Sequence record: OQ955832.1
Length of the DNA stretch: 57,756 bases
Source of the DNA: Escherichia phage vB_EcoS_PJ16
Strand: one strand, 5' to 3'
Part shown: positions 1 to 57,756 of the stretch, in pieces
Numbering within the stretch: the stretch's first letter is position 1
How the letters are laid out: the number at the start of each line of letters is the position of its first letter
The notes under the pieces: generated by a model
Told to the model about the DNA's origin: nothing
The model's input: only the letters and a program-made list of their open reading frames with translations
Databases searched by the model: none
Made by a program: the position numbers and the translations under genes

Positions 1-206
1 TATCTTTTTATAGATAACATAGAAAACATAGATATAAAGAAGAAGTAGTATAGAAAGATAGAGATAGTACATATAGTGTATTAGCTGTAAATAGAGCTAA
101 AATAAAAGTCTGGGGGATACCTATTGTAATCTATGTTTTTATGCAAGTCTTTGAAATCATTGTGATTATGTGTTACGTATTTATGTATGTGATCGAAAAT
201 TAGTGC
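1..206. repeat. AT-rich non-coding repeat region (right half of hub A, continuing from the window end)
   Basis: No RBS-preceded ORF; short direct repeats (catagat, GCAYGTTGTG); positions 1-80 are homologous to 17749-17830. Confidence 0.6.
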
Positions 207-323
207 ATGTTGTGCACTAACTGTAAACTTAATACTAACATTGTATTAACTGTAAAACAGGGCGTGTGGACAACCCGTGGGTATCTGTGGGAAACTAATT
301 TAAAATTTATGGGAGACAAATTT

Positions 324-959
324 ATGAAAATTTCAGACCGGGCTAAAAGGGCTGCTCTGGAGTTAACAACCGATCAACTCCGTTTTGCTAACCTGTGGTT
401 AGATCGTGTCAATAACGGCTTCAGCAACGCTCAGTGCGTCTTACACGCTTATCCGGGACATAAAGACCCTGACGCAGCTAAAGTCACCGCACACCGCCTC
501 CTGTCGAATACGAAGGTGTTGAACTATCTGGACGCGATGGGAAGTCATGCGCTTGAATCTGTCGGGGAATCGTTAACGAGTCGTGTCGAGTGGTGGAAGC
601 GCGCGGCAAGCACGGCTGAAGAATTACTGGAACCGTACTGTCAGCGCGTCATCGTCCCTGGTGAAGACGATACAGAAGCGAAACACCTGTGGGTGAACAG
701 TACCGACGATATCCCCAGCCATCTGCAACAGTACGTAGTTTGCTACAAACGTTACATGCTGGGTGGATACATTCTGGTGACACGTGAACTGTTCGACCCG
801 AAAACTCGTGCAAAAGCGTCTGAACAACTGGATAAGATCACCGGGAACAGTATCGACCGTGTGGAATTGTCTGGCGTGGTTGGTAACGTGGTTCAGAGTG
901 TCCCTGAAGGTGCAACCATCGACGACATTGCGCAACTGTACCAGAAGGCGCTCAAATAA
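324..959 (+). CDS. Terminase small subunit (putative)
   Basis: Track ORF 207-959 trimmed to ATG 324 (GGGAGA 7 nt upstream); N-terminal ELTTDQLRFANLWL resembles TerS DNA-binding segment; terminator follows. Confidence 0.5.
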   Translation: MKISDRAKRAALELTTDQLRFANLWLDRVNNGFSNAQCVLHAYPGHKDPDAAKVTAHRLLSNTKVLNYLDAMGSHALESVGESLTSRVEWWKRAASTAEELLEPYCQRVIVPGEDDTEAKHLWVNSTDDIPSHLQQYVVCYKRYMLGGYILVTRELFDPKTRAKASEQLDKITGNSIDRVELSGVVGNVVQSVPEGATIDDIAQLYQKALK

Positions 960-1050
960 CGCCGGAAACCGTTTGCTTTTTCGATAAACAGGGTGGGGTG
1001 GTGCAAGTGTACTGGTGAAGGTGTTAAGTTCGTCAGAGAGCGTTTTAGAA

Positions 1051-1077
1051 AGCCCGGTTAATTCCGGGCTTTTTTTA
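1051..1077 (+). terminator. Rho-independent terminator
   Basis: Stem agcccgg/ccgggct, loop ttaatt, then T7 run. Confidence 0.7.
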
Positions 1078-1311
1078 GTAGAATGTTTTAGGTGCGGGAA
1101 GATTTGTATTAATGAAACTTTTCGCGTCATCAAGAGTTCTAAAGAAGCCATAATCTTTGTGATTCATTGTCACGTTGTATGGGTAATCACAGTTAAAACT
1201 TAAAGTCATAAAATAGATCCTGCCAATTTCTTTACCATTCTCAAAAATCGCAAGGTCTTTCGTAAGCAGTGAACCTGTTCCTAAAGCATATGCTGGTTCA
1301 AAAGTTTTCAT
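1075..1311 (-). CDS. Hypothetical protein (78 aa)
   Basis: Track ORF; start overlaps stop of upstream small ORF in ATGA arrangement. Confidence 0.4.
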   Translation of the reverse strand: MKTFEPAYALGTGSLLTKDLAIFENGKEIGRIYFMTLSFNCDYPYNVTMNHKDYGFFRTLDDAKSFINTNLPAPKTFY

Positions 1312-1460
1312 TTGAATTCATACTCCACAATACCAAATTCGTTAATAATTTGTGCTTTATAAAAACAACCTTTCGATGCCAGTTTATAGGCTTGTTCCAT
1401 AGTCATTTCACGATATTCAGCCATTGAATTTTCTGTTTCTAATATCATCAGTGTAACCAT
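1308..1460 (-). CDS. Hypothetical small protein (50 aa)
   Basis: Not in track; ATG with GAGGA RBS about 8 nt upstream; stop overlaps next start (ATGA). Confidence 0.35.
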   Translation of the reverse strand: MVTLMILETENSMAEYREMTMEQAYKLASKGCFYKAQIINEFGIVEYEFK

Positions 1461-1493
1461 TTTCCGGTTCCTCACAATTCGTTGTCTATGTGA

Positions 1494-1540
1494 GTAATTT
1501 ACACTTCCCTGTGTAATCCGTCAAGAATTATTTTAAATTT
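1494..1540 (-). promoter_or_regulatory. sigma70-type promoter with UP element (conserved family)
   Basis: Minus strand: UP AT-tract, -35 TTGACG (1519-1524), 17-bp spacer, -10 TAAATT (1496-1501). Confidence 0.65.
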
Positions 1541-1860
1541 TGTTTCAGTAACTTGTACGTTTCAGGACATTTACCGGATCCGCGTTCACGTTCATAAGCG
1601 GCACTAATAACGTCCCAGTTTTCAATCACACCTTTAAACGCCGGACACTTTTCAGCAATCAATGGAAAACTGTTTCTGATTTCCGGTACAGCTTCAACCA
1701 GGAACCAGCAACGGCGAAAATCGGAAACGTCAAGGGGTGCTCTAAACTCCCAGTCGTAACCCATTTCATTACCCGTGTGAATACAGACCATCGTTTTAGA
1801 ACTTAGTCCGGTTTCACCAGAACATAACCACTGAATAATACGTTCCTGTTCTGTTTTCAT
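1528..1860 (-). CDS. Hypothetical protein (110 aa)
   Basis: Track ORF; ATGA-coupled to upstream gene. Confidence 0.5.
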   Translation of the reverse strand: MKTEQERIIQWLCSGETGLSSKTMVCIHTGNEMGYDWEFRAPLDVSDFRRCWFLVEAVPEIRNSFPLIAEKCPAFKGVIENWDVISAAYERERGSGKCPETYKLLKQNLK

Positions 1861-2024
1861 TTCGTATCACCTATCATGAGCAAACAATCTGGTGTGTTAA
1901 TCCAGAAACGATCACCAACATCCGGGGAAGCATCCCAGGGCATCTTTTCAGTTACTTCCAGTTCAAGATCACCACGGGTATTTTCAGCGATAATTTTTAC
2001 AGGTACACCGTCATAGGTACTCAT
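1857..2024 (-). CDS. Hypothetical small protein (55 aa)
   Basis: Not in track; ATG overlaps RdgC stop (ATGA) and its stop overlaps next start. Confidence 0.4.
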
Positions 2025-2935
2025 CGTTTTGCCTCCCCGCCGAGTGCCACCACAAGTTGTTTAATCAGCGCCTGAAGTTCACCTGTCATTAGTACAAAAT
2101 CAGCGTCAAATCGTGCCAGAACATCTTCAAGGTCAATATCGTCATTCTGTCCGATCAGTCCATCACAGAACTTCACACGGTTTAATGTCATGCTGTCAGT
2201 TAGCGTAAACGTTACCCGCTGCTGCCAGTCCAGAGCCAGCTTTGTAACGACTTTCCCTGCTTCAATATGTGTGGCTATTTCATCACTGGTTAAATCCTGT
2301 TTTTTAACGCGTGCAACACCGCCGTCAGTCAGGATTGCTTTCAGTTCAGCAGCGTCACCCATTGTAAAACCTGTTGGCGCGTTTCCTGAACGTACCCACT
2401 CCGTTGTTGTCAGTTCAACAGGGTTTTCAGTTGTCAGTGGGACTACAGGCAGACTACCCAGGGATTTACGCAACAGCGCTAACGCATCTTCAGCCCGTTT
2501 AGCACTGGACGCATCAACCACGATTAACCCGTTAGTGATGTCGATCCATAACTGTGTACGACTGTTTTTAACGAACACCCGTGGTAACAGACTGTGTAAC
2601 ACTTCGTCTTTCAGCGCGTCTTTCTCTGTTTTCTTCAGTTTACGCGCCTGTTCAGCTTCCAGTTTGGCGATTCGCGCGTTCAGATGTTGTTTAATGACCG
2701 GGCCAGGAATAATCTTTTCCTGTTTCTGAATAGTCAGCAGATATTGCCCATTAGCCTGGTGAACCAGTGTATGATGTTGTTCAGTTGCCGGAATCCATCC
2801 AGTACGCGCCATATCCTGTGAACCGCACGGATTGAATTGAAACGCACACAGGCTGTCTTCCAGCGTTGGTAAATGGGCCATTAATTGCATCGGGTTAGTC
2901 AGGCGATAAATGATTGCGTTTTTAAAGAAGTTCAT
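2021..2935 (-). CDS. rdgC: Recombination-associated protein RdgC
   Basis: 304 aa; N-terminus FKNxxxYRL and long blocks ([53 protein letters not shown]) match enterobacterial RdgC as recalled. Confidence 0.85.
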
Positions 2936-3129
2936 AGTTCAATGTCCTGTGGTTTGATAGTAACTTTTCCGTCAAGAACAACAGTGTTTACACCACTTAG
3001 TTTTTGTTCTTCGTATAAATCAAGTTCAACATTAATTCCGACGATTGAGGCTTCGTGTATCGTGCTGTTTAACTGTTTAATAAGATCTAAAATTCTACGC
3101 TGATAATCTTGTGCTTCTGTTAGTTTCAT
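2932..3129 (-). CDS. Hypothetical protein (65 aa)
   Basis: Track ORF; ATGA-coupled chain. Confidence 0.5.
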
Positions 3130-3323
3130 ACACCACCTTCATTTTTAATATAGTCAGCAACTAAATCTTTGACTTCTACAATTTTAACAGCACCATTATA
3201 ATCAACCTCAATATGACAGTGACCATAACGCGCCGCTGTTAACCTGGCGTCGTTCAGTATTTTTAAATCTTTCAATACTTGTTCAATTGCTTGTTGTTTA
3301 ATTACAGATTCGTGCACAGTCAT
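3126..3323 (-). CDS. Hypothetical protein (65 aa)
   Basis: Track ORF; ATGA-coupled chain. Confidence 0.5.
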   Translation of the reverse strand: MTVHESVIKQQAIEQVLKDLKILNDARLTAARYGHCHIEVDYNGAVKIVEVKDLVADYIKNEGGV

Positions 3324-3475
3324 TTCCTGTTCCTTCTTTTCTTCGCCTCGCGTCGGGCTTTTGCAATACCTGTTTTACGATGTGGTTGTTTACGGTCAGT
3401 AATAAGTCGTTGTGGTGGAATACCCCACAATGTGTTAGTGGAACTTAACAGTTTAATCGCGTAATCAAGAATCAT
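3320..3475 (-). CDS. Hypothetical small basic protein (51 aa)
   Basis: Not in track; ATG overlaps upstream stop; Lys/Arg-rich C-terminus. Confidence 0.4.
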   Translation of the reverse strand: MILDYAIKLLSSTNTLWGIPPQRLITDRKQPHRKTGIAKARREAKKRRNRK

Positions 3476-3765
3476 ACGTTCACCACTTTTAAATCAGGTG
3501 TCAGGCTACGATGGTCATGATGACCGTTCATCGTAAACGAGAAAGTGTAATCGCACTGCTCACCGTCGAACGTGAAGGGGATTTGAAACCCTGTATCGTC
3601 AGTGATGCGAACTTTAACCGGGTATTCAGCTTGCGGATCGACTGCTACAACAGTGCCGAACGGTTGAGATTTGCGACGTGCGAGAATTTCTAACAGTCGT
3701 GGACTGGTGATTTCTACGTGTTGACCAGTTTTAAACATGGTGATAACTCCAGTTGTTTTACACAA
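3472..3765 (-). CDS. Hypothetical protein (97 aa)
   Basis: Track ORF; first gene downstream of promoter at 3794. Confidence 0.5.
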   Translation of the reverse strand: MCKTTGVITMFKTGQHVEITSPRLLEILARRKSQPFGTVVAVDPQAEYPVKVRITDDTGFQIPFTFDGEQCDYTFSFTMNGHHDHRSLTPDLKVVNV

Positions 3766-3768
3766 ACT

Positions 3769-3815
3769 GAAGTCTATCTGATAATGTGTAAACCGTCAAG
3801 AATTATTTTAAACTG
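3769..3815 (-). promoter_or_regulatory. sigma70-type promoter with UP element (conserved family)
   Basis: -35 TTGACG (3794-3799), 17-bp spacer, -10 TAGACT (3771-3776), AT-rich UP element. Confidence 0.55.
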
Positions 3816-3980
3816 TCCATCACTGTCTGCAGCGTAACAAATACCGTGACTGTAGATTGTCGCAGTTCGTGTAATGCGTTGATAGTCTGAGCATTGGTTA
3901 CGAACACGCAGGTCATACCCGGACTGTATGATTAGCCAGGTTGCAATGATGGCGAGTAATTTTAAAACGTATCTGAACAT
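3774..3980 (-). CDS. Hypothetical small membrane/secreted protein
   Basis: Track ORF 3774-3989 trimmed to ATG with AGGAG RBS; hydrophobic N-terminus; 3' end overlaps promoter. Confidence 0.4.
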   Translation of the reverse strand: MFRYVLKLLAIIATWLIIQSGYDLRVRNQCSDYQRITRTATIYSHGICYAADSDGQFKIILDGLHIIR

Positions 3981-4051
3981 GTTCCACACTCCTGTTTGAT
4001 AGTTTCAGGGTAGTGTGGAACTGGCGAAGATGGTATAGGATTTACGATAAT

Positions 4052-4441
4052 TTAACAGGGGTTTCGACTGGCATAAAACTTTGTACCGACTGGCATACGT
4101 TCCATGTTGAGTTTTCCACGTAGGTGTTTGTATGTTTCACCGGGAGAACGTAGTTCTGCTTCACACGGTCTTTCAACAATTTCACCCACGGGATCACCTA
4201 ACGCGCCTTTCCATCCTTCCCACATTGCAGTCATAGTGATAAACCAGACACTACCTAAACTGGCTTTCTTGTTCTCCCAGAACCAGTCTATGAACTCTAT
4301 CGACATTCCGTGCTGTTTTGCAATTTCATAACGGTCATCCACTTTTTTAACCCTCCACCCATATTTAGCACGATTCATAGCAGTCCGTTCATCATTCGTT
4401 GTGAACAGTACACGCCCGGATTTATGACAAATGTTCCACAT
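4052..4441 (-). CDS. Hypothetical protein
   Basis: Track ORF 4052-4474 (alternative GTG start); trimmed to first ATG; no recognisable motif. Confidence 0.4.
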   Translation of the reverse strand: MWNICHKSGRVLFTTNDERTAMNRAKYGWRVKKVDDRYEIAKQHGMSIEFIDWFWENKKASLGSVWFITMTAMWEGWKGALGDPVGEIVERPCEAELRSPGETYKHLRGKLNMERMPVGTKFYASRNPC

Positions 4442-4741
4442 TATAACTACCGCCTGAATAGTGATGTTTACCACACAACGATCTACTTACACGTTTCACA
4501 CTTGGCCCCTTCAGCCTTGTCTATTCCACACTGCAAATATTCATTTTCTTTTTGTTCTAATGTTTTTCCACGACACAAACCAACAGTGGTACTTTCTGGT
4601 GTCATTTTATATTTCTGATAGTTTGCTTCCAGTTGTCGAACACGGTGATAGTGTGCCGGATACATTGTGCGTAACATGTGGATTTCACCACCTGTCACCC
4701 GTGGTAAACTGTATAGAACAGTTACAAACGGACCGATAACC

Positions 4742-6505
4742 ATGAATAAGTTTACTGGAAATATTCATAATTACCCGCGCTGGCGTGATGCCTACGCAAA
4801 TGACGAACGTATCTGGCGAAAAGGTCAGCCACGACCAGATTACAAACAGTGTTACATTGACCGCATCAACCTGTTAAACCGTATGCGCACGGATCGGGCA
4901 ATTGTCCCGGTATTGAAAAAGTATTACGAAACAAACCCGGTAGCATTCATTCTCGACTGGGCGTTTACTTATGACCCGCGTAACGTCGGTACTGAGTACC
5001 CGCCTAACATGCCTTTCTGCCTTTTCGAACGTCAGATTGACATGGTTCAGTTTGTTTATGAAGCGCTTGAAGACAAAGAGAAAGGGCTTTGGGAAAAATC
5101 GCGAGACTATGGTGCGACCTGGGTAGCCTGTGGTTTGTCCGTGTGGGCGTGGCTGTATCGTCCCGGTTCTTCAGTTGGCTGGGGATCACGTAAAGAGCAG
5201 CTTGTTGATAAACTGGGCGACCCGGATAGTATTTTTGAAAAGATTCGCCAGATTATCCGCGCATTACCACCGGAATTACGTCCTGTTGGTCTGCGTGAAA
5301 AAGACCATCTGGTTTACATGAAATGTATCAACCCTGAAAACGGTGCAACAATTACTGGTGAAGCTGGCGATAACATCGGTCGTGGTGGTCGTAAATCTGT
5401 TTACTTTCTCGATGAAGCGGCACACGTAGATCGTCCTGAACTGATCGAAGCGTCGTTGTCAGCTAACACCAACGTCCGTATTGACATCAGTTCAGTTAAT
5501 GGCGTTGGTAACGTTTTTTATCGTAACCGTAAAGCGGGTCTGGAATGGGAACCGGGTAAGAAATTACCCCGTGGTAAATTGCGTGTCATGGTTCTGGACT
5601 GGCGTGATCACCCGGCTAAAGACGACGAATGGTATAAACGAGAAAAACAATCGTTCGCTGAAAAAGGTTTACAGCATATTTTTGCACAGGAAGTTGACCG
5701 CGATTATGCCGCTGCTGTTCAGGGTGTACTGATTAAAGCTGAATGGGTACGCGCTGCTTTTGACGCGTTCCGTGACACAGAATGGCGCAAAGCTAATGGA
5801 CTACTTACACCAACAGGTCAACGTATCGCCGGACAGGATGCCGCAGACGGTGGTGAAGACGCAAGCGCACTGGTAATTGCTCACGGTGTATTCCTGACAC
5901 ATCTGCAACTTGACCACAGGGGCGCTGAACTGGCTGCACCAGGAATGTTGACGATGGCTAATATGCTGGGTGTTGATGAATACTGGTACGAAGTTAACGG
6001 TGTTGGTACAGGCGTTAAAGTAGCGGCAAATGACCGAAAAGATACTTTACGCTTCCGTGTGCGTCCGTGGTTACCGAATGGAAAAGTTGTGGATCCGGGC
6101 GGTGATATTATCGGTGGTACGAAACCAGGTGACAAAGACCGTAAATCAAACAAAGATTATTTCTCAAATTATAAAGCACAGGCATCGTGGGCGTTACGCT
6201 TGCGTTGTCAGCGAATTTATAAATGGTATGTGGAAGGTCAACCACAGGATCCAGACGAAATCATTCTGATTGATCCATCACTGGAAAATGCACAACGGTT
6301 AGAAGCTGAGTTAAGCCAGCCAACGTATACCAGTAACGGTGCCGGGAAGATTGTGATCGACAAGAAACCAAACGGTAGTAAGTCACCAAACTTTTTCGAT
6401 GCTGCGGTTATTGCACTATCACCAAAACGTACCGAATTCGTTGAAGAACCGTTTACTGGCGGTGTGAATCCTGTTGGTACTCCTGAATACGGTGACATTT
6501 TTTAA
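4742..6505 (+). CDS. Terminase large subunit
   Basis: Track ORF 4667-6505, likely start ATG 4742; size and ATPase/nuclease-like organisation (DEAAH-like FLDEAAH) typical of TerL. Confidence 0.8.
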   Translation: MNKFTGNIHNYPRWRDAYANDERIWRKGQPRPDYKQCYIDRINLLNRMRTDRAIVPVLKKYYETNPVAFILDWAFTYDPRNVGTEYPPNMPFCLFERQIDMVQFVYEALEDKEKGLWEKSRDYGATWVACGLSVWAWLYRPGSSVGWGSRKEQLVDKLGDPDSIFEKIRQIIRALPPELRPVGLREKDHLVYMKCINPENGATITGEAGDNIGRGGRKSVYFLDEAAHVDRPELIEASLSANTNVRIDISSVNGVGNVFYRNRKAGLEWEPGKKLPRGKLRVMVLDWRDHPAKDDEWYKREKQSFAEKGLQHIFAQEVDRDYAAAVQGVLIKAEWVRAAFDAFRDTEWRKANGLLTPTGQRIAGQDAADGGEDASALVIAHGVFLTHLQLDHRGAELAAPGMLTMANMLGVDEYWYEVNGVGTGVKVAANDRKDTLRFRVRPWLPNGKVVDPGGDIIGGTKPGDKDRKSNKDYFSNYKAQASWALRLRCQRIYKWYVEGQPQDPDEIILIDPSLENAQRLEAELSQPTYTSNGAGKIVIDKKPNGSKSPNFFDAAVIALSPKRTEFVEEPFTGGVNPVGTPEYGDIF

Positions 6506-6511
6506 ACAGTG

Positions 6512-6545
6512 TGGCGGGATTATTCCCGCCCGTTTTCTTTTTAAT
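6512..6545 (+). terminator. Rho-independent terminator
   Basis: Stem ggcggga/cccgcc followed by T-rich tract. Confidence 0.65.
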
Positions 6546-6576
6546 TCTTGACAAATTACATTATAAATGTTTGTAA
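6535..6576 (+). promoter_or_regulatory. sigma70-type promoter (conserved family, -10 uncertain)
   Basis: TAATTCTTGACAAATTACA matches family consensus; -35 TTGACA 6548-6553; -10 position ambiguous. Confidence 0.45.
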
Positions 6577-6666
6577 ATTATCTGTTAGATTAATGTAACA
6601 CGTCTATACTCCTGCAGGTAACCAATCGGTTACAGTTAATTAACATTCTCTCACAGGAGTTTCAAC

Positions 6667-7365
6667 ATGTCTGACATGACTTTAGTTCCCACTGGCGGTT
6701 TCGGCGGTGAAGCTGGCGCGGCTGCACTTGGTGGTGGTATCGGCGGTCTTATCGGTTCCTGGTTCGGTAATGGCTGGGGTGGTGCCGGTGGTTGGGGTGG
6801 TCGTGGTATTGGTGCTGCTGAAGGTGTTGTTGTTCAGAACTCTCTGGATACTAACGCTATTCTTCAGGCTATTAATGCGGCGTCACTGGCTAACATTCAG
6901 GGTCAGAATGGTACTAACCTGACTGTTGAACGCTCAGCAGCTTCTACCTATAACGGTCTGACCCAACAAAACACACAAAACCTGCTGGCAAACGTTCAAG
7001 GTTTTGCAGGTCTGAACACTCAGATTCAGCAGGGTACTAACACGGTGACCAATGCGATCTGTGCGTCTGAAACTGCTGCACTGACTCGTTCTTTCCAGGC
7101 ACAGTTAGCGGCTGAGAAGTGTTGCTGTGAAACCAACCTGAATATCGAACGTCAGGCAGAAGCAACTCGTGCACTGATCCGTGATCAGTTCGCACAGTCT
7201 CAGGCTGTTCTGATTTGTGACCTGAAATCTCAGATTCAAACCCGTGACTTCCAGTTGTCTCAATTGTCACAAACGTCTCAGTTGGCGTGCAAAATTAACC
7301 AGGTCGATCAGCTTATTAACTTCAAGCTGCCTACTCCGCAAACTCCACCGACTGGCTGCTGCTAA
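6667..7365 (+). CDS. Glycine-rich protein with Cys clusters (unknown function)
   Basis: 232 aa; N-terminal GGxGG/GxxxG-rich tract, Q/N-rich middle, CCC and C-terminal GCC; good RBS AGGAG. Confidence 0.6.
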   Translation: MSDMTLVPTGGFGGEAGAAALGGGIGGLIGSWFGNGWGGAGGWGGRGIGAAEGVVVQNSLDTNAILQAINAASLANIQGQNGTNLTVERSAASTYNGLTQQNTQNLLANVQGFAGLNTQIQQGTNTVTNAICASETAALTRSFQAQLAAEKCCCETNLNIERQAEATRALIRDQFAQSQAVLICDLKSQIQTRDFQLSQLSQTSQLACKINQVDQLINFKLPTPQTPPTGCC

Positions 7366-7415
7366 TTGGTCAACTAAGCGCCTCTGTACGGGGCGCTTTA
7401 ACAGGAGATAAGAGT

Positions 7416-7775
7416 ATGCATTACAAACCGTATTACGTTATCAAAAAAGACGATGATGACGATGAAGAGGAAGATATAGAAATTCATCACCATCATCATT
7501 ATCACCACGGGCATCACCCGGACACGATGGGAGTATTTCATCATGATAGCTATGCTGGCGAACATGGTTCAGTTATGGCCCATGTTAAAGCACGTATGGA
7601 TAACCCTCCTTCGACTTGGGCGTCGTACCACGATAAGCCCGGCGGGATGATGTCCATTGTTGAAATGGAATATCGCGAACTGATGGAAGAAAAAACCGAA
7701 GGTTCGACGTCTGGTATTAAAAAAGAGCTAACGGATCTGGCTGCAGCCTGTATCCATGCACTTAAAAAGATGTAA
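7416..7775 (+). CDS. Acidic/His-rich protein (unknown function)
   Basis: 119 aa; DDDDDEEED followed by HHHHHYHHGHH; helical E-rich C-terminus. Confidence 0.6.
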   Translation: MHYKPYYVIKKDDDDDEEEDIEIHHHHHYHHGHHPDTMGVFHHDSYAGEHGSVMAHVKARMDNPPSTWASYHDKPGGMMSIVEMEYRELMEEKTEGSTSGIKKELTDLAAACIHALKKM

Positions 7776-7791
7776 CTAACAGGAAACCGAC

Positions 7792-8295
7792 ATGCAGAAT
7801 ATTAACGCAGGTATGGGTGTCACCCAGTTTAACGGTATGAAACCGCGAAGCACTATTAACATTGGTGGTGTGGAGTGGTCATTACGTCGGGATGCCACTG
7901 ACTCAACAACAATGTTTCCTCACCCGAAGGTAAGCTGGCTTAACGCTGGTTGTGAACCGATGGGTGATGGTCGTTTTCATTACTGTTGGATTTTGGGTGT
8001 AATTCCCCCGACACCGGGGACAATCGAACGACCTGTTAATGTGATGTATGTTGGTTTCCATCAATTTAAAATTAATATCGCACCTAATTCAATTAGTCAG
8101 GCTGATTTAGACAGGATGCATGTTTATGTCAGCGATACTTCTCATTTTGCTGGTGAATTTGTCAGTAAGTTTTTAGGTACAGAACCTGAACCTGTGGAAA
8201 CTCGTGAAAATATCAGCCCGTGGCCCCCGATGAATGATCCTCGTGAGCAACCAAAAGTAGCCAAAAATAAGGTAAACGAAGATGACGAAGAATGA
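7792..8295 (+). CDS. Hypothetical protein (167 aa)
   Basis: Track ORF with RBS. Confidence 0.55.
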   Translation: MQNINAGMGVTQFNGMKPRSTINIGGVEWSLRRDATDSTTMFPHPKVSWLNAGCEPMGDGRFHYCWILGVIPPTPGTIERPVNVMYVGFHQFKINIAPNSISQADLDRMHVYVSDTSHFAGEFVSKFLGTEPEPVETRENISPWPPMNDPREQPKVAKNKVNEDDEE

Positions 8296-8536
8296 AGGGG
8301 TAGACAAAGTAGTCGAAAGTCTGGGGTTACGCGCACACGTAATCGTAGACGAAGGTCACAGTCAAGAAGCGATCATGAAGTCGGCATTTAACGATTTTAA
8401 AGCGTTGGGTTCAATGAGTGGGATCATGGCAGTGATGACTACCGGGAAATTGAGCCAGCAACAGTTAGATCTGGCGCAACGTATCGCTGTGAAAGTAATT
8501 GCAGTTTTAGGTCTTAAAGAGTCAGAAAAAGCGTAA
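8282..8536 (+). CDS. Hypothetical protein (84 aa)
   Basis: Track ORF overlapping upstream gene end. Confidence 0.45.
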   Translation: MTKNEGVDKVVESLGLRAHVIVDEGHSQEAIMKSAFNDFKALGSMSGIMAVMTTGKLSQQQLDLAQRIAVKVIAVLGLKESEKA

Positions 8537-8549
8537 AAAGGGGGTTACT

Positions 8550-8714
8550 ATGTGTTGTAGAACATCGTGTTGTCTGGGAAGTCCTGCTACGCAATTTGGT
8601 CTTCTTCAGTCACAGATTGCACATACTCAGGCCGTTTTCAGAGGGTTTACCAGTCCGTTCATAGTACCATTACAGTTTTCCGCGTTCACGTTTAGACCTT
8701 TTGTATTTTACTGA
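8550..8714 (+). CDS. Cys-rich small peptide (54 aa, putative)
   Basis: Not in track; ATG 5 nt after AAGGGGG; begins MCCRTSCC; terminator follows. Confidence 0.3.
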   Translation: MCCRTSCCLGSPATQFGLLQSQIAHTQAVFRGFTSPFIVPLQFSAFTFRPFVFY

Positions 8715-8722
8715 TTGACTTT

Positions 8723-8748
8723 GCCCCGGAACTGTCCGGGGCTTTTTT
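8723..8748 (+). terminator. Rho-independent terminator
   Basis: Stem gccccgga/tccggggc then T6. Confidence 0.7.
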
Positions 8749-9023
8749 CAACGTCTGAAAGATGAAAGAACAGCGAGACTAACAGAACCTAAACCGAATA
8801 TGACGGCGTATGTTAGCTGATGTTGAAGTTTCACAAAACCGTAATAATCACTTTGTAATTCCACGATGTCAAAAGCAATTGAAAAACTGGTTACCAGCAA
8901 CATGATTGAAAGAACACGAATCAGAGCAACTGCTAACCCTATCACCCCTTGTTCTTTTTTCTCAGTTGTAATAACGACAACAATCATTAACAGAAGTGAA
9001 AAAGCAATGTACATATATTCCAT
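8748..9023 (-). CDS. Hypothetical membrane protein (91 aa)
   Basis: Track ORF; two hydrophobic helices. Confidence 0.5.
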   Translation of the reverse strand: MEYMYIAFSLLLMIVVVITTEKKEQGVIGLAVALIRVLSIMLLVTSFSIAFDIVELQSDYYGFVKLQHQLTYAVIFGLGSVSLAVLSSFRR

Positions 9024-9162
9024 AATGATTAGTCCCGATAAACTTCAGCACACCCGTAAATTTTACCAGGGTTGTAAGCCTGACACTGTTCGAACGTCAT
9101 GATACATTCTGTCACAGGTTCAATAGCCACACCATGCAGAACAAGCACTAGTACATAACCAA

Positions 9163-9492
9163 TTAACATTTTCTTAGAGTCTCCCGCCAGTTCAGCCCGT
9201 GTAGGTTTACTTTACATACAAGAATAAACGGAATATCAGGATCATACCACGAGCTACCGCTAATGTATGGGTCGTGTTCCCACGCGTAAACTTCACCATC
9301 AGCATCAGTAGTAATAACTGTATAGTTTTCTGGTATAGTTACTGACAATCCAAAATACATTACAGTTTTATAAAGATTCATTTTAACCAGTGTCATTTTA
9401 CAATCTGGTGCTTCTTCGTGGATATCCCACGATTTACCACAATGCGAACAATGATATTCATCATTACAGCGAATAGCGTTTACATGATTCAT
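9163..9492 (-). CDS. Hypothetical Cys-rich protein (109 aa)
   Basis: Track ORF; CxxC and HC pairs near N-terminus. Confidence 0.5.
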   Translation of the reverse strand: MNHVNAIRCNDEYHCSHCGKSWDIHEEAPDCKMTLVKMNLYKTVMYFGLSVTIPENYTVITTDADGEVYAWEHDPYISGSSWYDPDIPFILVCKVNLHGLNWRETLRKC

Positions 9493-9509
9493 GATTATTC
9501 TCCTGTTAT

Positions 9510-9710
9510 TCAGTTGACTAAGTAATAAATGTTATCACGGGCCAATTCATCAGCGTCTTCCTGACATTCGATTAAGGTGTTATCGTTACGCCATTCTTTA
9601 GCACATTCACGCGCTTGTTTACGACGTTTTTTCTTACTGTTACGAAGGTCTAAAAATATTTTTAATTCTTTATCATAAGCTCTTACCATACGTTTCATTG
9701 TACTTTTCAT
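9510..9710 (-). CDS. Hypothetical basic protein (66 aa)
   Basis: Track ORF. Confidence 0.45.
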   Translation of the reverse strand: MKSTMKRMVRAYDKELKIFLDLRNSKKKRRKQARECAKEWRNDNTLIECQEDADELARDNIYYLVN

Positions 9711-9713
9711 AAT

Positions 9714-9860
9714 TCAAAACCCCTTACTTTTAGCAATTTGTTGTGCACGTTTTTTAGTGTGACCAGCAGCAATTAAGCGTTTAATTTCGGCTTTACGGCG
9801 TACAAAGTGATCACTGCGTGAATTTTCAACCCACGACTGACTAATGTTTCTTGGATTCAT
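9714..9860 (-). CDS. Hypothetical small protein (48 aa), paralog of 10425-10625 C-terminus
   Basis: Not in track; shares about 35-nt repeat encoding KRLIAAGHTKKR; ATGA-coupled. Confidence 0.4.
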   Translation of the reverse strand: MNPRNISQSWVENSRSDHFVRRKAEIKRLIAAGHTKKRAQQIAKSKGF

Positions 9861-10195
9861 AATTCTATAGCCTTTGTCAGATATGAATGTTTCAGAACTT
9901 CACAAATTGTGTCATAATATTCAAATGTAACAGCAATAGTGTCAGCCGTTCGCTGATAGAAAAGAAAACCCTGATCATCCAATTGTTCAAGTATTTCAAT
10001 TTCTTCACTTGAACAATTACCGGAAATTATTTTCCCACCATTCAATACACAGTGAAGAATGAAAGGTAATAAACGTAACTCATGTTTGGTTAACTCGCGT
10101 TTAGTTTTAAACTGATATAATTGTTTCAGTTCATCGGTAACCATTCCACGGTGTTCTGGTTTTACTGGTATTAACATGTTCATCACTCCTTTCAT
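9857..10195 (-). CDS. Hypothetical protein (112 aa)
   Basis: Track ORF. Confidence 0.5.
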   Translation of the reverse strand: MKGVMNMLIPVKPEHRGMVTDELKQLYQFKTKRELTKHELRLLPFILHCVLNGGKIISGNCSSEEIEILEQLDDQGFLFYQRTADTIAVTFEYYDTICEVLKHSYLTKAIEL

Positions 10196-10424
10196 TTATA
10201 ATAAAGTTCTTTTTCAAGCCTGATGATTTGTTCTTTCAACCACGAAAGTTCTAAAAGAGTTTGTTTACCCCACGCCATCACTTCGGCATACCGTTTACAC
10301 TCATAACTGTGTTTTTTACGCTCGTAACAAGTAAGATGTCGCTGATGGCATGTGCTATTTAAAAGGTGAAACCTTATATTTACACTAACGCTGTTTTCAA
10401 TTAAATCATCATTTATGCAATCGT

Positions 10425-10625
10425 TTACATTGCGCCAGTCTTGTCGCGTTTTTTAGTGTGACCAGCAGCAATTAAGCGTTTTTCTACTTGGTCATTATAA
10501 GTTTTTAAAAGTTCGTCGCGCATTACTCGACATGTTTCACACGGGCATTTCATAACAGGTTCAGTACAAGCATTAGGATCTAATGACGCAATACCAAAAC
10601 CACTACCGTTGCCGTACATACTCAC
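10425..10625 (-). CDS. Hypothetical Cys-containing protein (66 aa)
   Basis: Track ORF; CPCETC motif; first gene after promoter at 10673. Confidence 0.45.
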   Translation of the reverse strand: MSMYGNGSGFGIASLDPNACTEPVMKCPCETCRVMRDELLKTYNDQVEKRLIAAGHTKKRDKTGAM

Positions 10626-10647
10626 TACTCCTGTTCAGTTGATGGTG

Positions 10648-10695
10648 AAAGCATAACTGCGTATCTGTAATCAGTCAAGAATTATTTTAACACCG
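10648..10695 (-). promoter_or_regulatory. sigma70-type promoter with UP element (conserved family)
   Basis: -35 TTGACT (10673-10678), -10 TATGCT-like, UP AATTATTTTAA. Confidence 0.5.
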
Positions 10696-10712
10696 TGCAA
10701 AAAAACCATCAC

Positions 10713-10721
10713 TGATATAAC
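10713..10721 (+). promoter_or_regulatory. Extended -10 element TGATATAAC (putative late promoter)
   Basis: TGnTATAAY without recognisable -35, about 40 nt upstream of portal start. Confidence 0.35.
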
Positions 10722-10760
10722 ATACGTTAAGAACCGTAAACCGTATGGAGCCTGTAGAAC

Positions 10761-12116
10761 ATGGCTGACCAACAATTCGAACAACTAGCCGTTGCCGGGT
10801 ACAGTCGAACAGGCAACCAGGTAAACGACGATTTTCTTCCTAAACTGAATGGTAAACAAGGCCGTCGTATTCTTCGTCAGATGGCTGAGAACGACGAAAC
10901 GATCGGTGGTGTACTGTTTGCTATGAGTAGCGTTTATCGTTCTGTACAGTGGATTTTTGACCCGTCTGACAAAGATGATCCAGAAGCTATCCGTTATTCA
11001 GAATGGTTACAGGATGCTATTGAAAATAAAATGGGTGATCCGCGTGGTGCACTCCCGGATGATACCTGGTCCGCGTTCGTTCAGACATGGACAGACGTTG
11101 ATGTATTCGGCTGGGGTTGGTATGACATCTGGGTCAAAGATCTTGATGACGGTACAGTGGGTATTGCCCGTCTGGTTCCTGTAGCACCTGAAACGCTTGC
11201 TGGCTGGGATATTGAAGAACCGACAGGTTATGTTCGTGGTATTTATCAATGTTCACCTAATCAGGGTACAACGACGTTAATCACACGTGACCGTTCGCTT
11301 CATTTGATTTCAAGTCCGAATAAAGGTAACCCGGAAGGTTTATCACTGCTGCGCACAGCTTATCGCCCGTGGTACTACAAAAAAGTGAATATGGAAATCG
11401 AATCCATACTTGCCGAACGTGGTACAGGGTTCCCGGTAATTACTGTCAACGCAGATATTAAGAAAGCGGCTAATGATCCTAATGTTCCTGAACAACAGCG
11501 TCAGGCAGCACAGGCGATGATTGATGACTATGAAAACATCGTCGCTAATATCAAACGCAATGAACAATCAGGACTGGTGATTTATTCTAAACCGTATATC
11601 ACGGGTTATGATAACGAAACAGGTGTTACTACGTACGGTGGTGAACAACAGGTGAAACTGGAATTCGTTACACCTAACCAGACCAGTTCTGTGGATATTG
11701 ACCGGACGATTAAACGCCTGGATACCAGTATTGCCCGTGCGTTACTGGCTGATTTTTTATTTTTTGGCAGTTCGGGTAATACAAGTAATGGTGCTAACCT
11801 GGGTAATCGTACTGAACTGTGGATCCGCGCAATGCAATCACGTATTGACAGCATTGTAGAATGTGTTAATCGTCAGTTGATACCGCAGTTATGGTCATTA
11901 AACGCATTTCCTGATGAATACCGCCCGTCGATTCGCGCCGGGTCGATCAGTAAAGACAGTATCGAGACGTTGACCACTGCACTTGCACGACTTGCACAAG
12001 CTGGTGCGCCTGTATTCCCGGATCCAGACCTTCAGGAATACGTGTATAAAGAGGCTGGTCTACCTATTACGGGGATTGATAAAGCCGGGGACGGATTACC
12101 GTCTATTGACGACTGA
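10761..12116 (+). CDS. Portal protein (putative)
   Basis: 451 aa; position and size between terminase and head morphogenesis gene; no motif confirmed. Confidence 0.5.
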   Translation: MADQQFEQLAVAGYSRTGNQVNDDFLPKLNGKQGRRILRQMAENDETIGGVLFAMSSVYRSVQWIFDPSDKDDPEAIRYSEWLQDAIENKMGDPRGALPDDTWSAFVQTWTDVDVFGWGWYDIWVKDLDDGTVGIARLVPVAPETLAGWDIEEPTGYVRGIYQCSPNQGTTTLITRDRSLHLISSPNKGNPEGLSLLRTAYRPWYYKKVNMEIESILAERGTGFPVITVNADIKKAANDPNVPEQQRQAAQAMIDDYENIVANIKRNEQSGLVIYSKPYITGYDNETGVTTYGGEQQVKLEFVTPNQTSSVDIDRTIKRLDTSIARALLADFLFFGSSGNTSNGANLGNRTELWIRAMQSRIDSIVECVNRQLIPQLWSLNAFPDEYRPSIRAGSISKDSIETLTTALARLAQAGAPVFPDPDLQEYVYKEAGLPITGIDKAGDGLPSIDD

Positions 12117-12119
12117 ATG

Positions 12120-12150
12120 AAAAAGGGACCGTTACTGGTCCCTTAATTTT
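12120..12150. terminator. Bidirectional rho-independent terminator
   Basis: Stem agggacc/ggtccct flanked by A-run and T-run between convergent genes. Confidence 0.65.
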
Positions 12151-12481
12151 ACTTAGTTTCAGGCTGCACGATTGACAGTAACTTACTCGCTTCATCAACC
12201 GCAGTCTGAATACGAGTCTGTAACGGATAACTGTTGTTGATCGCACGTTCCAGCGTTTTATCAAGCAGTTGCAGTTTGACTTCATCATCGCCAGTGAACG
12301 CGTACATGTCAGCGACAACTTCCTTAAACTGTGATGCTTGCTCAACAATAGTCGTGGTTACAATGTATTTCCAGACTTTGTTAAGTAGTTTAAATTTCAC
12401 TTCGTTGTCAGCAACTGCATCAACCAGAATTTCAGCAGCAGTCTTGTCATATTTAACAAGCTCAAGAATTTCAAAACGCAT
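12149..12481 (-). CDS. Hypothetical protein (110 aa)
   Basis: Track ORF. Confidence 0.5.
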   Translation of the reverse strand: MRFEILELVKYDKTAAEILVDAVADNEVKFKLLNKVWKYIVTTTIVEQASQFKEVVADMYAFTGDDEVKLQLLDKTLERAINNSYPLQTRIQTAVDEASKLLSIVQPETK

Positions 12482-12496
12482 TTAAGTCTTCTCCTG

Positions 12497-12841
12497 TCAG
12501 TTAACATACTTCGCGATCAGTTTATCACAATCCTCGCGACAGGTAGCATACTTAAACAGGTCACTGGCTGCTTCTGCGCGGTAGTCAGTATCAATGGTGT
12601 AATGTTCATTAACATAATTATAGGCTGCAAGGTAATTGCTGAACATCCCCGTGGTTACCACTTTCGGTTGTTCCCTTACGACCTTACCGTTAAACAGATG
12701 TGCGATTAGCAGAATCAGACCACCGATCACAGGACTTGTGAGAAATGCGATAAAGAACCATACACCAGGGTTACGACCTGTTTGTTTGGCAACACCCGCG
12801 ACAACCAGAGAGAAAAGAATCCATAAAATAGCGAATAACAT
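12497..12841 (-). CDS. Hypothetical membrane protein (114 aa)
   Basis: Track ORF; two N-terminal TM helices; strong RBS AGGAGG. Confidence 0.5.
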   Translation of the reverse strand: MLFAILWILFSLVVAGVAKQTGRNPGVWFFIAFLTSPVIGGLILLIAHLFNGKVVREQPKVVTTGMFSNYLAAYNYVNEHYTIDTDYRAEAASDLFKYATCREDCDKLIAKYVN

Positions 12842-12869
12842 GATTGTGTCCTCCTTTGTTTTGATGTTT

Positions 12870-12916
12870 GTAGGTTACACATCCTTGTGCAATCCGTCAA
12901 GAATTATTTTAGATTA
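12870..12916 (-). promoter_or_regulatory. sigma70-type promoter with UP element (conserved family)
   Basis: -35 TTGACG (12895-12900), 17-bp spacer, -10 TAACCT; leader nearly identical to promoter at 27470. Confidence 0.55.
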
Positions 12917-13152
12917 TCATAGACAGGCGGTAAACCCATTGCGGCCTGTACAGACCGTTTTTCGTATTCCTCCCGAAGTTTCTGAAGCTGTTCAATACCG
13001 ATGTCACAACCACGCATTATATCAGCGCACAGGTCGTTGTAGGTCGCTTCAGATTGTTTGCTGTGTGGGTAATCAACACAGGATGGATCTGCAATAATGA
13101 CTTTCGGCAGATACGCGACAGTATCGCCCATTGCGTTTTTAAATATCGTCAT
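12904..13152 (-). CDS. Hypothetical protein (82 aa)
   Basis: Track ORF. Confidence 0.45.
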   Translation of the reverse strand: MTIFKNAMGDTVAYLPKVIIADPSCVDYPHSKQSEATYNDLCADIMRGCDIGIEQLQKLREEYEKRSVQAAMGLPPVYDNLK

Positions 13153-13478
13153 AAGTACGATCCCACAATTGCAGCACAGTTGACGATCGCTAAACGCGTT
13201 GCTTTTTCACGGTCTTCTCCGTGGCTAACTGGTTGCTTATAACTAACGCCAGTATCAGGGTTATTAACCGTCACTTCGTTGTCACGAACATCCAGATCCA
13301 TGTACATGTTAACCATCAGACTGAAAGCATCCTCATTACGTGTAAGAGGGTTCCACAGGCGACCATTACCTATATCAATACCTTCGTTTATGTAACGTTC
13401 GTCGTACGCGATGTAATATTTACCCTGGATTTCAGCAGCCCGTGCTGCGTTGACTAATAAATCACGATTGTTCATCAT
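13149..13478 (-). CDS. Hypothetical protein (109 aa)
   Basis: Track ORF, ATGA-coupled. Confidence 0.45.
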   Translation of the reverse strand: MMNNRDLLVNAARAAEIQGKYYIAYDERYINEGIDIGNGRLWNPLTRNEDAFSLMVNMYMDLDVRDNEVTVNNPDTGVSYKQPVSHGEDREKATRLAIVNCAAIVGSYL

Positions 13479-13978
13479 ACCCGTCCTGTTGATCCAAACC
13501 CGCCATTACGCTGACTATCAACATCTGGTAATTCTTCCACTTCAACCAGGTTAACAGGTTCGACACGTTCAACCATAAGCTGACAAACGCGTTCACCGTC
13601 TGCGATGGTCTGTAATTTCTGCCCGTGGTTAGTCAGCGTAACGTAGTATTCTTCTTTGTAATCACGATCACCGATACCCACACAGTTGATCAGTGACAAA
13701 CCGTGTTTAAGACTCATGCCGGAACGTGGATAGAATTTAATGCAATATCCGCTATCAACTGACATTTTCAAACCAGTGGGGATCATAGCGCGGTCGCCGG
13801 GCCATAATGCGATTGTTCCTGCAACAACCGGACGTTCCACTTTAGCGCCTGATTCTGTGAATATAGTTACCGATTCTTCCCACAGGCAAGCACGAACGTC
13901 TAACCCGGCGCTGTCCGGTGTTGCACGTGTCGGAAGTTCAGCGCGGGGTGTTAGTTTTTTGATATACAGGTTAGTCAT
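13475..13978 (-). CDS. dut: dUTP diphosphatase (dUTPase)
   Basis: All five dUTPase motifs: SAGLD, PRSG, GIGDRDYK, GERVCQL, RNGGFGSTGR. Confidence 0.85.
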   Translation of the reverse strand: MTNLYIKKLTPRAELPTRATPDSAGLDVRACLWEESVTIFTESGAKVERPVVAGTIALWPGDRAMIPTGLKMSVDSGYCIKFYPRSGMSLKHGLSLINCVGIGDRDYKEEYYVTLTNHGQKLQTIADGERVCQLMVERVEPVNLVEVEELPDVDSQRNGGFGSTGRV

Positions 13979-14010
13979 TGTTTGATTCCTCAGTGTGTTT
14001 CGTTCGTGAC

Positions 14011-14058
14011 AAATGTTAGTGTTACTGCTTGCAATGTGTCAAGAATTATTTTAAACTT
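14011..14058 (-). promoter_or_regulatory. sigma70-type promoter with UP element (conserved family)
   Basis: -35 TTGACA (14037-14042), 18-bp spacer, -10 TAACAT (14013-14018). Confidence 0.55.
14029..14057 (+). promoter_or_regulatory. Putative divergent plus-strand promoter overlapping the minus-strand element
   Basis: TTGCAA-17 bp-TAAACT on plus strand; same arrangement recurs at 44612. Confidence 0.35.
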
Positions 14059-14085
14059 CTGTCAACGTTAACCAATGAGGAATAA

Positions 14086-14745
14086 ATGATGCGTAACTTT
14101 AACTGGAGTGAAGCACCTAACTGGGCTACATGTGTTGTTAAACCGAAAATTAAAGAACTCAGTGATGATTATCACTGGTCAGAAGAACCCTGTGCATCTG
14201 CACGCGTGATGAGAATTGAAACAGGTATTGGATTTACAATGAACTGTGAAAATTTCTGGGAAATCGTTGAAAAACGCCCTGTAGGTTCACCACGGGATGT
14301 AACGGTTACTCGTGTTAACGACGACCAGTTAGTCAAATATGGTTATACTATTCATACCAATGATAAAATAGCAAAATATGAACAACCATCAACAGTAACC
14401 CGTGCGTCTAGACCAACACCACCGTCAAATTGTCGGTGTACATTCACCCCTGTTCAACAACCATCAACAGCGTCTGACTTGCTGAAACAGGCTGAACAGC
14501 TACTGACAGAACGTGGTAAGCAGTACGACACGTCTGGTCAGGAACGTTCGTCAGCTAAAATCGTTGCTGCGTTTAACGCAATTACCGGGCGCGACTTAAC
14601 ACCGGGTGAAGGGTGGTTGTTTCTGATGTTGTTAAAAGCGGTTCGTTTCTATTCCAATACTGAAACACCACATCGTGACAGTCTGGAAGACCTGATCAGC
14701 TATGCTGCATTACATGCAGAGGAATATCTTAACGATGAACGGTGA
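14086..14745 (+). CDS. Hypothetical protein (219 aa)
   Basis: Track ORF; Cys-containing N-terminal half, helical C-terminal half. Confidence 0.5.
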   Translation: MMRNFNWSEAPNWATCVVKPKIKELSDDYHWSEEPCASARVMRIETGIGFTMNCENFWEIVEKRPVGSPRDVTVTRVNDDQLVKYGYTIHTNDKIAKYEQPSTVTRASRPTPPSNCRCTFTPVQQPSTASDLLKQAEQLLTERGKQYDTSGQERSSAKIVAAFNAITGRDLTPGEGWLFLMLLKAVRFYSNTETPHRDSLEDLISYAALHAEEYLNDER

Positions 14746-14917
14746 ACAAGCATTCGACCTTCTGGTTAAATACGACATTATTGTTATTCACTGTGACCGT
14801 GAACAAATCGTTTTCACAGACGATCTTCGTTATGAAGAACCTTATGACGGTGATAAACGGTCTGCCACGATTCGGTTAATCGAACGTGTGGCACGTGACA
14901 GAGGGGAACTATTATAA
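14735..14917 (+). CDS. Hypothetical protein (60 aa)
   Basis: Track ORF 14702-14917 trimmed to ATG 14735. Confidence 0.4.
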   Translation: MNGEQAFDLLVKYDIIVIHCDREQIVFTDDLRYEEPYDGDKRSATIRLIERVARDRGELL

Positions 14918-15111
14918 TGGTTCAAACTATTTCTGAATTACTACCCACCGTTTATGGCAACGTGACAGAACTTGCCAGGCGGATTGGGTGTAACAAAGCG
15001 ACAGTTTATAAATATATGGATGACACCAACGGTGAATTTCACGCAGTGGTGAATGGTAAGTTGATGGTCAGACCCGGTTTTAAAGGACGTTATAATCGTG
15101 ACAAAAGATGA
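14917..15111 (+). CDS. Hypothetical protein (64 aa)
   Basis: Track ORF. Confidence 0.4.
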   Translation: MVQTISELLPTVYGNVTELARRIGCNKATVYKYMDDTNGEFHAVVNGKLMVRPGFKGRYNRDKR

Positions 15112-15245
15112 AAAATTATTACGTGAACTTGAAATAGACTACGAACGAGCACAAAAAGCGTTACAGTTTCTGGAAGAACAGATCCGCGAAGTTAAGAATC
15201 GCATTCAGGGAACTGAAAAACGTAATCTTCCACGCCCGTAACACG

Positions 15246-15254
15246 TGATATAAT
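15246..15254 (+). promoter_or_regulatory. Extended -10 element TGATATAAT (putative late promoter)
   Basis: TGnTATAAT with no clear -35, immediately upstream of hairpin and head gene. Confidence 0.4.
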
Positions 15255-15256
15255 CG

Positions 15257-15283
15257 GCCTCAGTGTGTTAACTGAGGCTTTTT
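15257..15283 (+). terminator. Hairpin plus T5 (terminator and/or RBS-sequestering leader)
   Basis: Stem gcctcag/ctgaggc; right arm contains the GAGG SD of the 15284 gene. Confidence 0.5.
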
Positions 15284-16243
15284 ATGGCTACTAAAGACCC
15301 ATACCCGGATATTTCAGACAAGTATGACGCTCGCATTCGCGAAGCACTTGACGTTGTGTGGGAAAACGTGCGTCGTAGTGAGTCGTTAGCCAACCTGGAA
15401 TACATCATTGAAACTCAGGGTATTGCCGGATTACTCCCCATTCTTGAAACACTCCCTGATGAACTTAGTGCACAGTTGCGCCCGGTTATTGAAGATGCGA
15501 TCGCCGAATCAGGTCGTGTAGTCGTTCAGGTTTTACCGAAAGCGGCTGTAACAGGTCCGGTTGTGTTTAGTCTGGTCACCCCACAGGTCAGCACATATAT
15601 CAACAACTATGTCGGACAACTGATCCGTGAAGTCAGTGACGAAACAGTCAAAGCTGTTCAGATTGCTGTTAACCAGGGTGTGGTAACCGGACGAAATCCG
15701 CGTCAGATAGCCCGTGATTTTCGATCGTCAATAGGGTTAACCACACGGCAGGAAATGACGGTTCAACGTCTGCGATCAGCACTGGAAAAAGGTGAAGCAG
15801 GTTATGTGAACAGTCTGACCACTGTTACAGACAGTGGGAAGAACGCTGTAAGTGCCGGGAAACTATCACAGGCGAAGATTGACCAGATAATCGAACAGAC
15901 ACGCTTGCGTTACGTAAAACAGCGTACAGAGACAATAGCGCGTACTGAATCACTTCGTGCTGTATCAGTTGGTCAGGATCAGGCAATACGTCAGGGACAG
16001 ATTACCGGGGCTATTAGTAATGAATTGCTGAAGCGCTGGTTATACAGAAAGGATGGTCGGACACGTGATGCGCATATTTCCACGGGTGAAACGAATGGCT
16101 GGATACCAATGAACAGACCGTTTTCAACGCCGTTAGGACCACTTATGTTTCCTCGTGATCCTAACGGTAGTGCAGCGAATGTGATTAATTGCCGTTGCCG
16201 GGTACAGTACAGTTTGCCGGAAGATATAGGTTCGTTGGGTTAA
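15284..16243 (+). CDS. Head morphogenesis protein (Mu F / SPP1 gp7-like, putative)
   Basis: 319 aa; position after portal; C-terminal region resembles minor head protein family. Confidence 0.55.
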   Translation: MATKDPYPDISDKYDARIREALDVVWENVRRSESLANLEYIIETQGIAGLLPILETLPDELSAQLRPVIEDAIAESGRVVVQVLPKAAVTGPVVFSLVTPQVSTYINNYVGQLIREVSDETVKAVQIAVNQGVVTGRNPRQIARDFRSSIGLTTRQEMTVQRLRSALEKGEAGYVNSLTTVTDSGKNAVSAGKLSQAKIDQIIEQTRLRYVKQRTETIARTESLRAVSVGQDQAIRQGQITGAISNELLKRWLYRKDGRTRDAHISTGETNGWIPMNRPFSTPLGPLMFPRDPNGSAANVINCRCRVQYSLPEDIGSLG

Positions 16244-16470
16244 TCAGGTTCACGCCAGTCAAGAGGTCGCACATCACATAACAGACGAACATTATCTTCA
16301 AATTTTATGTTTATCCTGTGATGTGCAGTATCATTTTCATAAACAGAAGGCCATATTTCATAACCCTGAACAGTTCGTGCCACCCACTTGTTAATGCTTG
16401 CCAGATGGATCAACACTTCACAACCAACTGGAGGGAGGTTTTTACCATCCCAAATCTGTTTCATTCCCAT
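16240..16470 (-). CDS. Hypothetical protein (76 aa)
   Basis: Track ORF. Confidence 0.45.
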   Translation of the reverse strand: MGMKQIWDGKNLPPVGCEVLIHLASINKWVARTVQGYEIWPSVYENDTAHHRINIKFEDNVRLLCDVRPLDWREPD

Positions 16471-16679
16471 TATTTGCGCAACTCCTGTTTAACTGCATTT
16501 TCAATATCATCTAATGCTTTAATCTCGTGATCCCAGTACAAACGGTCATCGGTTCCTTCTACTATATCTGGTGGGTTTGCGTGTTCACGAGCGATTTTCA
16601 AAGCATCACGCCAGTTTTCAATATGAGTACTGATCATATCAGCGAGATTTGAATGACCTTTGTAATCTACGTTTTTCAT
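16470..16679 (-). CDS. Hypothetical protein (69 aa)
   Basis: Track ORF 16470-16859 trimmed to internal ATG with AAGGA RBS. Confidence 0.4.
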   Translation of the reverse strand: MKNVDYKGHSNLADMISTHIENWRDALKIAREHANPPDIVEGTDDRLYWDHEIKALDDIENAVKQELRK

Positions 16680-16926
16680 TATTTTCAGAATCCTTAATTT
16701 CTTGTAAAAGTTTGAAACCGTAATCGCCCATTTTTCGATCAAACCACGGTTTCTGTGTTTTAGCATAGGTATATGCTTTTTTGCCGTATACGTAGTGTGC
16801 GCCATAACTACCGAACTGACATTTCGGACAACCAACACCCGTGTTAAAAATCCATTCACAGGAGGCGCACACTCTTAGTTTAGCTGTCATAGTGGTTACT
16901 CCTGTTTCTCCCCGCAGAACGGACAA
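16639..16926 (-). CDS. Hypothetical zinc-ribbon protein (95 aa)
   Basis: Track ORF; CxxC...CxxC pairs. Confidence 0.45.
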   Translation of the reverse strand: MSVLRGETGVTTMTAKLRVCASCEWIFNTGVGCPKCQFGSYGAHYVYGKKAYTYAKTQKPWFDRKMGDYGFKLLQEIKDSENNEKRRLQRSFKSR

Positions 16927-17171
16927 TAAGACATTTTGATGTTGGTTTCCAGGCGTGTGAAGTTCTTCGCCAATTCACCGTTTTTCTTTTTAGCACGGTA
17001 TGCAAGACGATATTTCAACATAACGTGAATTTTACCAGACGTCAGACCGAAACACTGATTATCCCAGCCAACTTTATCAAACAGGTTAGTGCTGACTTCC
17101 GAACCTACTGGTACTTTTTCCATCAGACGTTTTTGAAGTTCGTCACCAACTTTTTTCATACAGTCACACAT
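16896..17171 (-). CDS. Hypothetical Cys-containing protein (92 aa)
   Basis: Track ORF 16896-17180 trimmed to ATG; CDC and CPFC motifs. Confidence 0.45.
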   Translation of the reverse strand: MCDCMKKVGDELQKRLMEKVPVGSEVSTNLFDKVGWDNQCFGLTSGKIHVMLKYRLAYRAKKKNGELAKNFTRLETNIKMSYCPFCGEKQE

Positions 17172-17545
17172 TACGCGCACCTCGATAGTCGTCTTAATTT
17201 AACGATCAACCTTGTGACTTTACTCCAGTCAGATTCAGTAAAGTCGTCCACATCTTTAGCCCATAACTCATTAACATGTCGTGGGTTATATGGTTCTTTC
17301 TTAACTGGCTATTTCCGTTTCTTTTTACCCATAGGTTATAACCCAAGTAAAAGTTTAAGCGCACATTTACGAGCATCGTTGACCATTTTTAATAATTCTT
17401 GTGTATCAATGGTGCGATCAGCGTGTTTAATCAGTTCATTCATACTATTAACCTCTTACTATTCCTACGACCACAGGTGCTGCGAAAATCATGAAAGCCA
17501 GTATGTAGTAAATCATCGCATGTCTCCTTTTTCTTCCTGTTAACC

Positions 17546-17592
17546 ACAGGGTAGTTGTGTCGGTGTAATTTGTCAAGAATTATTTTAAAGAT
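17546..17592 (-). promoter_or_regulatory. sigma70-type promoter with UP element (conserved family), left arm of divergent pair
   Basis: -35 TTGACA (17571-17576), 17-bp spacer, TACCCT; inverted copy of promoter at 17898. Confidence 0.55.
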
Positions 17593-17880
17593 ACAGCTAA
17601 TACAGAACGTGTACTAACTGCACATATTTCTACATAGGTTTCATGATTTTGAGTTGCAGCTAATACAGAACGTGTATTAGTAGATCATAGATTCATAGAT
17701 TTCGTCATGTTTATTTTTTAACCAACCTCTCTCTATCTTATTCTTTTTATTATCTTTTTATAATAAAAAGATAATAAACATAATAAACATAGATAAATAG
17801 AAGAGTAGTATAAGTAGTATAAGTTGCTGCAAGTAGGAGAGGTTTAAAAGGTATAGGGAGTCGCATACTTCCCATGAATC
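17581..17880. repeat. AT-rich non-coding repeat hub B
   Basis: No ORFs; direct repeats cagctaatacagaacgtgta x2, catagat repeats; homologous to window-end/start region. Confidence 0.65.
17746..17778. repeat. Perfect palindrome (16-bp arms, 1-nt centre)
   Basis: tttttattatctttttat a ataaaaagataataaaa read directly; core TTATCT...AGATAA also present at window junction. Confidence 0.8.
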
Positions 17881-17928
17881 TATACGTAAAATAATTCTTG
17901 ACGGATTACACCGACACAAATACCCTGT
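17880..17928 (+). promoter_or_regulatory. sigma70-type promoter with UP element (conserved family), right arm of divergent pair
   Basis: TAAAATAATTCTTGACGGATTACACC; -35 17898-17903, TACCCT at 17921-17926. Confidence 0.55.
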
Positions 17929-17956
17929 GGTTAAGAAAACAAGAAGGGTTGAATGT

Positions 17957-18304
17957 ATGAATCCGAACATCAGAGTTGCTACAGACGAATTCATTCGTCG
18001 CGCCCGTAAAGTTCACGGTGATCGTTACGACTACTCATTCAGCATTGTTGAAGATAGTTCCAGCACAGTGGTTATTATTGACTGTGAAACTAACACAGTG
18101 TTTTTCCAGGTTGTCGCTGAACATCTGGACGGTGTTGAACCAGTAACGACTGCTGTTGAACCAGTAACGACTGCTGTTGAATCGATCAAGAATCTTTCTG
18201 AGACATTCGGTAACGTTGCAAACAGCGTGTATCACCAGTGCAATTATTCATCTGAAATGTTAGAATTTAGTCATGTTGAAACAATACGAGGACAATCCCC
18301 GTGA
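17957..18304 (+). CDS. Hypothetical protein with degenerate zinc-ribbon-like N-domain and VEPVTTA repeat
   Basis: Track ORF 17927-18304 trimmed to ATG 17957; DEFIRRARKVHGDRYDYS matches N-domain of 26624-27235 protein but lacks Cys ligands. Confidence 0.45.
   Translation: MNPNIRVATDEFIRRARKVHGDRYDYSFSIVEDSSSTVVIIDCETNTVFFQVVAEHLDGVEPVTTAVEPVTTAVESIKNLSETFGNVANSVYHQCNYSSEMLEFSHVETIRGQSP
18134..18175 (+). repeat. 21-bp tandem repeat x2 (in-frame, VEPVTTA)
   Basis: gttgaaccagtaacgactgct repeated exactly. Confidence 0.8.
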
Positions 18305-18711
18305 TTAACGTAAAAGTTAATAAGGTTGACAACTCACTACGTATGGTATTCGGTTGGGGTAGTATCTGTAAAAAACGTAATCAGGAGACAGGTCAGTTAG
18401 AAATTTACACAGACACGGACAACGAGCAATTTCCCGAGGATGTCACTCTGAAAGCATGGCTGGACTTTATGAATTCTGACCAGCGCATCATGGACAATAT
18501 GCACAATGAACAACCTGTTGGGAAAGTTGTGTTTGCGTTCCCGATGACTGAAGACATTGCGGCAAGTTTTGGGCTGGTTGATAAACTGGATCAGACAGGC
18601 GTCATTGTTGGTACGTTGATAACTGATGACGAAGTTTTGAAAAAGTTTCAGACTGGTGAATATACGGGATATAGTATCGGTGGAACTGCATATTATGAGG
18701 ATGTGGAATAA
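18301..18711 (+). CDS. Hypothetical protein (possible prohead protease)
   Basis: Track ORF with GTG start overlapping upstream stop; location before scaffold-like gene; no catalytic motif confirmed. Confidence 0.35.
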   Translation: MINVKVNKVDNSLRMVFGWGSICKKRNQETGQLEIYTDTDNEQFPEDVTLKAWLDFMNSDQRIMDNMHNEQPVGKVVFAFPMTEDIAASFGLVDKLDQTGVIVGTLITDDEVLKKFQTGEYTGYSIGGTAYYEDVE

Positions 18712-19970
18712 TGCGTACAGATGGTACTAATCATTTACGCCGCGCTAAATCGATGAAGATCGGTTTTCTGTCCGGCGTGACAAAACCTGCTCACGAGGGA
18801 GCAAATGCTCTTGTTCTTAAATCACATTCAGAACCGCCTGCCGTTGCTCTTTTAAAGTCAACATTCAGTGCAGCACTGGCTGAAAAAGAACTTGAACAGA
18901 AAGTTCGCGATTTCCTCTCTAATTCGTGGATGTTGAACGATGCGCTTTATGAAGCAGCAGAGGATATTGCAAAAGATGATTCTATTACCGATAAACAAGC
19001 AGCATTGCGTGACGCGGTAATAGAATATATTATAACGTTGCAACAGGCCGCTGGTATTTCGATGAATAAAGCGAAAGGTGGTAAAACTGAAGACGGTGAA
19101 GTTTTCCCGGCATCTGATTATGCATATGTACCAGATCCAGAAAAACCTTCAACCTGGAAACTTCGTTTAACAGCTACCCCTGGCGGTGAACCTGATGCGC
19201 GTATTGTAGGCGCTGCACTTGCTGCATTAGGTCCGGGTTATCGCGGTAACAAAGTTGAAATCCCTGACGCCGATTTAGCAGGTGTGAAAAACAAAGTCCG
19301 ATCCGCGTGGAAAAAATTACACCCGGACCAGGAAGTACCTCAAGTTTTAAAAACGGCAGAGGAAATCGAAATGTCCGAACTGGAAAAATACAAAGCCCTG
19401 GCTGAGATGAACGACGTCCATAAGGCGTATCATAATTCTCTGCCTGAATCTGATCAGGAAGCATTCCGTAAAATGGATGCGACTGCTCGCGATGCCCTCG
19501 TGACGATGGCTAAACAGGCTGATGAATCGTTTACCACGATTGCGGGTCAGGTTGTTCAGAAATCTGTAGCTGGTCCGATGTATGACGTTCTGAAATCTCA
19601 GGACGAACAACTTCGCAAAGCACAGACTGAAGCGGCACTAGCGAAAGCTAAAGAAACCGTGAACGCTGATTTCGCACATATTCCGGGTGAAATGGTACAG
19701 AAAACCCAGATGGTCATGACTCTTGAGCGTTTACCGGAAGCGGATCGTAACTTCCTGGTTGAAAAACTCAAACAGGCCGATGAACTCTGGAAAGCACGTA
19801 AAGAGCCAGCAGCGCCGAATGGCAGTGGTAAAGGTTCCAGTGCACTGGAAGACATGATCAACGAATGGCTGAAAGCAAATCCGGGTAAAACACGCACCCA
19901 GGCTATGCAGGCCGTTTCTGCAACTAAAAAAGGTCAGGAAGCAATCGAAGCGATGCGAGGTGACGAATAA
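18711..19970 (+). CDS. Capsid scaffolding protein (putative)
   Basis: 419 aa, helical and rich in A/E/K, immediately upstream of decoration-like and capsid genes. Confidence 0.45.
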   Translation: MRTDGTNHLRRAKSMKIGFLSGVTKPAHEGANALVLKSHSEPPAVALLKSTFSAALAEKELEQKVRDFLSNSWMLNDALYEAAEDIAKDDSITDKQAALRDAVIEYIITLQQAAGISMNKAKGGKTEDGEVFPASDYAYVPDPEKPSTWKLRLTATPGGEPDARIVGAALAALGPGYRGNKVEIPDADLAGVKNKVRSAWKKLHPDQEVPQVLKTAEEIEMSELEKYKALAEMNDVHKAYHNSLPESDQEAFRKMDATARDALVTMAKQADESFTTIAGQVVQKSVAGPMYDVLKSQDEQLRKAQTEAALAKAKETVNADFAHIPGEMVQKTQMVMTLERLPEADRNFLVEKLKQADELWKARKEPAAPNGSGKGSSALEDMINEWLKANPGKTRTQAMQAVSATKKGQEAIEAMRGDE

Positions 19971-20380
19971 TGGCTAAGAACAGCAAAATCTACTGGAACT
20001 ATGAGCGCCCGACCCGTGCCGTTGCATCCGTGGCTATTTCGGCAGGTGTTGGTCTTGTTCTGGATACCAGTTTAGGTGACACTAACCAATGTGTACCTAA
20101 ATACAAACTCCCAACGGCTGGCGGTCGTATTGACGGTGTGGCTGTTGATGATGTCGCAGCAGGTGTATTCTTTGATCTGGTGAATGAAAAAGAAAAATTC
20201 GTACCAGTAAAAGCCGCTGCAACGTTCGCCACAGGTGTTGAGCTTGCTGTTGGTGCTGACGGACGATTCCAGACCGCTACTGCTGAACAACTGGTTGTGG
20301 CTATTTCTCAAACTGGTGCCACTGCTGAAAACCAGGTAGTTACCGCATTACTTATTGCACCGTATTCTAAAGGAGCATAA
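19970..20380 (+). CDS. Head decoration-like protein (putative)
   Basis: 136 aa, Ala/Gly/Val-rich, directly upstream of major capsid gene. Confidence 0.35.
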   Translation: MAKNSKIYWNYERPTRAVASVAISAGVGLVLDTSLGDTNQCVPKYKLPTAGGRIDGVAVDDVAAGVFFDLVNEKEKFVPVKAAATFATGVELAVGADGRFQTATAEQLVVAISQTGATAENQVVTALLIAPYSKGA

Positions 20381-20383
20381 CCG

Positions 20384-21403
20384 ATGAGTTACAAACAGAA
20401 TTTTCGCGACGTTGGCGCACCAGATACATTCCTGTCTAACTTTTCTGTAAGTTACTGGCAGGATACATCACTGTTTGTTGGTACTCGTTATTTCCCGGTA
20501 GTTCCTGTTAATCAGGCTGCTGGTAAGTTTCTGACTTACCCGAAAGGTTATTTCGGTCGTCCGGTTAACTCCAAACGTGCCGAAGATGGTGTTGCTAACA
20601 CTATTGGTTACAAAACCAAAAACCAGGGTTACACCGTTGATGACGATGCGATCCGTATCTTCATTTCTGACAAAAAACGTGCAAACGTTCAGAACGGTCA
20701 GCAACTGGATATGGAAGCGTCTGCAGTAACCACAGATGCGTTACTGATCAATAAAGAAGTGGATTTTGCTGAAAAATTCCTGACCGCTGGTAAATGGGGT
20801 CTTGATTTCCAGGGTAAAGACACGTCTCCGTCCACGGGTCAATTCCTGAAATGGTCTAATGCGAATGCCGATCCGATTGGTGATATCCTGTCACGTCGTG
20901 TTGCGTTCTCTCTGGCATCCGGTGGTCGCCGCTGGAATAAAGCACTGATGACGCTGGACGTGTATGACGCACTGACCCGTAGCCCGGCTGTTATTGACCG
21001 CATTAACGGTGGTTCTACCACTCAGAATCCGGGGATCGTGACTAAACAGGCACTGGCTGCACTGCTGGAAGTTGACGAACTGGAAATCATGCAGTCCGTG
21101 GTTAACATGGCTGCTGATGGCGTTGAAGACGGTGACGGCAATCCGCTGTCAGACTTCCAGTTTGCTAAAACTGGTGTGCTGATGCTCAACTATGTCGAAC
21201 CGACTGTTGGTAATATGAAACCTGTTGCGGCTGCGGGCTTCGTGTGGAACGAGTTCATCGGTCTGGGTGTTAACAACGGTCCGTCTATCCGCACCTATCC
21301 GGGTGTTGAAGGTCGTCGTGGTAATTTCGTTGAAGCGGAATTTGCCATTGATGTTCAGATGGTTGCACCTGACCTGGGCGTTCTGTTCTACGACGCGGTT
21401 TAA
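20384..21403 (+). CDS. Major capsid protein (putative)
   Basis: 339 aa; strong RBS; position after scaffold; followed by terminator. Confidence 0.6.
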   Translation: MSYKQNFRDVGAPDTFLSNFSVSYWQDTSLFVGTRYFPVVPVNQAAGKFLTYPKGYFGRPVNSKRAEDGVANTIGYKTKNQGYTVDDDAIRIFISDKKRANVQNGQQLDMEASAVTTDALLINKEVDFAEKFLTAGKWGLDFQGKDTSPSTGQFLKWSNANADPIGDILSRRVAFSLASGGRRWNKALMTLDVYDALTRSPAVIDRINGGSTTQNPGIVTKQALAALLEVDELEIMQSVVNMAADGVEDGDGNPLSDFQFAKTGVLMLNYVEPTVGNMKPVAAAGFVWNEFIGLGVNNGPSIRTYPGVEGRRGNFVEAEFAIDVQMVAPDLGVLFYDAV

Positions 21404-21423
21404 TAACAACTGTGGTATTATTA

Positions 21424-21451
21424 AGGGGTGGCTTATGCTGCCCCTTTTTTT
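21424..21451 (+). terminator. Rho-independent terminator
   Basis: GC stem ggggtggc...gctgcccc then T7. Confidence 0.65.
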
Positions 21452-21466
21452 CATGAGGTTAAAATC

Positions 21467-21820
21467 ATGCGTAATTCATATGATCCGTCACTGAAATATG
21501 TTTTCACCCGTCCGATGCTGTGGAATGGTAAACAGATGTCCGCTGGCGATAAAGTATCAACATCAAAAGCTATCCCGGCTGTTTTAAATGCCCTTGTGCG
21601 TATGCGCCACATTGAACCAGCTACTGCGACCGTTGAAGAACCAGTGACTGTAGCAACCGAAGAATCGGTATCAACCACAGCTGCTGAAATCCGACGTGAC
21701 GCGCCAAAAACCTATAACGTTTATGTTATGGGTATGCCGATGAATTCAGAATCATTCAGCAGTAAAAGTGCCGCTGCTGAATGGTGTGAATCTCAAGGCT
21801 TGACATATAACTATTCTTGA
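21467..21820 (+). CDS. Hypothetical protein (117 aa)
   Basis: Track ORF 21428-21820 trimmed to ATG 21467 with GAGG RBS. Confidence 0.45.
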   Translation: MRNSYDPSLKYVFTRPMLWNGKQMSAGDKVSTSKAIPAVLNALVRMRHIEPATATVEEPVTVATEESVSTTAAEIRRDAPKTYNVYVMGMPMNSESFSSKSAAAEWCESQGLTYNYS

Positions 21821-22573
21821 CCTATTGTTAGTTGTAGATAGTTTTCGTGGCGACTTTGCGGACTTTTTAGAAACTGACCACAAAGATAAATGCAAACGAA
21901 GAACGTTTTCTGATGGCGGCGTAATAGCCTGTAAGTCAGCAAGGTCTTCCGATTCCTTGTAAATAAATTCGGCGCACTGGCCCGGTGTGATTAATAATGG
22001 GCACCCACGAATGAGAGTATTGTGATTGATCGTCGTTCTTGCGCGCAAAGTCTGCTCGAAGACAGTATTCTCATTCGTGGGTAACAACGGGCGTGTCGCC
22101 TTAGTAAATCCCTCAAGGGTGCAGCGAATAATCCGGTAATGTCGTTGCCGTAAGCCGCACGAAACGTGGCACACAACAGGTAAGAGCATTTGGTCAATGC
22201 GAAGTTATTCGCGCAGACGTAAGGCCTAATTGTCGGCAGTGCTCTTATCGTTGTGGTGAATTGCAGTTCTCAGAAACAACCAGAAGATAAGCGTCTGGCA
22301 CCACAACACAAACACTCGCTGATAAGGAGGTGATCCTTATCTTGCTGGCGGGAAAGCCGCAAATCGTGGGTAAAGCATGTTGTGAAACATCCTGAACTGC
22401 GTGTCGTTTTACATAACTGGTTATTCACGTGTCACGCATAGGGGTATGTTGGGACGTCAGGTGTGGATGACCAGTTATGTAAAACCCTCATTATCACCCA
22501 GAGCCATTTGCCGTCTGTTTAAGACGGCTTTTTTCGTGCTAATATAACGAAAACATTTCTCACAGGTGATCAC
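21821..22573. other. ORF-free structured intergenic region (about 750 bp)
   Basis: All plus frames closed; minus ORFs lack RBS; long hairpins, palindromes and a terminator at its 3' end. Confidence 0.6.
22510..22534 (+). terminator. Rho-independent terminator
   Basis: Stem gccgtct/agacggc then T6. Confidence 0.7.
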
Positions 22574-22984
22574 ATGGCTATTACAGTTGAAGGTATTCGT
22601 TATTTGATCAGTGTCCCTGATGTTACTGATGAACAAATTCAGTGGTACATTGACAACGGTTATACAAATCCTCTCAGTATTTGCGTTGCTCTCTGTGATT
22701 ATATGGCGTCTATCGCCAGCAACGATACTGATATTAAAGTAGGTCCGATCTCACTCAGCAGTAGTCAGTCAGCAGACGCCTGGAATAAACTTAAAAAAGA
22801 TTTTATTTTACGTATTAATACTGGCGCTGATTCAGGTGGTGGTTTGTTAGGTAGTTTTATGGGTGTTGGTGGAGCTACATTAACTGGCGCTGGTATGCAA
22901 CCTGCTATTCAACGTGGTCAGTTCGACAACCCACCTGTAACACTTGAAAGCGGTGGTCGTGCACTTAACGAGGGTGAACGGTGA
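22574..22984 (+). CDS. Head-tail connector protein (putative)
   Basis: 136 aa; first gene of tail-proximal block. Confidence 0.4.
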   Translation: MAITVEGIRYLISVPDVTDEQIQWYIDNGYTNPLSICVALCDYMASIASNDTDIKVGPISLSSSQSADAWNKLKKDFILRINTGADSGGGLLGSFMGVGGATLTGAGMQPAIQRGQFDNPPVTLESGGRALNEGER

Positions 22985-23358
22985 TGGCAGACAAACGTCA
23001 AAGTGTCCTGAAAGGTGTTACTCGTGCACTTGCTGAAGTAGGTGAGGATTTGACGGTAAAACGTGTGACAACAGTTCCCAACCCGTCTAATCCTACATTA
23101 CCGGGTACAACCGTTACTGAATCACACACCTGTCGTGGTTATATTTACCCATTAGAAAAATGGGATCCGACTACTATGACCAGGATAACTACGACGATGG
23201 TAATTATGGATAGTCAGAGTTTTGAACCACGATTCGTTCCCGATCGGGGGGATGTTGTGGTTGATGAACGTGGTAAAGAATATCGCCTTCTTGATCGTCA
23301 AAACCCACGATTGTTAGGTGATGATATGGCGTTTATTCACCCTGTTGGAGCTGCCTGA
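22981..23358 (+). CDS. Head-tail joining protein (putative)
   Basis: 125 aa, start overlapping upstream stop. Confidence 0.4.
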   Translation: MMADKRQSVLKGVTRALAEVGEDLTVKRVTTVPNPSNPTLPGTTVTESHTCRGYIYPLEKWDPTTMTRITTTMVIMDSQSFEPRFVPDRGDVVVDERGKEYRLLDRQNPRLLGDDMAFIHPVGAA

Positions 23359-23359
23359 T

Positions 23360-23791
23360 ATGGCTAAGGCTAACGTTAACGATATAAACCGGATAACAGG
23401 TGTCTTTAAAGACATTAAAGCTGACTTGCGAGATTTTACCGATCGTGAAGTCATCCGGTATGTCCTGACGTTACGTAATATTCTTGTCAGTGAACCACCT
23501 GACGGTACACCTGTGGATACAGGCTGGGCAAGTAACAACTGGTGGTTCGATCAGGGGCAACCCGCTAATAGTCCTGATACACCAACAGGTAATGTTGAAG
23601 CCAGTAAAGCACGTATCGAACAGGATACGGTCACTATCAGCAGTATTAAAGTTAATGGTCAGGAACTGCATATTACTAACAACGTTCCTTACATTGGGGT
23701 TCTCAATGGTGGTAGCAGTACACAGACACCTTCCGGGTTTGTCGAACGTGCTATATTAAAAGCCGGAATAATGGTGAGGTTTAATCAGTGA
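23360..23791 (+). CDS. Neck/tail completion protein (putative)
   Basis: Track ORF 23318-23791 trimmed to ATG 23360 (GGAG RBS). Confidence 0.4.
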   Translation: MAKANVNDINRITGVFKDIKADLRDFTDREVIRYVLTLRNILVSEPPDGTPVDTGWASNNWWFDQGQPANSPDTPTGNVEASKARIEQDTVTISSIKVNGQELHITNNVPYIGVLNGGSSTQTPSGFVERAILKAGIMVRFNQ

Positions 23792-24213
23792 TGACACTCT
23801 CAGATGTTTCAGGAATTGTTTATAATCGCGTTCTGGCGAATCTTCCCGTGGAAATTACACCTGACCGATTTACAATCGCTTCTGGTCAACTCCCTGATGA
23901 CACTACAGAAAAACCAGGTTTGATTCTGACACACAATCCCGGCCCGCGGACAATAACCACGCTGGGTGGGGAAGGTGTTTGTCGTCGTCGTTTAAGAACA
24001 GGAAACGTTTTTTTACAGGTACGCACACCTGCTCAGTATGGTATGGACACTTTGAGTATTGATATTGCGGATCGGCTTGCAAAATTATTTGAAGGTGTCT
24101 GGCAGGACCGCCCGTTAATTTACACGAGTGTTGATATTCGTCATCAGGGTCGTGATAACGCGTGGTTTTTAACGAACGTCGTACTTAGTTACGAATACGA
24201 AGAAATATATTAA
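23788..24213 (+). CDS. Tail terminator-like protein (putative)
   Basis: 141 aa, immediately upstream of major tail protein. Confidence 0.4.
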   Translation: MMTLSDVSGIVYNRVLANLPVEITPDRFTIASGQLPDDTTEKPGLILTHNPGPRTITTLGGEGVCRRRLRTGNVFLQVRTPAQYGMDTLSIDIADRLAKLFEGVWQDRPLIYTSVDIRHQGRDNAWFLTNVVLSYEYEEIY

Positions 24214-24249
24214 ACTACGAATGATTGCAATCAAACGAGGCTTAGAACA

Positions 24250-25707
24250 ATGGCTGAATCAATTTTTAAATGTTCGCAAACACCTGCGGCTGACGTAAAC
24301 GCAACACGACTCAGTGTGGCAAAAGTCTGTGAACCTGTTTCTGGTACACCCTGGACGGTTCAACAACCGAATGAAATCAGTTCTTACAGTGCTGATATTA
24401 CAAAGACTCAGCGTACACCGATCAGTACGGACCGATCTGCACGTAAAGGCACAGTAACTAACGTTGAAGTTGCACCGGGTTTTCAGACAGACCTGACACT
24501 TGATACGTTCCGCTACTGGGGTGACGGATTCCTTTACAGTAAATGGGTCGGTGCTGGTGCAATTGATATTGACGTTACCAGTGTTGGCGGTGACGCTTAT
24601 AACGTTACTACTCTTGATGCGGCATTACCTGAAGGTTCTCTTGTTTATGCGACAGGTTTTACACTGGCTGCAAACAACGGTTTGAAAACTGTAGGCGCTG
24701 ATAGTACCACTACAGCTATCAACGTGTCAGGGCTTACTGCCGAAGCGTCACCGCCTGCTGAAGCTCGTTTGTATCTCGTGGGCTATGCAGCAACGTCTGG
24801 TGATATCGCTGTTAACAGTAATGGTCAGTTGACGTCTACCACCCTGGATTTTTCCACACTGGGTTTAGTACCTGGTCAGTATATTTATATTGACGGTCTA
24901 ACACAGTCGGTTACCAGTAAAATGGCCCGCGTGACTATGGTTGGTGATCATGTTCTGACTCTCGCTAACAGTGAATTCACCACTGAAGAAGGTACGGGTA
25001 AAACTGTACGTTTATTTGTTTCCAGTTTTGTTCGAAACGTTCCTGTTGACTCTGCAGAGTTCGTTAAAACTGAATACACAATGGAAGCACGTTACAACAC
25101 GACACCTGTCATTTATGAATATGCGCGTGCTGTAGCTGCAAATCAGATGACGATCAACGCGCCGTTGACTGAAAAAATGACAATGGATCTGACGTTTGTC
25201 GCACAAGACTTGTCAGCACCGTCAGAAACCGCGTTACCGGGTTCCGGGTATATTGAATTCGTGGCTAACGAAGCGTACAACACCGTAACGAACCTGAACC
25301 GTGTACGACTGACCGGGATTGATGATAGTGGACTCAGTACGTTCCTGAAAGACGTTACTGTCTCCGTGAATAACAACGTGTCAGGTGAAAACGTGCTGGG
25401 CGTGATGGGTGCTGCGTTTACCAACATCGGTAACCTGGAAATCACGATGGAAACTGAAACGGTGATGACGGATGGTGCTGTATTGGCTGCGATCCGTAAC
25501 AACGCGACCGTTAACTTCGAACTTGCTGGGGTAAACGGTGATGGTGCAATCGTGGTTAACATTCCTGCGATGACACTGGGCGACGGTTCTAAGAACCTGG
25601 CAACTGGCGAAAAAGTGAAAGTTACTGTCAGTGGTAATGCTCACGAAGAAGAATCGATCGGCTTTATGATTGGTTTCAGCTTGTTCCCGTACTTGCCTAC
25701 AGCATGA
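24250..25707 (+). CDS. Major tail (tube) protein (putative)
   Basis: 485 aa, Thr/Val/Gly-rich; position before chaperone pair and tape measure; terminator follows. Confidence 0.55.
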   Translation: MAESIFKCSQTPAADVNATRLSVAKVCEPVSGTPWTVQQPNEISSYSADITKTQRTPISTDRSARKGTVTNVEVAPGFQTDLTLDTFRYWGDGFLYSKWVGAGAIDIDVTSVGGDAYNVTTLDAALPEGSLVYATGFTLAANNGLKTVGADSTTTAINVSGLTAEASPPAEARLYLVGYAATSGDIAVNSNGQLTSTTLDFSTLGLVPGQYIYIDGLTQSVTSKMARVTMVGDHVLTLANSEFTTEEGTGKTVRLFVSSFVRNVPVDSAEFVKTEYTMEARYNTTPVIYEYARAVAANQMTINAPLTEKMTMDLTFVAQDLSAPSETALPGSGYIEFVANEAYNTVTNLNRVRLTGIDDSGLSTFLKDVTVSVNNNVSGENVLGVMGAAFTNIGNLEITMETETVMTDGAVLAAIRNNATVNFELAGVNGDGAIVVNIPAMTLGDGSKNLATGEKVKVTVSGNAHEEESIGFMIGFSLFPYLPTA

Positions 25708-25727
25708 CATGGTGGATGGTAGTGATT

Positions 25728-25751
25728 GCCCGGTTAACGCCGGGCTTTTTT
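25728..25751 (+). terminator. Rho-independent terminator
   Basis: Stem gcccgg/ccgggc then T6. Confidence 0.7.
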
Positions 25752-25812
25752 GTTGCGTAATTTGTACAGAACTATTATTATCTAATCGTCTAATACATAA
25801 AAGGTAAAAACC

Positions 25813-26235
25813 ATGTCAAAGTTTGACCATCTGAAAAAAGCACTTTCCCCATTAGTGCTGAAGTCTTCTGCTGAACTGATTTTAAATGAAAATTTCAGTA
25901 TCACTGTGTTGAACCTGAACACCGCTAATCAGGTATATAACGTAACAGTCGCGGACTATGTAAAACAAAACGGTGTGTTGTCTGAAAACTTCTTTGAAAA
26001 ACTGTGGAATCAGGAATATACACCAGAAGGTGTTAAGTTCGTGGCTAACGTTCTTATGCTGGACTGGAAACTGATTGGTGAAGATGACAAACCGGAACCA
26101 TTCAGTGTTGAAGAAGCTATTGAACTGTTAAGTGATGAACGTTTTGGTCAGGTGATCTACAGTCGTGTTATTCAGTTCGCAATTAATTCCGCATTCTTCA
26201 AGGACGAATGGGAAAAACAGATTGAAAAAAACTGA
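25813..26235 (+). CDS. Tail assembly chaperone (G-like)
   Basis: 140 aa, acidic; ends with slippery heptamer A_AAA_AAC just before stop. Confidence 0.6.
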   Translation: MSKFDHLKKALSPLVLKSSAELILNENFSITVLNLNTANQVYNVTVADYVKQNGVLSENFFEKLWNQEYTPEGVKFVANVLMLDWKLIGEDDKPEPFSVEEAIELLSDERFGQVIYSRVIQFAINSAFFKDEWEKQIEKN

Positions 26236-26531
26236 TCGACTTCCTCTTGTGGAACGATAAGACAGACGGGGACGACCTGGACTGGGTTACACAAGGGGCG
26301 GCTGCACGTGGTATATCTGTTCCGGTTGTTGTACAGAAACGACCTAGATTGCGACCTGATGCTATATTTTTTTGGAATGCTTACGTGGATCTGATGGAAG
26401 CTGATTGGGTTGCTTGTGAGCGATATGCACGGGTGTATAACGTTGATGTACAATTCCTATGGAAATTATTGGTAGCGTTGCGGTCTGCACGTGTTGTCGA
26501 GATGAAGAAAAATAAACACAAGCCCGGTTAG
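26226..26531 (+). CDS. Tail assembly chaperone -1 frameshift extension (GT-like)
   Basis: -1 frame opens at 26226 within the heptamer and runs to 26531; track ORF 26247-26531 is the same frame. Confidence 0.5.
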   Translation, partial: KKLIDFLLWNDKTDGDDLDWVTQGAAARGISVPVVVQKRPRLRPDAIFFWNAYVDLMEADWVACERYARVYNVDVQFLWKLLVALRSARVVEMKKNKHKPG

Positions 26532-26544
26532 TTCCGGGCTTTTT
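26519..26544. terminator. Bidirectional rho-independent terminator
   Basis: Stem agcccgg/ccgggct with U-rich tracts on both strands between convergent genes. Confidence 0.65.
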
Positions 26545-26623
26545 CATTTATGTAGTCGAGGATTGCAGGAGAGTATTTAAACCACTCTGTAGCACCGTCA
26601 AAACCTTTAAGACGCGCGTTAAG

Positions 26624-27235
26624 TTAATGATAGACCTTGTGTACCTCTTGTTCCAGTTTATACGCGTCGGCGCCTTGTGGGAACGGATACGACACGAGTT
26701 TAACCACGGGGTGTGGAGTTCGTCGTTGTAGTTGTCGTAGTCGCTGTTTTAAGTCGTTTGTAATACCAACTTTAAGCAGAGTAGGACACTGTTTATCGTC
26801 AGTTAACACGTAGAGCGTTCCGTGTTCTGACGGGTTAAAACCTGTTTCAGCGCACTGGGGGCAACCTTGTTTCATTGAAGTGTGATTGTTCGGAGTCTGT
26901 TCAAACACACCGTGTTCTGAACAAATGATTTTCACAGGAGTACACCGATTAACATACTCCACCAACGAATAGTCGTAACGGTCCCCGTGAACTTCACGGG
27001 CGCGTGTAATAAACTCTTCTGTGGTTAAACGTTGTTGCTTAACTGCACATTGGGGACAACCTCTCCCGCGAACATGATTATTAGGAATCTGTTCAAACAC
27101 ACCATGTTCAGGACAGGTGATCTTCACAGGAGTACACCAATTCACATACACCACTAGCGAGTAATCGTATTTGTGCCCATGAACTTCACGGGCACGTGTG
27201 ATAAATTCTTCTGTGGTTAAACGTTTCCTACTCAT
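26624..27235 (-). CDS. T5orf172 (GIY-YIG-like) domain protein with duplicated zinc-ribbon domains
   Basis: Two tandem copies of EEFITRAREVHG-YDYS...GCPQCA; C-terminal GTLYVLTDD...KVGIT...EQEVH resembles T5orf172 domain. Confidence 0.55.
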   Translation of the reverse strand: MSRKRLTTEEFITRAREVHGHKYDYSLVVYVNWCTPVKITCPEHGVFEQIPNNHVRGRGCPQCAVKQQRLTTEEFITRAREVHGDRYDYSLVEYVNRCTPVKIICSEHGVFEQTPNNHTSMKQGCPQCAETGFNPSEHGTLYVLTDDKQCPTLLKVGITNDLKQRLRQLQRRTPHPVVKLVSYPFPQGADAYKLEQEVHKVYH

Positions 27236-27236
27236 C

Positions 27237-27416
27237 TTATTTGTCGCTTTTTAACACAGCCCAGATTAACGCACCTAACCAACCGACGAATGTCCAACCC
27301 GCAAAGATGTTAAGTAAAATAATTGCTGTTTGTTGTTTATGTTTAATGTTAATCGCGATGAGTGCTGGGATCAGATATACAGCAGCGATTAAGAAAAGAA
27401 TGATGAAAGTAGCCAT
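27237..27416 (-). CDS. Small membrane protein, superinfection-immunity-like (59 aa)
   Basis: Not in track; strong RBS GGAGGG; NIFAGWTFVGWLGALIWAV resembles Imm-type motif. Confidence 0.45.
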   Translation of the reverse strand: MATFIILFLIAAVYLIPALIAINIKHKQQTAIILLNIFAGWTFVGWLGALIWAVLKSDK

Positions 27417-27444
27417 TTTGTAACCCTCCGTTGTTTTGTTGATT

Positions 27445-27492
27445 GTAGGTTACACGTCTTTGTGTAATCCGTCAAGAATTATTTTAAACGTT
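27445..27492 (-). promoter_or_regulatory. sigma70-type promoter with UP element (conserved family)
   Basis: -35 TTGACG (27470-27475), 17-bp spacer, TAACCT; leader paralogous to 12895 promoter. Confidence 0.55.
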
Positions 27493-27550
27493 TGTCGCTT
27501 TTTAGACCCGTGTTAAACTGTGTACATGCTTCGTGAAAAGGTTAACCACA

Positions 27551-30118
27551 ATGGCACAGTATCCGATTGATATAAAAATAGACACTGGTAACGCTGACAG
27601 AAATCTTAACAGTCTTAATAACCAGTTAGACCAAACAGCTAATTCTGCAAAATCTGCTGCACAAGCGGCAAACACTTTATCAAAAAGTGAACAGCAAGCT
27701 GCAAAATCTGCACAAGTAATGGCGTCAAATACTGGTAACGCTACATCATCTTTAAAGACGATGGCATCTGGCGTAAATCTTGCAACAAACGCCGTTCGTG
27801 GTTTTATGGCAATAGGTGCGGTGTCTTCTGCTATTGAGTTAGGAAAAGCGTTTATTGTTGCGGGTGATGCAGCTAATCAACTCGAAGCTCGTATTGCAAG
27901 ATTGACCGGGAGTACATCATCAGCCAAACAAACATTTCAAACACTCGCGGATATTGCCTCTAAAACAGGTGGTGGTCTTGCTGATACTGAACGTTTATGG
28001 GAAACCTTATCATCATCATTAAAGGATAGCGGTGCAACAAACGATCAGATATTACGATTAACTGAAACACTTCAAAAAATAGGTCGTGTTGGTGGTTCAT
28101 CTGCTGAAGAAATGTCTAACGCATTACGTCAGTTTGGTCAGTCAATTTCATCTGGTGTAGTTCGTGCAGAAGAATTTAACAGCATTGTTGAACAGATGCC
28201 AGAACTGGCAAGACAGATGGCTGCTGGTTTAGGTATTTCAATGGGTGAGTTACGTCAGCAAATGCTGAATGGTGAACTTACAGCGGAACAAGCATTGAAC
28301 GCTATCATTCGTCAAACGCAAAATGTTGATGAAGAATTTAGCAAATTGCCACGGTCTTTAGATCAGGCCACAAATTCGTTATCTGTATCGTTAGCCACGT
28401 TTGTTGCAAGCATGAATGATGTGACTGGAGCATCAAATCTTGCTGTAGACGCTATTGATACACTTACAGGTTTCATCAATAAATTAGGCGATGATTCAAC
28501 AACAACTGCTGATAAATTGTGGTCAATAGCTGGCGTAATATCTAAGTTACAACCTGGTGCTATCGGAGCATCCCTTGCCGATCTGGTCTGGTCAAATGAT
28601 GATGTAAATAATGCAAAAGCGTACAATGACCAGGTTGATAGATTTGTTAAAGCATCTGCTGCTGGATACGAACAAGCTAAAAAAAACCGTGATGCTACAA
28701 AACCTATTTCTATAAAAGGGACAAATGCATCAGACGCGGAAGCACAAAAACAGATTAAAAACCTAAAAGAACAGATCACTTACACCCAGGCGCTTGCTGA
28801 CGGTAACTATGAACTGGCAGCAAGTCAGAAACTGGGTAACAAAGCAACAAAGGAACAGATTGCAGACTACGCCGCGTTGTTGAAACAACAGGCAGAATAT
28901 AAAGAAAATCAAAAAAACCAGAAGAAATCAGCGAGTGCTGAAGCATCTGCTGCTAAACGTGCACAGAAAGAACTGGAACGTAATCAGGCTGCTAACCAGA
29001 AATACCTGAAAACGCTTCAGGATAAAATCAATGCTGGTAATTATGATGTTCAGTTAGCCCGCGAACAGGTTCAGATTGCTTTAACACAGGGATCGTCTGT
29101 TGAGCAACTTACAGCAACGTATCAGAAAGAATATCAGGTACGTCAACAGTTAACGCTGGCATCACAACAGGCAGAAGCACAGTCACGACTGAATAAAGAC
29201 GCGACTGATGCTGAACGTGCTGCCGTTGATGCGCATGTGGCTGCGTTGCAACGTCAACAGCAGATAGCACAGTTAAGCGCAGATGTAAAACAAGTTGACA
29301 TTGATGTGAAAGCACAGTTGAACCCGTATCAATCACAAATTGATCAGGTTAATCAACAGGAAGCAACACGTCTTAGTATTACCCAAGCTGCCCGTGAACA
29401 AGATTTAATCAACGAGCAACAATACCAGGATATGAAAACGCAGATTCAACAGGCTGGTGAACAAGCCCGTACGAATCTTGCAAATGCTAACTACAGCTTG
29501 TTGCTACAATCCAGTGCTGATTTTTTGGGTCAAATGGCTGCTGGTCTGGCACAATCTAAAGGTGAGCAATCAAACGCGTATAAAGCGATGTTTGCACTGT
29601 CTAAAGCCTTTAGTATTGCACAGGCAAGCATTAACCTGTGGACAGCAGTTAGCCAGGCTATGGCGTTGCCGTTCCCGGCGAATATTCCATTCATTGCACA
29701 GGCTTTAGCATACGGAACAAGCGTGTTAGGTAATATTCAGTCTGTGGCTGCAACAGGTTTTGCAACGGGTGGTTATGTTAAAGGACCGGGTACAGGTCAG
29801 AGTGACAGTATAAACGCACGTTTGAGTAATGGTGAATTTGTCAGCACCAAACAGGCTACCAGTCGTTATCGTAGCACTCTGGAAGCAATGAATCGTGGGA
29901 CATACACCCCCGGGTCTGAAGGTGGTTCATCACCTAATATTCAGGTTCATAACTACGGTGGTGAACGTGTTCAGGTGAAACAAGGATTAACACGGGATGA
30001 TGTAGTGCTTATCATAGGTGAAGAATTCCCACGACAATCAGCGGCACAATGGAATGACCCGTACAGTCAGACGAATAAAGCATTCAGGTCTAACTATGAT
30101 GCGAACAGGAAAATATAA
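27551..30118 (+). CDS. Tail tape measure protein
   Basis: Track ORF 27533-30118; 856-861 aa, helical, Q/A-rich; position after chaperone pair. Confidence 0.8.
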   Translation: MAQYPIDIKIDTGNADRNLNSLNNQLDQTANSAKSAAQAANTLSKSEQQAAKSAQVMASNTGNATSSLKTMASGVNLATNAVRGFMAIGAVSSAIELGKAFIVAGDAANQLEARIARLTGSTSSAKQTFQTLADIASKTGGGLADTERLWETLSSSLKDSGATNDQILRLTETLQKIGRVGGSSAEEMSNALRQFGQSISSGVVRAEEFNSIVEQMPELARQMAAGLGISMGELRQQMLNGELTAEQALNAIIRQTQNVDEEFSKLPRSLDQATNSLSVSLATFVASMNDVTGASNLAVDAIDTLTGFINKLGDDSTTTADKLWSIAGVISKLQPGAIGASLADLVWSNDDVNNAKAYNDQVDRFVKASAAGYEQAKKNRDATKPISIKGTNASDAEAQKQIKNLKEQITYTQALADGNYELAASQKLGNKATKEQIADYAALLKQQAEYKENQKNQKKSASAEASAAKRAQKELERNQAANQKYLKTLQDKINAGNYDVQLAREQVQIALTQGSSVEQLTATYQKEYQVRQQLTLASQQAEAQSRLNKDATDAERAAVDAHVAALQRQQQIAQLSADVKQVDIDVKAQLNPYQSQIDQVNQQEATRLSITQAAREQDLINEQQYQDMKTQIQQAGEQARTNLANANYSLLLQSSADFLGQMAAGLAQSKGEQSNAYKAMFALSKAFSIAQASINLWTAVSQAMALPFPANIPFIAQALAYGTSVLGNIQSVAATGFATGGYVKGPGTGQSDSINARLSNGEFVSTKQATSRYRSTLEAMNRGTYTPGSEGGSSPNIQVHNYGGERVQVKQGLTRDDVVLIIGEEFPRQSAAQWNDPYSQTNKAFRSNYDANRKI

Positions 30119-30621
30119 TGAGCAATACAGATGATTTACCACGGCTTGAGTACGGCGCGAAAATGGTGTTACCTGAGCGTGATAATTACAGTTACAGTCC
30201 ACCGTGGGGCGTAACTAAATCTGATATTTCCGGTACGTTATCACGGTTGGGTCGTAGTGCCTTTGGTGGTCCTGCTCAGGTATCGTGTACAATTCAGTTA
30301 TATAGTCCTGCGATGCTTCAGTGGTGGGACGATTTTTATAATCTGGAAATCGCTGAAGGTAGTAAGCGGTTTGTGATGCAACTGTTTGTGAACGGTTTGA
30401 TTCAGGAACACGTTGTTCAGATTGTCAGTAACCCGTCATCCTCTGTTGTAGGATGGAAAGGATCTGTCGATCTACAGTTGCAAGCTGTTCCTGTAATCGA
30501 CCGTTGCGCAATGGCATCACGATTGTTAATCACTAAATGCCAGGGTGATTACGCTGCTTGTTACCTTAAAGAAATTATTGATACTGGCCTACTCTTAAAT
30601 AACGCGTGGACACCAGAATGA
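30118..30621 (+). CDS. Minor tail protein (M-like, putative)
   Basis: Position directly after tape measure. Confidence 0.4.
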   Translation: MSNTDDLPRLEYGAKMVLPERDNYSYSPPWGVTKSDISGTLSRLGRSAFGGPAQVSCTIQLYSPAMLQWWDDFYNLEIAEGSKRFVMQLFVNGLIQEHVVQIVSNPSSSVVGWKGSVDLQLQAVPVIDRCAMASRLLITKCQGDYAACYLKEIIDTGLLLNNAWTPE

Positions 30622-31124
30622 AAGACGAACTGCGTGAATTATTAACGGTCGCGACAACAGGTAAAGGTGTTGTTGACGGTGTGAAACTGAATCATAGTTC
30701 ATGGCCCAATCCGCTATACATCACCAGTGTTTATCCGGGATTTATCGCGGTGCATGAAGACGGTAAGGAATATGAGTACGAGTATGTTCCGATGTCCGTC
30801 AAGAAGGCGAATAAACAAAACGATTTATCACAGGATTATTCATTCACTATTCAGGATTTGAATGAAGTTGTTGGTGTGTATCTGGACTTAATTCCTCTTG
30901 ACAGTAATGAAAAACCATCTGTTGAGTTGCGAACGTTTGTTTACCGTGAAGATGGTTCCATGTCTGATATTCAGGATGGACCATATCTTCTGGAATCTGG
31001 CGATATTACTACTGAACCACAGGGTTGTACGTTTACAGCGTCACCACCTATTACAAACTTTGCCGGGACAGGTGAACTATATACGTTTGAACGTTTTCCC
31101 ACTCTACTGGCGTATGCAACATGA
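30606..31124 (+). CDS. Minor tail protein (L-like, putative)
   Basis: Position in lambda-like tip module. Confidence 0.4.
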   Translation: MDTRMKDELRELLTVATTGKGVVDGVKLNHSSWPNPLYITSVYPGFIAVHEDGKEYEYEYVPMSVKKANKQNDLSQDYSFTIQDLNEVVGVYLDLIPLDSNEKPSVELRTFVYREDGSMSDIQDGPYLLESGDITTEPQGCTFTASPPITNFAGTGELYTFERFPTLLAYAT

Positions 31125-31480
31125 TCGGTGATCGCTATGATATTGACAAATGGAATTGTACACACGAGGTTAGTCAGTGGTATCAGGTCCACAACTACCC
31201 ACACGTATTGAAAACTGTTTCAGGTGATGAATGGGATATTGCGTTTGTCAGATGGATGCGAAAACGTTTTTCATCAATTACCACACCGGAACAAGGCGCG
31301 CTTGTACTGATGAAGAACAGATATTCAGGCGGTTTTCACGTTGGTGTGTGGGATTGTGGAATGGTTCATCATTGTTATCAGCCACCTGGTGATTCACCAG
31401 GACAGACAATCAGATCACCTTTAAGTATAATCAAGACAGCACATAAAGAAATCACGTTCTGGAGAATGAAAAGTGTCTAA
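31121..31480 (+). CDS. Tail assembly protein with NlpC/P60-like features (K-like, putative)
   Basis: 119 aa; conserved Cys and His (NCTHEV, VHH) in a K-like position. Confidence 0.4.
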   Translation: MIGDRYDIDKWNCTHEVSQWYQVHNYPHVLKTVSGDEWDIAFVRWMRKRFSSITTPEQGALVLMKNRYSGGFHVGVWDCGMVHHCYQPPGDSPGQTIRSPLSIIKTAHKEITFWRMKSV

Positions 31481-34001
31481 AGTCATCTATCACACTAATC
31501 CTGTTGAACACGCTGATAACGTTGACTTTGGTGAATGGATGCTGAAACGCTGGCCCGTGGGTACTGTTCGCCCGCGTGGGTTACTGATTTATAAAAACGA
31601 CGAAAACATTACCCAGAAATGGGTCACTGACCCCAGCGTATTAACTGATCCTGATGCTGTTTATCACATTTATGAATTACCAAAAGGTGGGGTGATTAGT
31701 GCAATAACGAAAGTTATTAGCACAATTCTAAACCCCATTTTAAAATTGTTCATGCCGAATACCAGTGCGTCGGCTAATCTTAAGAACTCACGTTCAGCGT
31801 CGTCTAACAACGCGCTTCAGGGGCGTACCAACGCTTCACGACCGGGTGAACGTATTTCTGATATCCGTGGTCGTGTACTGGCATATCCTGATCTGTTAAT
31901 GGACTACCGAATCTTTATTGACCGAACAGAATATGAAGTTCAGTTCCTGTGTCTGGGCGCTGGTGAATACGAAGTCGAAGACGTTCGTGACGGTATTACA
32001 CCTGCGGTAAATATAAGTGGTGAAAAATTAGACTTTTATAAAAAAGGTAATGCACCAGGGTATGGTTCTCCATATATGAATATCGGTGGTGCAATTGATA
32101 TTAACACTTTTCCGATCATGGTTGCTAAGTCATCGAACGAAGCAGACGGATCTGAAGTTAAGCCACCAAACTATGCTGATATTAGTAAAGCAAGTTTTAA
32201 AATTTACAGCACAGGTGAAATTGATACTACGATTTCCAGCGATGATAACACTACTATTGACTGGTCGGAACGTGCACCAATCGGTAGTAAAATACGTTTA
32301 TCGCAATTTTACAGTTTTACACCTAATACTTTACCGTTAAACACGTATGTACGTAATGACCTGTCCGGTGATTACGATGTTATTTATGCAGGTGAGAATA
32401 CGTTAATCATTGATACTAATGGTCGTGATGGTTGGGATGCTCTGTCTGAAAGTGGTCAGGCTGCGTATACACAGGCTTACTTGCGAAATGACGGTTACTG
32501 GGAATTTGAAACCACTGAAGGAAGTGGAAGTTTTTTATACAAATTTTCACCATCTCTTGACAGCACTATGCCGTATATTGTCGGACCTTATCTGATCGAT
32601 AGTGCGGATAAGCTGATGATCAACCTTTATGCACAGAATGGTGTGTATAAAACTGATGGTGATATTTATCCGTTTACCTGTGACTTCCAGGTAGTCTTGT
32701 CAGACCCGAACGGTGTAAAAGCGAATGTGACACACTCTATGTCTGTCAGTGGTCGCTATACAGAAGCTGTAGGCAGTTCATTAATTGTGGATAATCCTTT
32801 TGACGGTCCTGTCAATGTGTCTGTAAGACGACTGTCAAACACAGATAAAGATTTCGAAGGGTCTGTTGTTGACAACATCAAGTGGCGCGATTTATACGCT
32901 ATAACGAACGTTTCTCCGCGTTCCTATGGTGATGTGACATTGATTCATACAGTGACAAAAGCAACAAACGCGGCACTGAAACAAAAAGAACGTAAATTAA
33001 ACATGATTGCAACACGCGTGTATAACGATGTTGCAAGTAGTAATTTTGCAGATGTTGTAATGTCAATGCACACAGATCCTTTATTTGGTCGTCGCACATT
33101 GGACACTATTGATCGCGATGCTTTATATGCTGTTCAGGAACAACTTCTTGAATATTTTGGTGACCAACGAGCAATTGAAGTTGGCTATACGTTTGATAAT
33201 AACAGTACGACGTACGAAGAAGGATTGGACACTATCTGTAACACGGTGAATGTTAAACCGTATCAGATCGGTAGTGTATTGTATTTCTGGCCTGAATTAC
33301 CGCAAGACCAGTCTGCAATGCAGTTTGGTCATGCGTTTAAAATTCCTGACAGTGATAAACGCACACGTTCTTTTGCACCACCTAAAGAATATACTGGTGT
33401 TCAGGTTAAATATTTCGACCACGATGAAAAATCATATTTATATGTTACTAAAGGCGAAGAAACAAACCTTAATAAAATAGACCTTGTTGCATGTCAGTCG
33501 CGATACCTTGCAAACATCCGTGCTAATCGTGAGATGAATAAATTACGTTACCAGCGTATTACTCACGAGTGCACAGCACTTAGTATCGGGTTACAGGCTA
33601 CCCCGGGTATGCGTGTGGATATGATTGACAATACCCGTATGAAACAACACGAAGGTGTTGTTGTCGATGTTGACGGTTTAACACTTATTCTCAGCGATCC
33701 TGTTACATTCACCACGGGTAATACATACAGCATAACGTTAACACACCGACTGGGAACACTTGAAAACATTCCTGTAACTGCCGGGGATGATGAATTTTCA
33801 GTGGTAATGGCTTATCAACCATCTGAAGAAATTTACACGGGGTGGTTGCGTGACCGTACCGCATACGTGATCCGTACTGATGATGAAAGAAGTAAATTAG
33901 CAATGCTTGTTCAGAACATGGAACCGTCAGGAAGGGATAATAACTATCAGGTAGGTTTAACGTGCATCAATTACGATGCACGTTATTATCAGGATGATTA
34001 A
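31473..34001 (+). CDS. Tail tip / host specificity protein (I/J-like)
   Basis: 842 aa; last gene of tail module. Confidence 0.55.
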   Translation: MSKVIYHTNPVEHADNVDFGEWMLKRWPVGTVRPRGLLIYKNDENITQKWVTDPSVLTDPDAVYHIYELPKGGVISAITKVISTILNPILKLFMPNTSASANLKNSRSASSNNALQGRTNASRPGERISDIRGRVLAYPDLLMDYRIFIDRTEYEVQFLCLGAGEYEVEDVRDGITPAVNISGEKLDFYKKGNAPGYGSPYMNIGGAIDINTFPIMVAKSSNEADGSEVKPPNYADISKASFKIYSTGEIDTTISSDDNTTIDWSERAPIGSKIRLSQFYSFTPNTLPLNTYVRNDLSGDYDVIYAGENTLIIDTNGRDGWDALSESGQAAYTQAYLRNDGYWEFETTEGSGSFLYKFSPSLDSTMPYIVGPYLIDSADKLMINLYAQNGVYKTDGDIYPFTCDFQVVLSDPNGVKANVTHSMSVSGRYTEAVGSSLIVDNPFDGPVNVSVRRLSNTDKDFEGSVVDNIKWRDLYAITNVSPRSYGDVTLIHTVTKATNAALKQKERKLNMIATRVYNDVASSNFADVVMSMHTDPLFGRRTLDTIDRDALYAVQEQLLEYFGDQRAIEVGYTFDNNSTTYEEGLDTICNTVNVKPYQIGSVLYFWPELPQDQSAMQFGHAFKIPDSDKRTRSFAPPKEYTGVQVKYFDHDEKSYLYVTKGEETNLNKIDLVACQSRYLANIRANREMNKLRYQRITHECTALSIGLQATPGMRVDMIDNTRMKQHEGVVVDVDGLTLILSDPVTFTTGNTYSITLTHRLGTLENIPVTAGDDEFSVVMAYQPSEEIYTGWLRDRTAYVIRTDDERSKLAMLVQNMEPSGRDNNYQVGLTCINYDARYYQDD

Positions 34002-36037
34002 ATCAATCCATAAATGGCATTGTGTATTACGACACCCCCAACAACAGAGGAAACATTGAAATTAATTTCAGCTTTGTAAGCTCCTGGTGGAACACAATCT
34101 ACCAAAGCATAAAAATTGAACGTGCCTCCTGCTGAGATGTTATATCCCATGGAGTCCGCGACAGCATTTCCTTGTTGGTCAAGGAACCTAAGTGACGCCA
34201 GGGTGGTTGTTGTATTTTTAGCCCAAAAACCAAGCTGAAAATAACGACCTGGCTCACAATCAATGATTGTTTGGGTGAAATTAGCTGCTGCGTCAGATGA
34301 TGGTACAGATAAAACAAAAGAAGTTGAAAACATTAAATCATTAGGAACATCGTTTGTTGTAGTAGCAGTGACAACTCCTGTTCCAGTTTGCGAGAGTGTC
34401 CAGTTAGATATGTTTAAAAACTGTCCTGAGCCATTACTGATGCTATTAATATAAGGGCTTACAATGCTCCCTAAATTCCAGTTACTTGTGATAAATCCTG
34501 CCCGTGGATAGCACCCTCTGGACATTACTTTTTTGCTCGCGCCACCTATCAACTGTCTTGTGGGAAATCCGGTAGCAATCGTTGTATTCCCATAGAGGGG
34601 TAACGAGCAATTATTTAGGCTAACAACCCCATCGCCGTTGCTAACAATAGGTACACTGGTATACCCGTCTGGGAGTAGTATCGTCGAATTACTGACGGTT
34701 AATCGTGAACTGCCATCCACAGTAAACCCAACGAAACTCTGACCAGGTTGGTACTCAATGTTACCGTTTGTGAAAACCACTGTTGCGTTATCTGATAACG
34801 CAACAGTAGGGTCAAAATATCCTGATTTTTTACCTGCCGGTAGAGAGCAGCTATCGAATATAAATTGACCATTAACAAACGTGAAAGGTCCACCGTTGTC
34901 AACCATCCAGCAGTGATTAAATTTTATAACCTCACCGGAATTCGCTGGTGAATTGAAAATAGCAGAATTTGTAAAACTTCTGGACAACGCGCATTTATCA
35001 AAAAGAATACGATATGCATTATCAAGAAACTCAATTCCGGCAGTTGAGATAAACCCACTATTAGATATTCTTAACTCTGATACTACACCACTGGTAGAGC
35101 CACCGATAGCCAATTTCCTGGAACCTTTTCCGACGAATGACACACCACTCATCAAAGCAGTTGCGTTAACTGCATCTCTGTTAATGTAATCCGCGCCTGT
35201 ATTAATAATGGTTAGGTAGTAGTCACCGGTTACAGATGCAGTTTCTGTTAAAGTACATTTATTTTTTCCAATAAGTGCGCCTTTTGCTATGTCGAAAATA
35301 ATCGGTGTTGTTATCTCACCAGAAACAGGAACCACACAGTCAAATCCGGCAGCGTTTATTTTGTTGATGAATACCGCCAAATCTTCGGTTCCAGTATAAC
35401 CAGCATCATACACGTCCACGGTGCCGTTGAAGAATTTTCTTTTCCATACCACACCGTTTCCGGGGAAGGTAACAATATTGTCTACAGTAGTAGTCGCGCT
35501 AACAGCTACCATAATACCACCACCAAAATTAAACCCGCTCACATACGAATCAAGAATTATGGAATCACCAATTGATCCTGATATCGATGATAACTCAGAA
35601 ACTGATGATACAGTCCCTATATAAGACAAACCATTTGATTTGTTTAAATCAGAACGTAACATTAAATCCGTCTGATTAACCCAGTGTGTAGCATCAATAC
35701 CACCCGTAGTTGCAGGTGTTGAACCAGGTGGAACAATTTTAGGCAACATACCCATCCACTGGTAATAATTACCTTCTGATTCATATAGTAGTGTTTCCCA
35801 ACGATGGTTAATAGTACTACCGCCTTCAAACGAACCGTCTGCAGGTTTAAAACCAACTGAACTAAAAAAACCATCCAGTGTTTTGTTAGTAACTGATTCG
35901 CCACGGATTGTATCGGTTGCTTCCAGTGCAGGTTTACCGGTAGCGTCACGACTTTTTGCAACGTGTTCAATATGTAAAATCGCTTGTTTGCCTGTTTTCA
36001 AATCATCAGCACTGATATAATCGTTACAGTTAGCCAT
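33998..36037 (-). CDS. Tailspike / receptor-binding protein with beta-helix-like repeats
   Basis: Track ORF 33998-36064 trimmed to ATG 36037 (GGAG RBS); Gly/Ser/Thr/Asn-rich repetitive beta-strand pattern. Confidence 0.6.
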   Translation of the reverse strand: MANCNDYISADDLKTGKQAILHIEHVAKSRDATGKPALEATDTIRGESVTNKTLDGFFSSVGFKPADGSFEGGSTINHRWETLLYESEGNYYQWMGMLPKIVPPGSTPATTGGIDATHWVNQTDLMLRSDLNKSNGLSYIGTVSSVSELSSISGSIGDSIILDSYVSGFNFGGGIMVAVSATTTVDNIVTFPGNGVVWKRKFFNGTVDVYDAGYTGTEDLAVFINKINAAGFDCVVPVSGEITTPIIFDIAKGALIGKNKCTLTETASVTGDYYLTIINTGADYINRDAVNATALMSGVSFVGKGSRKLAIGGSTSGVVSELRISNSGFISTAGIEFLDNAYRILFDKCALSRSFTNSAIFNSPANSGEVIKFNHCWMVDNGGPFTFVNGQFIFDSCSLPAGKKSGYFDPTVALSDNATVVFTNGNIEYQPGQSFVGFTVDGSSRLTVSNSTILLPDGYTSVPIVSNGDGVVSLNNCSLPLYGNTTIATGFPTRQLIGGASKKVMSRGCYPRAGFITSNWNLGSIVSPYINSISNGSGQFLNISNWTLSQTGTGVVTATTTNDVPNDLMFSTSFVLSVPSSDAAANFTQTIIDCEPGRYFQLGFWAKNTTTTLASLRFLDQQGNAVADSMGYNISAGGTFNFYALVDCVPPGAYKAEINFNVSSVVGGVVIHNAIYGLI
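36013..36021 (+). promoter_or_regulatory. Extended -10 element TGATATAAT (putative late promoter for lysis cassette)
   Basis: Third copy of TGATATAAY motif, 43 nt upstream of 36064 ATG, embedded in tailspike 5' end. Confidence 0.35.
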
Positions 36038-36063
36038 CTTTAAGTCTCCAGGAGTGTAGAACA

Positions 36064-36387
36064 ATGTCTGATAACCCAGTGTTGAGGTATTGGCCTATAA
36101 TAGCATTTGTTGCCACGGGGTTGGTAGGTTACGGGGTAACTCAAAACCAAATCAATTCTAATGAAAAAGATATTGCAGATGCAAAAACCTATGCGCATGA
36201 GGCGCTTAATCTGGCAAAGCGAGTGGAATCCCGAGTGGATGTCCACGACATCAAAATCGAATATCAGGCAACACAGAACGCTGAAATCCTCACCAGTGTT
36301 AAAGAGCTAACACAGTCAACAAATGACCTGAAAGTTGTTATTGAAGGTTTGAAAGCGGAACAACGTAAAACCGGGAGTAAGCAATGA
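36064..36387 (+). CDS. Membrane protein with N-terminal TM helix and coiled coil (lysis-associated, putative)
   Basis: 107 aa; AGGAG RBS; first gene of lysis cassette. Confidence 0.5.
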   Translation: MSDNPVLRYWPIIAFVATGLVGYGVTQNQINSNEKDIADAKTYAHEALNLAKRVESRVDVHDIKIEYQATQNAEILTSVKELTQSTNDLKVVIEGLKAEQRKTGSKQ

Positions 36388-36773
36388 GTAACTTTAAATT
36401 CAGTCAGAGAAGTGAAAATAATCTGAAAGGGGTTAACCCGGATCTTGTGAAAATCGTGCGTCGGGCACTTCAGTTATCACCCGTTGATTTCGGTATCACA
36501 GAAGGTTTACGAACTGTTGAACGACAACGACAACTGGTTGCTGCAGGTAAAAGTCAGACGATGAACAGTCGCCATATTTCAGGCCATGCCGTGGATGTAT
36601 TCGCATATCCTACACCTGCTGGGTCGTGGGAATGGAAATACTATGAACAAATTGCCACTGCATTTAAACAGGCTGCAAAAGAACTGAACATCCCTGTTGA
36701 ATGGGGTGGTGACTGGAAAACCCTGAAAGATGGTCCACACTTCCAGTTACCACATGCAAAATATCCGGCGTGA
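36384..36773 (+). CDS. Endolysin, peptidase M15 family
   Basis: SRHISGHAVDV and DGPHFQL zinc-binding motifs. Confidence 0.8.
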   Translation: MSNFKFSQRSENNLKGVNPDLVKIVRRALQLSPVDFGITEGLRTVERQRQLVAAGKSQTMNSRHISGHAVDVFAYPTPAGSWEWKYYEQIATAFKQAAKELNIPVEWGGDWKTLKDGPHFQLPHAKYPA

Positions 36774-36783
36774 GATAACTGTC

Positions 36784-37014
36784 ATGGACAAGTTCAGCAT
36801 ATTACGTAACACAACCGGGGGGATTTCTTTAAGCCGCGCACAAGCGGCTTTAGGCTTCCTCGTGGTAACAGGCATTCTGATTTACCAGGCCGTGGATCGT
36901 ACACTTGATGATACAGTGCTGTTAACCTATTTCGGTTTCTGTATAGGTCAGTATGTTGGTGCTAAAAAAATCGCTGTAGATAAACAACGAGGTACGCCAA
37001 ATGACAACCCGTAG
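36784..37014 (+). CDS. Holin (putative, two TM helices)
   Basis: Track ORF 36730-37014 trimmed to ATG 36784; two hydrophobic helices. Confidence 0.45.
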   Translation: MDKFSILRNTTGGISLSRAQAALGFLVVTGILIYQAVDRTLDDTVLLTYFGFCIGQYVGAKKIAVDKQRGTPNDNP

Positions 37015-37399
37015 TGTGTTAATCACCGTTGTTGCAACCGTTCTTGTGTTAAGCATAGGTGCGTATACGTGTTACCACGCTGGGTATAAAGCACGGGTAA
37101 ATGAAGAACATCAGGAACGTTTAGACGATGCACAACGGGAACAACAACGGTTAAAGGCACAACAGGAACTGGCAGATGATGTACTTCGTGGTTTAGCTGA
37201 CTGGTCGCAGAATACTAAAATCGTGGAAATACGACATGAAAAGACTAATACTGTTTTTCGTAACGAGTGTCTTACTTCTGAATATCAACGCTTGTACAAC
37301 GAACGAGTTACCGAAGCAGAAGCCCGTTTATCAGGCCGCATTAGTTCAGAAGTGTCAGACCGAAAACCTTCCACGGCTGAACGGTCTGACAGGAAGTGA
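37001..37399 (+). CDS. i-spanin (Rz-like)
   Basis: N-terminal TM helix then charged coiled coil. Confidence 0.55.
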   Translation: MTTRSVLITVVATVLVLSIGAYTCYHAGYKARVNEEHQERLDDAQREQQRLKAQQELADDVLRGLADWSQNTKIVEIRHEKTNTVFRNECLTSEYQRLYNERVTEAEARLSGRISSEVSDRKPSTAERSDRK

Positions 37400-37484
37400 T
37401 TCAACAGATGTTAATGACCAGTGGTTAGATATTTATTTCAAATGTGCAACTATTCACAACGCATTAGTAGACAGTCTTCAGTAA
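37236..37484 (+). CDS. o-spanin (Rz1-like lipoprotein)
   Basis: Out-of-frame overlap with i-spanin; signal peptide with lipobox-like INAC. Confidence 0.5.
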   Translation: MKRLILFFVTSVLLLNINACTTNELPKQKPVYQAALVQKCQTENLPRLNGLTGSDSTDVNDQWLDIYFKCATIHNALVDSLQ

Positions 37485-37697
37485 ATCTTCAACCGATACT
37501 TCAATCCACGATGCGGGAACCGGATATTCAGTCCGGTACATGAACAAGGATGTTCCTATCAACCCGTGTGGATCTGTTTTAATCCCTCGCATGTTCAACA
37601 ATGGAAAAAACTGTTCGCGTGTTTGTGGCAACCGTGCAAAGCGTCCTGTCGGGCGTTTAGCAGGATCCATAGGGTTGAATTCAACGATTGTGGACAT
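37464..37697 (-). CDS. Hypothetical protein (77 aa)
   Basis: Track ORF; last gene of leftward replication operon. Confidence 0.4.
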   Translation of the reverse strand: MSTIVEFNPMDPAKRPTGRFARLPQTREQFFPLLNMRGIKTDPHGLIGTSLFMYRTEYPVPASWIEVSVEDLLKTVY

Positions 37698-37703
37698 AGT
37701 GAG

Positions 37704-38144
37704 TTACTCCAGTGAATAGATTGTAATTTCGCAATCAATGTTGTTCAATTTTTCATAAATCAAAGGTCTGACTACTGACCATGATAAACCACCATTTGAA
37801 CAACCTAATCGTGGTAATGAAACTGAACGTATTTTAAAGTGTCTGATGACTTTTATAAGATCGTCCAAACCATATTCAATCCATTGTAATTGTGAAGGAT
37901 TACACCAATGCTCTTTAGTTGGAAAATTAATAATTATCTGATTGTTTTCAGATGTGACAAACATTTTTCCAACTTTTACATGGTGTTGTTCACACGCTTT
38001 TCGGTACTGTTTAAAATTGTCAGGAAAGGTTCTTTTAAACGCTAAAGCAATACCTTTACCCATTACACCAACGCAATTCACCGTGTTTACTAGAGCATGT
38101 GAATTGCTTTTAAGAAGGTCCCCCGTGACTTCTATTACTGACAT
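37704..38144 (-). CDS. Macrodomain protein, TARG1/DarG-like
   Basis: GDLLxxNSHALVNTVNCVGVMGKGIALAFK and PRLGCSNGGLSW resemble TARG1-type macrodomain signature. Confidence 0.7.
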   Translation of the reverse strand: MSVIEVTGDLLKSNSHALVNTVNCVGVMGKGIALAFKRTFPDNFKQYRKACEQHHVKVGKMFVTSENNQIIINFPTKEHWCNPSQLQWIEYGLDDLIKVIRHFKIRSVSLPRLGCSNGGLSWSVVRPLIYEKLNNIDCEITIYSLE

Positions 38145-38649
38145 AACAATAACTCCTGTACGCTTGTCGTTTTATTTTCTGATAGTCGGAAACTTTTACA
38201 GATCTCGTTTTACATTCACCGATACGATATGGGTCGAAAACAAACATCACCTGTGAACGGTCATTTCCTCCTGCTGGTAACCTGGTGTCAGGATCTACAA
38301 ACGCTATACGACCTTTAAACACCCATAGTTCCGAACAATGTGTCAGTGCTTTGTGAAACCAGTCTGCAGACGTCATAGCGTTCACGAGTAATAACGAACC
38401 AGTTCCTTGATGAACAGTGGTTATTATTTTATTAACCCATGGAGACGGATCGCTGTATGGTGGATTACACCAGACGAACCCACCACCATTACTTTGAACA
38501 ATCGAATTCCAGTCTTTATTCAGACTATCAGTGATAAACAACGAACATTTAGCGTTAGAACCATCGGTACACACATCAAGAACAAGTGGGAATTCACGAG
38601 AAACGTTATCAATAAAATCCCACGGTGTTTCCCAGTTGTCTTTAGCCAT
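38110..38649 (-). CDS. DNA N6-adenine methyltransferase (phage Dam type)
   Basis: Track ORF 38110-38766 trimmed to ATG 38649 (GGAGAG RBS); WETPWDF, VLDVCTD, NPPY motifs. Confidence 0.7.
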   Translation of the reverse strand: MAKDNWETPWDFIDNVSREFPLVLDVCTDGSNAKCSLFITDSLNKDWNSIVQSNGGGFVWCNPPYSDPSPWVNKIITTVHQGTGSLLLVNAMTSADWFHKALTHCSELWVFKGRIAFVDPDTRLPAGGNDRSQVMFVFDPYRIGECKTRSVKVSDYQKIKRQAYRSYCYVSNRSHGGPS

Positions 38650-38995
38650 GTTCCGGTACGCTCTCCACGCTGTAATAAACGGGGATACCCAGACGTTCAG
38701 CTTCTGCAATTTCCGCAATAGTCCCGGACGAACGACGATAATCAGGAAGCACCAGAACAGCGTCACAGCGGCGCATAATTTCTAACGTGCCTGACAGGTA
38801 GTATTCAGGTTGTATATTGCGTAAACCTCCGTCAAAGTCCCACAATTCGGTGTTCTTGTGAGGGATAACAGGGAACCACCCCGGACGTTGTAAAGCAAGT
38901 CGTTTACCTGCCTGTTCAGCGCGTGACACGTTACGGGATGTTTTAAGCGCACAGTCAGCACGATAAGGCCCGGCAATGTAACAGAGTTTAATCAT
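38642..38995 (-). CDS. Nucleoside 2-deoxyribosyltransferase-like protein
   Basis: Track ORF 38642-39085 trimmed to ATG 38995; IAGPY start and DAVLVLPDYRRSSGTIAEIAEAERLGIPV resemble the fold signature. Confidence 0.5.
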   Translation of the reverse strand: MIKLCYIAGPYRADCALKTSRNVSRAEQAGKRLALQRPGWFPVIPHKNTELWDFDGGLRNIQPEYYLSGTLEIMRRCDAVLVLPDYRRSSGTIAEIAEAERLGIPVYYSVESVPEHG

Positions 38996-39219
38996 GGTTG
39001 TTTTCCTGCATCTGTATAATGAGCTATGATTTCTTCCAAACAATTTATTGTGAAGAGAAATTTTAAACCAACCCGACATTCCCAAATATGTTCTCTCAGA
39101 TCTCTTGGGTCGGTGTACCCTCCGACAATAATAAAATTTTTAATCTCTTGTTTATATTTATCGGGAACGAAGTTGAAAAAGTCACGTTTAGTCTTAATTT
39201 CCCGACTGAATCTACTCAT
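38992..39219 (-). CDS. Hypothetical protein (75 aa)
   Basis: Track ORF, ATGA-coupled. Confidence 0.4.
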   Translation of the reverse strand: MSRFSREIKTKRDFFNFVPDKYKQEIKNFIIVGGYTDPRDLREHIWECRVGLKFLFTINCLEEIIAHYTDAGKQP

Positions 39220-39748
39220 GACGATTCATTCCTTCTAACATATCCCAGATAAGCGCAACACGACGCGGGTCAGTGCTGATAGTGTGTAAAGTTTCACATC
39301 CGTAATGCCATCCCCAGCGAACGGATAATTCTGACAGCAGATAACCACGGGAGTTAGCCAGTTCAGCCAGTTCACCAGGTTTGAACGTTGTTGTGTTAGG
39401 TTCTGTAAGAACACGAGTACCACAGATAGCGTCACTGATGCGCCACGGTTTCATCAGGTCATCAACTTTGTACCAGTTACTGATACTGATTTCAGACGTT
39501 CCCCAGCGTGCAGCCAGTTTCAGACGTTCCTGACGGGCCGGGAACATTGGCATTTGTGGTAAACGCAGTTGGGTCTGTTCTGCAGGTTCGAACATGTCAT
39601 CGTCTGTTAAACGAAATTCACCACGGTCATCAATATAAAAACCACGGGAACGACCATCACGGGTGAACCCGTCAACACGGTTGTAAATTTTACCGGGAGT
39701 AAAGACACCAATCGGTGAACCAGCTACAAATTTGTGTGAAGTATGCAT
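39212..39748 (-). CDS. Hypothetical protein (178 aa)
   Basis: Track ORF. Confidence 0.5.
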   Translation of the reverse strand: MHTSHKFVAGSPIGVFTPGKIYNRVDGFTRDGRSRGFYIDDRGEFRLTDDDMFEPAEQTQLRLPQMPMFPARQERLKLAARWGTSEISISNWYKVDDLMKPWRISDAICGTRVLTEPNTTTFKPGELAELANSRGYLLSELSVRWGWHYGCETLHTISTDPRRVALIWDMLEGMNRHE

Positions 39749-39787
39749 TGTTATCGCCTCAATAAGTTTTAAATAATTCTATACGGT

Positions 39788-41644
39788 TTACCGAAGTGGT
39801 GCAACGAGTTTTTCAGCTTCTTTGATGTAAAAATCATAATTGAGTGTTGCCCGGTTAAAACGTTTCATGTCGTTACATTCCGTGGTCAACCAACCTTTAC
39901 ACACGGACATGCGGCGTTCAGGCGCGTCAGGGTTCAGTTTCAGTGATTTTGCCAGCGGTGGCATGACTTTTGTCAACGGTGCACCATCTGTACTGACGTA
40001 ATAACGGGTAATGTTCTGAACCTGTTTATCACCCCATAATAACTTGCTGTTACGCGGTACTTTCGTCACCAACATAAAATCGTGAATGTCTTCGTGTGAT
40101 GTTATAAAATCACGAATGTCTTTATTGTGTACCAGTGCTGCTTCAGCCGCTTTTGCGACAACCTGCATACTGTGGTTTTGATGCCAACCAAGGTCAACAC
40201 TGTGGCAATAAGCACCTTTACGTTTAACTTTCTTACCACCTTCATAAACAGCGATGTAGTTATTTACATCGCGGATAAACATCACGTCATAAATCGCTTC
40301 TTCAAGCTGGAGTCTGGTTAATTTTTCCCACGCGTGACGAACCTGTTCTACTTGTCCGATAAATACTCGTGGTACGTAAACAGTAAGACCATCTGTGTTA
40401 GCCTGAATCATGGATAAACCAGGGATTTTCAGAAGTTCTTCAGCCAACATGCACAAAAGTAACTGTCCATTAATCGTAATAGCCATTGTATAAGCAGGAT
40501 CGTAGAATGGACTGTATACGTTATTACTGTCACCATACACACCGTTTAATGCCAGTTTTAACATTGCATTTTCTGGTGTACCTTTCGGGTAACTGGAACG
40601 CATGTCATAAACATTTTTATAAATGGTGCAAAATTGTTTTCCCAAATGTGCAGGGTAAAGTTCATTACTAATCGCAAGGTTTGGATAAAAACTGGCAACA
40701 TCCAAATCGATGATCACATAATTTTCAGTGGACCTTATAGTTTGAGATTCAATAGACCCGTGGATACCACCCGTACCAAAATCAAACGAGAACCCGTTAA
40801 TATCTGCGCTTAAATCAGTAAACACACCTTTTGTTTCAGTGATGACCTGTTGACGTAACCAGTTAAGAACACGATTAAATTCAGGCTGTTCAAAACGGAC
40901 ATAAGGGAAAATCACGCTGTTCAATGCGATTGATAGTCTGTGCGTCTGTCGTGGTTTTCTGCTACCCGGTTCGAAACATTGAATACCTGATTTTTCAAGT
41001 TCCATAATGAAATAGTCTTTACCGATTTTCGTGTCATTATGGTTCATGAAATTACGACCGTATTTAGCAGAAAGTTCACGACGAAAATCTATCAGCTTTT
41101 TACTGTGTTTATAAAACATCAAAGTCGCTTTCAAATCGTGTATCAGATATTGACGAAGCGTATCAATTTGAGAATTGGTTAAATAAGTCCCTGGTGTAAA
41201 CGGGAGGTCTTCAATGTTTTCCATTCTCATATTGAATTCAAGTGTTTTCAGACTTGTTCGTTTTGCCTGATTGTCGAAATGATGAATTTTATACAAATCA
41301 AGCTGGGGAACTATCCAGTCTTTTTCCCACACCATATGAGCAAAACGATTTTCATCACCAGCGTTAATTATCGAATCACCTTTTTTGTAAATGTCTGCGT
41401 TGGTGATATACATGATGTTGTTCAAAATAGAATGCTGAACAGGATAGTCGTAACCCAGATTGTTATAACCAACTTCTTCAGCACGATGTTCACGCAAATA
41501 TTCTGTGAACAGGTAAAAAGCCTGACGATCGTCGCGACGATGTGAAATCTCAAAAATATAAGGTGTTTCAGTTAATGCGTGAATAGCACCGAACAGGAAA
41601 ACATTAGGATAGTTTTCAATATCGTGAACGTAAGCATCTGACAT
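39788..41644 (-). CDS. DNA polymerase, family B-like (compact)
   Basis: 618 aa; motif A DLDVASFYPNL, motif B KLALNGVYG, motif C-like ANTDGL, exo I-like HDIEN. Confidence 0.75.
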   Translation of the reverse strand: MSDAYVHDIENYPNVFLFGAIHALTETPYIFEISHRRDDRQAFYLFTEYLREHRAEEVGYNNLGYDYPVQHSILNNIMYITNADIYKKGDSIINAGDENRFAHMVWEKDWIVPQLDLYKIHHFDNQAKRTSLKTLEFNMRMENIEDLPFTPGTYLTNSQIDTLRQYLIHDLKATLMFYKHSKKLIDFRRELSAKYGRNFMNHNDTKIGKDYFIMELEKSGIQCFEPGSRKPRQTHRLSIALNSVIFPYVRFEQPEFNRVLNWLRQQVITETKGVFTDLSADINGFSFDFGTGGIHGSIESQTIRSTENYVIIDLDVASFYPNLAISNELYPAHLGKQFCTIYKNVYDMRSSYPKGTPENAMLKLALNGVYGDSNNVYSPFYDPAYTMAITINGQLLLCMLAEELLKIPGLSMIQANTDGLTVYVPRVFIGQVEQVRHAWEKLTRLQLEEAIYDVMFIRDVNNYIAVYEGGKKVKRKGAYCHSVDLGWHQNHSMQVVAKAAEAALVHNKDIRDFITSHEDIHDFMLVTKVPRNSKLLWGDKQVQNITRYYVSTDGAPLTKVMPPLAKSLKLNPDAPERRMSVCKGWLTTECNDMKRFNRATLNYDFYIKEAEKLVAPLR

Positions 41645-41724
41645 AATAAAATCCTGATAAGTAAATGGGGCGCTATGGCCCCATGTCTGTTTAAAGCGGT
41701 ATGTCGTCCCAGTTCCAGTAACTA

Positions 41725-42588
41725 TCAGTAACCGTTACCGTTGAGAAAATTAGGGGCCGGGGTGGTCATTACCATATAACCGTTAGCGATCAGTTGTTCA
41801 TCGTTCCAACCTTGCGCAATAAACTGTTCGTAAGTTGCACCACCTGCTTTTTCAGTCATTACCTTCACAGGCGCTGCTACAGGTGCTGCCGCTGGTGTAG
41901 GCGCTGCTACAGGTGCTGCCGCTGGTATAGGCGCTGCTACAGGTGCTGCCGCTGGTGTAGGCGCTGCTACAGGTGCTGCCGCTGGTGTTACGCCGATCGG
42001 ACGTGCACCTTCAGGCATTGCAGGTGCAGCACCGAACACAGAGGCCGGAGCCGGACCGGAAATGATTTCTTCACCTGCATAAAGCAATTGCGCCATTTCC
42101 ATATTGATATACACACCAGCCTGATTACCTGTACGACCGTTTGCAACAGATGACCCGCTGATACGGTAGTAATACCCTTTTTTCGCCAGATTTTTATCAA
42201 TAACTGGCTGGTACGCTGCGTTATAAACAGGACACGCGTCAATAGCCACGTTGCGTGAGAAACCAATAACCCAGTGACCAGCATAACCCGTTTTACTCGC
42301 ATGTTTCGGATCGTCACCGTTAATAATTTTCCATGCGAAAGTTGGTTGTTGTGGTTCGCCGTTCACATAGTGTGAGTTAGCCGCTCGCATGATCGCCTGG
42401 AATACCGTACCCAGTTCACCTTGTTCTTCCCACCAGTTCGCCGCTGTTTTAGGAAACGCCAGACCAACCCACCAGTTATGTTTTTCAGGTGCTAACGGTT
42501 TATTTTCGTGGTCATGAGTGTTGATGTCGAAAAAAGAACCGCCAACCAGACGACCAACCGGAGTTACAAAAGATTCTTTCTGTGCCAT
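41725..42588 (-). CDS. ssDNA-binding-like protein (DUF2815-like, putative) with Pro/Ala repeat linker
   Basis: N-terminal VTPVGRLVGGSFF pattern; four PTPAAAPVAA repeats; sits between nuclease and polymerase. Confidence 0.4.
   Translation of the reverse strand: MAQKESFVTPVGRLVGGSFFDINTHDHENKPLAPEKHNWWVGLAFPKTAANWWEEQGELGTVFQAIMRAANSHYVNGEPQQPTFAWKIINGDDPKHASKTGYAGHWVIGFSRNVAIDACPVYNAAYQPVIDKNLAKKGYYYRISGSSVANGRTGNQAGVYINMEMAQLLYAGEEIISGPAPASVFGAAPAMPEGARPIGVTPAAAPVAAPTPAAAPVAAPIPAAAPVAAPTPAAAPVAAPVKVMTEKAGGATYEQFIAQGWNDEQLIANGYMVMTTPAPNFLNGNGY
41871..41990 (-). repeat. 30-bp tandem repeat x4 (in-frame, Pro/Ala-rich)
   Basis: gcgctgctacaggtgctgccgctggtgtag repeated with 1-2 substitutions. Confidence 0.85.
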
Positions 42589-42603
42589 GTTATTAACCTT
42601 CTT

Positions 42604-43749
42604 TTAAAGTGGACGTGCGCCAGTCGGCATCGTCACGGGTTTATTAAAAACAGATTCTGCCAGTGTGCTGTGACCTTTACGCGGGTCACTGTCAGGTACT
42701 AAAACTGGCTGACCTTCTGGTTTTGTAGTACACATGTCAACAAGTGCCGGGGGCAGTGATTTTTCCAGTGTTGACAACGGTTTTAATTTACGTTCGTACA
42801 ATGTTTCAGGGTTTACACCAAACATGGGTGCAGCACCGATCAGTTTTCCTTCGTCCGTAAGCTGACGTCGGGTTTGCTTTGTTGCGAGTTTAAAACCCGG
42901 TAAAGCCTTACCCATGCGAACAAAATGTAACCCCTGAGTATGTAACGCTGTTTTTGCTTCAGAAGAACGCGTATACAGTTCTTCAAGAAGTGCCAGACGA
43001 CGCGCTACTTCTTCTGGCGTAAGTGATGCTGGTGCATCAAGAACAGTAGCCAATTCTAAAACCCTCTCATACATCGCCGGACACATACCACGCGCCGGAC
43101 AGTAATGACAATGACTACCAACATTTAACGGTGCGTCTGGTTTATGTGCTTCGTTAAACCCGTGTTTAAATCGTTCAACCCAGTCCATCAATGTCACCCG
43201 GTTAAACTCCCATCGTCTTACAGGTCCGAGTGGGTGATAAGCCCGTGGCTGAACGATTGTGAACACAACACGCTTAACAGTATCAATACAACGTTGATCC
43301 AGTGCGTAATAGATCCCCTGTGAGTTATCAACTGCTTCAACTGCAACATGACCGTATTTATAATCCCATACGTAAAGCGTATCAGTATTAAAGTCATACC
43401 AGCGATAATCACAGGTTCCGTACTGACCGGGTAACAACCAGTCAATGTGAATGCGAACTTCTGAAAACAGCGGATCGAGTTTCGCACCAACTGAAAGAAC
43501 ATCTGCTATAAAGTCATCCGCGTAAATGTGCATGTCTTCAGTAACCTGAACACCGTTAGGAGCAAGACACGGCATTAATGGCGGTTTACCTTTAATCTTC
43601 TGTTCTAACACCCAGTGCCCGGCTGTACCTTCTTCAGCACTGGGTGACGATGGTTCTACATAGTCAATCCGCTGTGACAGTTGAACGCTACCCGGACAAG
43701 CTAACCAACGTTTTGATCCACTGGCACTAAAGGTAGCGTGACTTGTCAT
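42604..43749 (-). CDS. PD-(D/E)XK nuclease, DUF2800 (Cas4-like) family
   Basis: N-terminus HATFSASGSKRWLACPGS and C-terminal Cys cluster CHYCPARGMC. Confidence 0.65.
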   Translation of the reverse strand: MTSHATFSASGSKRWLACPGSVQLSQRIDYVEPSSPSAEEGTAGHWVLEQKIKGKPPLMPCLAPNGVQVTEDMHIYADDFIADVLSVGAKLDPLFSEVRIHIDWLLPGQYGTCDYRWYDFNTDTLYVWDYKYGHVAVEAVDNSQGIYYALDQRCIDTVKRVVFTIVQPRAYHPLGPVRRWEFNRVTLMDWVERFKHGFNEAHKPDAPLNVGSHCHYCPARGMCPAMYERVLELATVLDAPASLTPEEVARRLALLEELYTRSSEAKTALHTQGLHFVRMGKALPGFKLATKQTRRQLTDEGKLIGAAPMFGVNPETLYERKLKPLSTLEKSLPPALVDMCTTKPEGQPVLVPDSDPRKGHSTLAESVFNKPVTMPTGARPL

Positions 43750-44501
43750 CAGAATGCCCCACCCATTTGTTTAACAGACTCAGCCTGACCGACAATATTT
43801 TCAGCATCAGCAGGGGCAGCGTTGATACGTTCAATCAGTTCGATGATAGATTTCAGTTTCACCGGGTCATCAATTTGCATCACGTTCTGAGTTTCATACA
43901 GTCCCATGATTCGCTGACTTAACGGCGCAGCACGGTCACCCGTAATTTGTCCAAACATCTGCATCAGTGCTGACTGAAGAACCTGGGTGTTATAAACTTT
44001 AGCCGGATCCGTGGTTACAGGTTGCTCAGCAGGCGCGACTGGTGCTGCTGGTGCTGCTGGTACAACTGGAGCTACCGGAGCGGCAGGAACCGCTGGAGCA
44101 GGATCAACAGGTGCTACATAACCCGGTGCAAGTTCTGCAGGTCCAGTATAACGCCCTGCTTCAACTGCTTCAGCGATAAGTTCACGTTTAACACCGTCAA
44201 CAAACGCTTCATCCAGTTTTTTCTTCTGACGCCACAGACCGTCACCTTTGTTCAGGGATTTACTGTCAGTGTGGATACGCGGATCATGACGCAAACCCCA
44301 TTTGTCGAACTCTTCAGTGCTGGTTTCGTTATCGTCAACATCTTCAGTTGGTGCAGATACAACAGGTAGTGATTCAGCAACGACAGAAACGATTTCTTCT
44401 TTCGTAATCGGTGAGACACTTTTACCAGCAATCGCCGCTGCCAGATTGTTGATCGCAGTTTCCAGACCCGGAGCAGTTACAAGTAATTTAACTTCGAACA
44501 T
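43749..44501 (-). CDS. Hypothetical protein with Pro/Ala-rich linker (250 aa)
   Basis: Track ORF; first gene after promoters 44557/44620. Confidence 0.5.
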   Translation of the reverse strand: MFEVKLLVTAPGLETAINNLAAAIAGKSVSPITKEEIVSVVAESLPVVSAPTEDVDDNETSTEEFDKWGLRHDPRIHTDSKSLNKGDGLWRQKKKLDEAFVDGVKRELIAEAVEAGRYTGPAELAPGYVAPVDPAPAVPAAPVAPVVPAAPAAPVAPAEQPVTTDPAKVYNTQVLQSALMQMFGQITGDRAAPLSQRIMGLYETQNVMQIDDPVKLKSIIELIERINAAPADAENIVGQAESVKQMGGAF

Positions 44502-44531
44502 TACATTTTCCTCTTGTTGTTTGGTTGTCGC

Positions 44532-44578
44532 TAACTTTAAAAGGTGTTGTGTAATCTGTCAAGAATTATTTTACACTC
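44532..44578 (-). promoter_or_regulatory. sigma70-type promoter with UP element (conserved family)
   Basis: -35 TTGACA (44557-44562), 17-bp spacer, -10 TAAAGT (44534-44539). Confidence 0.6.
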
Positions 44579-44593
44579 ACCTTTCGTTGATGC

Positions 44594-44641
44594 AGATGTT
44601 AGAGGAATAAGTTGCAATGCGTCAAGAACTATTTTAAACTT
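44594..44641 (-). promoter_or_regulatory. sigma70-type promoter with UP element (conserved family), tandem second copy
   Basis: -35 TTGACG (44620-44625), 18-bp spacer, -10 TAACAT. Confidence 0.55.
44612..44640 (+). promoter_or_regulatory. Putative divergent plus-strand promoter
   Basis: TTGCAA-17 bp-TAAACT; 37 nt upstream of helicase GTG start. Confidence 0.4.
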
Positions 44642-44676
44642 TTTTCACGATTCGATATTAGCTGAAGGAAAGATAC

Positions 44677-47355
44677 GTGAGTCAACAACCACTTCGTTAT
44701 TACCAACAAGATGCAGTTAACAACGTGCGCCAGGCATGGTCGAACGGTGCTAATGACGTGATTCTTGTGCTTCCCACTGGCTGTCATGCTAAAGACAGTG
44801 AAATTCTTATGTACAACGGTGATGTTATAAAAGTACAGGATGTTTTACCTGGTGATTTATTGATGGGTCGTGATTCATTACCACGAACCGTGTTAGCGTT
44901 AGCTCGTGGCAGAGAAGAAATGTTTGAAATCATCCCAGTCAAAGGGTCACCTTTCCGTGTAAATAAAAATCACATATTACATTTGATACATACTGAATCA
45001 AAAGAAGAAATAGACATTTCTGTAAGTGATTACTTACAGAAATCAAATTATTTCAAACATTGCCACAAGTTGCTTCGTACGGGGGTTGATTTCGAATATC
45101 GCGAACCACCGACTTTAGACCCGTGGTTTGCCGGGATTATGATCGGTGATGGTAGTTACAAATCAGGTACACCACGTCTGACAAATGCAGACTCAAGTAT
45201 TTTAGAAAAGGCTACTTTTTACGCAAACCTTTTTGGATGTGTCTGCAAAGATGTAAAAGGTAACAACTGTGTTACACGTTATTTCGGTTATCCCGGGTCA
45301 TCGCGTTCGGTTAGTAACCCGTTGAGCGATGCGATGAAATCTGATGGATTGTGGGGGAAAATCGCACATGAAAAATCAATACCTGATGTGTATAAAAAAG
45401 GAAGCAGAAACACACGTTTAAACGTTCTGGCAGGATTAATTGATAGCGACGGATATATTTCACATAAGGGCGTTGATTTTGTGTCCAAATCACAGCAGTT
45501 AGCCGCTGATTTAGTGTTCGTTGCAAGAAGCCTGGGGAAAGCCGCGTATTACAAAGCCTGTGTTAAATCATGTCAAACGGGTAATGCAAACATTTACTAC
45601 AGAGTGAGTATTAGTGGCGATTTAAGCGATGTACCATTCGTTAGAAAACATGGTGATTTAACGAGAAAGCAGAAGAAAAATCATTTAGTAACGGGCTTTT
45701 CTGTTCGGTCTGTTGGTGAAGATAATTTTTATGGTTTTATGGTTAACGGTGACAATCTTTATCTTACGTCAGACTTCATCATCCATCATAACAGTGGTAA
45801 AACACGTACTATGGCTGAACTACTAAAATCCGACGGTGTAAAAGTCATCCAGGCACACCGCAAAGAACTAGTTAGTCAAATCGCAATGGCTGTTGCTCGC
45901 CAGGGGTTAGCACACAGATTTATAGCGCAAAAAGATACTGTTAAGTTTGCAACTAATCAGCAGATGAAAACGCTTGGTTACAGTACCTATTCCCCCGGTG
46001 CTGACATCGTTATTACCAGTTCACAAACGTTAAGAACAAAACAGTACGAACGATGGTACAACGACGTGTCTCTTGTATTCAGCGACGAAGCGCATCACCT
46101 GGTGCGTGGCACACAGTGGGGAGACTGCCGGGAAAAATTCCCTAACGCTAAAGGTCTGGGTGTTACAGCCACACCGATCCGTGCTGACGGTAAAGGCCTG
46201 GGTCGTCATGCATCAGGTTACGCAGATCAGATGATCATTGGTCCGTCAATGCGTGAATTAATCAGTCAACAACACCTGGCTGATTATCGTCTGATCATGG
46301 CTGAAACAGACCTGGAATTAACCGCAGAAATGATTTCTCATACGACGGGTGATTACAAACCATCTGCGTTAAAAAAAGCGATGGAAGATTCAAACATTGT
46401 TGGTGATACCGTTAGTACGTGGAAAACGTATGCAGATGGTTTACTCACTGTTGTGTTTACGTGTGATGTGGATTCTGCTGAAGCACTTGCAAAAGAATTT
46501 CGCGATGCTGGCATTCCTGCAGAGGCGATCAGTTCACGAAACAGTAATCAGGAACGAGCGGATATTCTGGAACGTTTTGAACGACGTAAAACACTCGTGC
46601 TATGTAACAACGATTTATTCGGTGAAGGATACGACTGTCCGGCAATGGAATGTGCAGTAATGGATCGCCCCACAGAATCTTACTCTTTGTTTGTACAACA
46701 AATGGGTCGACCATTGCGTTTCAAACCCGGTAAAAAAGCACTGATTATTGATAAAGTCGGTAATGTTCGTCGATTTCTGGCCCGTGGTTTTCCACTTCCT
46801 GATCAGCATTACAACTGGTCTTTAGATGACCGTGACCGTCGTTCATCTAACAGCAGTGGGAACAGTAATACAACATGTACAAACAAGGGTGATCCTGATA
46901 ATGGTATTCCACCGTGTCTGAAGCCTTATCCGTCTGGTCTTCCGTGCTGCCCGTATTGTGGTCATGTTCCTGAAAAAGCCGAACGCTCAGGCCCGGATCG
47001 TGTAGAAGGTAATTTACGTGAACTGACACCTGAAGAACTGGAAGAATTACGCCGGGCAGTGGTGATAATCGACCGTGACCCTGTTGCAGTAAAAGAACAA
47101 ATGTTAAACGCGGGTGCACCCCCTGTTGCAGCTTACAGTGCAATGAAAAACATTCAGGCAATGAACGATGCACAGCGTAAGTTACGCAGCATGATCACCA
47201 CATGGGCAGGTATTCAGCGTGATAAAGGTATACCCGTTGATGACGCTTACAAGATGTTTTACAGGGTGTTTGGTGTTGATGTACTTAGTGCACAGGGCTT
47301 ACGTACTCGTGAAGCTAATGAACTCGCCGCAAGGGTTGCAAGTTCATTAATCTGA
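44677..47355 (+). CDS. SF2 DEAH-type DNA helicase, intein-containing precursor
   Basis: GTG start with AAGGA RBS; Walker A split as LPTG / SGKT by intein; DEAHH, TATP, QQMGRPLR motifs; C-terminal CxxC zinc ribbon. Confidence 0.85.
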   Translation: MSQQPLRYYQQDAVNNVRQAWSNGANDVILVLPTGCHAKDSEILMYNGDVIKVQDVLPGDLLMGRDSLPRTVLALARGREEMFEIIPVKGSPFRVNKNHILHLIHTESKEEIDISVSDYLQKSNYFKHCHKLLRTGVDFEYREPPTLDPWFAGIMIGDGSYKSGTPRLTNADSSILEKATFYANLFGCVCKDVKGNNCVTRYFGYPGSSRSVSNPLSDAMKSDGLWGKIAHEKSIPDVYKKGSRNTRLNVLAGLIDSDGYISHKGVDFVSKSQQLAADLVFVARSLGKAAYYKACVKSCQTGNANIYYRVSISGDLSDVPFVRKHGDLTRKQKKNHLVTGFSVRSVGEDNFYGFMVNGDNLYLTSDFIIHHNSGKTRTMAELLKSDGVKVIQAHRKELVSQIAMAVARQGLAHRFIAQKDTVKFATNQQMKTLGYSTYSPGADIVITSSQTLRTKQYERWYNDVSLVFSDEAHHLVRGTQWGDCREKFPNAKGLGVTATPIRADGKGLGRHASGYADQMIIGPSMRELISQQHLADYRLIMAETDLELTAEMISHTTGDYKPSALKKAMEDSNIVGDTVSTWKTYADGLLTVVFTCDVDSAEALAKEFRDAGIPAEAISSRNSNQERADILERFERRKTLVLCNNDLFGEGYDCPAMECAVMDRPTESYSLFVQQMGRPLRFKPGKKALIIDKVGNVRRFLARGFPLPDQHYNWSLDDRDRRSSNSSGNSNTTCTNKGDPDNGIPPCLKPYPSGLPCCPYCGHVPEKAERSGPDRVEGNLRELTPEELEELRRAVVIIDRDPVAVKEQMLNAGAPPVAAYSAMKNIQAMNDAQRKLRSMITTWAGIQRDKGIPVDDAYKMFYRVFGVDVLSAQGLRTREANELAARVASSLI
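44782..45792 (+). mobile_element. Intein with double-LAGLIDADG homing endonuclease in helicase P-loop
   Basis: Begins with Cys after LPTG, ends HN before Ser; LAGLIDSDG and FAGIMIGDG motifs; 337 codons in frame. Confidence 0.8.
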
Positions 47356-47396
47356 TGGTAATCTGCATAGAAATATTTTAAACGTAAGGAACTGTA

Positions 47397-47888
47397 ATGA
47401 CAACGCTTGAACAATGGGCGATTCGTCACGGTATTAGTCAGATGGCGTTGTACGAGTTATACGCTCTTTATCAGCCTGACGGAACACCACACGAAGACGG
47501 TGTAAGTGAAAGCGCTACCAGTAAAGAGTGTGAACTGATTGCAGCACGTGCCGGGCAACGTATCTGGCGTAATAACTCAGGTGCTCTGAAAAACGAAAAA
47601 GGAATGATGGTTCGTTATGGTCTTGGTAACACCAGTGCGAAAATCAACGCTGTTATGAAGTCAAGCGACTACATCGGCATTAAAACCAAAATCGTTACAC
47701 CGGATATGATCGGTTCGAAAGTGGGCGTCTTTATTGCTGCCGAAATGAAACGCCCTGACTGGTACATGACCCCGAGTGACAGACATGCACAAGCACAGGC
47801 CACTTTCGGTGCGATTGTTGAAAACGCAGGTGGTGAATTTCGTTTCATCACTCATCCTTCACAATTTGAAAAATGGATTAAACAATGA
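47397..47888 (+). CDS. VRR-NUC domain nuclease
   Basis: RNNSG, D-Y-IG, E-K and QAQ elements in order. Confidence 0.6.
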   Translation: MTTLEQWAIRHGISQMALYELYALYQPDGTPHEDGVSESATSKECELIAARAGQRIWRNNSGALKNEKGMMVRYGLGNTSAKINAVMKSSDYIGIKTKIVTPDMIGSKVGVFIAAEMKRPDWYMTPSDRHAQAQATFGAIVENAGGEFRFITHPSQFEKWIKQ

Positions 47889-48160
47889 ATAAAAAATCTT
47901 TAATCGCAACAATTGTAAGTCCTGAATACAAACAAAAACGTGAATCAATAACGTCTGAAATTGTTTCTGAATTTGATGACGTTAAAAAAACAAACCAACG
48001 CGTATCACGTCTGCAAAAACTGATTGATAACCACGGTATTGAAGCTGTTGCTAAACGTCTGAACGTTACTGAAATTCATGTTAAACGTAATCTGCTTACC
48101 GGGCGATCTGCTATCAACCTGGTCAAACTGATGGCTGCTGAACGTCAGTTCGGAGCGTAA
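47885..48160 (+). CDS. Hypothetical protein (91 aa)
   Basis: Track ORF. Confidence 0.45.
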   Translation: MNKKSLIATIVSPEYKQKRESITSEIVSEFDDVKKTNQRVSRLQKLIDNHGIEAVAKRLNVTEIHVKRNLLTGRSAINLVKLMAAERQFGA

Positions 48161-48163
48161 ATT

Positions 48164-50518
48164 ATGAAAGGGTTACTGAACCGTAAACAGTGGGTCATGT
48201 GGCGGCTTGAGACAGTCGCCGATCGTCCAAAACCAACAAAAGTACCATATAGCCCGGTACACGGTTATAAAGCCAGTACCACTAACCCTAACGACTGGTC
48301 TGACTATCACACCGCGTTAGGTATGGCGCAAATGTACGGTATGTCCGGCGTTGGTTTTGTATTCACAGAAAATGACCCTTATTTCTTTATCGATGTTGAT
48401 AACTGTCTGGTAGATCAGGCAACAGCTACGTGGTCACCTCTGGCGCATGAATTCGTAAACCGTTTCCCAAATGCTTACACTGAAGTAAGTCAGTCAGGAA
48501 CAGGTTTACATATCATCTGTGCTTATACCAGCATGCCGGAAGGTTTTAACAGTCTGAACGACCAGAAAACCGGGTTGGAAATGTACTGGCGTGATCGTTT
48601 CGTCGCGATGACGCTCACGGGGAATGGTGATGTTGATATTGATTATACCCAGGGCATTCATGATTCTATTGCCCGGTATGGTCGTATCCGTTCAGACCGT
48701 TCCGCACGCTGGACAACAGCACCCTGTGATGACTGGTCAGGTCCGACAGACGACGATGAACTGATTAAAATGGCGTTAAATTCGTCCAGTGCTGCTTCAG
48801 TATTTGGCAATAAAGCGTCATTTGCGGATCTGTGGAATGCAAACGTTGAACGCCTGTCTGTGTCATATCCCAGCGACCAGGGAAAAGACTACAATGCATC
48901 TGCCGCTGATGCTGCCCTGTGTTCACACCTTGCATTCTGGACTGGGAAAGATTGCGAACGCATTGAACGGTTGTTTAACCGTTCCGGGCTGGTTCGTGGT
49001 AAATGGACAGATCGTCAGGATTACCGTGAAAACACAATTCTGGGCGCTGTGGAACGTTGTGATACTGTGTATCGTAGTCAACCGACACTGACACCAGAAC
49101 TGATGAAAGCAGTCACACCAGCGCCTACCATCGTTCCTAACGGTGGAACACCTGCGTACATGAGTGTGAAACCCGGTGAAGGTGCATATGGTTCAAACCA
49201 CACAGTTAACGCATCCACTTTCGTTAATAACTATTATCCGAACAACACATTGATTTTCGTCCAGCAACAGCCGTACCGGTTTAACGGTCGTGTATGGGAA
49301 CGTGTGAGTGAAGATGAACTGAAACATCAGATATCTATGGCAATGCTCGCCAGCGAACCAAAAGCTGACGTGATTAATGGTACGTACAAGGTATTGTCGT
49401 ATTTATTCACACGGGCTGATCGTGAGCTTGGAACATGGCCCGGCGTTGATGTGTCACACTACATTGTATGTCAGAATGGGATACTGGATGTACACACGGG
49501 TAAATGTGATGCACACAACCCGGATTTCTTTACAACCAGTATTTTACCGTATAGCTACGATCCGTTTGCCCGTGCACCAGCGTTTGAACAGTTTCTTAAT
49601 ACAACTCTGGAAGGTGATCAGGAACGTATCGCACTGTTGCAGGAATGGCTGGGTTACATGCTTGTCAACTCGTATGACTATCAGAAAGCGATGCTGTTGA
49701 TTGGTGCACCACGTTCCGGTAAAGGTACGATTGGTCGCATCATTCAGGCACTGGTAGGTGATGAAGCGTATGCAGGGATCACACTAGAGGGTTTAGCCAG
49801 TGATGCGGTACTTGAAACTGTGCTGGATAAATCTGTGCTGTTTATTGGTGATGCTCACAGTGTGTCCGGGCCTGATCGCAACCGAATTCTGGACCGTTTC
49901 AAATCTATTACAGGTTGTGATGCGATTCCGGTTAATCGTAAGTATAAAGGTGCATGGAACGGTCGTTTACCTGGACGTATGACACTGGCTGCTAACAACA
50001 TACCGGCATTTGCTGATGATTCAGGTGCAATGGCTAACCGTTTACTGATCCTACCATTCAACATTTCGTTCCTGGGTCGTGAAGATACCACTCTGGAAGC
50101 ACGACTGATGAAAGAACTACCTGGGATCTGTAACTGGGCGATTGAAGGTTTACAACGGTTACGTGCAAACGGACGGTTTACTGAACCAAAAGCAAGTCTG
50201 GAAGAACGTCAGGAAATTATGGACCAACAATCACCACTTAGAAGTTTTATCAGAGATTGTTGCGAATTGGTATCTGATGGTGAGGTGCACACTGAAGAAC
50301 TCTATGGTCGTTATCGTCTCTGGAAAACACAGGAAGGTGGTCCAGCAATGACTAAAACTGCATTTAGTCGGGCGTTTAAATCCACCCTTCGTGGTAAAGT
50401 GAAAAAAGACGTTGTTAATATAAATAACGTTCGACTAAACGGTTTCAGGGGTATTCGTCTTCTCCCTTTTCAGTCAACAGCTAATATAGTGCCTTTCCCA
50501 CCTGCGAGTAATGGTTAG
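48164..50518 (+). CDS. Primase-polymerase / P4-D5-type helicase
   Basis: 784 aa; N-terminal prim-pol-like region (FIDVD), C-terminal Walker A GAPRSGKGT. Confidence 0.75.
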   Translation: MKGLLNRKQWVMWRLETVADRPKPTKVPYSPVHGYKASTTNPNDWSDYHTALGMAQMYGMSGVGFVFTENDPYFFIDVDNCLVDQATATWSPLAHEFVNRFPNAYTEVSQSGTGLHIICAYTSMPEGFNSLNDQKTGLEMYWRDRFVAMTLTGNGDVDIDYTQGIHDSIARYGRIRSDRSARWTTAPCDDWSGPTDDDELIKMALNSSSAASVFGNKASFADLWNANVERLSVSYPSDQGKDYNASAADAALCSHLAFWTGKDCERIERLFNRSGLVRGKWTDRQDYRENTILGAVERCDTVYRSQPTLTPELMKAVTPAPTIVPNGGTPAYMSVKPGEGAYGSNHTVNASTFVNNYYPNNTLIFVQQQPYRFNGRVWERVSEDELKHQISMAMLASEPKADVINGTYKVLSYLFTRADRELGTWPGVDVSHYIVCQNGILDVHTGKCDAHNPDFFTTSILPYSYDPFARAPAFEQFLNTTLEGDQERIALLQEWLGYMLVNSYDYQKAMLLIGAPRSGKGTIGRIIQALVGDEAYAGITLEGLASDAVLETVLDKSVLFIGDAHSVSGPDRNRILDRFKSITGCDAIPVNRKYKGAWNGRLPGRMTLAANNIPAFADDSGAMANRLLILPFNISFLGREDTTLEARLMKELPGICNWAIEGLQRLRANGRFTEPKASLEERQEIMDQQSPLRSFIRDCCELVSDGEVHTEELYGRYRLWKTQEGGPAMTKTAFSRAFKSTLRGKVKKDVVNINNVRLNGFRGIRLLPFQSTANIVPFPPASNG

Positions 50519-50529
50519 TCGTTGCACAA

Positions 50530-50577
50530 GGACGTGTAAAATAATTCTTGACGAATTACAGATATGTGCGCTATAGT
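50530..50577 (+). promoter_or_regulatory. sigma70-type promoter with UP element (conserved family)
   Basis: TAAAATAATTCTTGACGAATTACA; -35 50548-50553, -10 TATAGT 50572-50577. Confidence 0.55.
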
Positions 50578-50608
50578 CTGTACATCAAGTGAACAAGGAG
50601 TGATTGTT

Positions 50609-50821
50609 ATGAAACCACGCTACCGATTAATGAGACTTTCACAGTGTCCTAACGGAACACGGTTTTATTTTTATCGTCTGAAGCAACTATTACCTTTCAC
50701 GTTAATTGCTAACAGCTTCAAGAAACACGAAAGTATTTATCACGAGGGTCATGATTTTAATATAACCGCGCGAAAATACAGAACGTCTATTTATAAACTT
50801 GTGTGGGCTAAGGTGAACTAA
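50609..50821 (+). CDS. Hypothetical protein (70 aa)
   Basis: Track ORF 50564-50821 trimmed to ATG 50609 (AAGGAG RBS), downstream of predicted TSS. Confidence 0.4.
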   Translation: MKPRYRLMRLSQCPNGTRFYFYRLKQLLPFTLIANSFKKHESIYHEGHDFNITARKYRTSIYKLVWAKVN

Positions 50822-50822
50822 A

Positions 50823-51020
50823 ATGAAAAACATATTTGACCGTTTAATTACTGCTATTATTTTCCTTGTATCCATAACACTCGCTTCTTGTATTGTCGGA
50901 CTAATGACCCGTGGTAATCATGCGGAAACACCGTGGTGGTTTCTGGCGGGTCTTGGATTATTAGCGGCTGCTGCATCAATTGGCGCGTGTATGTGGGGAG
51001 TGAAAAACGATCATGACTGA
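50823..51020 (+). CDS. Small membrane protein (65 aa)
   Basis: Two hydrophobic helices. Confidence 0.45.
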   Translation: MKNIFDRLITAIIFLVSITLASCIVGLMTRGNHAETPWWFLAGLGLLAAAASIGACMWGVKNDHD

Positions 51021-51228
51021 GTTCGGTGCTGTAATCAAAAAAGAAGACCGTTATGCACATATTGATACCCGGATTACCTGGGTTGATATCAGTGAAGCTA
51101 CTCTGTTCAGTTCAACTTACATGGCTGGTGTTGCACTTAAAGCACTTCGTGATCAAGGTTTCAATTGCAGAAAAGTAACAATCGCGCCTGTTAAAATCAC
51201 ACGAATTGTCGAGGAGACAGAAGGATGA
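51013..51228 (+). CDS. Hypothetical protein (71 aa)
   Basis: Track ORF. Confidence 0.4.
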   Translation: MTEFGAVIKKEDRYAHIDTRITWVDISEATLFSSTYMAGVALKALRDQGFNCRKVTIAPVKITRIVEETEG

Positions 51229-51905
51229 AAGTCGTCTGGTCGTTATTCGATGGTTCCGGGATTATGGGTTTACCGTGGGCTAAGGCTGGCTATCAGGTTT
51301 ATTGCTTTAATGCTGATTCCGGTAATCACGGGGAATATTTTATTAAAGCTGATCACCCCAATCTTCATTACGTTAATCAATGGATTGATCCACAGTTTGC
51401 AATTAAGCAGGAAATACTGGGAACACCTTTACCGTCAATTATTTTTGGTTTTCCGGATTGCACCCTGTTTGCTCAAAGCGGTTCGCAACATAACCGGGAT
51501 GACGCTGAACTACAGTATGCACTGGCAAACGCAAAACTGATCCGGGAACTCGGAGAACGTTATAACGTACCCTGGATGGTGGAAAACCCTGTCGGTGCTT
51601 TATCGCGTCCTGAAATGATGGGGACACCTGACGCTTATTTTCATCCGTGGGAATATGGCGGTTATATGACAACAGATGATAAACCTTTTCACCCTAAAAT
51701 GCCGATGTTTGACGGATACACGAAGAAAACATGTCTGTGGTTCGGTAACGGTTTCAGAATGCCTGAAAAACGTCCCGGACCGATTAATATTGGTTTCTTC
51801 TGGGGCTGGAAATATCTGGGTGGTAAATCTGAAACAACTAAACAGTTACGTTCATTAACCCCGCGTGGCTTTGCTCGCGCTGTATTTGAGGCTAATAAAC
51901 AATGA
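51225..51905 (+). CDS. C5-cytosine methyltransferase-like protein (short, atypical)
   Basis: Motif I-like LFDGSG, motif IV-like GFPDC, motif VI-like ENPVG; only 226 aa, no obvious target-recognition domain. Confidence 0.5.
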   Translation: MKVVWSLFDGSGIMGLPWAKAGYQVYCFNADSGNHGEYFIKADHPNLHYVNQWIDPQFAIKQEILGTPLPSIIFGFPDCTLFAQSGSQHNRDDAELQYALANAKLIRELGERYNVPWMVENPVGALSRPEMMGTPDAYFHPWEYGGYMTTDDKPFHPKMPMFDGYTKKTCLWFGNGFRMPEKRPGPINIGFFWGWKYLGGKSETTKQLRSLTPRGFARAVFEANKQ

Positions 51906-52297
51906 TAATAGTCGTTACAGGCGGTCGTGACTTCAACGACAGAACAGCGGTATTTTCAGCATTAGGGTTACTTCACAAACAATTCCCGGTTACCGAACTG
52001 ATTGAAGGCGGTGCATCAGGTGTTGATAACCTGTGTAAGCAATGGGCGCAATTACACGGTATTCCTGTACGTAGTTGCCCGGCAGCATGGGACGATCTGA
52101 CTGTACCAGGTGCGGTTGTAAAACAGGGTAAGCATGGGCCTTATAACGCTGTTGCAGGTCATCAACGTAATCAGGCAATGTTAGAGGGTGAACCACGCCC
52201 TACATACGGTGTTGTGTTCCCCGGTGGGCGTGGTACTGCCGACATGCATCGTCGTATGTTGAAAGCTGGTTTAACTGTGTGGGTTCCATATCCTTAA
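51902..52297 (+). CDS. SLOG/LOG-like Rossmann-fold protein (DUF2493-like)
   Basis: VVTGGRDF, GGASGVD and PGGRGTADM motifs. Confidence 0.5.
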   Translation: MIIVVTGGRDFNDRTAVFSALGLLHKQFPVTELIEGGASGVDNLCKQWAQLHGIPVRSCPAAWDDLTVPGAVVKQGKHGPYNAVAGHQRNQAMLEGEPRPTYGVVFPGGRGTADMHRRMLKAGLTVWVPYP

Positions 52298-52334
52298 AAT
52301 AATTCTTGACAGATTACCAACCTCCCCCGATAAT
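52290..52334 (+). promoter_or_regulatory. sigma70-type promoter with UP element (conserved family)
   Basis: TAAAATAATTCTTGACAGATTACC; -35 52306-52311, 17-bp spacer, -10 GATAAT 52329-52334. Confidence 0.6.
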
Positions 52335-52357
52335 TAGCCTCAGTTAACACACATGAG
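52335..52357 (+). promoter_or_regulatory. 5' leader hairpin overlapping SD (inverted version of hairpin at 15257)
   Basis: Stem gcctcag/gaggc; right arm contains GAGG SD of the 52369 gene. Confidence 0.45.
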
Positions 52358-52368
52358 GCTAAACACAA

Positions 52369-53136
52369 ATGGCTAACATTAACTCCCTTCGCAAGCTGTC
52401 TGATACCGATAAAACCAACGTAAAACGTGGTAATGCGTATCGTATTGATCCGCGTATTATCAAGATTCGTCCAGGACATAACCCACGCGGTGTGTTTACC
52501 GACAACTACTGGGAAACTGAAGCAGCACTGGCACACATTGAAAACTTTCGTCAGGCTTATACTAACGGCGATTTCGTTCCACCCATCGTGGTACAGGTTG
52601 TTGACGGTGTTCCGTATGTCCAGGATGGTGAGCATCGTTTACGTGGTGTATTGGCAGCTATTGACGCCGGGACGCCGATTCTGACAGTAGACGTTGTTGA
52701 ATCGTCCGGTGACGAACTACAACAGACCCTGACACTGTTAAAAGGTAATGAAGGTAAACCGTGGTCCCCTGTTGAACGTGCTGTTATTTACGGTCGTTTC
52801 CGTTCATATGGCATGAGTGTTGAGCAGATCGCTACACAGGTCGGTAAAACCGTTCAGCACGTTTACGAACAACTGAATATTCTTGATATGCCGCTGGAAC
52901 TTAAACGTCGTATTCAGAACGGCGAAATCAGCGCGTCAGCAGCCATTCGCCAGTTTAAAGCAGGTGATAAAGAACCAGTAGTAACGCGTCGTCCGCCTGC
53001 TAAACTGGTACGGTCTGCAGTGGAAGCAATCCGTGGTGAATGGTCTGTAACCCGTTCGGAAGGTGGTAAAGTCCTGGTTGAACTTACCGCTGAACAGTTT
53101 GAAGCGTTAAAAGCACTGAAGGAGCACCAGTTATGA
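52369..53136 (+). CDS. ParB-like nuclease domain protein
   Basis: KIRPGHNPRG and DGEHRLRGVLAA resemble ParB/sulfiredoxin N-domain motifs. Confidence 0.65.
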   Translation: MANINSLRKLSDTDKTNVKRGNAYRIDPRIIKIRPGHNPRGVFTDNYWETEAALAHIENFRQAYTNGDFVPPIVVQVVDGVPYVQDGEHRLRGVLAAIDAGTPILTVDVVESSGDELQQTLTLLKGNEGKPWSPVERAVIYGRFRSYGMSVEQIATQVGKTVQHVYEQLNILDMPLELKRRIQNGEISASAAIRQFKAGDKEPVVTRRPPAKLVRSAVEAIRGEWSVTRSEGGKVLVELTAEQFEALKALKEHQL

Positions 53137-53312
53137 AAAACCGTAAAGCAAAGATTCTGTTAGTTCGTAGAAACGCTCCTGGCGTCTGGCAGTGGGTGAG
53201 ACTCAGCAACCGACGGATGGGGTTGATGAAATATTACGGGATGATGGATTGCAGTTTTTGCAAAAAAACCCAGCGCGGCGCAAAACCGCTGGAAAAACCA
53301 CTTTCGCATTAA
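53133..53312 (+). CDS. Hypothetical small basic protein, tandem paralog 1 (59 aa)
   Basis: Not in track; ATGA-coupled to ParB-like gene; NRKAKILLVRR...WVRLSNRRM shared with next gene. Confidence 0.35.
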   Translation: MKNRKAKILLVRRNAPGVWQWVRLSNRRMGLMKYYGMMDCSFCKKTQRGAKPLEKPLSH

Positions 53313-53323
53313 AGGAGAGTGAT

Positions 53324-53521
53324 ATGGCAACCAACAATCGTAAAGCCAAGATGCTTATTTCCCGTGTATACAGCCGTTGCTATCCCAGCCAGTGGTTGAG
53401 AGTTAGCAATCGCCGTATGGTGTTGTACTTATATTCTGGAATTGCCAGAGATGGAATCAAAGATAAGCGTAGCGCGGCGCAAAACCGCTGGAAAAACCAC
53501 TTGCGTACTAAAGGAGAGTGA
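53324..53521 (+). CDS. Hypothetical small basic protein, tandem paralog 2 (65 aa)
   Basis: Track ORF 53192-53521 trimmed to ATG 53324 after AGGAGAG RBS. Confidence 0.4.
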   Translation: MATNNRKAKMLISRVYSRCYPSQWLRVSNRRMVLYLYSGIARDGIKDKRSAAQNRWKNHLRTKGE

Positions 53522-53522
53522 T

Positions 53523-53786
53523 ATGGCAACTTTAACAAAAAAAGAACGGGCATGGTTGAATGAATTACAGGACGTTCTTGATCGCTGCCCATCACCGAAA
53601 AAAATTGGTTTTTACACCATTGGCGATAAAAGCATTTACCTGTATGACCTACGCCGCATGGATGAAATCATGGAGGCTCTTGATAATCGTTCGTCGGTGG
53701 ATTGGTGTGTTGCTGTCCATGATATGAATGCCGGATTTGATGAAAAGATTTTGTTCCCCTCATCAGTTGAAAGCACTGCGGGTTAA
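53523..53786 (+). CDS. Hypothetical protein (87 aa)
   Basis: Track ORF 53442-53786 trimmed to ATG 53523 after repeated RBS element. Confidence 0.45.
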   Translation: MATLTKKERAWLNELQDVLDRCPSPKKIGFYTIGDKSIYLYDLRRMDEIMEALDNRSSVDWCVAVHDMNAGFDEKILFPSSVESTAG

Positions 53787-53796
53787 GGAGTAACAC

Positions 53797-54465
53797 ATGA
53801 CCACTATTACCAAAGAGCGACTGCTGACAATCAGGCAATGGCGCGAAACATACGGACCTGGTAGCAATGTTGTACTGCCAGCAGAAGAAGCGGAAGAACT
53901 GGCACGAATTGCTCTGGCATCGCTGGAAGCAGAACCAGTTGCTTATATTTTCAAACATCCGGCCGGGAAATTATTCTGGGCTTTAACGGATGAAAGCAAT
54001 AAAGAGCAACCGGACGTTATTCCTGTTTATGCTGACTCACCTGCGCCGGTTGTGCCGGATGAAATAGACGTAAACGATGTACCAAGGGCGGTGACATATT
54101 TCAAGACACACAGAGATTGTTACGCAGATGGCTGGAACGCCTGCCGCGCCGCCATGCTTCAGTCCGGAAACTTTCGGGAAAACAAGAATTCGTCAACCAA
54201 TAATTTTCGGGAAATCGCGGAAACGTCAACCAACTATCCGGTAATTCCTAGTGAGGTGTTGTCCGCAATCCTGAAGGTTGCCAAGATTCGTGCCGATTTC
54301 GATGATTTTGACGGTGACAGGCGAGGTATCGGTGATTGTCTGGATGAGGCTGAGCAAGAGCTTATCGTTACCATTAACAAATATGCCAGTCAGTTAGCAG
54401 CAGAACCGATAGCGACTAATGAAAATCGTTGGGTTGCCAAACTAACCGGGAGTAAAAAGAAATGA
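53797..54465 (+). CDS. Hypothetical protein (222 aa)
   Basis: Track ORF. Confidence 0.5.
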   Translation: MTTITKERLLTIRQWRETYGPGSNVVLPAEEAEELARIALASLEAEPVAYIFKHPAGKLFWALTDESNKEQPDVIPVYADSPAPVVPDEIDVNDVPRAVTYFKTHRDCYADGWNACRAAMLQSGNFRENKNSSTNNFREIAETSTNYPVIPSEVLSAILKVAKIRADFDDFDGDRRGIGDCLDEAEQELIVTINKYASQLAAEPIATNENRWVAKLTGSKKK

Positions 54466-54632
54466 CTAAAATCTACATTACAAAATATGCATTAACAACT
54501 GGTGTTTTCAGTGTAGATGCTAAAATAAAATCAGATGGTACAAGTGCAACTTTCTACGACAAAAGAAACATACGACAGTTTGTTTATGGTAAAGATTTTT
54601 GGTTGACACCGGAAGAGGCTTTTATTGATTGA
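54462..54632 (+). CDS. Hypothetical small protein (56 aa)
   Basis: Not in track; ATGA-coupled. Confidence 0.35.
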   Translation: MTKIYITKYALTTGVFSVDAKIKSDGTSATFYDKRNIRQFVYGKDFWLTPEEAFID

Positions 54633-54721
54633 GAGCGTCGTCGAATAAACAAATTAAAATCTCTGGAGAAACAGAAACAAAAAATCGAAAGTTTAAACTT
54701 TCAAATTATTAAGGAACATTT

Positions 54722-54946
54722 ATGACTATCCGACTGATGAATCCAACCGTTGCCCGTGATATTAAACCGGGTGACAAGATTGAAGTATTTAACGAATGGT
54801 ACTGGGTACGTTATATCAATTACCACGGGGCAACACTTACGCTTCGCTTACAACCGGAAGATGAACCGCTATCACCATTTTTCGAAAACGACCGCGTTGT
54901 GGTGACAGTACCAGAAGATCTAATGATTGATGTCGAGGTGCGTTAA
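54722..54946 (+). CDS. Hypothetical protein (74 aa)
   Basis: Track ORF with AAGGA RBS. Confidence 0.45.
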   Translation: MTIRLMNPTVARDIKPGDKIEVFNEWYWVRYINYHGATLTLRLQPEDEPLSPFFENDRVVVTVPEDLMIDVEVR

Positions 54947-55270
54947 ATGACTGTATATGAAATGGAAGGTTTTCTTCGTGGTAAATGTGTTCCGGGTGAT
55001 CTGAAAGTTAACGAAACAAACGCTGAATATCTTGTCCGTAAGTTCGGTGAACTTGAAAATAAATGTGCGGCGCTGGCTGAGGAGAATGTTCGACTTAAGT
55101 CAGGTATAGCTGGCCTGATACATCTCGGTATTCGATACGCAGATGTTGATGTAATGAAAATTGCTGGAGATGCACAGCTTTCTACCCCATGCACTGATGA
55201 CATCATAAACAGCATTATCCAAAAAGAAACCAGTGATAAACGTGCACAAGCACAAAATGTTCCCTCGTAA
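54947..55270 (+). CDS. Hypothetical protein (107 aa)
   Basis: Track ORF. Confidence 0.45.
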   Translation: MTVYEMEGFLRGKCVPGDLKVNETNAEYLVRKFGELENKCAALAEENVRLKSGIAGLIHLGIRYADVDVMKIAGDAQLSTPCTDDIINSIIQKETSDKRAQAQNVPS

Positions 55271-55499
55271 CGGTTTGAAGTGGTCCGCACGAGATCTGGC
55301 GTTATTAAAAATTAATGCAGGAAAGATCAGTGCGGATGAAATAGCGTATTACCTTCGCCGGGACGTTGAAGCGGTACACATTAAAGCGTCACGTCTCGGT
55401 ATATCACTGGTAACCAATAAATGTAAACGTGGTCATGCGCGAGTTTACAAAAAAGGTAGATGGCGCTGTCCTGAGTGTAGAAAATTAAAAGGGTATTAA
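55257..55499 (+). CDS. Hypothetical zinc-finger protein
   Basis: Track ORF 55233-55499 trimmed to ATG; C-terminal CKRGH...CPEC. Confidence 0.4.
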   Translation: MFPRNGLKWSARDLALLKINAGKISADEIAYYLRRDVEAVHIKASRLGISLVTNKCKRGHARVYKKGRWRCPECRKLKGY

Positions 55500-55501
55500 A
55501 T

Positions 55502-56071
55502 ATGACACCTGAACAATTCGCAACAGCAGCACACGGTGATCAACTTCGTAAGTATACCAACGACCCATATGTGAACCACTGCCGGAACGTTGCTGAACTG
55601 GTTAAACGCTATGGTGGTACGCCGGATATGGTTACCGCTGCCTGGCTGCATGACGTCGTTGAAGATACGCCCGTGACCGTGGGTGATGTGTGTTCGCAGT
55701 TCGGTGAGACTGTGGCACGTTATGTTGATCAGCTTACTGATGTGAGTCGTCCACACCACGGCAACCGTGTTAAGCGTAAAGCACGGGACATCGACCATTT
55801 ATCACGGGCTGAACCTGTGGTGAAAACTATAAAACTGTGTGATCTGCTGGATAACACATCTTCAATTGACCGACACGATCCGAAGTTTGCTGTAACATAC
55901 CTGGCTGAAAAACAACTCATGCTTGCTCACCTGTCAGACGCCAGTAATCAGGAGTTATACGCGCTTGTTGAGCGTGAATTGTTTAAAGCCAAATACAAAC
56001 TAACGAACGTCCAGTTAACCGCGTTTGACAAACACTACGACGCACTGGTTAAAGCGATGGGGGAGTTGTGA
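55502..56071 (+). CDS. HD-domain phosphohydrolase, SpoT/RelA-hydrolase-like
   Basis: AAHGDQLRK, H-x3-VA and AAWLHDVVEDT match the (p)ppGpp-hydrolase HD signature. Confidence 0.65.
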   Translation: MTPEQFATAAHGDQLRKYTNDPYVNHCRNVAELVKRYGGTPDMVTAAWLHDVVEDTPVTVGDVCSQFGETVARYVDQLTDVSRPHHGNRVKRKARDIDHLSRAEPVVKTIKLCDLLDNTSSIDRHDPKFAVTYLAEKQLMLAHLSDASNQELYALVERELFKAKYKLTNVQLTAFDKHYDALVKAMGEL

Positions 56072-56295
56072 TTATGATTGCAGATCAACTACTGTGTAAA
56101 CTACGCGCGGACCTGATTAATAAAAAGTTTTGTCGTGATATAAACAAACCACTGGCATTTGTAAAAGTGCTCAACGTCTACAGAGCAGGTCGTGGTTTTA
56201 AGGTCATGTTCAGATACGGTGATGACGGTCCTGTCGTATATTGTGGTTACACCAATTTTTTGAAACGTTACCCGGAGGAACTAACACATGAATAA
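56068..56295 (+). CDS. Hypothetical protein (75 aa)
   Basis: Track ORF. Confidence 0.45.
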   Translation: MIMIADQLLCKLRADLINKKFCRDINKPLAFVKVLNVYRAGRGFKVMFRYGDDGPVVYCGYTNFLKRYPEELTHE

Positions 56296-56542
56296 AGCAT
56301 CACCTGTAGAAATACGCAAATGTCTTGAAATGGCAAACAGTCTTGCACATGCAGGGATTAGATTTGTCCCTGTACCGGTAACCAGTGATGATGAATTTAA
56401 TTCGCTGGTTTCTCATTCTTACGGGATACTGGACAAAATAGCAGACGATTGTGATACGACTAACCGCCAGTTCGAAAGCCTCAGCAACCACAAACATCAC
56501 TTCATCAACGGCACTTGCGTAGAGTGCCTGAAAAGTGAATAA
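56288..56542 (+). CDS. Hypothetical protein (84 aa)
   Basis: Track ORF; terminator follows. Confidence 0.45.
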   Translation: MNKASPVEIRKCLEMANSLAHAGIRFVPVPVTSDDEFNSLVSHSYGILDKIADDCDTTNRQFESLSNHKHHFINGTCVECLKSE

Positions 56543-56565
56543 CTACCCGTTCATATTAATTATCA

Positions 56566-56590
56566 GTGCGCTCTATGTGGCGCACGTTTT
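56566..56590 (+). terminator. Rho-independent terminator
   Basis: Stem gtgcgc/gcgcac then GTTTT. Confidence 0.55.
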
Positions 56591-56640
56591 CTATGAGGTG
56601 TACCGATGACTATAAGACGTGTTGTGTGTGCAGAAACTGA

Positions 56641-56672
56641 CTAAAAAGCGGGGCTAATTACCCCGCTATCTT
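56641..56672. terminator. Bidirectional terminator hairpin
   Basis: Stem agcgggg/ccccgct; T-run on minus strand side after the 56672-57475 gene. Confidence 0.6.
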
Positions 56673-57475
56673 TATTGACCCATCATATCTTTATACATCA
56701 TCAAAACAACATCATCCGGCATATTATCTACATCGCAATGCGGGTTATGTGATAACGCATACAGTCTGATTTTCTCCTTCAAATCGCTGACATCGACTAC
56801 AGGTGCTTCCACTCGTGTTACAGGTGCTTCCACTCGTGATACAGATGCTTCCACTCGTGCTACAGGTGGTTCCACTCGTGCTACAGGTGGTTCCACTCGT
56901 GCTACAGGTGGTTCACAAACCATCACGTTAAACGGTGTTCCGGTGCCTTCGTATTTTTCAAGCAAATCGACCATTACGTTTACACATTCCGGGATCCAGC
57001 CCCGGCGCAAACCATTCTGAATCCAACTGTCAGTAATTGTGTGTTCGTTTAAATTCCTGCGTAACACGTATCTTGCACATTCAAAATTACCGCACATCGC
57101 CTCAAACCGTGTCCACACGTCGTGACCGTGAACAGCTTCCAGGATCTGTGAATCAACGTATCTGACACGTTGCCAGTAGTTATTAGCAAAACGCCTGTGT
57201 GGTAATTTCTGACGCAGTTCGGTAACCGGTATTGTGTGTTTAAGAACAATGTTTTCGTCAGAATGTTGTACTGTCAAGGGTGACAGTGTGAAGTCAGTAA
57301 TCTCTTCAAGAATAATACTGATCGTTTCATATTTAGGATGAAACCTACCGCTTAACCATTGATTGTAACGACCAACAGTTACCTTAACACCTCGACGATT
57401 AAGGTATTCAACAGCATTTTGTACCCCGCCTTTTAAATCTATCAATTCGTCTAAAAGGTTCTTTTTCATTATCAC
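56672..57475 (-). CDS. Hypothetical protein with VEPPVAR heptad tandem repeats (267 aa)
   Basis: Strong RBS AGGAGGGG; 21-bp in-frame repeats near C-terminus. Confidence 0.55.
   Translation of the reverse strand: MIMKKNLLDELIDLKGGVQNAVEYLNRRGVKVTVGRYNQWLSGRFHPKYETISIILEEITDFTLSPLTVQHSDENIVLKHTIPVTELRQKLPHRRFANNYWQRVRYVDSQILEAVHGHDVWTRFEAMCGNFECARYVLRRNLNEHTITDSWIQNGLRRGWIPECVNVMVDLLEKYEGTGTPFNVMVCEPPVARVEPPVARVEPPVARVEASVSRVEAPVTRVEAPVVDVSDLKEKIRLYALSHNPHCDVDNMPDDVVLMMYKDMMGQ
56799..56916 (-). repeat. 21-bp tandem repeat, about 5.5 copies (in-frame)
   Basis: acaggtgcttccactcgtgtt and variants, read directly. Confidence 0.85.
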
Positions 57476-57756
57476 CCCTCCTTATTCAACCACGGGTAAA
57501 GCATAACTCGTGTTGGCAGCTAGTGCAAGATGTGCTTTATATGTTAGTGTATTTACACCTAATGCATGTTGTGCTTTAGCAGCTAGTGCAAGATGCACGT
57601 TGTGTATTAGCTGTTAGTGCACGTTGTGTATCTATGTTGGTACAGCTAATGCACGTTGTGAATTATATAGTGCATATAGTGCATTAAAGTTATACTTAAC
57701 ATAGATTTCGTCATGTTTATTTTTTGATCAACCCCTCATTATCTTTTTATAGATAA
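57476..57756. repeat. AT-rich non-coding repeat region (left half of hub A)
   Basis: Direct repeats GCACGTTGTG x3 plus variants, agctagtgcaagatg x2; 57700-57756 homologous to 17690-17760. Confidence 0.65.
57498..57530 (-). promoter_or_regulatory. Putative sigma70 promoter for 56672-57475 gene
   Basis: Minus strand TTGCAC-17 bp-TATGCT followed by leader ACCCGTGGTT similar to hub B promoters. Confidence 0.4.

What the first reader, a model, noticed from the sequence alone, without database searches (positions are those of the whole stretch)
37704..38144. Phage-encoded TARG1/DarG-like macrodomain in the replication operon: candidate counter-defence against ADP-ribosylation
The 146-aa protein carries the macrodomain signature (GDLL..NSHALVNTVNCVGVMGKGIALAFK ... 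PRLGCSNGGLSW) in the TARG1/DarG arrangement. DarG-type macrodomains remove ADP-ribose from DNA modified by DarT toxins. A free-standing copy co-transcribed with DNA polymerase, SSB-like, nuclease and Dam genes could reverse host ADP-ribosylation of phage DNA or proteins. No cognate toxin gene is present, which argues against a phage TA pair and for an anti-defence role.
Basis: partly seen in the sequence, partly recalled or inferred. Interest (0 to 1): 0.8.

Follow-up and report, generated by a model that had tools for sequence, protein, structure and literature searches.

The report
Phage orphan DarG-like ADP-ribose eraser
This coliphage carries a small stand-alone copy of the enzyme half of the bacterial DarG antitoxin, most likely to strip defensive ADP-ribose tags off its own DNA. 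The prediction is sound, but the same trick was recently shown experimentally in two other phage groups.

Summary
Window 37704-38144, minus strand, encodes a 146-aa macrodomain with a strong ribosome-binding site.

It is specifically DarG2-type. It is 48-52% identical to the solved DarG macrodomains (E about 1e-41). The predicted structure matches them at TM 0.94. The catalytic Lys, the Asn and the thymine-stacking Trp are all present. It covers only the N-terminal half of the DarG models.

No DarT toxin gene and no DarG C-terminal (DarT-binding) domain occur anywhere in the window.

The gene is an exact 447-bp cassette between the Dam gene and a conserved 77-aa ORF, at the end of the replication gene cluster. 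Near-identical siblings (Bas82, AVIO78A) lack it. Diverged relatives carry 80%-identical copies in the same slot, and dN/dS is 0.07-0.09.

The most likely function is an orphan antitoxin that removes DarT2-made ADP-ribose from thymidines in phage ssDNA.

This kind is already known as AdfM, described in T4 (Tk.4, 2025 preprint) and in chimalliviruses (Cell Rep 2026). The window protein is a third, independently acquired lineage. It is 22% and 37% identical to those two and much closer to DarG itself.

Novelty: new member of a known kind. Interest is moderate.

The parts
37704..38144 (-). Stand-alone DarG2-type macrodomain gene (146 aa plus stop), a candidate anti-DarT factor of the AdfM kind. 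Functional residues: N23, K30, T76, K77 (catalytic), H79, W80, G114, N117, G118, G119.
   Evidence: ORF confirmed. Pfam Macro 9e-20. PADLOC DarG 4.4e-69 over model positions 4-144 of 329. PDB 5m3i/5m31 at about 1e-41. AF2 model pLDDT 95.7 and Foldseek TM 0.94 to 5m3e/5m3i. Residue mapping. dN/dS 0.07-0.09.
38153..38157 (-). Shine-Dalgarno AGGAG, 8 nt upstream of the macrodomain ATG. In relatives that lack the gene, this same site serves the 77-aa ORF.
   Evidence: Sequence read. Alignment with Bas82 and AVIO78A.
37699..38145 (-). The 447-bp gene cassette that is present here and absent from the near-identical phages Bas82 and AVIO78A. It is bounded by TATGTC direct repeats (38140-38145 and 37693-37698). 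GC is 34% against 44% for the window.
   Evidence: DNA alignment A3. Annotations of Bas82 and AVIO78A. Composition.
37707..37710 (-). GGAG inside the 3' end of the macrodomain gene. It replaces the ribosome-binding site of the downstream 77-aa ORF.
   Evidence: Sequence read.
37464..37697 (-). Conserved 77-aa ORF of unknown function, the last gene of the minus-strand cluster. It is present whether or not the macrodomain gene is, so it is not a dedicated partner.
   Evidence: No Pfam hit.
38110..38649 (-). Dam-type DNA adenine methyltransferase, immediately upstream. Its 3' end overlaps the macrodomain start by 35 nt, and the cassette lengthens its C-terminus by 6 aa.
   Evidence: Pfam Dam 2.6e-31. 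179-aa gene call in the 99-100%-identical contig L013. Alignment.
38642..44501 (-). Upstream genes of the same strand cluster (context only). In order: DUF4406/DUF7768 nucleoside 2-deoxyribosyltransferase-like; a 75-aa Y16B-like ORF; a 178-aa ORF; DNA polymerase (39788-41644); Gp2.5-like ssDNA-binding/annealing protein (41725-42588 as listed); DUF2800/PD-(D/E)XK exonuclease (42604-43749); a 250-aa ORF (43749-44501). A promoter-like site lies at 44562-44534.

Best explanation
The gene encodes an orphan, antitoxin-like DNA ADP-ribosylglycohydrolase, a stand-alone copy of the catalytic macrodomain of the DarG2 antitoxin.

When the phage infects a host carrying a DarTG2 system, the DarT2 toxin ADP-ribosylates thymidines in single-stranded phage DNA and blocks replication. 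The phage enzyme is made together with the replication proteins. It binds the ADP-ribose moiety through its two glycine-rich loops and stacks the modified thymine on W80. It uses K77, assisted by N23, to cleave the ribose-thymine bond, which restores normal DNA.

It lacks the DarG C-terminal domain. It therefore acts purely as an eraser and not by binding DarT.

What is shown: family, fold, residues, orphan status, accessory-gene behaviour and purifying selection. What is inferred: substrate (T-ADPr on ssDNA), expression timing and the anti-DarTG2 phenotype.
For: Family and fold:
- 52%, 51% and 48% identity to the Mtb, phiMa and Taq DarG2 macrodomains.
- PADLOC DarG 231 bits and NCBIfam DarG equivalog 225 bits, both over the macrodomain half only.
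- Foldseek top hits are the DarG macrodomains, at TM 0.94.
- Among the 149 best representatives in the exhaustive search, at least 52 are full-length DarG with the C-terminal domain, at 53-59% identity.

Residues:
- Equivalents of Taq K80, N22, K29, T79 and W83 are invariant in 60 homologues.
- The two deviations, A35 and S116, are common natural variants.

Published support:
- The DarG macrodomain alone is sufficient to neutralise DarT (PMC5179494).
- Stand-alone phage macrodomains that are far less DarG-like protect against DarTG2. T4 Tk.4 scores 36 bits on the same DarG model, and a chimallivirus AdfM homologue scores 138 bits.
- E. coli DarTG2 restricts siphophages such as T5 and SECphi18.

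Gene behaviour:
- No DarT gene and no DarG C-terminal domain in the window.
- dN/dS is 0.07-0.09.
- It behaves as an accessory gene in a fixed slot next to a methyltransferase.
- The nearest stand-alone relatives also sit in phage replication modules.
Against: - No experiment has been done on this protein.
- Macrodomains of the TARG1/DarG class can also act on protein-linked or RNA-linked ADP-ribose, so substrate specificity cannot be read from sequence alone.
- No E. coli genome in the collection holds a DNA-level relative of the gene. No link to a particular host DarTG2 system could therefore be drawn.
- Most relatives in the phage group do without the gene (only 1 of 23 related GenBank records has it). 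The benefit must be conditional.
- Co-transcription with the replication genes is inferred only. A hairpin lies between the annealing-protein gene and the polymerase gene.
Confidence: 0.72

Rival explanations
1. It is a broader ADP-ribose eraser aimed at a different ADP-ribosylation threat. Candidates are protein or RNA ADP-ribosylation by other host defence ADP-ribosyltransferases (for example CmdTAC-type mRNA modification), enzymes of competing phages, or a DarT-like enzyme with another target base.
For: The related TARG1 acts on both protein-linked and DNA-linked ADP-ribose. Some stand-alone bacterial homologues sit next to non-DarT neighbours in possible conflict islands.
Against: The protein is about 50% identical to enzymes shown to act on T-ADPr DNA and only 24% identical to TARG1. 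It keeps the DarG-specific Trp, which is Ala in TARG1. NADAR enzymes, not macrodomains, handle guanine-linked ADPr.
Confidence: 0.15
2. It is a metabolite-processing 'phosphatase/deacetylase' macrodomain, as the PHROG, GenBank and JGI annotations suggest. On this view it hydrolyses ADP-ribose-1''-phosphate or O-acetyl-ADP-ribose, for example in tRNA repair or against sirtuin/NAD-based defences.
For: PHROG 335 is labelled 'phosphatase'. JGI names homologues 'O-acetyl-ADP-ribose deacetylase'. The window also encodes a YAcAr/SLOG protein and a nucleoside 2-deoxyribosyltransferase-like protein.
Against: These names are generic labels transferred by annotation. The MacroD/YmdB-type NCBIfam model scores 29.5 bits against a cutoff of 246. 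The Poa1p phosphatases match only at about 1e-4, against 1e-41 for DarG. The T4 protein with the same 'phosphatase' label turned out to be an anti-DarTG2 factor.
Confidence: 0.06
3. It is the remnant, or the antitoxin half, of a phage-borne DarTG system, i.e. a defence or superinfection-exclusion module like the complete DarTG2 in Thermus phage phiMa.
For: Complete DarTG2 pairs do occur on phage records (phiMa; probably MT837167).
Against: There is no trace of DarT or of the DarG C-terminal half in any frame of the window. The cassette boundaries are exact, with 6 nt between the stop codon and the next gene. Its sister lineages are stand-alone proteins in 88 of 100 bootstraps. The gene is under strong purifying selection.
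Confidence: 0.03
4. It is a neutral hitch-hiking or decaying insert with no current function.
For: It is absent from most relatives without obvious harm. Its GC content is low.
Against: dN/dS is 0.07-0.09 across variants whose synonymous sites are near saturation. The catalytic residues are intact and the ribosome-binding site is strong. The reading frame is intact in all six contigs examined.
Confidence: 0.02

Closest known systems
DarG2 antitoxin macrodomain (Thermus aquaticus and M. tuberculosis DarG; PDB 5M3E, 5M31, 5M3I; PMC5179494)
   Same: 48-52% identity. Predicted fold at TM 0.94. Catalytic Lys, Asn, thymine-stacking Trp and both glycine-rich ADPr-binding loops are present. In DarG the macrodomain alone suffices to neutralise DarT.
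   Different: No C-terminal DarT-binding domain (about 180 aa). No adjacent darT gene. Encoded by a lytic phage. Below the NCBIfam equivalog cutoff (225 against 250 bits) because only half of the model is covered.
AdfM of chimalliviruses (PhiKZ gp104, PhiPA3 gp108 and others; Cell Rep 2026, PMC13309987)
   Same: A phage-encoded stand-alone DarG2-like macrodomain with the same catalytic Asn and Lys. The predicted job is the same: removing DarT2 ADP-ribose from DNA.
   Different: Only 37% identity to the chimallivirus homologue RAY gp152, and a separate clade (distance 1.35 against 0.62-0.70 to DarG2 macrodomains). The host phage is a 58-kb siphophage with no phage nucleus, so no nuclear import is involved. 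DarG HMM score is 231 against 138 bits.
AdfM of T4 (Tk.4; HIDEN-SEQ preprint 10.1101/2025.11.20.689424)
   Same: A macrodomain of a nucleus-less E. coli phage. T4 Tk.4 is required for growth on E. coli carrying DarTG2.
   Different: 22% identity (BLASTP E=9e-6). Tk.4 scores only 36 bits on the DarG model. Different genomic context: an early-gene cluster next to tk and vs, not a replication module.
AdfN (T4 30.3 and other phage NADAR proteins; PMC11825919)
   Same: The same strategy: a phage carries an orphan copy of the enzymatic antitoxin of a DarTG system and erases ADP-ribose from its DNA.
   Different: An unrelated fold (NADAR). Specific for guanine-linked ADPr made by DarT1, and inactive against DarTG2.
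TARG1/OARD1 (human; PDB 4J5S)
   Same: The same macrodomain subclass and a catalytic lysine at the equivalent position. TARG1 also hydrolyses thymidine-linked ADPr.
   Different: 24% identity and TM 0.85. TARG1 has Ala where DarG and this protein have the Trp. It is a eukaryotic protein with protein-linked substrates as well.

Membership tests
Macrodomain (Pfam PF01661) | Match to the family HMM above the gathering score | tested here: met
   71.2 bits against a cutoff of 22, E=9e-20, covering profile positions 1-116 of 118.
DarG2 antitoxin (DarTG2 toxin-antitoxin system) | DarG-type macrodomain with the catalytic Lys (Taq K80) and Asn (N22) | tested here: met
   K77 and N23 align to K80 and N22 and are invariant in 60 homologues. 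PADLOC DarG E=4.4e-69. TM 0.94 to 5m3e/5m3i.
DarG2 antitoxin (DarTG2 toxin-antitoxin system) | Trp (Taq W83) proposed to stack on the modified thymine; this position is Ala in TARG1 | tested here: met
   W80 is present and invariant in 60 of 60 homologues.
DarG2 antitoxin (DarTG2 toxin-antitoxin system) | C-terminal DarT-binding domain (full length about 330-360 aa) | tested here: not met
   The protein is 146 aa. It matches only positions 4-144 of 329 (PADLOC) and 4-147 of 338 (NCBIfam). A tblastn with the phiMa DarG C-terminal half against the window gave a best E of 6.3.
DarG2 antitoxin (DarTG2 toxin-antitoxin system) | Adjacent darT (DUF4433) toxin gene | tested here: not met
   No DarT hit among 66 ORFs of at least 110 aa. 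Six-frame tblastn with phiMa DarT gave a best E of 0.41. The neighbours are Dam and a 77-aa ORF.
DarG2 antitoxin (DarTG2 toxin-antitoxin system) | NCBIfam equivalog NF048014 score at or above the curated cutoff | tested here: not met
   225.3 bits against a cutoff of 250. The shortfall is explained by the missing C-terminal half.
DarG2 antitoxin (DarTG2 toxin-antitoxin system) | Hydrolysis of thymidine-linked ADP-ribose on ssDNA | not testable with these tools
   Needs an in vitro de-ADP-ribosylation assay.
AdfM (phage anti-DarT factor, macrodomain) | Phage-encoded stand-alone macrodomain homologous to the DarG2 macrodomain, without a toxin | tested here: met
   The window is a 9NA-like/Sashavirus genome. 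The protein is a stand-alone DarG-type macrodomain and no DarT is present.
AdfM (phage anti-DarT factor, macrodomain) | Orthology to a validated AdfM (PhiKZ gp104 lineage or T4 Tk.4) | tested here: not met
   37% identity to the chimallivirus homologue RAY gp152 and 22% to T4 Tk.4. It forms a separate clade in the NJ tree. AdfM is a functional name, and the two validated AdfMs are not orthologous to each other either.
AdfM (phage anti-DarT factor, macrodomain) | Protects the phage against DarTG2 and neutralises DarT2 toxicity | not testable with these tools
   Needs plaque assays and toxin-rescue assays.
TARG1/OARD1 | Closest sequence and structure relationship to TARG1 | tested here: not met
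   TARG1 comes second to DarG: E=2e-6 against 9e-42 by sequence, and TM 0.85 at 24% identity against TM 0.94 at 47-50% identity by structure.
MacroD/YmdB-type or Poa1p-type ADPr-1''-phosphatase ('phosphatase' annotation) | Match to the family model above its cutoff | tested here: not met
   NF001666 scores 29.5 bits against a cutoff of 246. Poa1p structures match only at E of about 6e-5 to 3e-4.

The most novel reading that the evidence does not exclude
This protein may represent a third, independently co-opted lineage of phage macrodomain anti-DarT factors, and the one closest to DarG itself.

The lineage is embedded in phage DNA-replication modules, including many uncultured phages. Within 9NA-like phages it switches on and off at one fixed slot by precise cassette loss or gain. 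If so, it would be the commonest natural form of anti-DarTG2 counter-defence. The window phage and Bas82 would then form a ready-made, near-isogenic plus/minus pair.

A more radical reading is also not excluded: the lineage may erase an ADP-ribose mark other than DarT2's, meaning a different base, RNA, or a replication protein.
Probability: 0.4. Interest if true: 0.5.

Novelty: new member of a known kind. Interest (0 to 1): 0.35.

Why it matters
DarTG2 systems occur in pathogenic E. coli, Klebsiella and Pseudomonas and restrict therapeutic-type phages. Knowing which phages carry an eraser helps predict host range.

This case extends the AdfM concept in three ways:
- It adds an ordinary siphophage to T4 and the nucleus-forming jumbo phages.
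- It shows that the enzyme can be an almost unmodified copy of the antitoxin's catalytic half.
- It offers a natural plus/minus pair for a clean test. The window phage and BDX09P1 carry the gene. BASEL phage Bas82 lacks it and is 97-100% identical in the flanking genes.

It also flags that hundreds of phage genes labelled 'phosphatase' or 'Appr-1-p processing' are probably counter-defence genes. In this survey 632 phage records held a homologue.

Tried and rejected
- **Donor in E. coli.** A blastn of the gene against 5,426 complete E. coli genomes found no match, so no recent capture from a host DarG can be shown.
- **Donor on plasmids.** A tblastn against 72,556 plasmids gave 55% identity at best, and none of the hits was enterobacterial.
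- **Cryptic toxin.** A PADLOC and Pfam bulk scan of 66 ORFs, plus six-frame tblastn with phiMa DarT and the DarG C-terminal half, found nothing.
- **DarT next to bacterial stand-alone homologues (L005, L006).** The upstream 351-aa and 229-aa proteins have no PADLOC hit. These contexts remain uninterpreted.
- **Resolving the origin by tree.** The Sashavirus clade is robust (100/100). Its sister is a pair of stand-alone proteins on short, uninformative contigs, with only 60/100 support. Full-length DarG2 and stand-alone proteins are about equidistant at 53-59% identity. The ultimate source is therefore unresolved.
- **The substitutions A35 (Taq Q34) and S116 (Taq G119; the G119E mutant is impaired).** I considered them as signs of inactivation and rejected this. 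They occur in 14 and 12 of 60 homologues respectively.
- **Promoter and terminator scan.** The counts do not differ from shuffled sequence, so it gives no independent evidence on transcription units.
- **BASEL paper.** It reports no DarTG phenotype for Bas82.

Full report
**1. Observation**

Window 37704..38144 holds an ATG-initiated ORF of 146 codons on the minus strand. The plus-strand frame is full of stops. An AGGAG Shine-Dalgarno sequence lies 8 nt upstream of the start codon.

The window is a 9NA-like siphophage of the Nonanavirus/Sashavirus group. It is about 96-97% identical over this region to Escherichia phages KarinMuster_Bas82 and AVIO78A and to Sashavirus BDX09P1.

**2. What the protein is**

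Sequence evidence:

| Search | Result |
|---|---|
| Pfam Macro PF01661 | E=9e-20, 71 bits (cutoff 22) |
| PADLOC DarG | E=4.4e-69, 231 bits, model positions 4-144 of 329 |
| NCBIfam DarG equivalog NF048014 | 225 bits (cutoff 250), positions 4-147 of 338 |
| NCBIfam MacroD/YmdB-type NF001666 | 29.5 bits (cutoff 246) |
| PDB, M. tuberculosis DarG macrodomain (5m3i) | E=9e-42 |
| PDB, T. aquaticus DarG macrodomain (5m31/5m3e) | E=1e-40 |
| PDB, Thermosipho DarTG | E=1e-23 |
| PDB, TARG1 | E=2e-6 |
| PDB, Poa1p-type phosphatases | E about 1e-4 |

Structure evidence. An AlphaFold2 model built on 60 homologues has pLDDT 95.7 and pTM 0.91. Foldseek ranks the DarG macrodomains first, at TM 0.94, rmsd 1.1-1.4 A and 47-50% identity. 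TARG1 comes next at TM 0.85 and 24% identity.

Residue evidence. Jankevicius et al. 2016 (PMC5179494) define the functional residues of Taq DarG:
- K80 is catalytic; the K80A mutant is inactive.
- N22 is the next most important.
- K29 and G119 also matter.
- T79, G117, N120 and G121 bind ADP-ribose.
- W83 is proposed to stack on the thymine, and is Ala in TARG1.

The window protein has K77, N23, K30, T76, G114, N117, G118 and W80 at the equivalent positions. K, N, T and W are invariant in 60 of 60 homologues. The two differences, A35 for Q34 and S116 for G119, are frequent natural variants (14 and 12 of 60), so they do not signal inactivation.

The protein is therefore a catalytically intact, DarG2-type macrodomain.

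**3. What it is not**

It is not a DarG antitoxin of a TA pair. It lacks the roughly 180-aa C-terminal DarT-binding half, and nothing in the window encodes that half or DarT.
- The PADLOC scan of all 66 ORFs of at least 110 aa returned DarG once and DarT never. Pfam agrees.
- As positive controls I used Thermus phage phiMa, which carries a complete pair: DarT at 1.6e-73 and full-length DarG at 5e-124.
- Six-frame tblastn of phiMa DarT against the window gave a best E of 0.41. The phiMa DarG C-terminal half gave a best E of 6.3.

**4. Genomic anatomy**

The gene is the second-to-last gene of a tightly packed minus-strand cluster. In transcription order the cluster encodes:
- a 250-aa protein;
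- a DUF2800/PD-(D/E)XK exonuclease;
- a Gp2.5-like ssDNA-binding/annealing protein;
- DNA polymerase;
- a 178-aa protein;
- a Y16B-like or NinX-position protein;
- a DUF4406 nucleoside 2-deoxyribosyltransferase-like protein;
- Dam;
- the macrodomain;
- a conserved 77-aa ORF.

The cluster converges on the lysis cassette. Dam overlaps the macrodomain start by 35 nt, and 6 nt separate the macrodomain stop from the next ATG. Co-transcription is the natural reading but is only inferred. The consensus promoter and terminator scan was no better than shuffled sequence.

Alignment with Bas82 and AVIO78A shows that they lack the gene precisely. Their sequence ...AGGAGTTATTGT|TATGTCCACAATCG... is interrupted in the window by a 447-bp cassette (37699-38145) bounded by TATGTC on both sides. 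The cassette takes over the old ribosome-binding site and brings a new GGAG for the downstream ORF. Either a precise deletion between the 6-bp repeats or an insertion would give this pattern. The cassette has 34.2% GC against 43.6% for the window, which is the 1.2nd percentile of windows of equal size. This is a foreign-origin signature.

**5. Evolutionary behaviour**

- Among 50,697 phage records, only Sashavirus BDX09P1 has the same protein (99.3%). The next best hits are about 51% identical.
- In assemblies, the 99% variant (L013-L015) and two diverged variants occupy the same slot between a methyltransferase and the 77-aa ORF. The diverged variants are P0002 (80%, L003) and P0003 (79%, L011). 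The slot is the same even where the methyltransferase (N6_N4 type in place of Dam), the endolysin and the tailspike differ.
- The divergence of the macrodomain (80%) matches that of the flanking core genes (77-90%). Macro-less Bas82 has flanks 97-100% identical to the window. The gene is thus an old resident of this slot that is sporadically lost or exchanged.
- dN/dS is 0.07-0.09 between variants whose synonymous sites are near saturation. The gene encodes a working protein.

**6. Wider family**

- The 90%-clustered database holds 1,560 homologues at E<=1e-10. The best 120 are almost all proteins of 145-180 aa.
- The exhaustive search of 1.84 billion representatives gives 10,929 hits at E<=1e-3 and 542 at E<=1e-30. 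Of the best 149, 69 are 300-380 aa, at least 52 carry a DarG C-terminal domain, and 25 are 180 aa or less.
- Full-length DarG2 and stand-alone proteins are about equally distant from the window protein, at 53-59% identity.
- In a rough NJ tree the Sashavirus clade is monophyletic in 100 of 100 bootstraps. Its sister group is made only of stand-alone proteins in 88 of 100. The chimallivirus homologue is far away, at distance 1.35 against 0.62-0.70.
- The three nearest stand-alone relatives with usable context all sit in phage-like replication modules. One is directly upstream of DNA polymerase A (L016). One lies with DnaG-DnaB, dUTPase, a methyltransferase and NrdD (L017). One lies between RecA and a 5'-3' exonuclease (L018). 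A Mucilaginibacter copy lies in a PRTRC mobile-element cassette.
- No close relative was found in E. coli genomes or on enterobacterial plasmids.

**7. Mechanism**

The best-supported explanation is an orphan-antitoxin counter-defence. DarT2 of host DarTG2 systems ADP-ribosylates thymidines in ssDNA and blocks phage replication. The phage enzyme, made with the replication proteins, removes the mark using K77 and N23, with W80 stacking on the base.

The published evidence for this logic is direct:
- The DarG macrodomain alone neutralises DarT.
- E. coli DarTG2 restricts the siphophages T5 and SECphi18.
- Two stand-alone phage macrodomains have been validated as anti-DarTG2 factors, both named AdfM. 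One is T4 Tk.4 (HIDEN-SEQ preprint). The other is PhiKZ gp104 and its chimallivirus relatives, with in vitro T-ADPr removal (PMC13309987).

The window protein is far more DarG-like than either validated AdfM. It scores 231 bits on the DarG model. A chimallivirus homologue scores 138 bits and T4 Tk.4 scores 36 bits. Its identity to those two is 37% and 22% respectively.

Rival readings are less likely for the reasons given in the rivals section. They are a broader eraser, a metabolite phosphatase or deacetylase, a remnant of a phage DarTG, and a neutral insert.

**8. Comparison and novelty**

In function it resembles AdfM, and in sequence it resembles the DarG2 macrodomain.
- It fails membership of the DarG antitoxin family on three tested defining features: the C-terminal domain, an adjacent DarT gene, and the equivalog cutoff.
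- It is not orthologous to either validated AdfM.
- It fits the functional class 'phage macrodomain anti-DarT factor'.

It is therefore a new member, and an independent lineage, of a known kind. The chimallivirus paper stated that no macrodomain Adf had been reported before. I found no paper that mentions this gene in the Nonanavirus/Sashavirus group.

**9. Verdict**

Its value is practical:
- It is a very DarG-like eraser in an ordinary coliphage.
- It has a natural plus/minus sibling pair, BDX09P1 or the window phage against BASEL Bas82, which allows a decisive test.
- It suggests that the many phage 'phosphatase' macrodomains (632 records) deserve re-annotation.

Interest is 0.35.

Noticed in passing
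window 44677-47355 (+): The 892-aa SF2 helicase (ResIII, Helicase_C) carries an intein with a homing endonuclease (Hom_end_hint at aa 36-116; LAGLIDADG_3/Hom_end at aa 247-315). The Bas82 orthologue is annotated at 553 aa, which implies no intein. This is a second presence/absence polymorphism between these near-identical phages.
   Followed up: partly
window 51902-52297 (+): A 131-aa protein with a YAcAr (YspA/cpYpsA-related SLOG) domain, E=1e-19. A faint YAcAr hit also occurs in L016, an unrelated phage contig that carries a stand-alone DarG-like macrodomain. Whether the SLOG protein is linked to ADP-ribose biology was not examined.
   Followed up: no
window 55502-56071 (+): A 189-aa HD_4 (RelA/SpoT-type HD hydrolase-like) protein, E=1.5e-15.
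   Followed up: no
window 26624-27235 (-): A 203-aa ORF with T5orf172/MUG113 (GIY-YIG-like), DUF723 and zinc-finger domains. It lies on the opposite strand inside the plus-strand tail gene block and is probably a free-standing homing endonuclease.
   Followed up: no
window, ORFs not localised: The PADLOC bulk scan gave single-ORF hits to PbeA (9e-18), type IV methyl-directed restriction enzyme (1.5e-17) and homing endonuclease models. I did not determine which ORFs these are. Some probably correspond to the HNH, LAGLIDADG or GIY-YIG genes above.
   Followed up: no
window 38110-38130 (-): The cassette changes the Dam C-terminus...YVHNR* in Bas82 against ...YVSNRSHGGPS* here, which is 6 aa longer. 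The reason is that the Dam frame now reads into the macrodomain gene.
   Followed up: yes
L008 3306-5062 (Thermus phage phiMa, MH673674): This phage carries a complete DarTG2 system: DarT of 205 aa (PADLOC 1.6e-73) and full-length DarG of 357 aa (5e-124). The DarG is annotated only as 'ADP-ribose 1-phosphate phosphatase related'.
   Followed up: partly
L021 2332-4008 (MT837167, faecal 'Bacteriophage sp.' scaffold): A 211-aa ORF is followed by a 342-aa ORF whose N-terminus is 48% identical to the window protein. This is probably another complete DarTG2 pair on an unverified phage scaffold.
   Followed up: no
L009 1-5453 (Mucilaginibacter-type contig): A stand-alone DarG-like macrodomain (P0117) is the last gene of a PRTRC cassette (PRTRC_E, Prok_Ub, Prok-E2_D, ThiF) next to SSB. 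This is a mobile-element context, where it might serve as an anti-defence gene.
   Followed up: no
L006 5315-12271 (GCA_900471375.1 contig): A 178-aa DarG-like macrodomain overlaps an upstream 229-aa gene with no family hit. It is followed by a weak radical-SAM/pVip-like protein, a cREC_REC protein and an HATPase_c_3 protein. This is a possible uncharacterised conflict island.
   Followed up: partly
L018 6551-11997: The phage-like replication module that carries a stand-alone macrodomain also holds two IS605 OrfB/TnpB (Cas12f-like) genes, and a CsrA homologue immediately upstream of the macrodomain.
   Followed up: no
phage collection; L019 8923-9390 (T4 tk.4): 632 of 50,697 phage records hold a homologue of this macrodomain. 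They include phiEco32-like coliphages (among them BASEL Bas90) and Erwinia, Klebsiella and Serratia jumbo phages. Most are annotated 'phosphatase' or 'Appr-1-p processing'. T4 Tk.4 carries the same 'phosphatase' label and is now known to be an anti-DarTG2 factor.
   Followed up: partly

What the first reader, a model, noticed from the sequence alone, without database searches (positions are those of the whole stretch)
38110..38995. Dam methyltransferase and nucleoside 2-deoxyribosyltransferase-like genes adjacent to the macrodomain gene
A phage-type Dam (NPPY motif) and a deoxyribosyltransferase-fold protein are co-transcribed with the macrodomain and replication genes. Together they suggest a nucleotide or DNA-modification and repair toolkit aimed at evading host restriction or nucleotide-depleting defences.
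Basis: partly seen in the sequence, partly recalled or inferred. Interest (0 to 1): 0.5.

Follow-up and report, generated by a model that had tools for sequence, protein, structure and literature searches.

The report
Phage Dam methylase plus nucleotide-hydrolase-like gene
Two real, already-annotated genes of a 9NA-like E. coli phage, a small orphan adenine DNA methyltransferase and an uncharacterised enzyme resembling nucleotide N-glycosidases, are ordinary in themselves, but this enzyme family sits next to DNA methyltransferases in many unrelated phages.

Summary
Coordinates 38110-38995 exactly span two overlapping minus-strand genes. One is a 179-aa phage-type Dam (PF05869, NPPY at residues 62-65). 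The other is a 117-aa protein with a nucleoside-deoxyribosyltransferase (NDT) fold. The window is a 9NA-like (Sashavirus/Nonanavirus) E. coli phage whose relatives already carry these annotations.

The NDT-like protein belongs to DUF7768/DUF4406, not to true NDTs: it falls below the PF05014 cut-off. It keeps the catalytic Tyr6 and Glu95. It has Arg12 and Ser89, as in nucleotide hydrolases of the DNPH1/MilB type. Thr70 replaces the triad Asp. I predict a nucleotide N-glycosidase with unknown substrate.

The "toolkit" reading is only partly supported:
- The macrodomain is a separate recent insertion, DarG-like, present in only one other relative in the phage collection.
- The methyltransferase slot holds different enzymes in different relatives.
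- Phage Bas82, with near-identical Dam and NDT-like genes, is reported as markedly sensitive to restriction systems.

One new point emerged. DUF7768 genes lie within 4 kb of a DNA methyltransferase (C5, N6/N4 or Dam type) in 35 of 79 viral loci, against 3 of 61 control loci, and directly adjacent in 26. A functional link is plausible but unproven. The genes themselves are low in novelty; the association is a moderately interesting lead.

The parts
38642..38995 (-). CDS, 117 aa. DUF7768/DUF4406 protein of the nucleoside-deoxyribosyltransferase superfamily. Predicted nucleotide N-glycosidase with unknown substrate.
   Evidence: Pfam and PHROG hits. AF2 model pLDDT 96.1. Foldseek against PDB and BFVD. 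In 118 non-identical family members, G9, N22, S89, G91 and E95 are invariant; Y6 is in 116, R12 in 114, T70 in 114 and R76 in 117. Conserved in all 9NA-like relatives.
38110..38649 (-). CDS, 179 aa. Orphan phage-type DNA N6-adenine methyltransferase (PF05869 'Dam'), NPPY at residues 62-65.
   Evidence: Pfam 2.6e-31, phrog_111 1.7e-46, PADLOC oMTase 1.3e-17. TIGR01712 scores 90.4 bits, just below its equivalog cut-off of 97.05. Homologues in 1,992 phage records; all are below 60% identical except 5 close E. coli relatives. No restriction endonuclease gene is adjacent.
38642..38649 (-). Start/stop overlap ATGGCTAA joining the NDT-like stop to the Dam start. Suggests translational coupling.
   Evidence: Read directly from the sequence. 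The same junction is present in Bas82 and BDX09P1.
37704..38144 (-). Neighbouring CDS, 146 aa. Stand-alone DarG-like macrodomain and candidate anti-DarTG factor. A recent insertion, not part of a conserved unit with Dam and the NDT-like gene.
   Evidence: PF01661 9e-20. PADLOC DarG 4.4e-69. NF048014 antitoxin_DarG 1.2e-66, covering only the N-terminal macrodomain, profile positions 4-147 of 338. Insertion relative to Bas82. BDX09P1 is the only close homologue in the phage collection.
38992..39219 (-). Upstream CDS, 75 aa (phrog_4452), function unknown. It occupies the slot that holds NinX/DUF2591 in Bas82, BDX09P1, 9NA and Sasha.
   Evidence: Homologues at 58% identity or less lie almost only in T4-like phages, in the motA-arn region.
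39212..39748 (-). Conserved 178-aa gene of unknown function (phrog_19205), between the DNA polymerase gene and the variable slots.
37464..37697 (-). Conserved 77-aa gene of unknown function. Last gene of the leftward block. It forms the downstream flank of the methyltransferase and macrodomain slots.
   Evidence: No Pfam, NCBIfam or PADLOC hit.

Best explanation
The interval encodes two separate enzymes at the far end of the leftward replication/early gene block of a 9NA-like E. coli siphophage.

(1) Dam. This is an orphan PF05869 'mini-Dam' that uses S-adenosylmethionine to methylate adenine N6 in DNA. By family precedent the site is probably GATC, but that is inferred and not shown. Full methylation of phage DNA would protect it from restriction enzymes that cut the unmethylated form of that one site, and from MutH-type nicking. 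It gives no general restriction resistance. The gene sits in an exchangeable slot: relatives carry other methyltransferases in the same place.

(2) NDT-like protein. This is a DUF7768/DUF4406 member of the NDT superfamily and is conserved across the whole phage group. It keeps the nucleophile Glu (E95) and its partner Tyr (Y6). It carries Arg at Tyr+6 (R12) and Ser at Glu-6 (S89), as do the nucleotide hydrolases of the superfamily. It most likely cleaves the N-glycosidic bond of a nucleoside 5'-monophosphate-like substrate, releasing the free base. It is unlikely to swap bases between nucleosides. This is inferred, and the substrate is unknown.

(3) Link between the two. Genes of this family lie beside DNA methyltransferases of four different families in many unrelated phages. 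The two products therefore probably act in one process. The features shared by C5, N4/N6 and Dam-type enzymes are the SAM/SAH cofactor cycle and the turnover of methylated DNA into nucleotides. This link is inferred from gene neighbourhood only; I put it at about 40-50%.

The neighbouring macrodomain is an independent DarG-like counter-defence insertion.
For: Gene identities.

Fold.

Active-site mapping:
- The profile-to-PDB alignment puts 'SsGTkaEiaeA' on the T. brucei NDT segment 'DCGTAFEVGCA', and T70 on its Asn53.
- phmmer puts S89/G91/T92/E95 on the BcmB CMP N-glycosidase segment 'SPGTHIE', and T70 on an Asp.
- The DmtZ paper (PMC12884076) defines the triad as Tyr/Asp(Asn)/Glu. It reports that Arg is common in hydrolases at the Tyr+6 position, and that hydrolases carry uncharged residues, not Asp or Asn, in the 5'-phosphate pocket.
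- Conservation of these residues in 118 family members.

Nucleotide-level context: neighbours include dNMP kinase (3), dGTP diphosphohydrolase, MazG-like protein and UDG. Fusions to dATP/dGTP diphosphohydrolase occur in BFVD.

Slot swapping.

Methyltransferase association:
- 35 of 79 IMG/VR loci have a methyltransferase within 4 kb, and 26 of 79 have one directly adjacent on the same strand. The ORFs are 17 C5, 16 N6_N4 and 4 Dam.
- After dereplicating the NDT-like protein at 90% identity the figures are 17 of 48 and 11 of 48.
- There are 11 distinct combinations of NDT cluster, methyltransferase cluster and side.
- Control loci around the DUF2800 exonuclease gave at most 3 of 61 (three ORFs hit a methyltransferase family), and no adjacent one was detected. 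Fisher p=7e-8, or 9e-5 after dereplication.
- Unbiased Pfam scans of the immediate neighbours found methyltransferases to be the commonest class, 23 of 147.
- In the metagenomic contig L016 the NDT-like and Dam proteins are both 68% identical to the window's and are adjacent.
- Chi-like phages carry the NDT-like gene and a Dam-type gene in the same leftward block.
Against: - No experiment exists on any DUF7768/DUF4406 protein.
- The triad Asp/Asn is replaced by Thr in 114 of 118 members, so the chemistry could differ or be weak.
- The Dam target site is unknown. The protein scores below the TIGR01712 equivalog cut-off and is only about 28-39% identical to homologues in T1-like, Stx and Vibrio phages.
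- The E. coli host already methylates GATC, so the benefit of a phage Dam is unclear.
- GATC is not avoided in the genome: 204 sites, observed/expected 0.82-0.94. This says nothing either way about selection from GATC-cutting enzymes.
- The methyltransferase association is not universal. In seven independently chosen metagenome loci only 1 had an adjacent methyltransferase, and 4 had one within about 4 kb. In Chi-like phages the two genes are 5.6 kb apart.
- The single control family is a core replication gene. Clustering of accessory genes at the ends of modules could explain part of the enrichment.
- No fusions between the NDT-like domain and a methyltransferase were found among the best 150 representatives.
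Confidence: 0.5

Rival explanations
1. The two genes are functionally unrelated neighbours. The far end of the replication block is a mosaic accessory region where small cargo genes are swapped between conserved flanks, and methyltransferases and NDT-like genes both tend to accumulate there. Dam acts alone as an orphan methyltransferase. The NDT-like protein acts alone in nucleotide salvage or pool sanitation.
For: - Three of the slots in this 2-kb stretch vary among close relatives: NinX versus the 75-aa gene, three methyltransferase types, and macrodomain present or absent.
- The NDT-like gene is conserved while its methyltransferase neighbour changes. This fits a conserved flank next to a hot spot.
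- Only 1 of 7 independently chosen metagenome loci has an adjacent methyltransferase.
- No domain fusions with methyltransferases were found.
- Other neighbours are ordinary replication or nucleotide genes such as RusA, SSB, RecT and DNMK.
Against: - The enrichment over a replication-module control is large: 44% against 5% within 4 kb, and 33% against 0% adjacent.
- Among loci that have a methyltransferase within 4 kb, it is directly adjacent in 26 of 35, or 11 of 17 after dereplication. About 18% would be expected for random placement among the gene slots.
- The adjacency involves 8 different methyltransferase clusters, on both sides of the gene, in phages ranging from 40% to 63% GC.
- The NDT-like plus Dam pair has co-diverged to 68% identity in L016.
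Confidence: 0.3
2. The NDT-like protein is a counter-defence enzyme. It would destroy a nucleotide-derived immune signal, or otherwise neutralise a nucleotide-targeting defence, as part of an anti-defence island together with the DarG-like macrodomain.
For: - It lies in an accessory stretch that also holds a DarG-like orphan antitoxin and a gene related to the T4 motA-arn region.
- NDT-like and TIR-like folds are used in bacterial immunity. The retron Ec86 effector is NDT-like (PMC11482910), and ThsB2 appears among the fold matches.
Against: - The gene is conserved in every 9NA-like and Chi-like phage, not patchy as counter-defence genes usually are.
- It has no PADLOC hit.
- Bas82, which carries it, shows no unusual robustness to the tested defences.
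- The macrodomain arrived separately.
- Its recurrent neighbours are methyltransferases and nucleotide-metabolism genes, not known anti-defence genes.
Confidence: 0.08
3. The NDT-like protein is a true nucleoside 2-deoxyribosyltransferase (EC 2.4.2.6) that exchanges bases between deoxynucleosides for salvage, as its GenBank name suggests.
For: - Same fold, with the nucleophile Glu and Tyr conserved.
- Annotated this way in many phage records.
- A phage PF05014 NDT with transferase activity has been reported (bioRxiv 10.1101/2025.10.22.683976).
Against: - It scores below the PF05014 cut-off: 16.4 against 28.8 bits.
- The Asp that binds the nucleoside 5'-OH in NDTs is an invariant Ser here, and Arg sits at Tyr+6. 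Both are hydrolase-type features.
- The triad Asp is Thr.
- In the same preprint, the NDTs from unmodified phage contigs showed no transglycosylation.
Confidence: 0.05

Closest known systems
Phage 'mini' Dam methyltransferases of PF05869 / TIGR01712. From my own knowledge the family includes the T1, Stx-phage VT2/933W and HP1 Dam enzymes.
   Same: Same Pfam family at 109 bits. Small single-domain enzyme with the NPPY catalytic motif. Orphan, with no endonuclease partner. Encoded in the early/replication region of a phage.
   Different: Only about 28-39% identical to homologues in T1-like, Stx and Vibrio phages. Scores just below the TIGR01712 equivalog cut-off. The target sequence has not been determined. 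The C-terminus was altered by the macrodomain insertion: it ends ...YVSNRSHGGPS, against ...YVHNR in Bas82.
DNPH1/Rcl (2'-deoxynucleoside 5'-phosphate N-hydrolase) and the MilB/BcmB CMP N-glycosidases
   Same: Same fold. Glu nucleophile in an S-x-G-x-x-x-E motif aligned with BcmB. Tyr near the N-terminus with Arg six residues later. No acidic residue at the 5'-OH-binding position. One relative (PDP46) is annotated with this name.
   Different: No significant sequence match: the best PDB E-value is 0.29. The triad Asp is Thr. The protein is shorter (117 aa). It has additional invariant or near-invariant residues of unknown role (N22, H46, R76, D78). No activity has been measured.
DmtZ of Z-genome phages, a dAMP hydrolase and deoxyribose-5-phosphate transferase (PMC12884076)
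   Same: A phage-encoded NDT-superfamily enzyme that acts on nucleoside monophosphates. Often paired or fused with a dNTP pyrophosphohydrolase. Some DUF7768-like proteins are likewise fused to, or sit next to, a dATP/dGTP diphosphohydrolase.
   Different: A different family. This phage has no PurZ or Z-genome pathway (none reported for KarinMuster and its relatives). DmtZ has Asp at Tyr+6, where this protein has Arg.
Lactobacillus / Trypanosoma nucleoside 2-deoxyribosyltransferases (PF05014)
   Same: Fold, Glu nucleophile and Tyr.
   Different: Below the Pfam cut-off. Asp-to-Ser and Asp/Asn-to-Thr changes at two defining positions.
PA1492 (PDB 1t1j), DUF1937, a structural-genomics protein of unknown function
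   Same: One of the closest solved structures by TM-score: 0.68 normalised to the query and 0.67 to the target. Also the top profile hit. DUF1937 co-hits many family members.
   Different: In the profile alignment PA1492 has no residues opposite the family's RRCD motif (a five-residue gap). Its function is also unknown.
Orphan DarG-like antitoxin mimics of phages (for the neighbouring gene only)
   Same: Stand-alone macrodomain matching the DarG N-terminal domain at 1e-66. Phage-encoded antitoxin mimics against DarTG have been described (PMC11481870, PMC13309987, PMC11825919).
   Different: Not tested here. It is outside the finding's coordinates. It lacks the DarG C-terminal domain.

Membership tests
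PF05869 phage Dam (DNA N6-adenine methyltransferase) | Profile match above the curated cut-off | tested here: met
   109 bits against 28.1, E=2.6e-31, profile positions 7-150 of 169.
PF05869 phage Dam (DNA N6-adenine methyltransferase) | Catalytic motif IV, (D/N)PP(Y/F) | tested here: met
   NPPY at residues 62-65, in WCNPPYS. Conserved in the 68%-identical homologue in L016.
TIGR01712 phage_N6A_met (equivalog) | Score above the equivalog cut-off | tested here: not met
   90.4 bits against a cut-off of 97.05. A divergent member, so function cannot be transferred automatically.
PF05869 phage Dam (DNA N6-adenine methyltransferase) | GATC specificity and actual methylation of virion DNA | not testable with these tools
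   Only indirect data: 204 GATC sites, observed/expected 0.82-0.94.
Orphan (solitary) methyltransferase | No cognate restriction endonuclease next to it | tested here: met
   The neighbours are the NDT-like gene and the macrodomain gene, or the 77-aa gene in relatives. The best PADLOC hit is the orphan-MTase model.
Nucleoside 2-deoxyribosyltransferase (PF05014, EC 2.4.2.6) | Profile match above the curated cut-off | tested here: not met
   16.4 bits against 28.8, E=0.01.
Nucleoside 2-deoxyribosyltransferase (PF05014, EC 2.4.2.6) | NDT fold | tested here: met
   AF2 pLDDT 96.1. Foldseek top hits 6evs, 2a0k, 8pqt and 6qai at probability 1.00, TM about 0.56-0.59 normalised to the query.
Nucleoside 2-deoxyribosyltransferase (PF05014, EC 2.4.2.6) | Catalytic triad Tyr / Asp(Asn) / Glu | tested here: inconclusive
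   Tyr6 (116 of 118) and Glu95 (118 of 118) are present. The Asp/Asn position, aligned with TbPDT N53 and a BcmB Asp, is Thr70 in 114 of 118 members and Asp in 3.
Nucleoside 2-deoxyribosyltransferase (PF05014, EC 2.4.2.6) | Acidic residue six positions before the Glu that binds the nucleoside 5'-OH | tested here: not met
   Invariant Ser89, aligned with the 'D' of DCGTAFE in T. brucei NDT.
DUF7768 / DUF4406 (Pfam families of unknown function, NDT-like) | Profile matches above the curated cut-offs, and shared conserved motifs | tested here: met
   35.2 bits against 26, and 30 against 22. Motifs IAGPYR, PVIPH, GTLE(L/I)MRRCDAV and SxGTxAEIAEA are shared with 50 homologues. The family has 15,774 representative clusters at E<=1e-3.
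DNPH1/Rcl-type nucleotide N-hydrolases | Hydrolase-type pocket: Arg at Tyr+6 and a non-acidic residue at Glu-6 | tested here: met
   R12 in 114 of 118 and S89 in 118 of 118. The criteria are taken from PMC12884076. The Rcl residue numbering is from my own memory.
DNPH1/Rcl-type nucleotide N-hydrolases | Hydrolysis of dNMP to base plus deoxyribose 5-phosphate | not testable with these tools
   No biochemical data on any family member were found.
DarG antitoxin (neighbouring gene 37704-38144) | Macrodomain plus the C-terminal DarT-binding domain | tested here: not met
   The match covers only profile positions 4-147 of 338. It scores 225 bits against an equivalog cut-off of 250. This is a stand-alone macrodomain, an orphan antitoxin-like protein.

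The most novel reading that the evidence does not exclude
DUF7768/DUF4406 proteins are dedicated partners of phage orphan DNA methyltransferases. The partner methyltransferases span C5-cytosine, N4/N6 and Dam types, so the shared element would be the cofactor cycle or methylated-nucleotide turnover. Two concrete possibilities follow. The protein could be an NDT-fold N-glycosidase that removes the product inhibitor S-adenosylhomocysteine (or MTA). Alternatively it could destroy methylated (d)NMPs released from methylated DNA, so that they are not re-incorporated at random. Either would be a new auxiliary function for epigenetic self-protection in phages, and the first assigned function for a family of more than 15,000 sequence clusters.
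Probability: 0.2. Interest if true: 0.6.

Novelty: new member of a known kind. Interest (0 to 1): 0.33.

Why it matters
The two genes themselves add little. Relatives in GenBank already carry the same annotations, and a near-identical phage (Bas82) shows no special resistance to restriction systems.

Three points are useful:
1. A correction. The protein annotated as 'nucleoside 2-deoxyribosyltransferase' in the 9NA-like and Chi-like phages (213 records with a homologue in the phage collection) fails two defining NDT features. It looks like a nucleotide hydrolase of unknown substrate.
2. A testable lead. This very large uncharacterised family is the commonest immediate neighbour of orphan DNA methyltransferases in the sampled phage contigs. 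This hints at an unrecognised helper activity for phage DNA methylation. Bas82 is a tractable E. coli K-12 phage in which to test it.
3. A map of a small variable stretch (NinX versus a 75-aa gene, three methyltransferase types, and a DarG-like macrodomain present or absent). It shows how such phages exchange accessory and counter-defence genes between conserved flanks.

Tried and rejected
- Sequence search of PDB with the Dam protein gave nothing meaningful.
- Literature searches for DUF4406, DUF1937, DUF7768 and for deoxyribosyltransferase plus methyltransferase neighbourhoods found no functional work. The 9NA genomics paper (PMC6819911) is not held.
- Domain fusions were sought as a functional clue. 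The ten longest of the 150 best representatives carry no informative second domain: one has HNH and none has a methyltransferase.
- A RusA control family failed because the word-indexed search returned only 2 homologues. Local seeds for RusA, SSB, RecT, MazG and dATP/dGTP diphosphohydrolase were too few to use. I used the DUF2800 exonuclease as the control instead.
- In the control set, iterative phmmer drifted onto a 163-aa ORF family, and several ORFs there contain an NPPY motif. None of these ORFs hits any Pfam family even at E<=1, so I did not count them as methyltransferases.
- GATC statistics were considered as a clue to Dam specificity. The site is neither avoided nor enriched, so they are uninformative.
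- The promoter scan is at chance level, 19 found against 17.4 expected. Apart from the absence of terminator-like sites noted above, it gives no evidence for or against separate transcription of these genes.
- I rejected the idea that the macrodomain, Dam and the NDT-like gene form one conserved cassette. The macrodomain is an insertion shared, among relatives in the phage collection, only with BDX09P1.
Full report
WHAT IS THERE

The window is a 9NA-like siphophage of E. coli. Its best DNA matches are Sashavirus BDX09P1, Bas82 KarinMuster, AVIO78A and PDP46 at about 96-97% identity. Salmonella phages Sasha, Sergei, Solent and 9NA, and several Klebsiella phages, are more distant relatives.

The finding's coordinates coincide exactly with two minus-strand genes:
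- A 117-aa gene running from 38995 to 38642.
- A 179-aa gene running from 38649 to 38110.

The second start codon overlaps the first stop (ATGGCTAA). The 179-aa gene in turn overlaps the macrodomain gene (38144 to 37704) by 35 nt.

The genes lie at the far end of a leftward block. In order, this block contains a 250-aa gene, a DUF2800 exonuclease, a Gp2.5-like single-strand binding/annealing protein, the DNA polymerase, a 178-aa gene and a 75-aa gene. Then come the two genes in question, the macrodomain gene and a 77-aa gene.

From the 178-aa gene onwards the genes overlap or are separated by a few bases. No terminator-like site lies on the minus strand between the end of the polymerase gene and the end of the block. 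Co-transcription is therefore plausible, although the promoter scan is at chance level and proves nothing.

THE METHYLTRANSFERASE

The 179-aa protein matches Pfam PF05869 'Dam' at 109 bits (E=2.6e-31), phrog_111 at 1.7e-46, and the PADLOC orphan-methyltransferase model at 1.3e-17. It has NPPY at residues 62-65.

It scores 90.4 bits against the TIGR01712 equivalog cut-off of 97.05. Outside five close E. coli relatives it is less than 60% identical to any of the 1,992 phage records that hold a homologue. It is therefore a divergent member of the family, and its target site cannot be taken as GATC without a test.

GATC occurs 204 times in the window, with observed/expected 0.82-0.94. This is uninformative. 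No endonuclease gene accompanies the methyltransferase, so it is an orphan enzyme.

THE NDT-LIKE PROTEIN

The 117-aa protein passes the cut-offs of DUF7768 and DUF4406 but not that of the true nucleoside 2-deoxyribosyltransferase family PF05014, where it scores 16.4 against 28.8 bits.

A model built on 50 homologues is very confident, with pLDDT 96.1. Its nearest solved structures are NDTs, the DUF1937 protein 1t1j, DNPH1, and the CMP N-glycosidases MilB and BcmB.

Tool-made alignments place residues as follows:
- Glu95 falls on the nucleophile Glu of T. brucei NDT and of BcmB.
- Ser89 falls on the position six residues earlier. That position is Asp in nucleoside transferases and Ser in BcmB.
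- Thr70 falls on the third triad position, which is Asn53 in the T. brucei enzyme and an Asp in BcmB.

The 2026 DmtZ paper (PMC12884076) sets out the rules of the superfamily:
- The catalytic triad is Tyr/Asp(Asn)/Glu.
- Arg is common in hydrolases at the position six residues after the Tyr.
- The 5'-phosphate pocket of hydrolases holds uncharged residues, whereas nucleoside transferases have Asp or Asn there.

In 118 non-identical members of the present family the counts are:
- Tyr6 in 116.
- Arg12 in 114.
- Ser89, Gly91 and Glu95 in all 118.
- Thr70 in 114, with Asp in 3.

The protein thus keeps the machinery for glycosidic-bond cleavage and carries the hydrolase-type pocket. Two defining features of nucleoside transferases are not met. 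I read it as a nucleotide N-glycosidase with unknown substrate. This is an inference.

Three observations fit a role at the level of nucleoside monophosphates:
- Neighbours in other phages include dNMP kinase, MazG-like protein, dATP/dGTP diphosphohydrolase and UDG.
- Some viral relatives are fused to a dATP/dGTP diphosphohydrolase domain.
- The family is very large, with 15,774 representative clusters at E<=1e-3.

I found no paper on the family's function.

IS THIS ONE TOOLKIT?

A three-way DNA alignment shows that the macrodomain gene is a clean insertion of about 447 bp. It sits between the methyltransferase gene and the 77-aa gene. Its only close homologue among 50,697 phage records is in BDX09P1.

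The macrodomain protein matches the macrodomain of the DarG antitoxin: PADLOC 4.4e-69 and NF048014 1.2e-66, covering the N-terminal domain only. It is therefore a candidate orphan antitoxin against DarTG. That kind of counter-defence has already been described.

The gene just upstream of the NDT-like gene also differs. Here it is a 75-aa gene related to small genes of the T4 motA-arn region. In Bas82, BDX09P1, 9NA and Sasha the slot holds NinX.

The methyltransferase slot varies too:
- 9NA and Sasha carry a 393-aa N6_N4 enzyme.
- Two metagenomic contigs whose NDT-like protein is 97% identical carry a 297-aa N6_N4 enzyme.

The NDT-like gene, the 178-aa gene and the 77-aa gene are constant across the close (96-97% identical) relatives compared, and the NDT-like gene is present in all 9NA-like relatives found.

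Bas82 has near-identical Dam and NDT-like genes and no macrodomain. Its authors describe it as markedly sensitive to restriction-modification systems (PMC11990801). The pair therefore gives no broad restriction evasion, and the three genes are not a co-inherited unit.

AN ASSOCIATION THAT DOES HOLD

I scanned IMG/VR with the family alignment and obtained 80 loci with 4-kb flanks. The NDT-like ORF was recovered in 79 of them, and all counts below are out of 79. I then looked for DNA methyltransferases in the flanks.

Methyltransferase ORFs, confirmed by Pfam as 17 C5, 16 N6_N4 and 4 Dam, were distributed as follows:
- Within 4 kb in 35 of 79 loci.
- Directly adjacent on the same strand in 26 of 79.
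- After collapsing NDT-like proteins at 90% identity, 17 of 48 and 11 of 48.

The adjacent cases comprise 11 distinct combinations of NDT cluster, methyltransferase cluster and side. They involve 8 methyltransferase clusters in contigs of 40-63% GC.

An unbiased Pfam scan of the immediate downstream and upstream ORFs gave methyltransferases as the commonest class:
- Downstream: 14 of 73.
- Upstream: 9 of 74.

As a control I collected 61 loci around the DUF2800 exonuclease, another gene of the same module. Only three ORFs there hit a methyltransferase family, and none was adjacent. Fisher tests give p=7e-8 for the raw counts and p=9e-5 for the dereplicated counts.

Two further observations point the same way:
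- In a more distant relative, the NDT-like and Dam proteins are both 68% identical to the window's and are still adjacent.
- In Chi-like phages, which form most of the remaining cultured-phage records with a homologue, a gene annotated 'PAPS reductase' in the same leftward block is in fact a Dam-type enzyme. It matches the window's Dam at phmmer 2.6e-12 and has NPPY.

LIMITS OF THAT ASSOCIATION

- Only one control family was used, and it is a core gene. Accessory genes may cluster at the ends of modules for reasons unrelated to function.
- Seven metagenome loci chosen independently gave one adjacent methyltransferase, one two genes away, two at about 3.7-3.8 kb, and three with none.
- No fusion with a methyltransferase was seen.
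- Gene calls were simple longest ORFs.

I therefore rate a true functional link at roughly 40-50%.

If the link is real, the variety of methyltransferase classes argues for something they all share. That would be the SAM/SAH cycle or the recycling of methylated DNA, not one particular modified base.

VERDICT

A link between the NDT-like gene and methyltransferases has statistical support. However, there is no evidence for a three-gene anti-restriction or anti-depletion toolkit, and the 'deoxyribosyltransferase' label is probably inaccurate.

Both genes are members of known families that are already annotated in relatives, so novelty is low. The lead on the DUF7768 family is worth a modest follow-up.

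Noticed in passing
window 37704-38144 (-): The macrodomain next to the finding is specifically DarG-like: PADLOC DarG 4.4e-69 and NCBIfam antitoxin_DarG 1.2e-66, macrodomain part only. It is a clean insertion of about 447 bp relative to Bas82. This makes it a candidate orphan antitoxin against the DarTG defence system.
   Followed up: partly
window 38992-39219 (-): A 75-aa gene (phrog_4452) replaces the NinX/DUF2591 gene of Bas82, BDX09P1, 9NA and Sasha between conserved flanks. Its homologues (58% identity or less, 801 phage records) are almost all in T4-like phages, in the motA-arn region. Some annotations call it 'anti-restriction nuclease', apparently by proximity to arn. Its function is unknown.
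   Followed up: partly
L156 (NC_048648.1, Salmonella phage ST-101) 38963-39649 (-): In Chi-like phages a 228-aa gene annotated 'phosphoadenosine phosphosulfate reductase' matches the window's Dam (phmmer 2.6e-12) and carries NPPY. The name looks like a PHROG-derived misannotation of a Dam-type methyltransferase. PHROG 33262 bears the same name, and positions 303-448 of its 495-position profile match the window's Dam.
   Followed up: partly
L009 3623-4513 and L010 3327-4217 (IMG/VR contigs from sample 3300045988): Two contigs whose NDT-like protein is 97% identical to the window's carry a 297-aa N6_N4 methyltransferase in the slot that holds Dam here. This is a third occupant of that slot, besides the 393-aa enzyme of 9NA and Sasha.
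   Followed up: partly
window 41869-41988 (within the Gp2.5-like SSB gene 41725-42588): A 30-bp tandem repeat of 4.0 copies with 97% matches. It encodes PAAAPVAAP(T/I) repeats in the C-terminal part of the single-strand binding/annealing protein. The protein is 287 aa here and 343 aa in Bas82, so repeat number or linker length varies among relatives.
   Followed up: no
whole window: CTAG is strongly avoided: 12 sites against about 58 expected from a Markov model. GGCC and AGCT are also low, and CCGG is over-represented (observed/expected 1.4).
   Followed up: no
NDT-like protein residues 75 and 98 (window 38702-38704 and 38771-38773): Across 118 family members Arg75 and Glu98 appear to covary. 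Residue 75 is Arg in 89 and Glu in 20, and residue 98 is Glu in 89 and Arg in 20. This suggests a salt bridge that has swapped polarity, though I did not check that the same sequences carry both changes.
   Followed up: no
L091 3715-4420: One metagenomic phage contig has two DUF7768 genes in tandem. They are followed by a gene with a dATP/dGTP diphosphohydrolase domain two genes downstream.
   Followed up: no
L095-L102, about 250-1370 (-), and L105, L109, L111, L116, L118: In the control loci upstream of the DUF2800 exonuclease genes there is a conserved 163-aa ORF family, and several 180-210-aa ORFs containing NPP[YFW]. None has any Pfam hit even at E<=1. They may be antisense artefacts or an undescribed family.
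   Followed up: partly

What the first reader, a model, noticed from the sequence alone, without database searches (positions are those of the whole stretch)
39788..43749. Replication module: compact family-B-like polymerase with DUF2800 nuclease and SSB-like protein
The polymerase shows B-family motifs (DxxSFYPN, KxxxNGxYG, NTDG) in only 618 aa and is adjacent to a Cas4-like PD-(D/E)XK nuclease and a putative SSB. This trio often co-occurs in phages, but with differing polymerase types. The exact polymerase class here is worth checking.
Basis: partly seen in the sequence, partly recalled or inferred. Interest (0 to 1): 0.4.

Follow-up and report, generated by a model that had tools for sequence, protein, structure and literature searches.

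The report
Known phage replication cassette with compact PolB
Three adjacent genes of an already sequenced E. coli phage encode a Cas4-like nuclease, a T7-type single-strand DNA-binding protein and a small proofreading family B DNA polymerase of a subgroup described in 2011, so the finding is correct but ordinary.

Summary
Window 39788-43749 (minus strand) contains three consecutive genes. The first is a 381-aa DUF2800 nuclease (Pfam E 1.9e-56) with Cas4-type motifs and a Cys-X2-Cys-X5-Cys cluster. The second is a 287-aa T7 gp2.5/Enc34-type SSB. The third is a 618-aa DNA polymerase.

The window is the complete genome of Escherichia phage vB_EcoS_PJ16 (genus Sashavirus), where the gene is already annotated "DNA polymerase".

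The polymerase has no Pfam hit, but it is family B:
- A profile of 41 diverse relatives hits PDB chains that are all family B among the 60 listed (best E 8.4e-7).
- A confident AlphaFold model (pLDDT 89) gives only family B structures in the Foldseek top 50.

The protein is small because ExoI starts at residue 8 (no N-terminal domain) and the fingers are short. Its invariant QxNTDG motif C is the hallmark of the "PolIIphages" subgroup (Kazlauskas & Venclovas 2011). It is 29% identical to the polymerase of a Crassvirales phage.

In other phages the same DUF2800-DUF2815-polymerase cassette carries PolA. Verdict: supported, already known, low interest.

The parts
39788..41644 (-). Compact proofreading family B DNA polymerase (618 aa), NTDG / 'PolIIphages' subgroup, related to a Crassvirales phage polymerase
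41615..41623 (-). ExoI motif D8-I-E10 of the 3'-5' exonuclease domain. Its position at the N-terminus shows that the usual PolB N-terminal domain is absent.
   Evidence: D8 and E10 are invariant in A2 and at least 90% conserved in A1. ExoII N61..D66 (nt 41447-41464) and ExoIII Y166..D170 (nt 41135-41149) are likewise conserved.
40679..40708 (-). Polymerase motif A, DLDVASFYPN (D313, D315)
   Evidence: Aligned to DFRSLYPS of archaeal PolB, with D315 opposite D404 of 9°N pol. D315 is invariant.
40532..40558 (-). Polymerase motif B, KLALNGVYG (K363, N367, Y370, G371). It lies only 48 residues after motif A, so the fingers are short.
   Evidence: Aligned to KILANSFYG of archaeal PolB, where the spacing is 83 residues. 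K363 and G371 are invariant.
40388..40405 (-). Polymerase motif C, QANTDG. The first Asp of the canonical DTD is an invariant Asn (N416); D418 is retained.
   Evidence: Aligned to YADTDG of 9°N/KOD pol. Q414, N416, T417, D418 and G419 are invariant. QxNTDG occurs in 146 of 150 representatives. 'NTDG' is named as the subgroup hallmark in PMC3201878.
40256..40264 (-). N461-N-Y463, in the position of the PolB KxY motif (Lys replaced by Asn)
   Evidence: Aligned to KKKYA of archaeal PolB. N461 and Y463 are invariant. Among the 150 representatives the motif is NNY in 109 and NSY in 15.
41665..41684 (-). GC-rich hairpin between the SSB and polymerase genes (terminator- or attenuator-like)
   Evidence: (7 pairs, 5 of them G-C). 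The equivalent site is annotated 'terminator' in phage Sasha. The T-tail is weak and the function is untested.
41725..42588 (-). T7 gp2.5 / Enc34 ORF6-type ssDNA-binding protein. It has an OB-fold domain (aa 1-190, nt 42019-42588), a Pro/Ala-rich linker (nt 41869-42018) and a conserved non-acidic C-terminal module (nt 41728-41868).
   Evidence: PF10991, E 1.1e-5, 25.6 bits against a cut-off of 26; 16 of 26 relatives hit PF10991. PHROG 7011, E 8e-98. Profile hit to 4JG2, E 3.3e-7. AF2 model with pLDDT above 90 for aa 1-170. The nine Foldseek hits at E<=0.001 are 4JG2, 4KLK, T7 gp2.5 1JE5 and Enc34 5ODJ/K/L.
41869..41988 (-). 30-bp x 4 tandem repeat encoding the (T/I)PAAAPVAAP linker of the SSB
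   Evidence: Tandem Repeats Finder, 97% matches. The repeat number differs among relatives. It is annotated as a direct tandem repeat in phage Sasha.
42604..43749 (-). DUF2800 Cas4/RecB-like PD-(D/E)XK exonuclease with a predicted 4Fe-4S cluster
   Evidence: PF10926, E 1.9e-56 full length, plus PF12705 PDDEXK_1. PHROG 69 'exonuclease', E 4.5e-89. C18, D114, D129-Y-K131, Q144xxxY148 and C214-x2-C217-x5-C223 are all invariant in five divergent homologues.
43749..44501 (-). First gene of the same leftward unit: a 250-aa protein of unknown function with a Pro/Ala-rich linker. Its stop codon overlaps the DUF2800 start (TGATG).
   Evidence: No Pfam hit. PHROG 27827, function unknown. Junction sequence. 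The best sigma70-like match in the region lies just upstream (44562-44534, 10 of 12 positions), but the number of such sites is not above chance.
44677..47355 (+). Divergently transcribed SF2 (ResIII/Helicase_C) helicase, interrupted by a 337-aa Hint+LAGLIDADG intein (nt 44782-45792) in the Walker A loop
   Evidence: Pfam. Boundaries. The intein-less Sasha homologue is 97% identical in the exteins.
47397..47888 (+). Endonuclease-like protein of the rightward replication operon. In the equivalent position the Streptococcus cassette has an annotated VRR-NUC gene.
   Evidence: PHROG 93 'endonuclease', E 1.2e-22. No Pfam hit. A VRR-NUC gene is annotated beside the Streptococcus phage cassette.
48164..50518 (+). 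Primase-polymerase / SF3 helicase (NrS-1 polymerase HBD + D5_N + DUF5906), the likely source of primers for the PolB
   Evidence: Pfam E 8.5e-22, 2e-12 and 3e-11. Annotated 'DNA primase' in phage Sasha.

Best explanation
This is the core of the replication module of a Sashavirus, Escherichia phage vB_EcoS_PJ16. A leftward unit encodes, in order, a 250-aa protein of unknown function, a Cas4/RecB-like DUF2800 exonuclease, a T7 gp2.5/Enc34-type SSB and a compact family B DNA polymerase. The polymerase is a two-lobed enzyme. Its DEDD 3'-5' proofreading exonuclease starts at residue 8. Its polymerase domain has motif A (D315), a short fingers subdomain carrying motif B (K363), and motif C in the variant form NTDG, where D418 is the retained metal ligand. 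It belongs to the primer-extending PolB subgroup that Kazlauskas & Venclovas (2011) called 'PolIIphages'. Inferred mechanism: the divergently transcribed primase-polymerase/SF3 helicase and the SF2 helicase open the fork and lay down primers. The PolB extends and proofreads them. The SSB coats the displaced or lagging strand and, like gp2.5, probably also anneals complementary strands. The DUF2800 nuclease resects DNA ends so that, with the SSB/annealase, it feeds recombination-dependent replication and concatemer formation. Shown here: the identities of the proteins, the polymerase family and conservation of the catalytic residues. Inferred: primer type, protein-protein contacts and the recombination role.
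Against: No member of this PolB subgroup turned up with a solved structure (best single-sequence PDB hit E 0.018) or with biochemical characterisation in my literature searches, so activity is inferred from conserved residues. Pfam's PolB models do not recognise the protein at all. The first Asp of motif C and the Lys of KxY are replaced. The SSB lacks the acidic C-terminal tail that mediates polymerase and helicase contacts in T7 gp2.5 and Enc34 ORF6 (PMC5686142), so the coupling between SSB and polymerase may differ. The recombination role of DUF2800 is an analogy, not a test.
Confidence: 0.92

Rival explanations
1. The polymerase is a divergent family A (Pol I / T7-like) enzyme, as in most phages that carry the DUF2800-DUF2815 cassette.
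Confidence: 0.01
2. It is a protein-primed PolB (phi29/PRD1 type). Those enzymes are also ~570-600 aa and lack the N-terminal domain.
Against: Pol II, Pol epsilon, RB69, Pol alpha and Pol delta all score higher than phi29. The motif A-to-B spacing is 48 residues and B-to-C is 53, leaving no room for the TPR1 and TPR2 insertions that define protein-primed PolBs (phi29 spacings ~134 and ~73, from established knowledge). The genome encodes a primase-polymerase/helicase. The assembled genome has no inverted terminal repeats: 30-40% identity between the ends, with a 17-nt direct overlap instead. The 2011 classification puts NTDG enzymes in the RNA-primed cluster.
Confidence: 0.03
3. It is an accessory repair or translesion polymerase (like its nearest structural neighbour, E. 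coli Pol II), or a catalytically impaired PolB, and the genome is copied by the host replisome or by the prim-pol.
Against: It is the only canonical DNA polymerase found in the genome. It sits in the slot occupied by the replicative-type PolA in sister cassettes. All DEDD residues and D315, K363 and D418 are invariant across thousands of relatives. According to PMC7544198, PolBs lacking the first motif C Asp (piPolB) are highly active.
Confidence: 0.04

Closest known systems
'PolIIphages' subgroup of RNA-primed family B polymerases (Kazlauskas & Venclovas, NAR 2011, PMC3201878)
   Different: Nothing substantive. The paper's member list was not available here, so membership rests on the published definition rather than on a named listing of Sashavirus.
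crAss-like PolB group of the EpsilonN-like clade (Kazlauskas et al., NAR 2020, PMC7544198)
   Different: I did not check whether cr1_1's polymerase is in that paper's crAss-like group. Phylogenetic placement within the paper's tree was not recomputed, and Sashavirus sequences were not found in the stored part of its supplement. Motif B is YG here but SG in cr1_1.
E. coli DNA polymerase II (PDB 3K57) and archaeal PolB (9°N, KOD)
   Different: About 160 residues shorter. There is no N-terminal domain before ExoI. The fingers are 35 residues shorter between motifs A and B. Motif C is NTDG instead of DTDS/DTDG, and NNY replaces KKY. Sequence identity is 10-15%.
Enterobacter phage Enc34 ORF6 and T7 gp2.5 (T7-type SSBs; DUF2815/PF10991; PDB 5ODL, 1JE5, 4JG2, 4KLK)
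   Same: Same OB-fold variant; all nine Foldseek hits at E<=0.001 are these proteins. The profile hits 4JG2. The gene sits in a replication module next to a polymerase, primase, helicase and an endonuclease-like gene, as described for Enc34.
   Different: The Pfam score is just under the gathering threshold (25.6 versus 26 bits). There is no acidic C-terminal tail: 2 acidic residues in the last 29, versus 16 of 29 in Enc34 ORF6. Instead there is a repeat-encoded Pro/Ala linker and a conserved ~45-aa module ending in GNGY.
Cas4 / AddB-type RecB-family nucleases
   Same: PD-(D/E)XK motifs (D114, D129-x-K131, QxxxY) and the C...CX2CX5C four-cysteine arrangement typical of the Cas4/AddB iron-sulfur cluster, all invariant in DUF2800. 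PF12705 hit.
   Different: It is a phage replication/recombination gene with no CRISPR context. It has an extra ~150-aa C-terminal region specific to DUF2800. Cluster binding and nuclease polarity are untested.
DUF2800-DUF2815-PolA cassette of Staphylococcus (Triavirus), Streptococcus and Bacteroidales phages
   Same: Same gene order and the same nuclease and SSB families. SF3 helicase/primase, SNF2 helicase and VRR-NUC genes are annotated beside the Streptococcus phage cassette.
   Different: The polymerase slot holds a family A enzyme there and a family B (NTDG) enzyme here. This is an example of the in-situ polymerase swapping described by Yutin et al. 2024 (PMC11348598).

Membership tests
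Family B DNA polymerase | Overall fold: DEDD exonuclease domain followed by a PolB-type palm/fingers/thumb | tested here: met
Family B DNA polymerase | ExoI (DxE), ExoII (Nx2-3[FY]D) and ExoIII (Yx3D) motifs | tested here: met
   D8-I-E10, N61/N62...D66 and Y166xxxD170 are present and conserved across relatives.
Family B DNA polymerase | Motif A, DxxSLYPS | tested here: met
   D315-VASFYPN aligned to DFRSLYPS of archaeal PolB. D315 and Y320 are invariant.
Family B DNA polymerase | Motif B, KxxxNSxYG | tested here: met
   K363-LALNGVYG. K363 and G371 are invariant; N367 is invariant in A2 and at least 90% conserved in A1.
Family B DNA polymerase | Motif C, YxDTDS with two aspartates | tested here: inconclusive
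   The motif is QANTDG. The second Asp (D418, opposite D542 of 9°N pol) is kept, while the first is an invariant Asn. This variant is itself a published PolB subgroup hallmark.
Family B DNA polymerase | KxY motif | tested here: not met
   The aligned position reads N461-N-Y463. Tyr is kept and Lys is replaced. The published description of the crAss-like group notes the same divergence.
Family B DNA polymerase | N-terminal domain preceding the exonuclease domain | tested here: not met
   ExoI begins at residue 8 and the first beta-strand at residue 4. In 114 of the 150 representatives ExoI lies within the first ~60 residues (61 of them in the first ~10); the search pattern found no match in 43, and those were not followed up.
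Family B DNA polymerase | Match to curated Pfam models PF00136 / PF03104 above threshold | tested here: not met
   No Pfam family even at E<=10. Only 2 of 41 relatives give weak PF00136 hits, while 17 of 41 hit PF10108. The profile-versus-PDB and fold searches compensate.
'PolIIphages' NTDG subgroup (PMC3201878) | [quoted passage not shown] | tested here: met
crAss-like PolB group (PMC7544198) | Phylogenetic placement with Crassvirales PolB; divergent MotifC and KxY | tested here: inconclusive
   E 4e-55 and 29% identity to the cr1_1 polymerase, with shared motif variants. No tree was built, and Sashavirus was not found in the stored supplement.
Protein-primed PolB (phi29 type) | TPR1 and TPR2 insertions, a terminal protein, and inverted terminal repeats | tested here: not met
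   Motif spacings are 48 and 53 residues. There are no ITRs in the assembly. A primase is present. phi29 ranks below the primer-extending PolBs. No terminal protein gene was identified, but none was specifically searched for.
Family A DNA polymerase | PF00476 match; Pol I-type fingers and palm with motifs DYSQIELR, RxxAKxxNFGxxYG and HDE | tested here: not met
   No PF00476 hit. Family A structures align only over the exonuclease domain.
DUF2800 (PF10926) / Cas4-like RecB nuclease | Full-length PF10926 match; PD-(D/E)XK catalytic residues; C...CX2CX5C cysteines | tested here: met
   E 1.9e-56 over profile positions 1-368 of 368. C18, D114, D129, K131, Q144, Y148, C214, C217 and C223 are invariant in five homologues at 27-31% identity.
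DUF2800 (PF10926) / Cas4-like RecB nuclease | Nuclease activity and Fe-S cluster binding | not testable with these tools
   Requires purified protein.
T7-type SSB (DUF2815 / PF10991 Enc34_ssDNA-bd) | OB-fold variant shared by gp2.5, Enc34 ORF6, 4JG2 and 4KLK | tested here: met
   All nine Foldseek hits at E<=0.001 are these proteins, probability 1.00. Profile hit to 4JG2, E 3.3e-7.
T7-type SSB (DUF2815 / PF10991 Enc34_ssDNA-bd) | Pfam gathering threshold | tested here: inconclusive
   25.6 bits against a cut-off of 26 for this protein. 16 of 26 relatives match, best E 1.8e-9.
T7-type SSB (DUF2815 / PF10991 Enc34_ssDNA-bd) | Long acidic C-terminal tail | tested here: not met
   Only 2 Asp/Glu in the last 29 residues. 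A Pro/Ala linker and a conserved neutral module take its place. Enc34 ORF6 has 16 of 29.

The most novel reading that the evidence does not exclude
The NTDG/NNY compact PolBs have no solved structure that I could find and no biochemical study that I could find. They number 4,841 cluster representatives at 50% identity and occur in about 970 sequenced phages, Crassvirales included. They might operate with an unusual active-site and processivity arrangement: an Asn in place of a metal-proximal Asp, no KxY lysine, no N-terminal domain, very short fingers and no clamp. Tethering might come instead from the non-acidic, linker-borne C-terminal module of the SSB, with DNA primers supplied by the NrS-1-like prim-pol. 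If so, the cassette would be a minimal replisome with a new mode of SSB-polymerase coupling.
Probability: 0.2. Interest if true: 0.45.

Novelty: already known. Interest (0 to 1): 0.15.

Why it matters
It matters little for discovery. The genome is a deposited phage, the gene is annotated as a DNA polymerase, and both the polymerase subgroup and the swappable DUF2800-DUF2815-polymerase cassette are in the literature.

Practical value:
- It documents that Pfam has no model recognising this widespread PolB subgroup. Neither the Sashavirus enzyme nor the Crassvirales phage cr1_1 enzyme gets any hit, so automated pipelines label them only generically.
- I found no solved structure or biochemical study of any member of the subgroup, although it is common in gut and enterobacterial phages. 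A 618-aa, single-chain, proofreading PolB from a cultivable E. coli phage would be a convenient model and a possible enzyme reagent.

Tried and rejected
- **Pfam on the polymerase:** no hit at E<=0.01 or at E<=10. NCBIfam gave only a sub-threshold Pol II hit (E 0.024).
- **Single-sequence PDB search:** marginal only (E 0.018). A family profile was needed.
- **First homologue search:** the listed top 120 hits were all near-identical Sashavirus proteins, useless for modelling. I re-searched with a profile of 50%-identity cluster representatives to obtain usable diversity.
- **Family A assignment:** rejected.
- **Protein-primed PolB:** rejected on motif spacing, absence of ITRs and presence of a primase.
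- **Sliding clamp or second polymerase elsewhere in the genome:** none found among the ORFs scanned.
- **Supplements:** the 2011, 2020 and 2024 papers' stored supplements gave no explicit listing of Sashavirus polymerases.
- **Insertions in longer relatives of the polymerase:** no Pfam hit in any of six proteins tested, so the intein idea is unsupported.
- **PDB search with DUF2800:** nothing significant.
- **Promoter scan:** the number of sigma70-like sites is not above chance (11 found versus 11.3 expected), so the proposed leftward promoter is only a candidate.


Full report
**What is there.** Window 39788-43749 holds three consecutive minus-strand ORFs exactly as reported: a 381-aa protein (42604-43749), a 287-aa protein (41725-42588) and a 618-aa protein (39788-41644). 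A 250-aa ORF (43749-44501) precedes them; its stop codon overlaps the next ATG (TGATG). The 618-aa protein is 100% identical to the "DNA polymerase" of Escherichia phage vB_EcoS_PJ16, on a contig of 57756 bp, the length of the window. The region is 96-97% identical in DNA to Sashavirus genomes (Sasha, Sergei, Solent). The window is therefore a deposited, annotated phage genome. In phage Sasha the three genes are annotated exonuclease, Gp2.5-like SSB/annealing protein and DNA polymerase.

**The polymerase: sequence evidence.** Pfam gives no hit, even at E<=10. NCBIfam gives only a sub-threshold Pol II hit. PHROGs places the protein in phrog_1252 "DNA polymerase" (E 4e-214). A single-sequence search of PDB chains gives marginal hits (E 0.018-0.3), all to archaeal PolB and E. 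coli Pol II. The alignments put DLDVASFYPN on DFRSLYPS, KLALNGVYG on KILANSFYG and QANTDGL on YADTDGL.

An exhaustive HMMER search of 1.84 billion cluster representatives found 4,841 relatives at E<=0.001 and 2,055 at E<=1e-30. tblastn found the protein in 971 phage records, from Enterococcus, Rheinheimera, Pseudomonas, Vibrio, Klebsiella, Leuconostoc, Rhodobacter and crAss-like phages among others. Some of these are annotated "DNA polymerase B".

A profile of 41 representatives at 43-52% identity gave 70 PDB hits at E<=1. The 60 listed are all family B polymerases: KOD/9°N/Tgo, Pol alpha, Pol epsilon, Pol II and RB69, with a best E of 8.4e-7. 17 of the 41 relatives hit PF10108 (DNA_pol_B_exo2).

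**The polymerase: structural evidence.** An AlphaFold2 model built on 46 sequences is confident (pLDDT 89.3, pTM 0.81).
- Foldseek against the PDB returns only family B polymerases in the top 50 (E ~1e-14, probability 1.00).

**Why it is compact, and what is unusual.** ExoI (D8-I-E10) sits at the very N-terminus and the first strand starts at residue 4. The N-terminal domain that precedes the exonuclease domain in Pol II, RB69 and archaeal PolB is therefore missing. Motif A to motif B is 48 residues, against 83 in 9°N polymerase, so the fingers are short.

The following are invariant or at least 90% conserved in both family alignments: the DEDD residues (D8, E10, D66, Y166, D170), D315, K363, Q414-x-N416-T-D418-G, and N461-x-Y463. 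Motif C therefore reads NTDG, with the first Asp of DTD replaced by Asn, in 146 of 150 representatives. The KxY position reads NNY or NSY in 124 of the 150.

[quoted passage not shown] Kazlauskas et al. [quoted passage not shown] The same paper notes that PolBs lacking the first motif C Asp can be fully active.

The window protein is 29% identical (E 4e-55) to the polymerase of Crassvirales phage cr1_1. That protein shares NTDG and an N-terminal ExoI, and it also gets no Pfam hit. Yutin et al. (2024) include Sashavirus in a clade of phages that encode PolB, with one PolB-to-PolA swap in a sister subtree (PMC11348598).

**Rivals for the polymerase.**
- Protein-primed PolB is unlikely. The motif spacings leave no room for TPR1/TPR2. 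The assembled genome has no inverted terminal repeats: the ends are 30-40% identical, and there is a 17-nt direct overlap typical of a circular assembly. A primase-polymerase/SF3 helicase is encoded nearby.
- A purely accessory or inactive enzyme is unlikely. It is the only canonical DNA polymerase found among the ORFs scanned, and its catalytic residues are invariant.

**The SSB.** The 287-aa protein scores 25.6 bits on PF10991 (Enc34_ssDNA-bd), just under the 26-bit cut-off. 16 of 26 relatives match that family. PHROG 7011, "Gp2.5-like ssDNA binding and annealing protein", matches at E 8e-98. A profile of relatives hits the DUF2815 structure 4JG2 at E 3.3e-7.

The AF2 model has pLDDT above 90 for residues 1-170. 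Its nine Foldseek hits at E<=0.001 are exactly the T7-type SSB set: 4JG2, 4KLK, T7 gp2.5 (1JE5) and Enc34 ORF6 (5ODJ/K/L).

One difference stands out. The Enc34 paper states that all four T7-type SSBs have a long acidic tail, with 16 of the last 29 residues acidic in ORF6. This protein has only 2 acidic residues in its last 29. In place of the tail it has a Pro/Ala-rich linker encoded by a 30-bp x 4 tandem repeat (41869-41988), whose copy number varies among relatives. After the linker comes a conserved ~45-residue module ending in GNGY.

**The nuclease.** PF10926 (DUF2800) matches over its full length (E 1.9e-56), with PF12705 PDDEXK_1 in addition. The sequence carries D114, D129-Y-K131 and Q144xxxY148, plus C18 and C214-x2-C217-x5-C223. 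All are invariant in homologues from Streptococcus, Rhodobacter, Phocaeicola and Staphylococcus phages at 27-31% identity. This is the RecB-family motif set with the Cas4/AddB-type four-cysteine arrangement (established knowledge). DUF2800 occurs in 998 phage records.

**Context and cassette.** Downstream on the same strand lie:
- a 178-aa protein of unknown function;
- a DUF7768/nucleoside deoxyribosyltransferase-like protein;
- a Dam methyltransferase;
- a macro-domain protein.

Divergently transcribed, from 44677, are:
- an SF2 helicase;
- an endonuclease-like protein (PHROG 93);
- a 784-aa primase-polymerase/SF3 helicase (NrS-1 polymerase HBD, D5_N, DUF5906).

The order DUF2800 -> DUF2815 -> polymerase recurs in Streptococcus phiStag1, Staphylococcus phiSa2wa and Phocaeicola BV741P1. 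There the polymerase is family A (PF00476, E 4e-22 to 1.7e-17).

**Mechanism (inferred).** The prim-pol/SF3 helicase and the SF2 helicase open the DNA and prime it. The PolB extends with proofreading. The SSB protects ssDNA and, by analogy with gp2.5, anneals complementary strands. The DUF2800 exonuclease resects ends for recombination-dependent replication and concatemer formation. None of these activities has been tested for this protein set.

**Verdict.** The polymerase class is resolved as family B, NTDG subgroup. Novelty: already known. Interest: low. What remains open is that I found no solved structure or biochemical study for this very common polymerase subgroup, and that the SSB has an atypical, non-acidic C-terminus.

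Noticed in passing
window 44782-45792 (within helicase gene 44677-47355, + strand): A 337-aa intein (Hint + LAGLIDADG homing endonuclease domains) interrupts the Walker A loop of the SF2 helicase: PTG|C...HN|SGKT. The phage Sasha homologue (553 aa) reads PTGAGKT uninterrupted and is 97% identical in the exteins.
   Followed up: yes
window 41728-42018 (C-terminal third of the SSB gene): The T7-type SSB lacks the acidic C-terminal tail said to be characteristic of all T7-type SSBs. It has a Pro/Ala-rich linker, encoded by a 30-bp x 4 tandem repeat at 41869-41988 whose copy number varies among relatives, and a conserved ~45-aa neutral module ending in GNGY.
   Followed up: partly
window 43749-44501, - strand: The first gene of the leftward replication unit encodes a 250-aa protein with no Pfam hit (phrog_27827, function unknown). 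It also contains a Pro/Ala-rich linker. Its stop codon overlaps the DUF2800 start codon (TGATG), which suggests translational coupling.
   Followed up: partly
relatives of the polymerase (e.g. P0168 950 aa, P0153 811 aa, P0241 836 aa): Many relatives in the representative library match in two or three stretches and have insertions of up to roughly 330 residues near query residue 270-280. Six of the longer relatives gave no Pfam hit, so the inserts are not recognisable inteins or homing endonucleases.
   Followed up: partly
window 48164-50518, + strand: A 784-aa primase-polymerase/SF3 helicase carries the helix-bundle domain of the NrS-1 phage polymerase (PF22763, E 8.5e-22), plus D5_N and DUF5906. 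It could supply DNA rather than RNA primers.
   Followed up: no
window 37704-39085, - strand: A macro-domain protein (37704-38144), a Dam-type N6-adenine methyltransferase (38110-38766) and a DUF7768/nucleoside 2-deoxyribosyltransferase-like protein (38642-39085) lie downstream of the polymerase on the same strand.
   Followed up: no
window 2021-2935, - strand: A full-length RdgC homologue (PF04381, E 1.8e-113) is encoded by the phage. A dUTPase-like gene lies at 13475-13978.
   Followed up: no
window 1-17 and 57740-57756: The last 17 bases repeat the first 17 (TATCTTTTTATAGATAA). This is probably an overlap left by circular assembly, not a biological terminal repeat. No inverted terminal repeats are present.
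   Followed up: partly
L002 3974-5890 (Crassvirales phage cr1_1 polymerase) and window 39788-41644: Neither the Sashavirus polymerase nor the cr1_1 polymerase gets any Pfam hit. This NTDG PolB subgroup therefore appears to lack a covering Pfam model, although it has thousands of members.
   Followed up: partly
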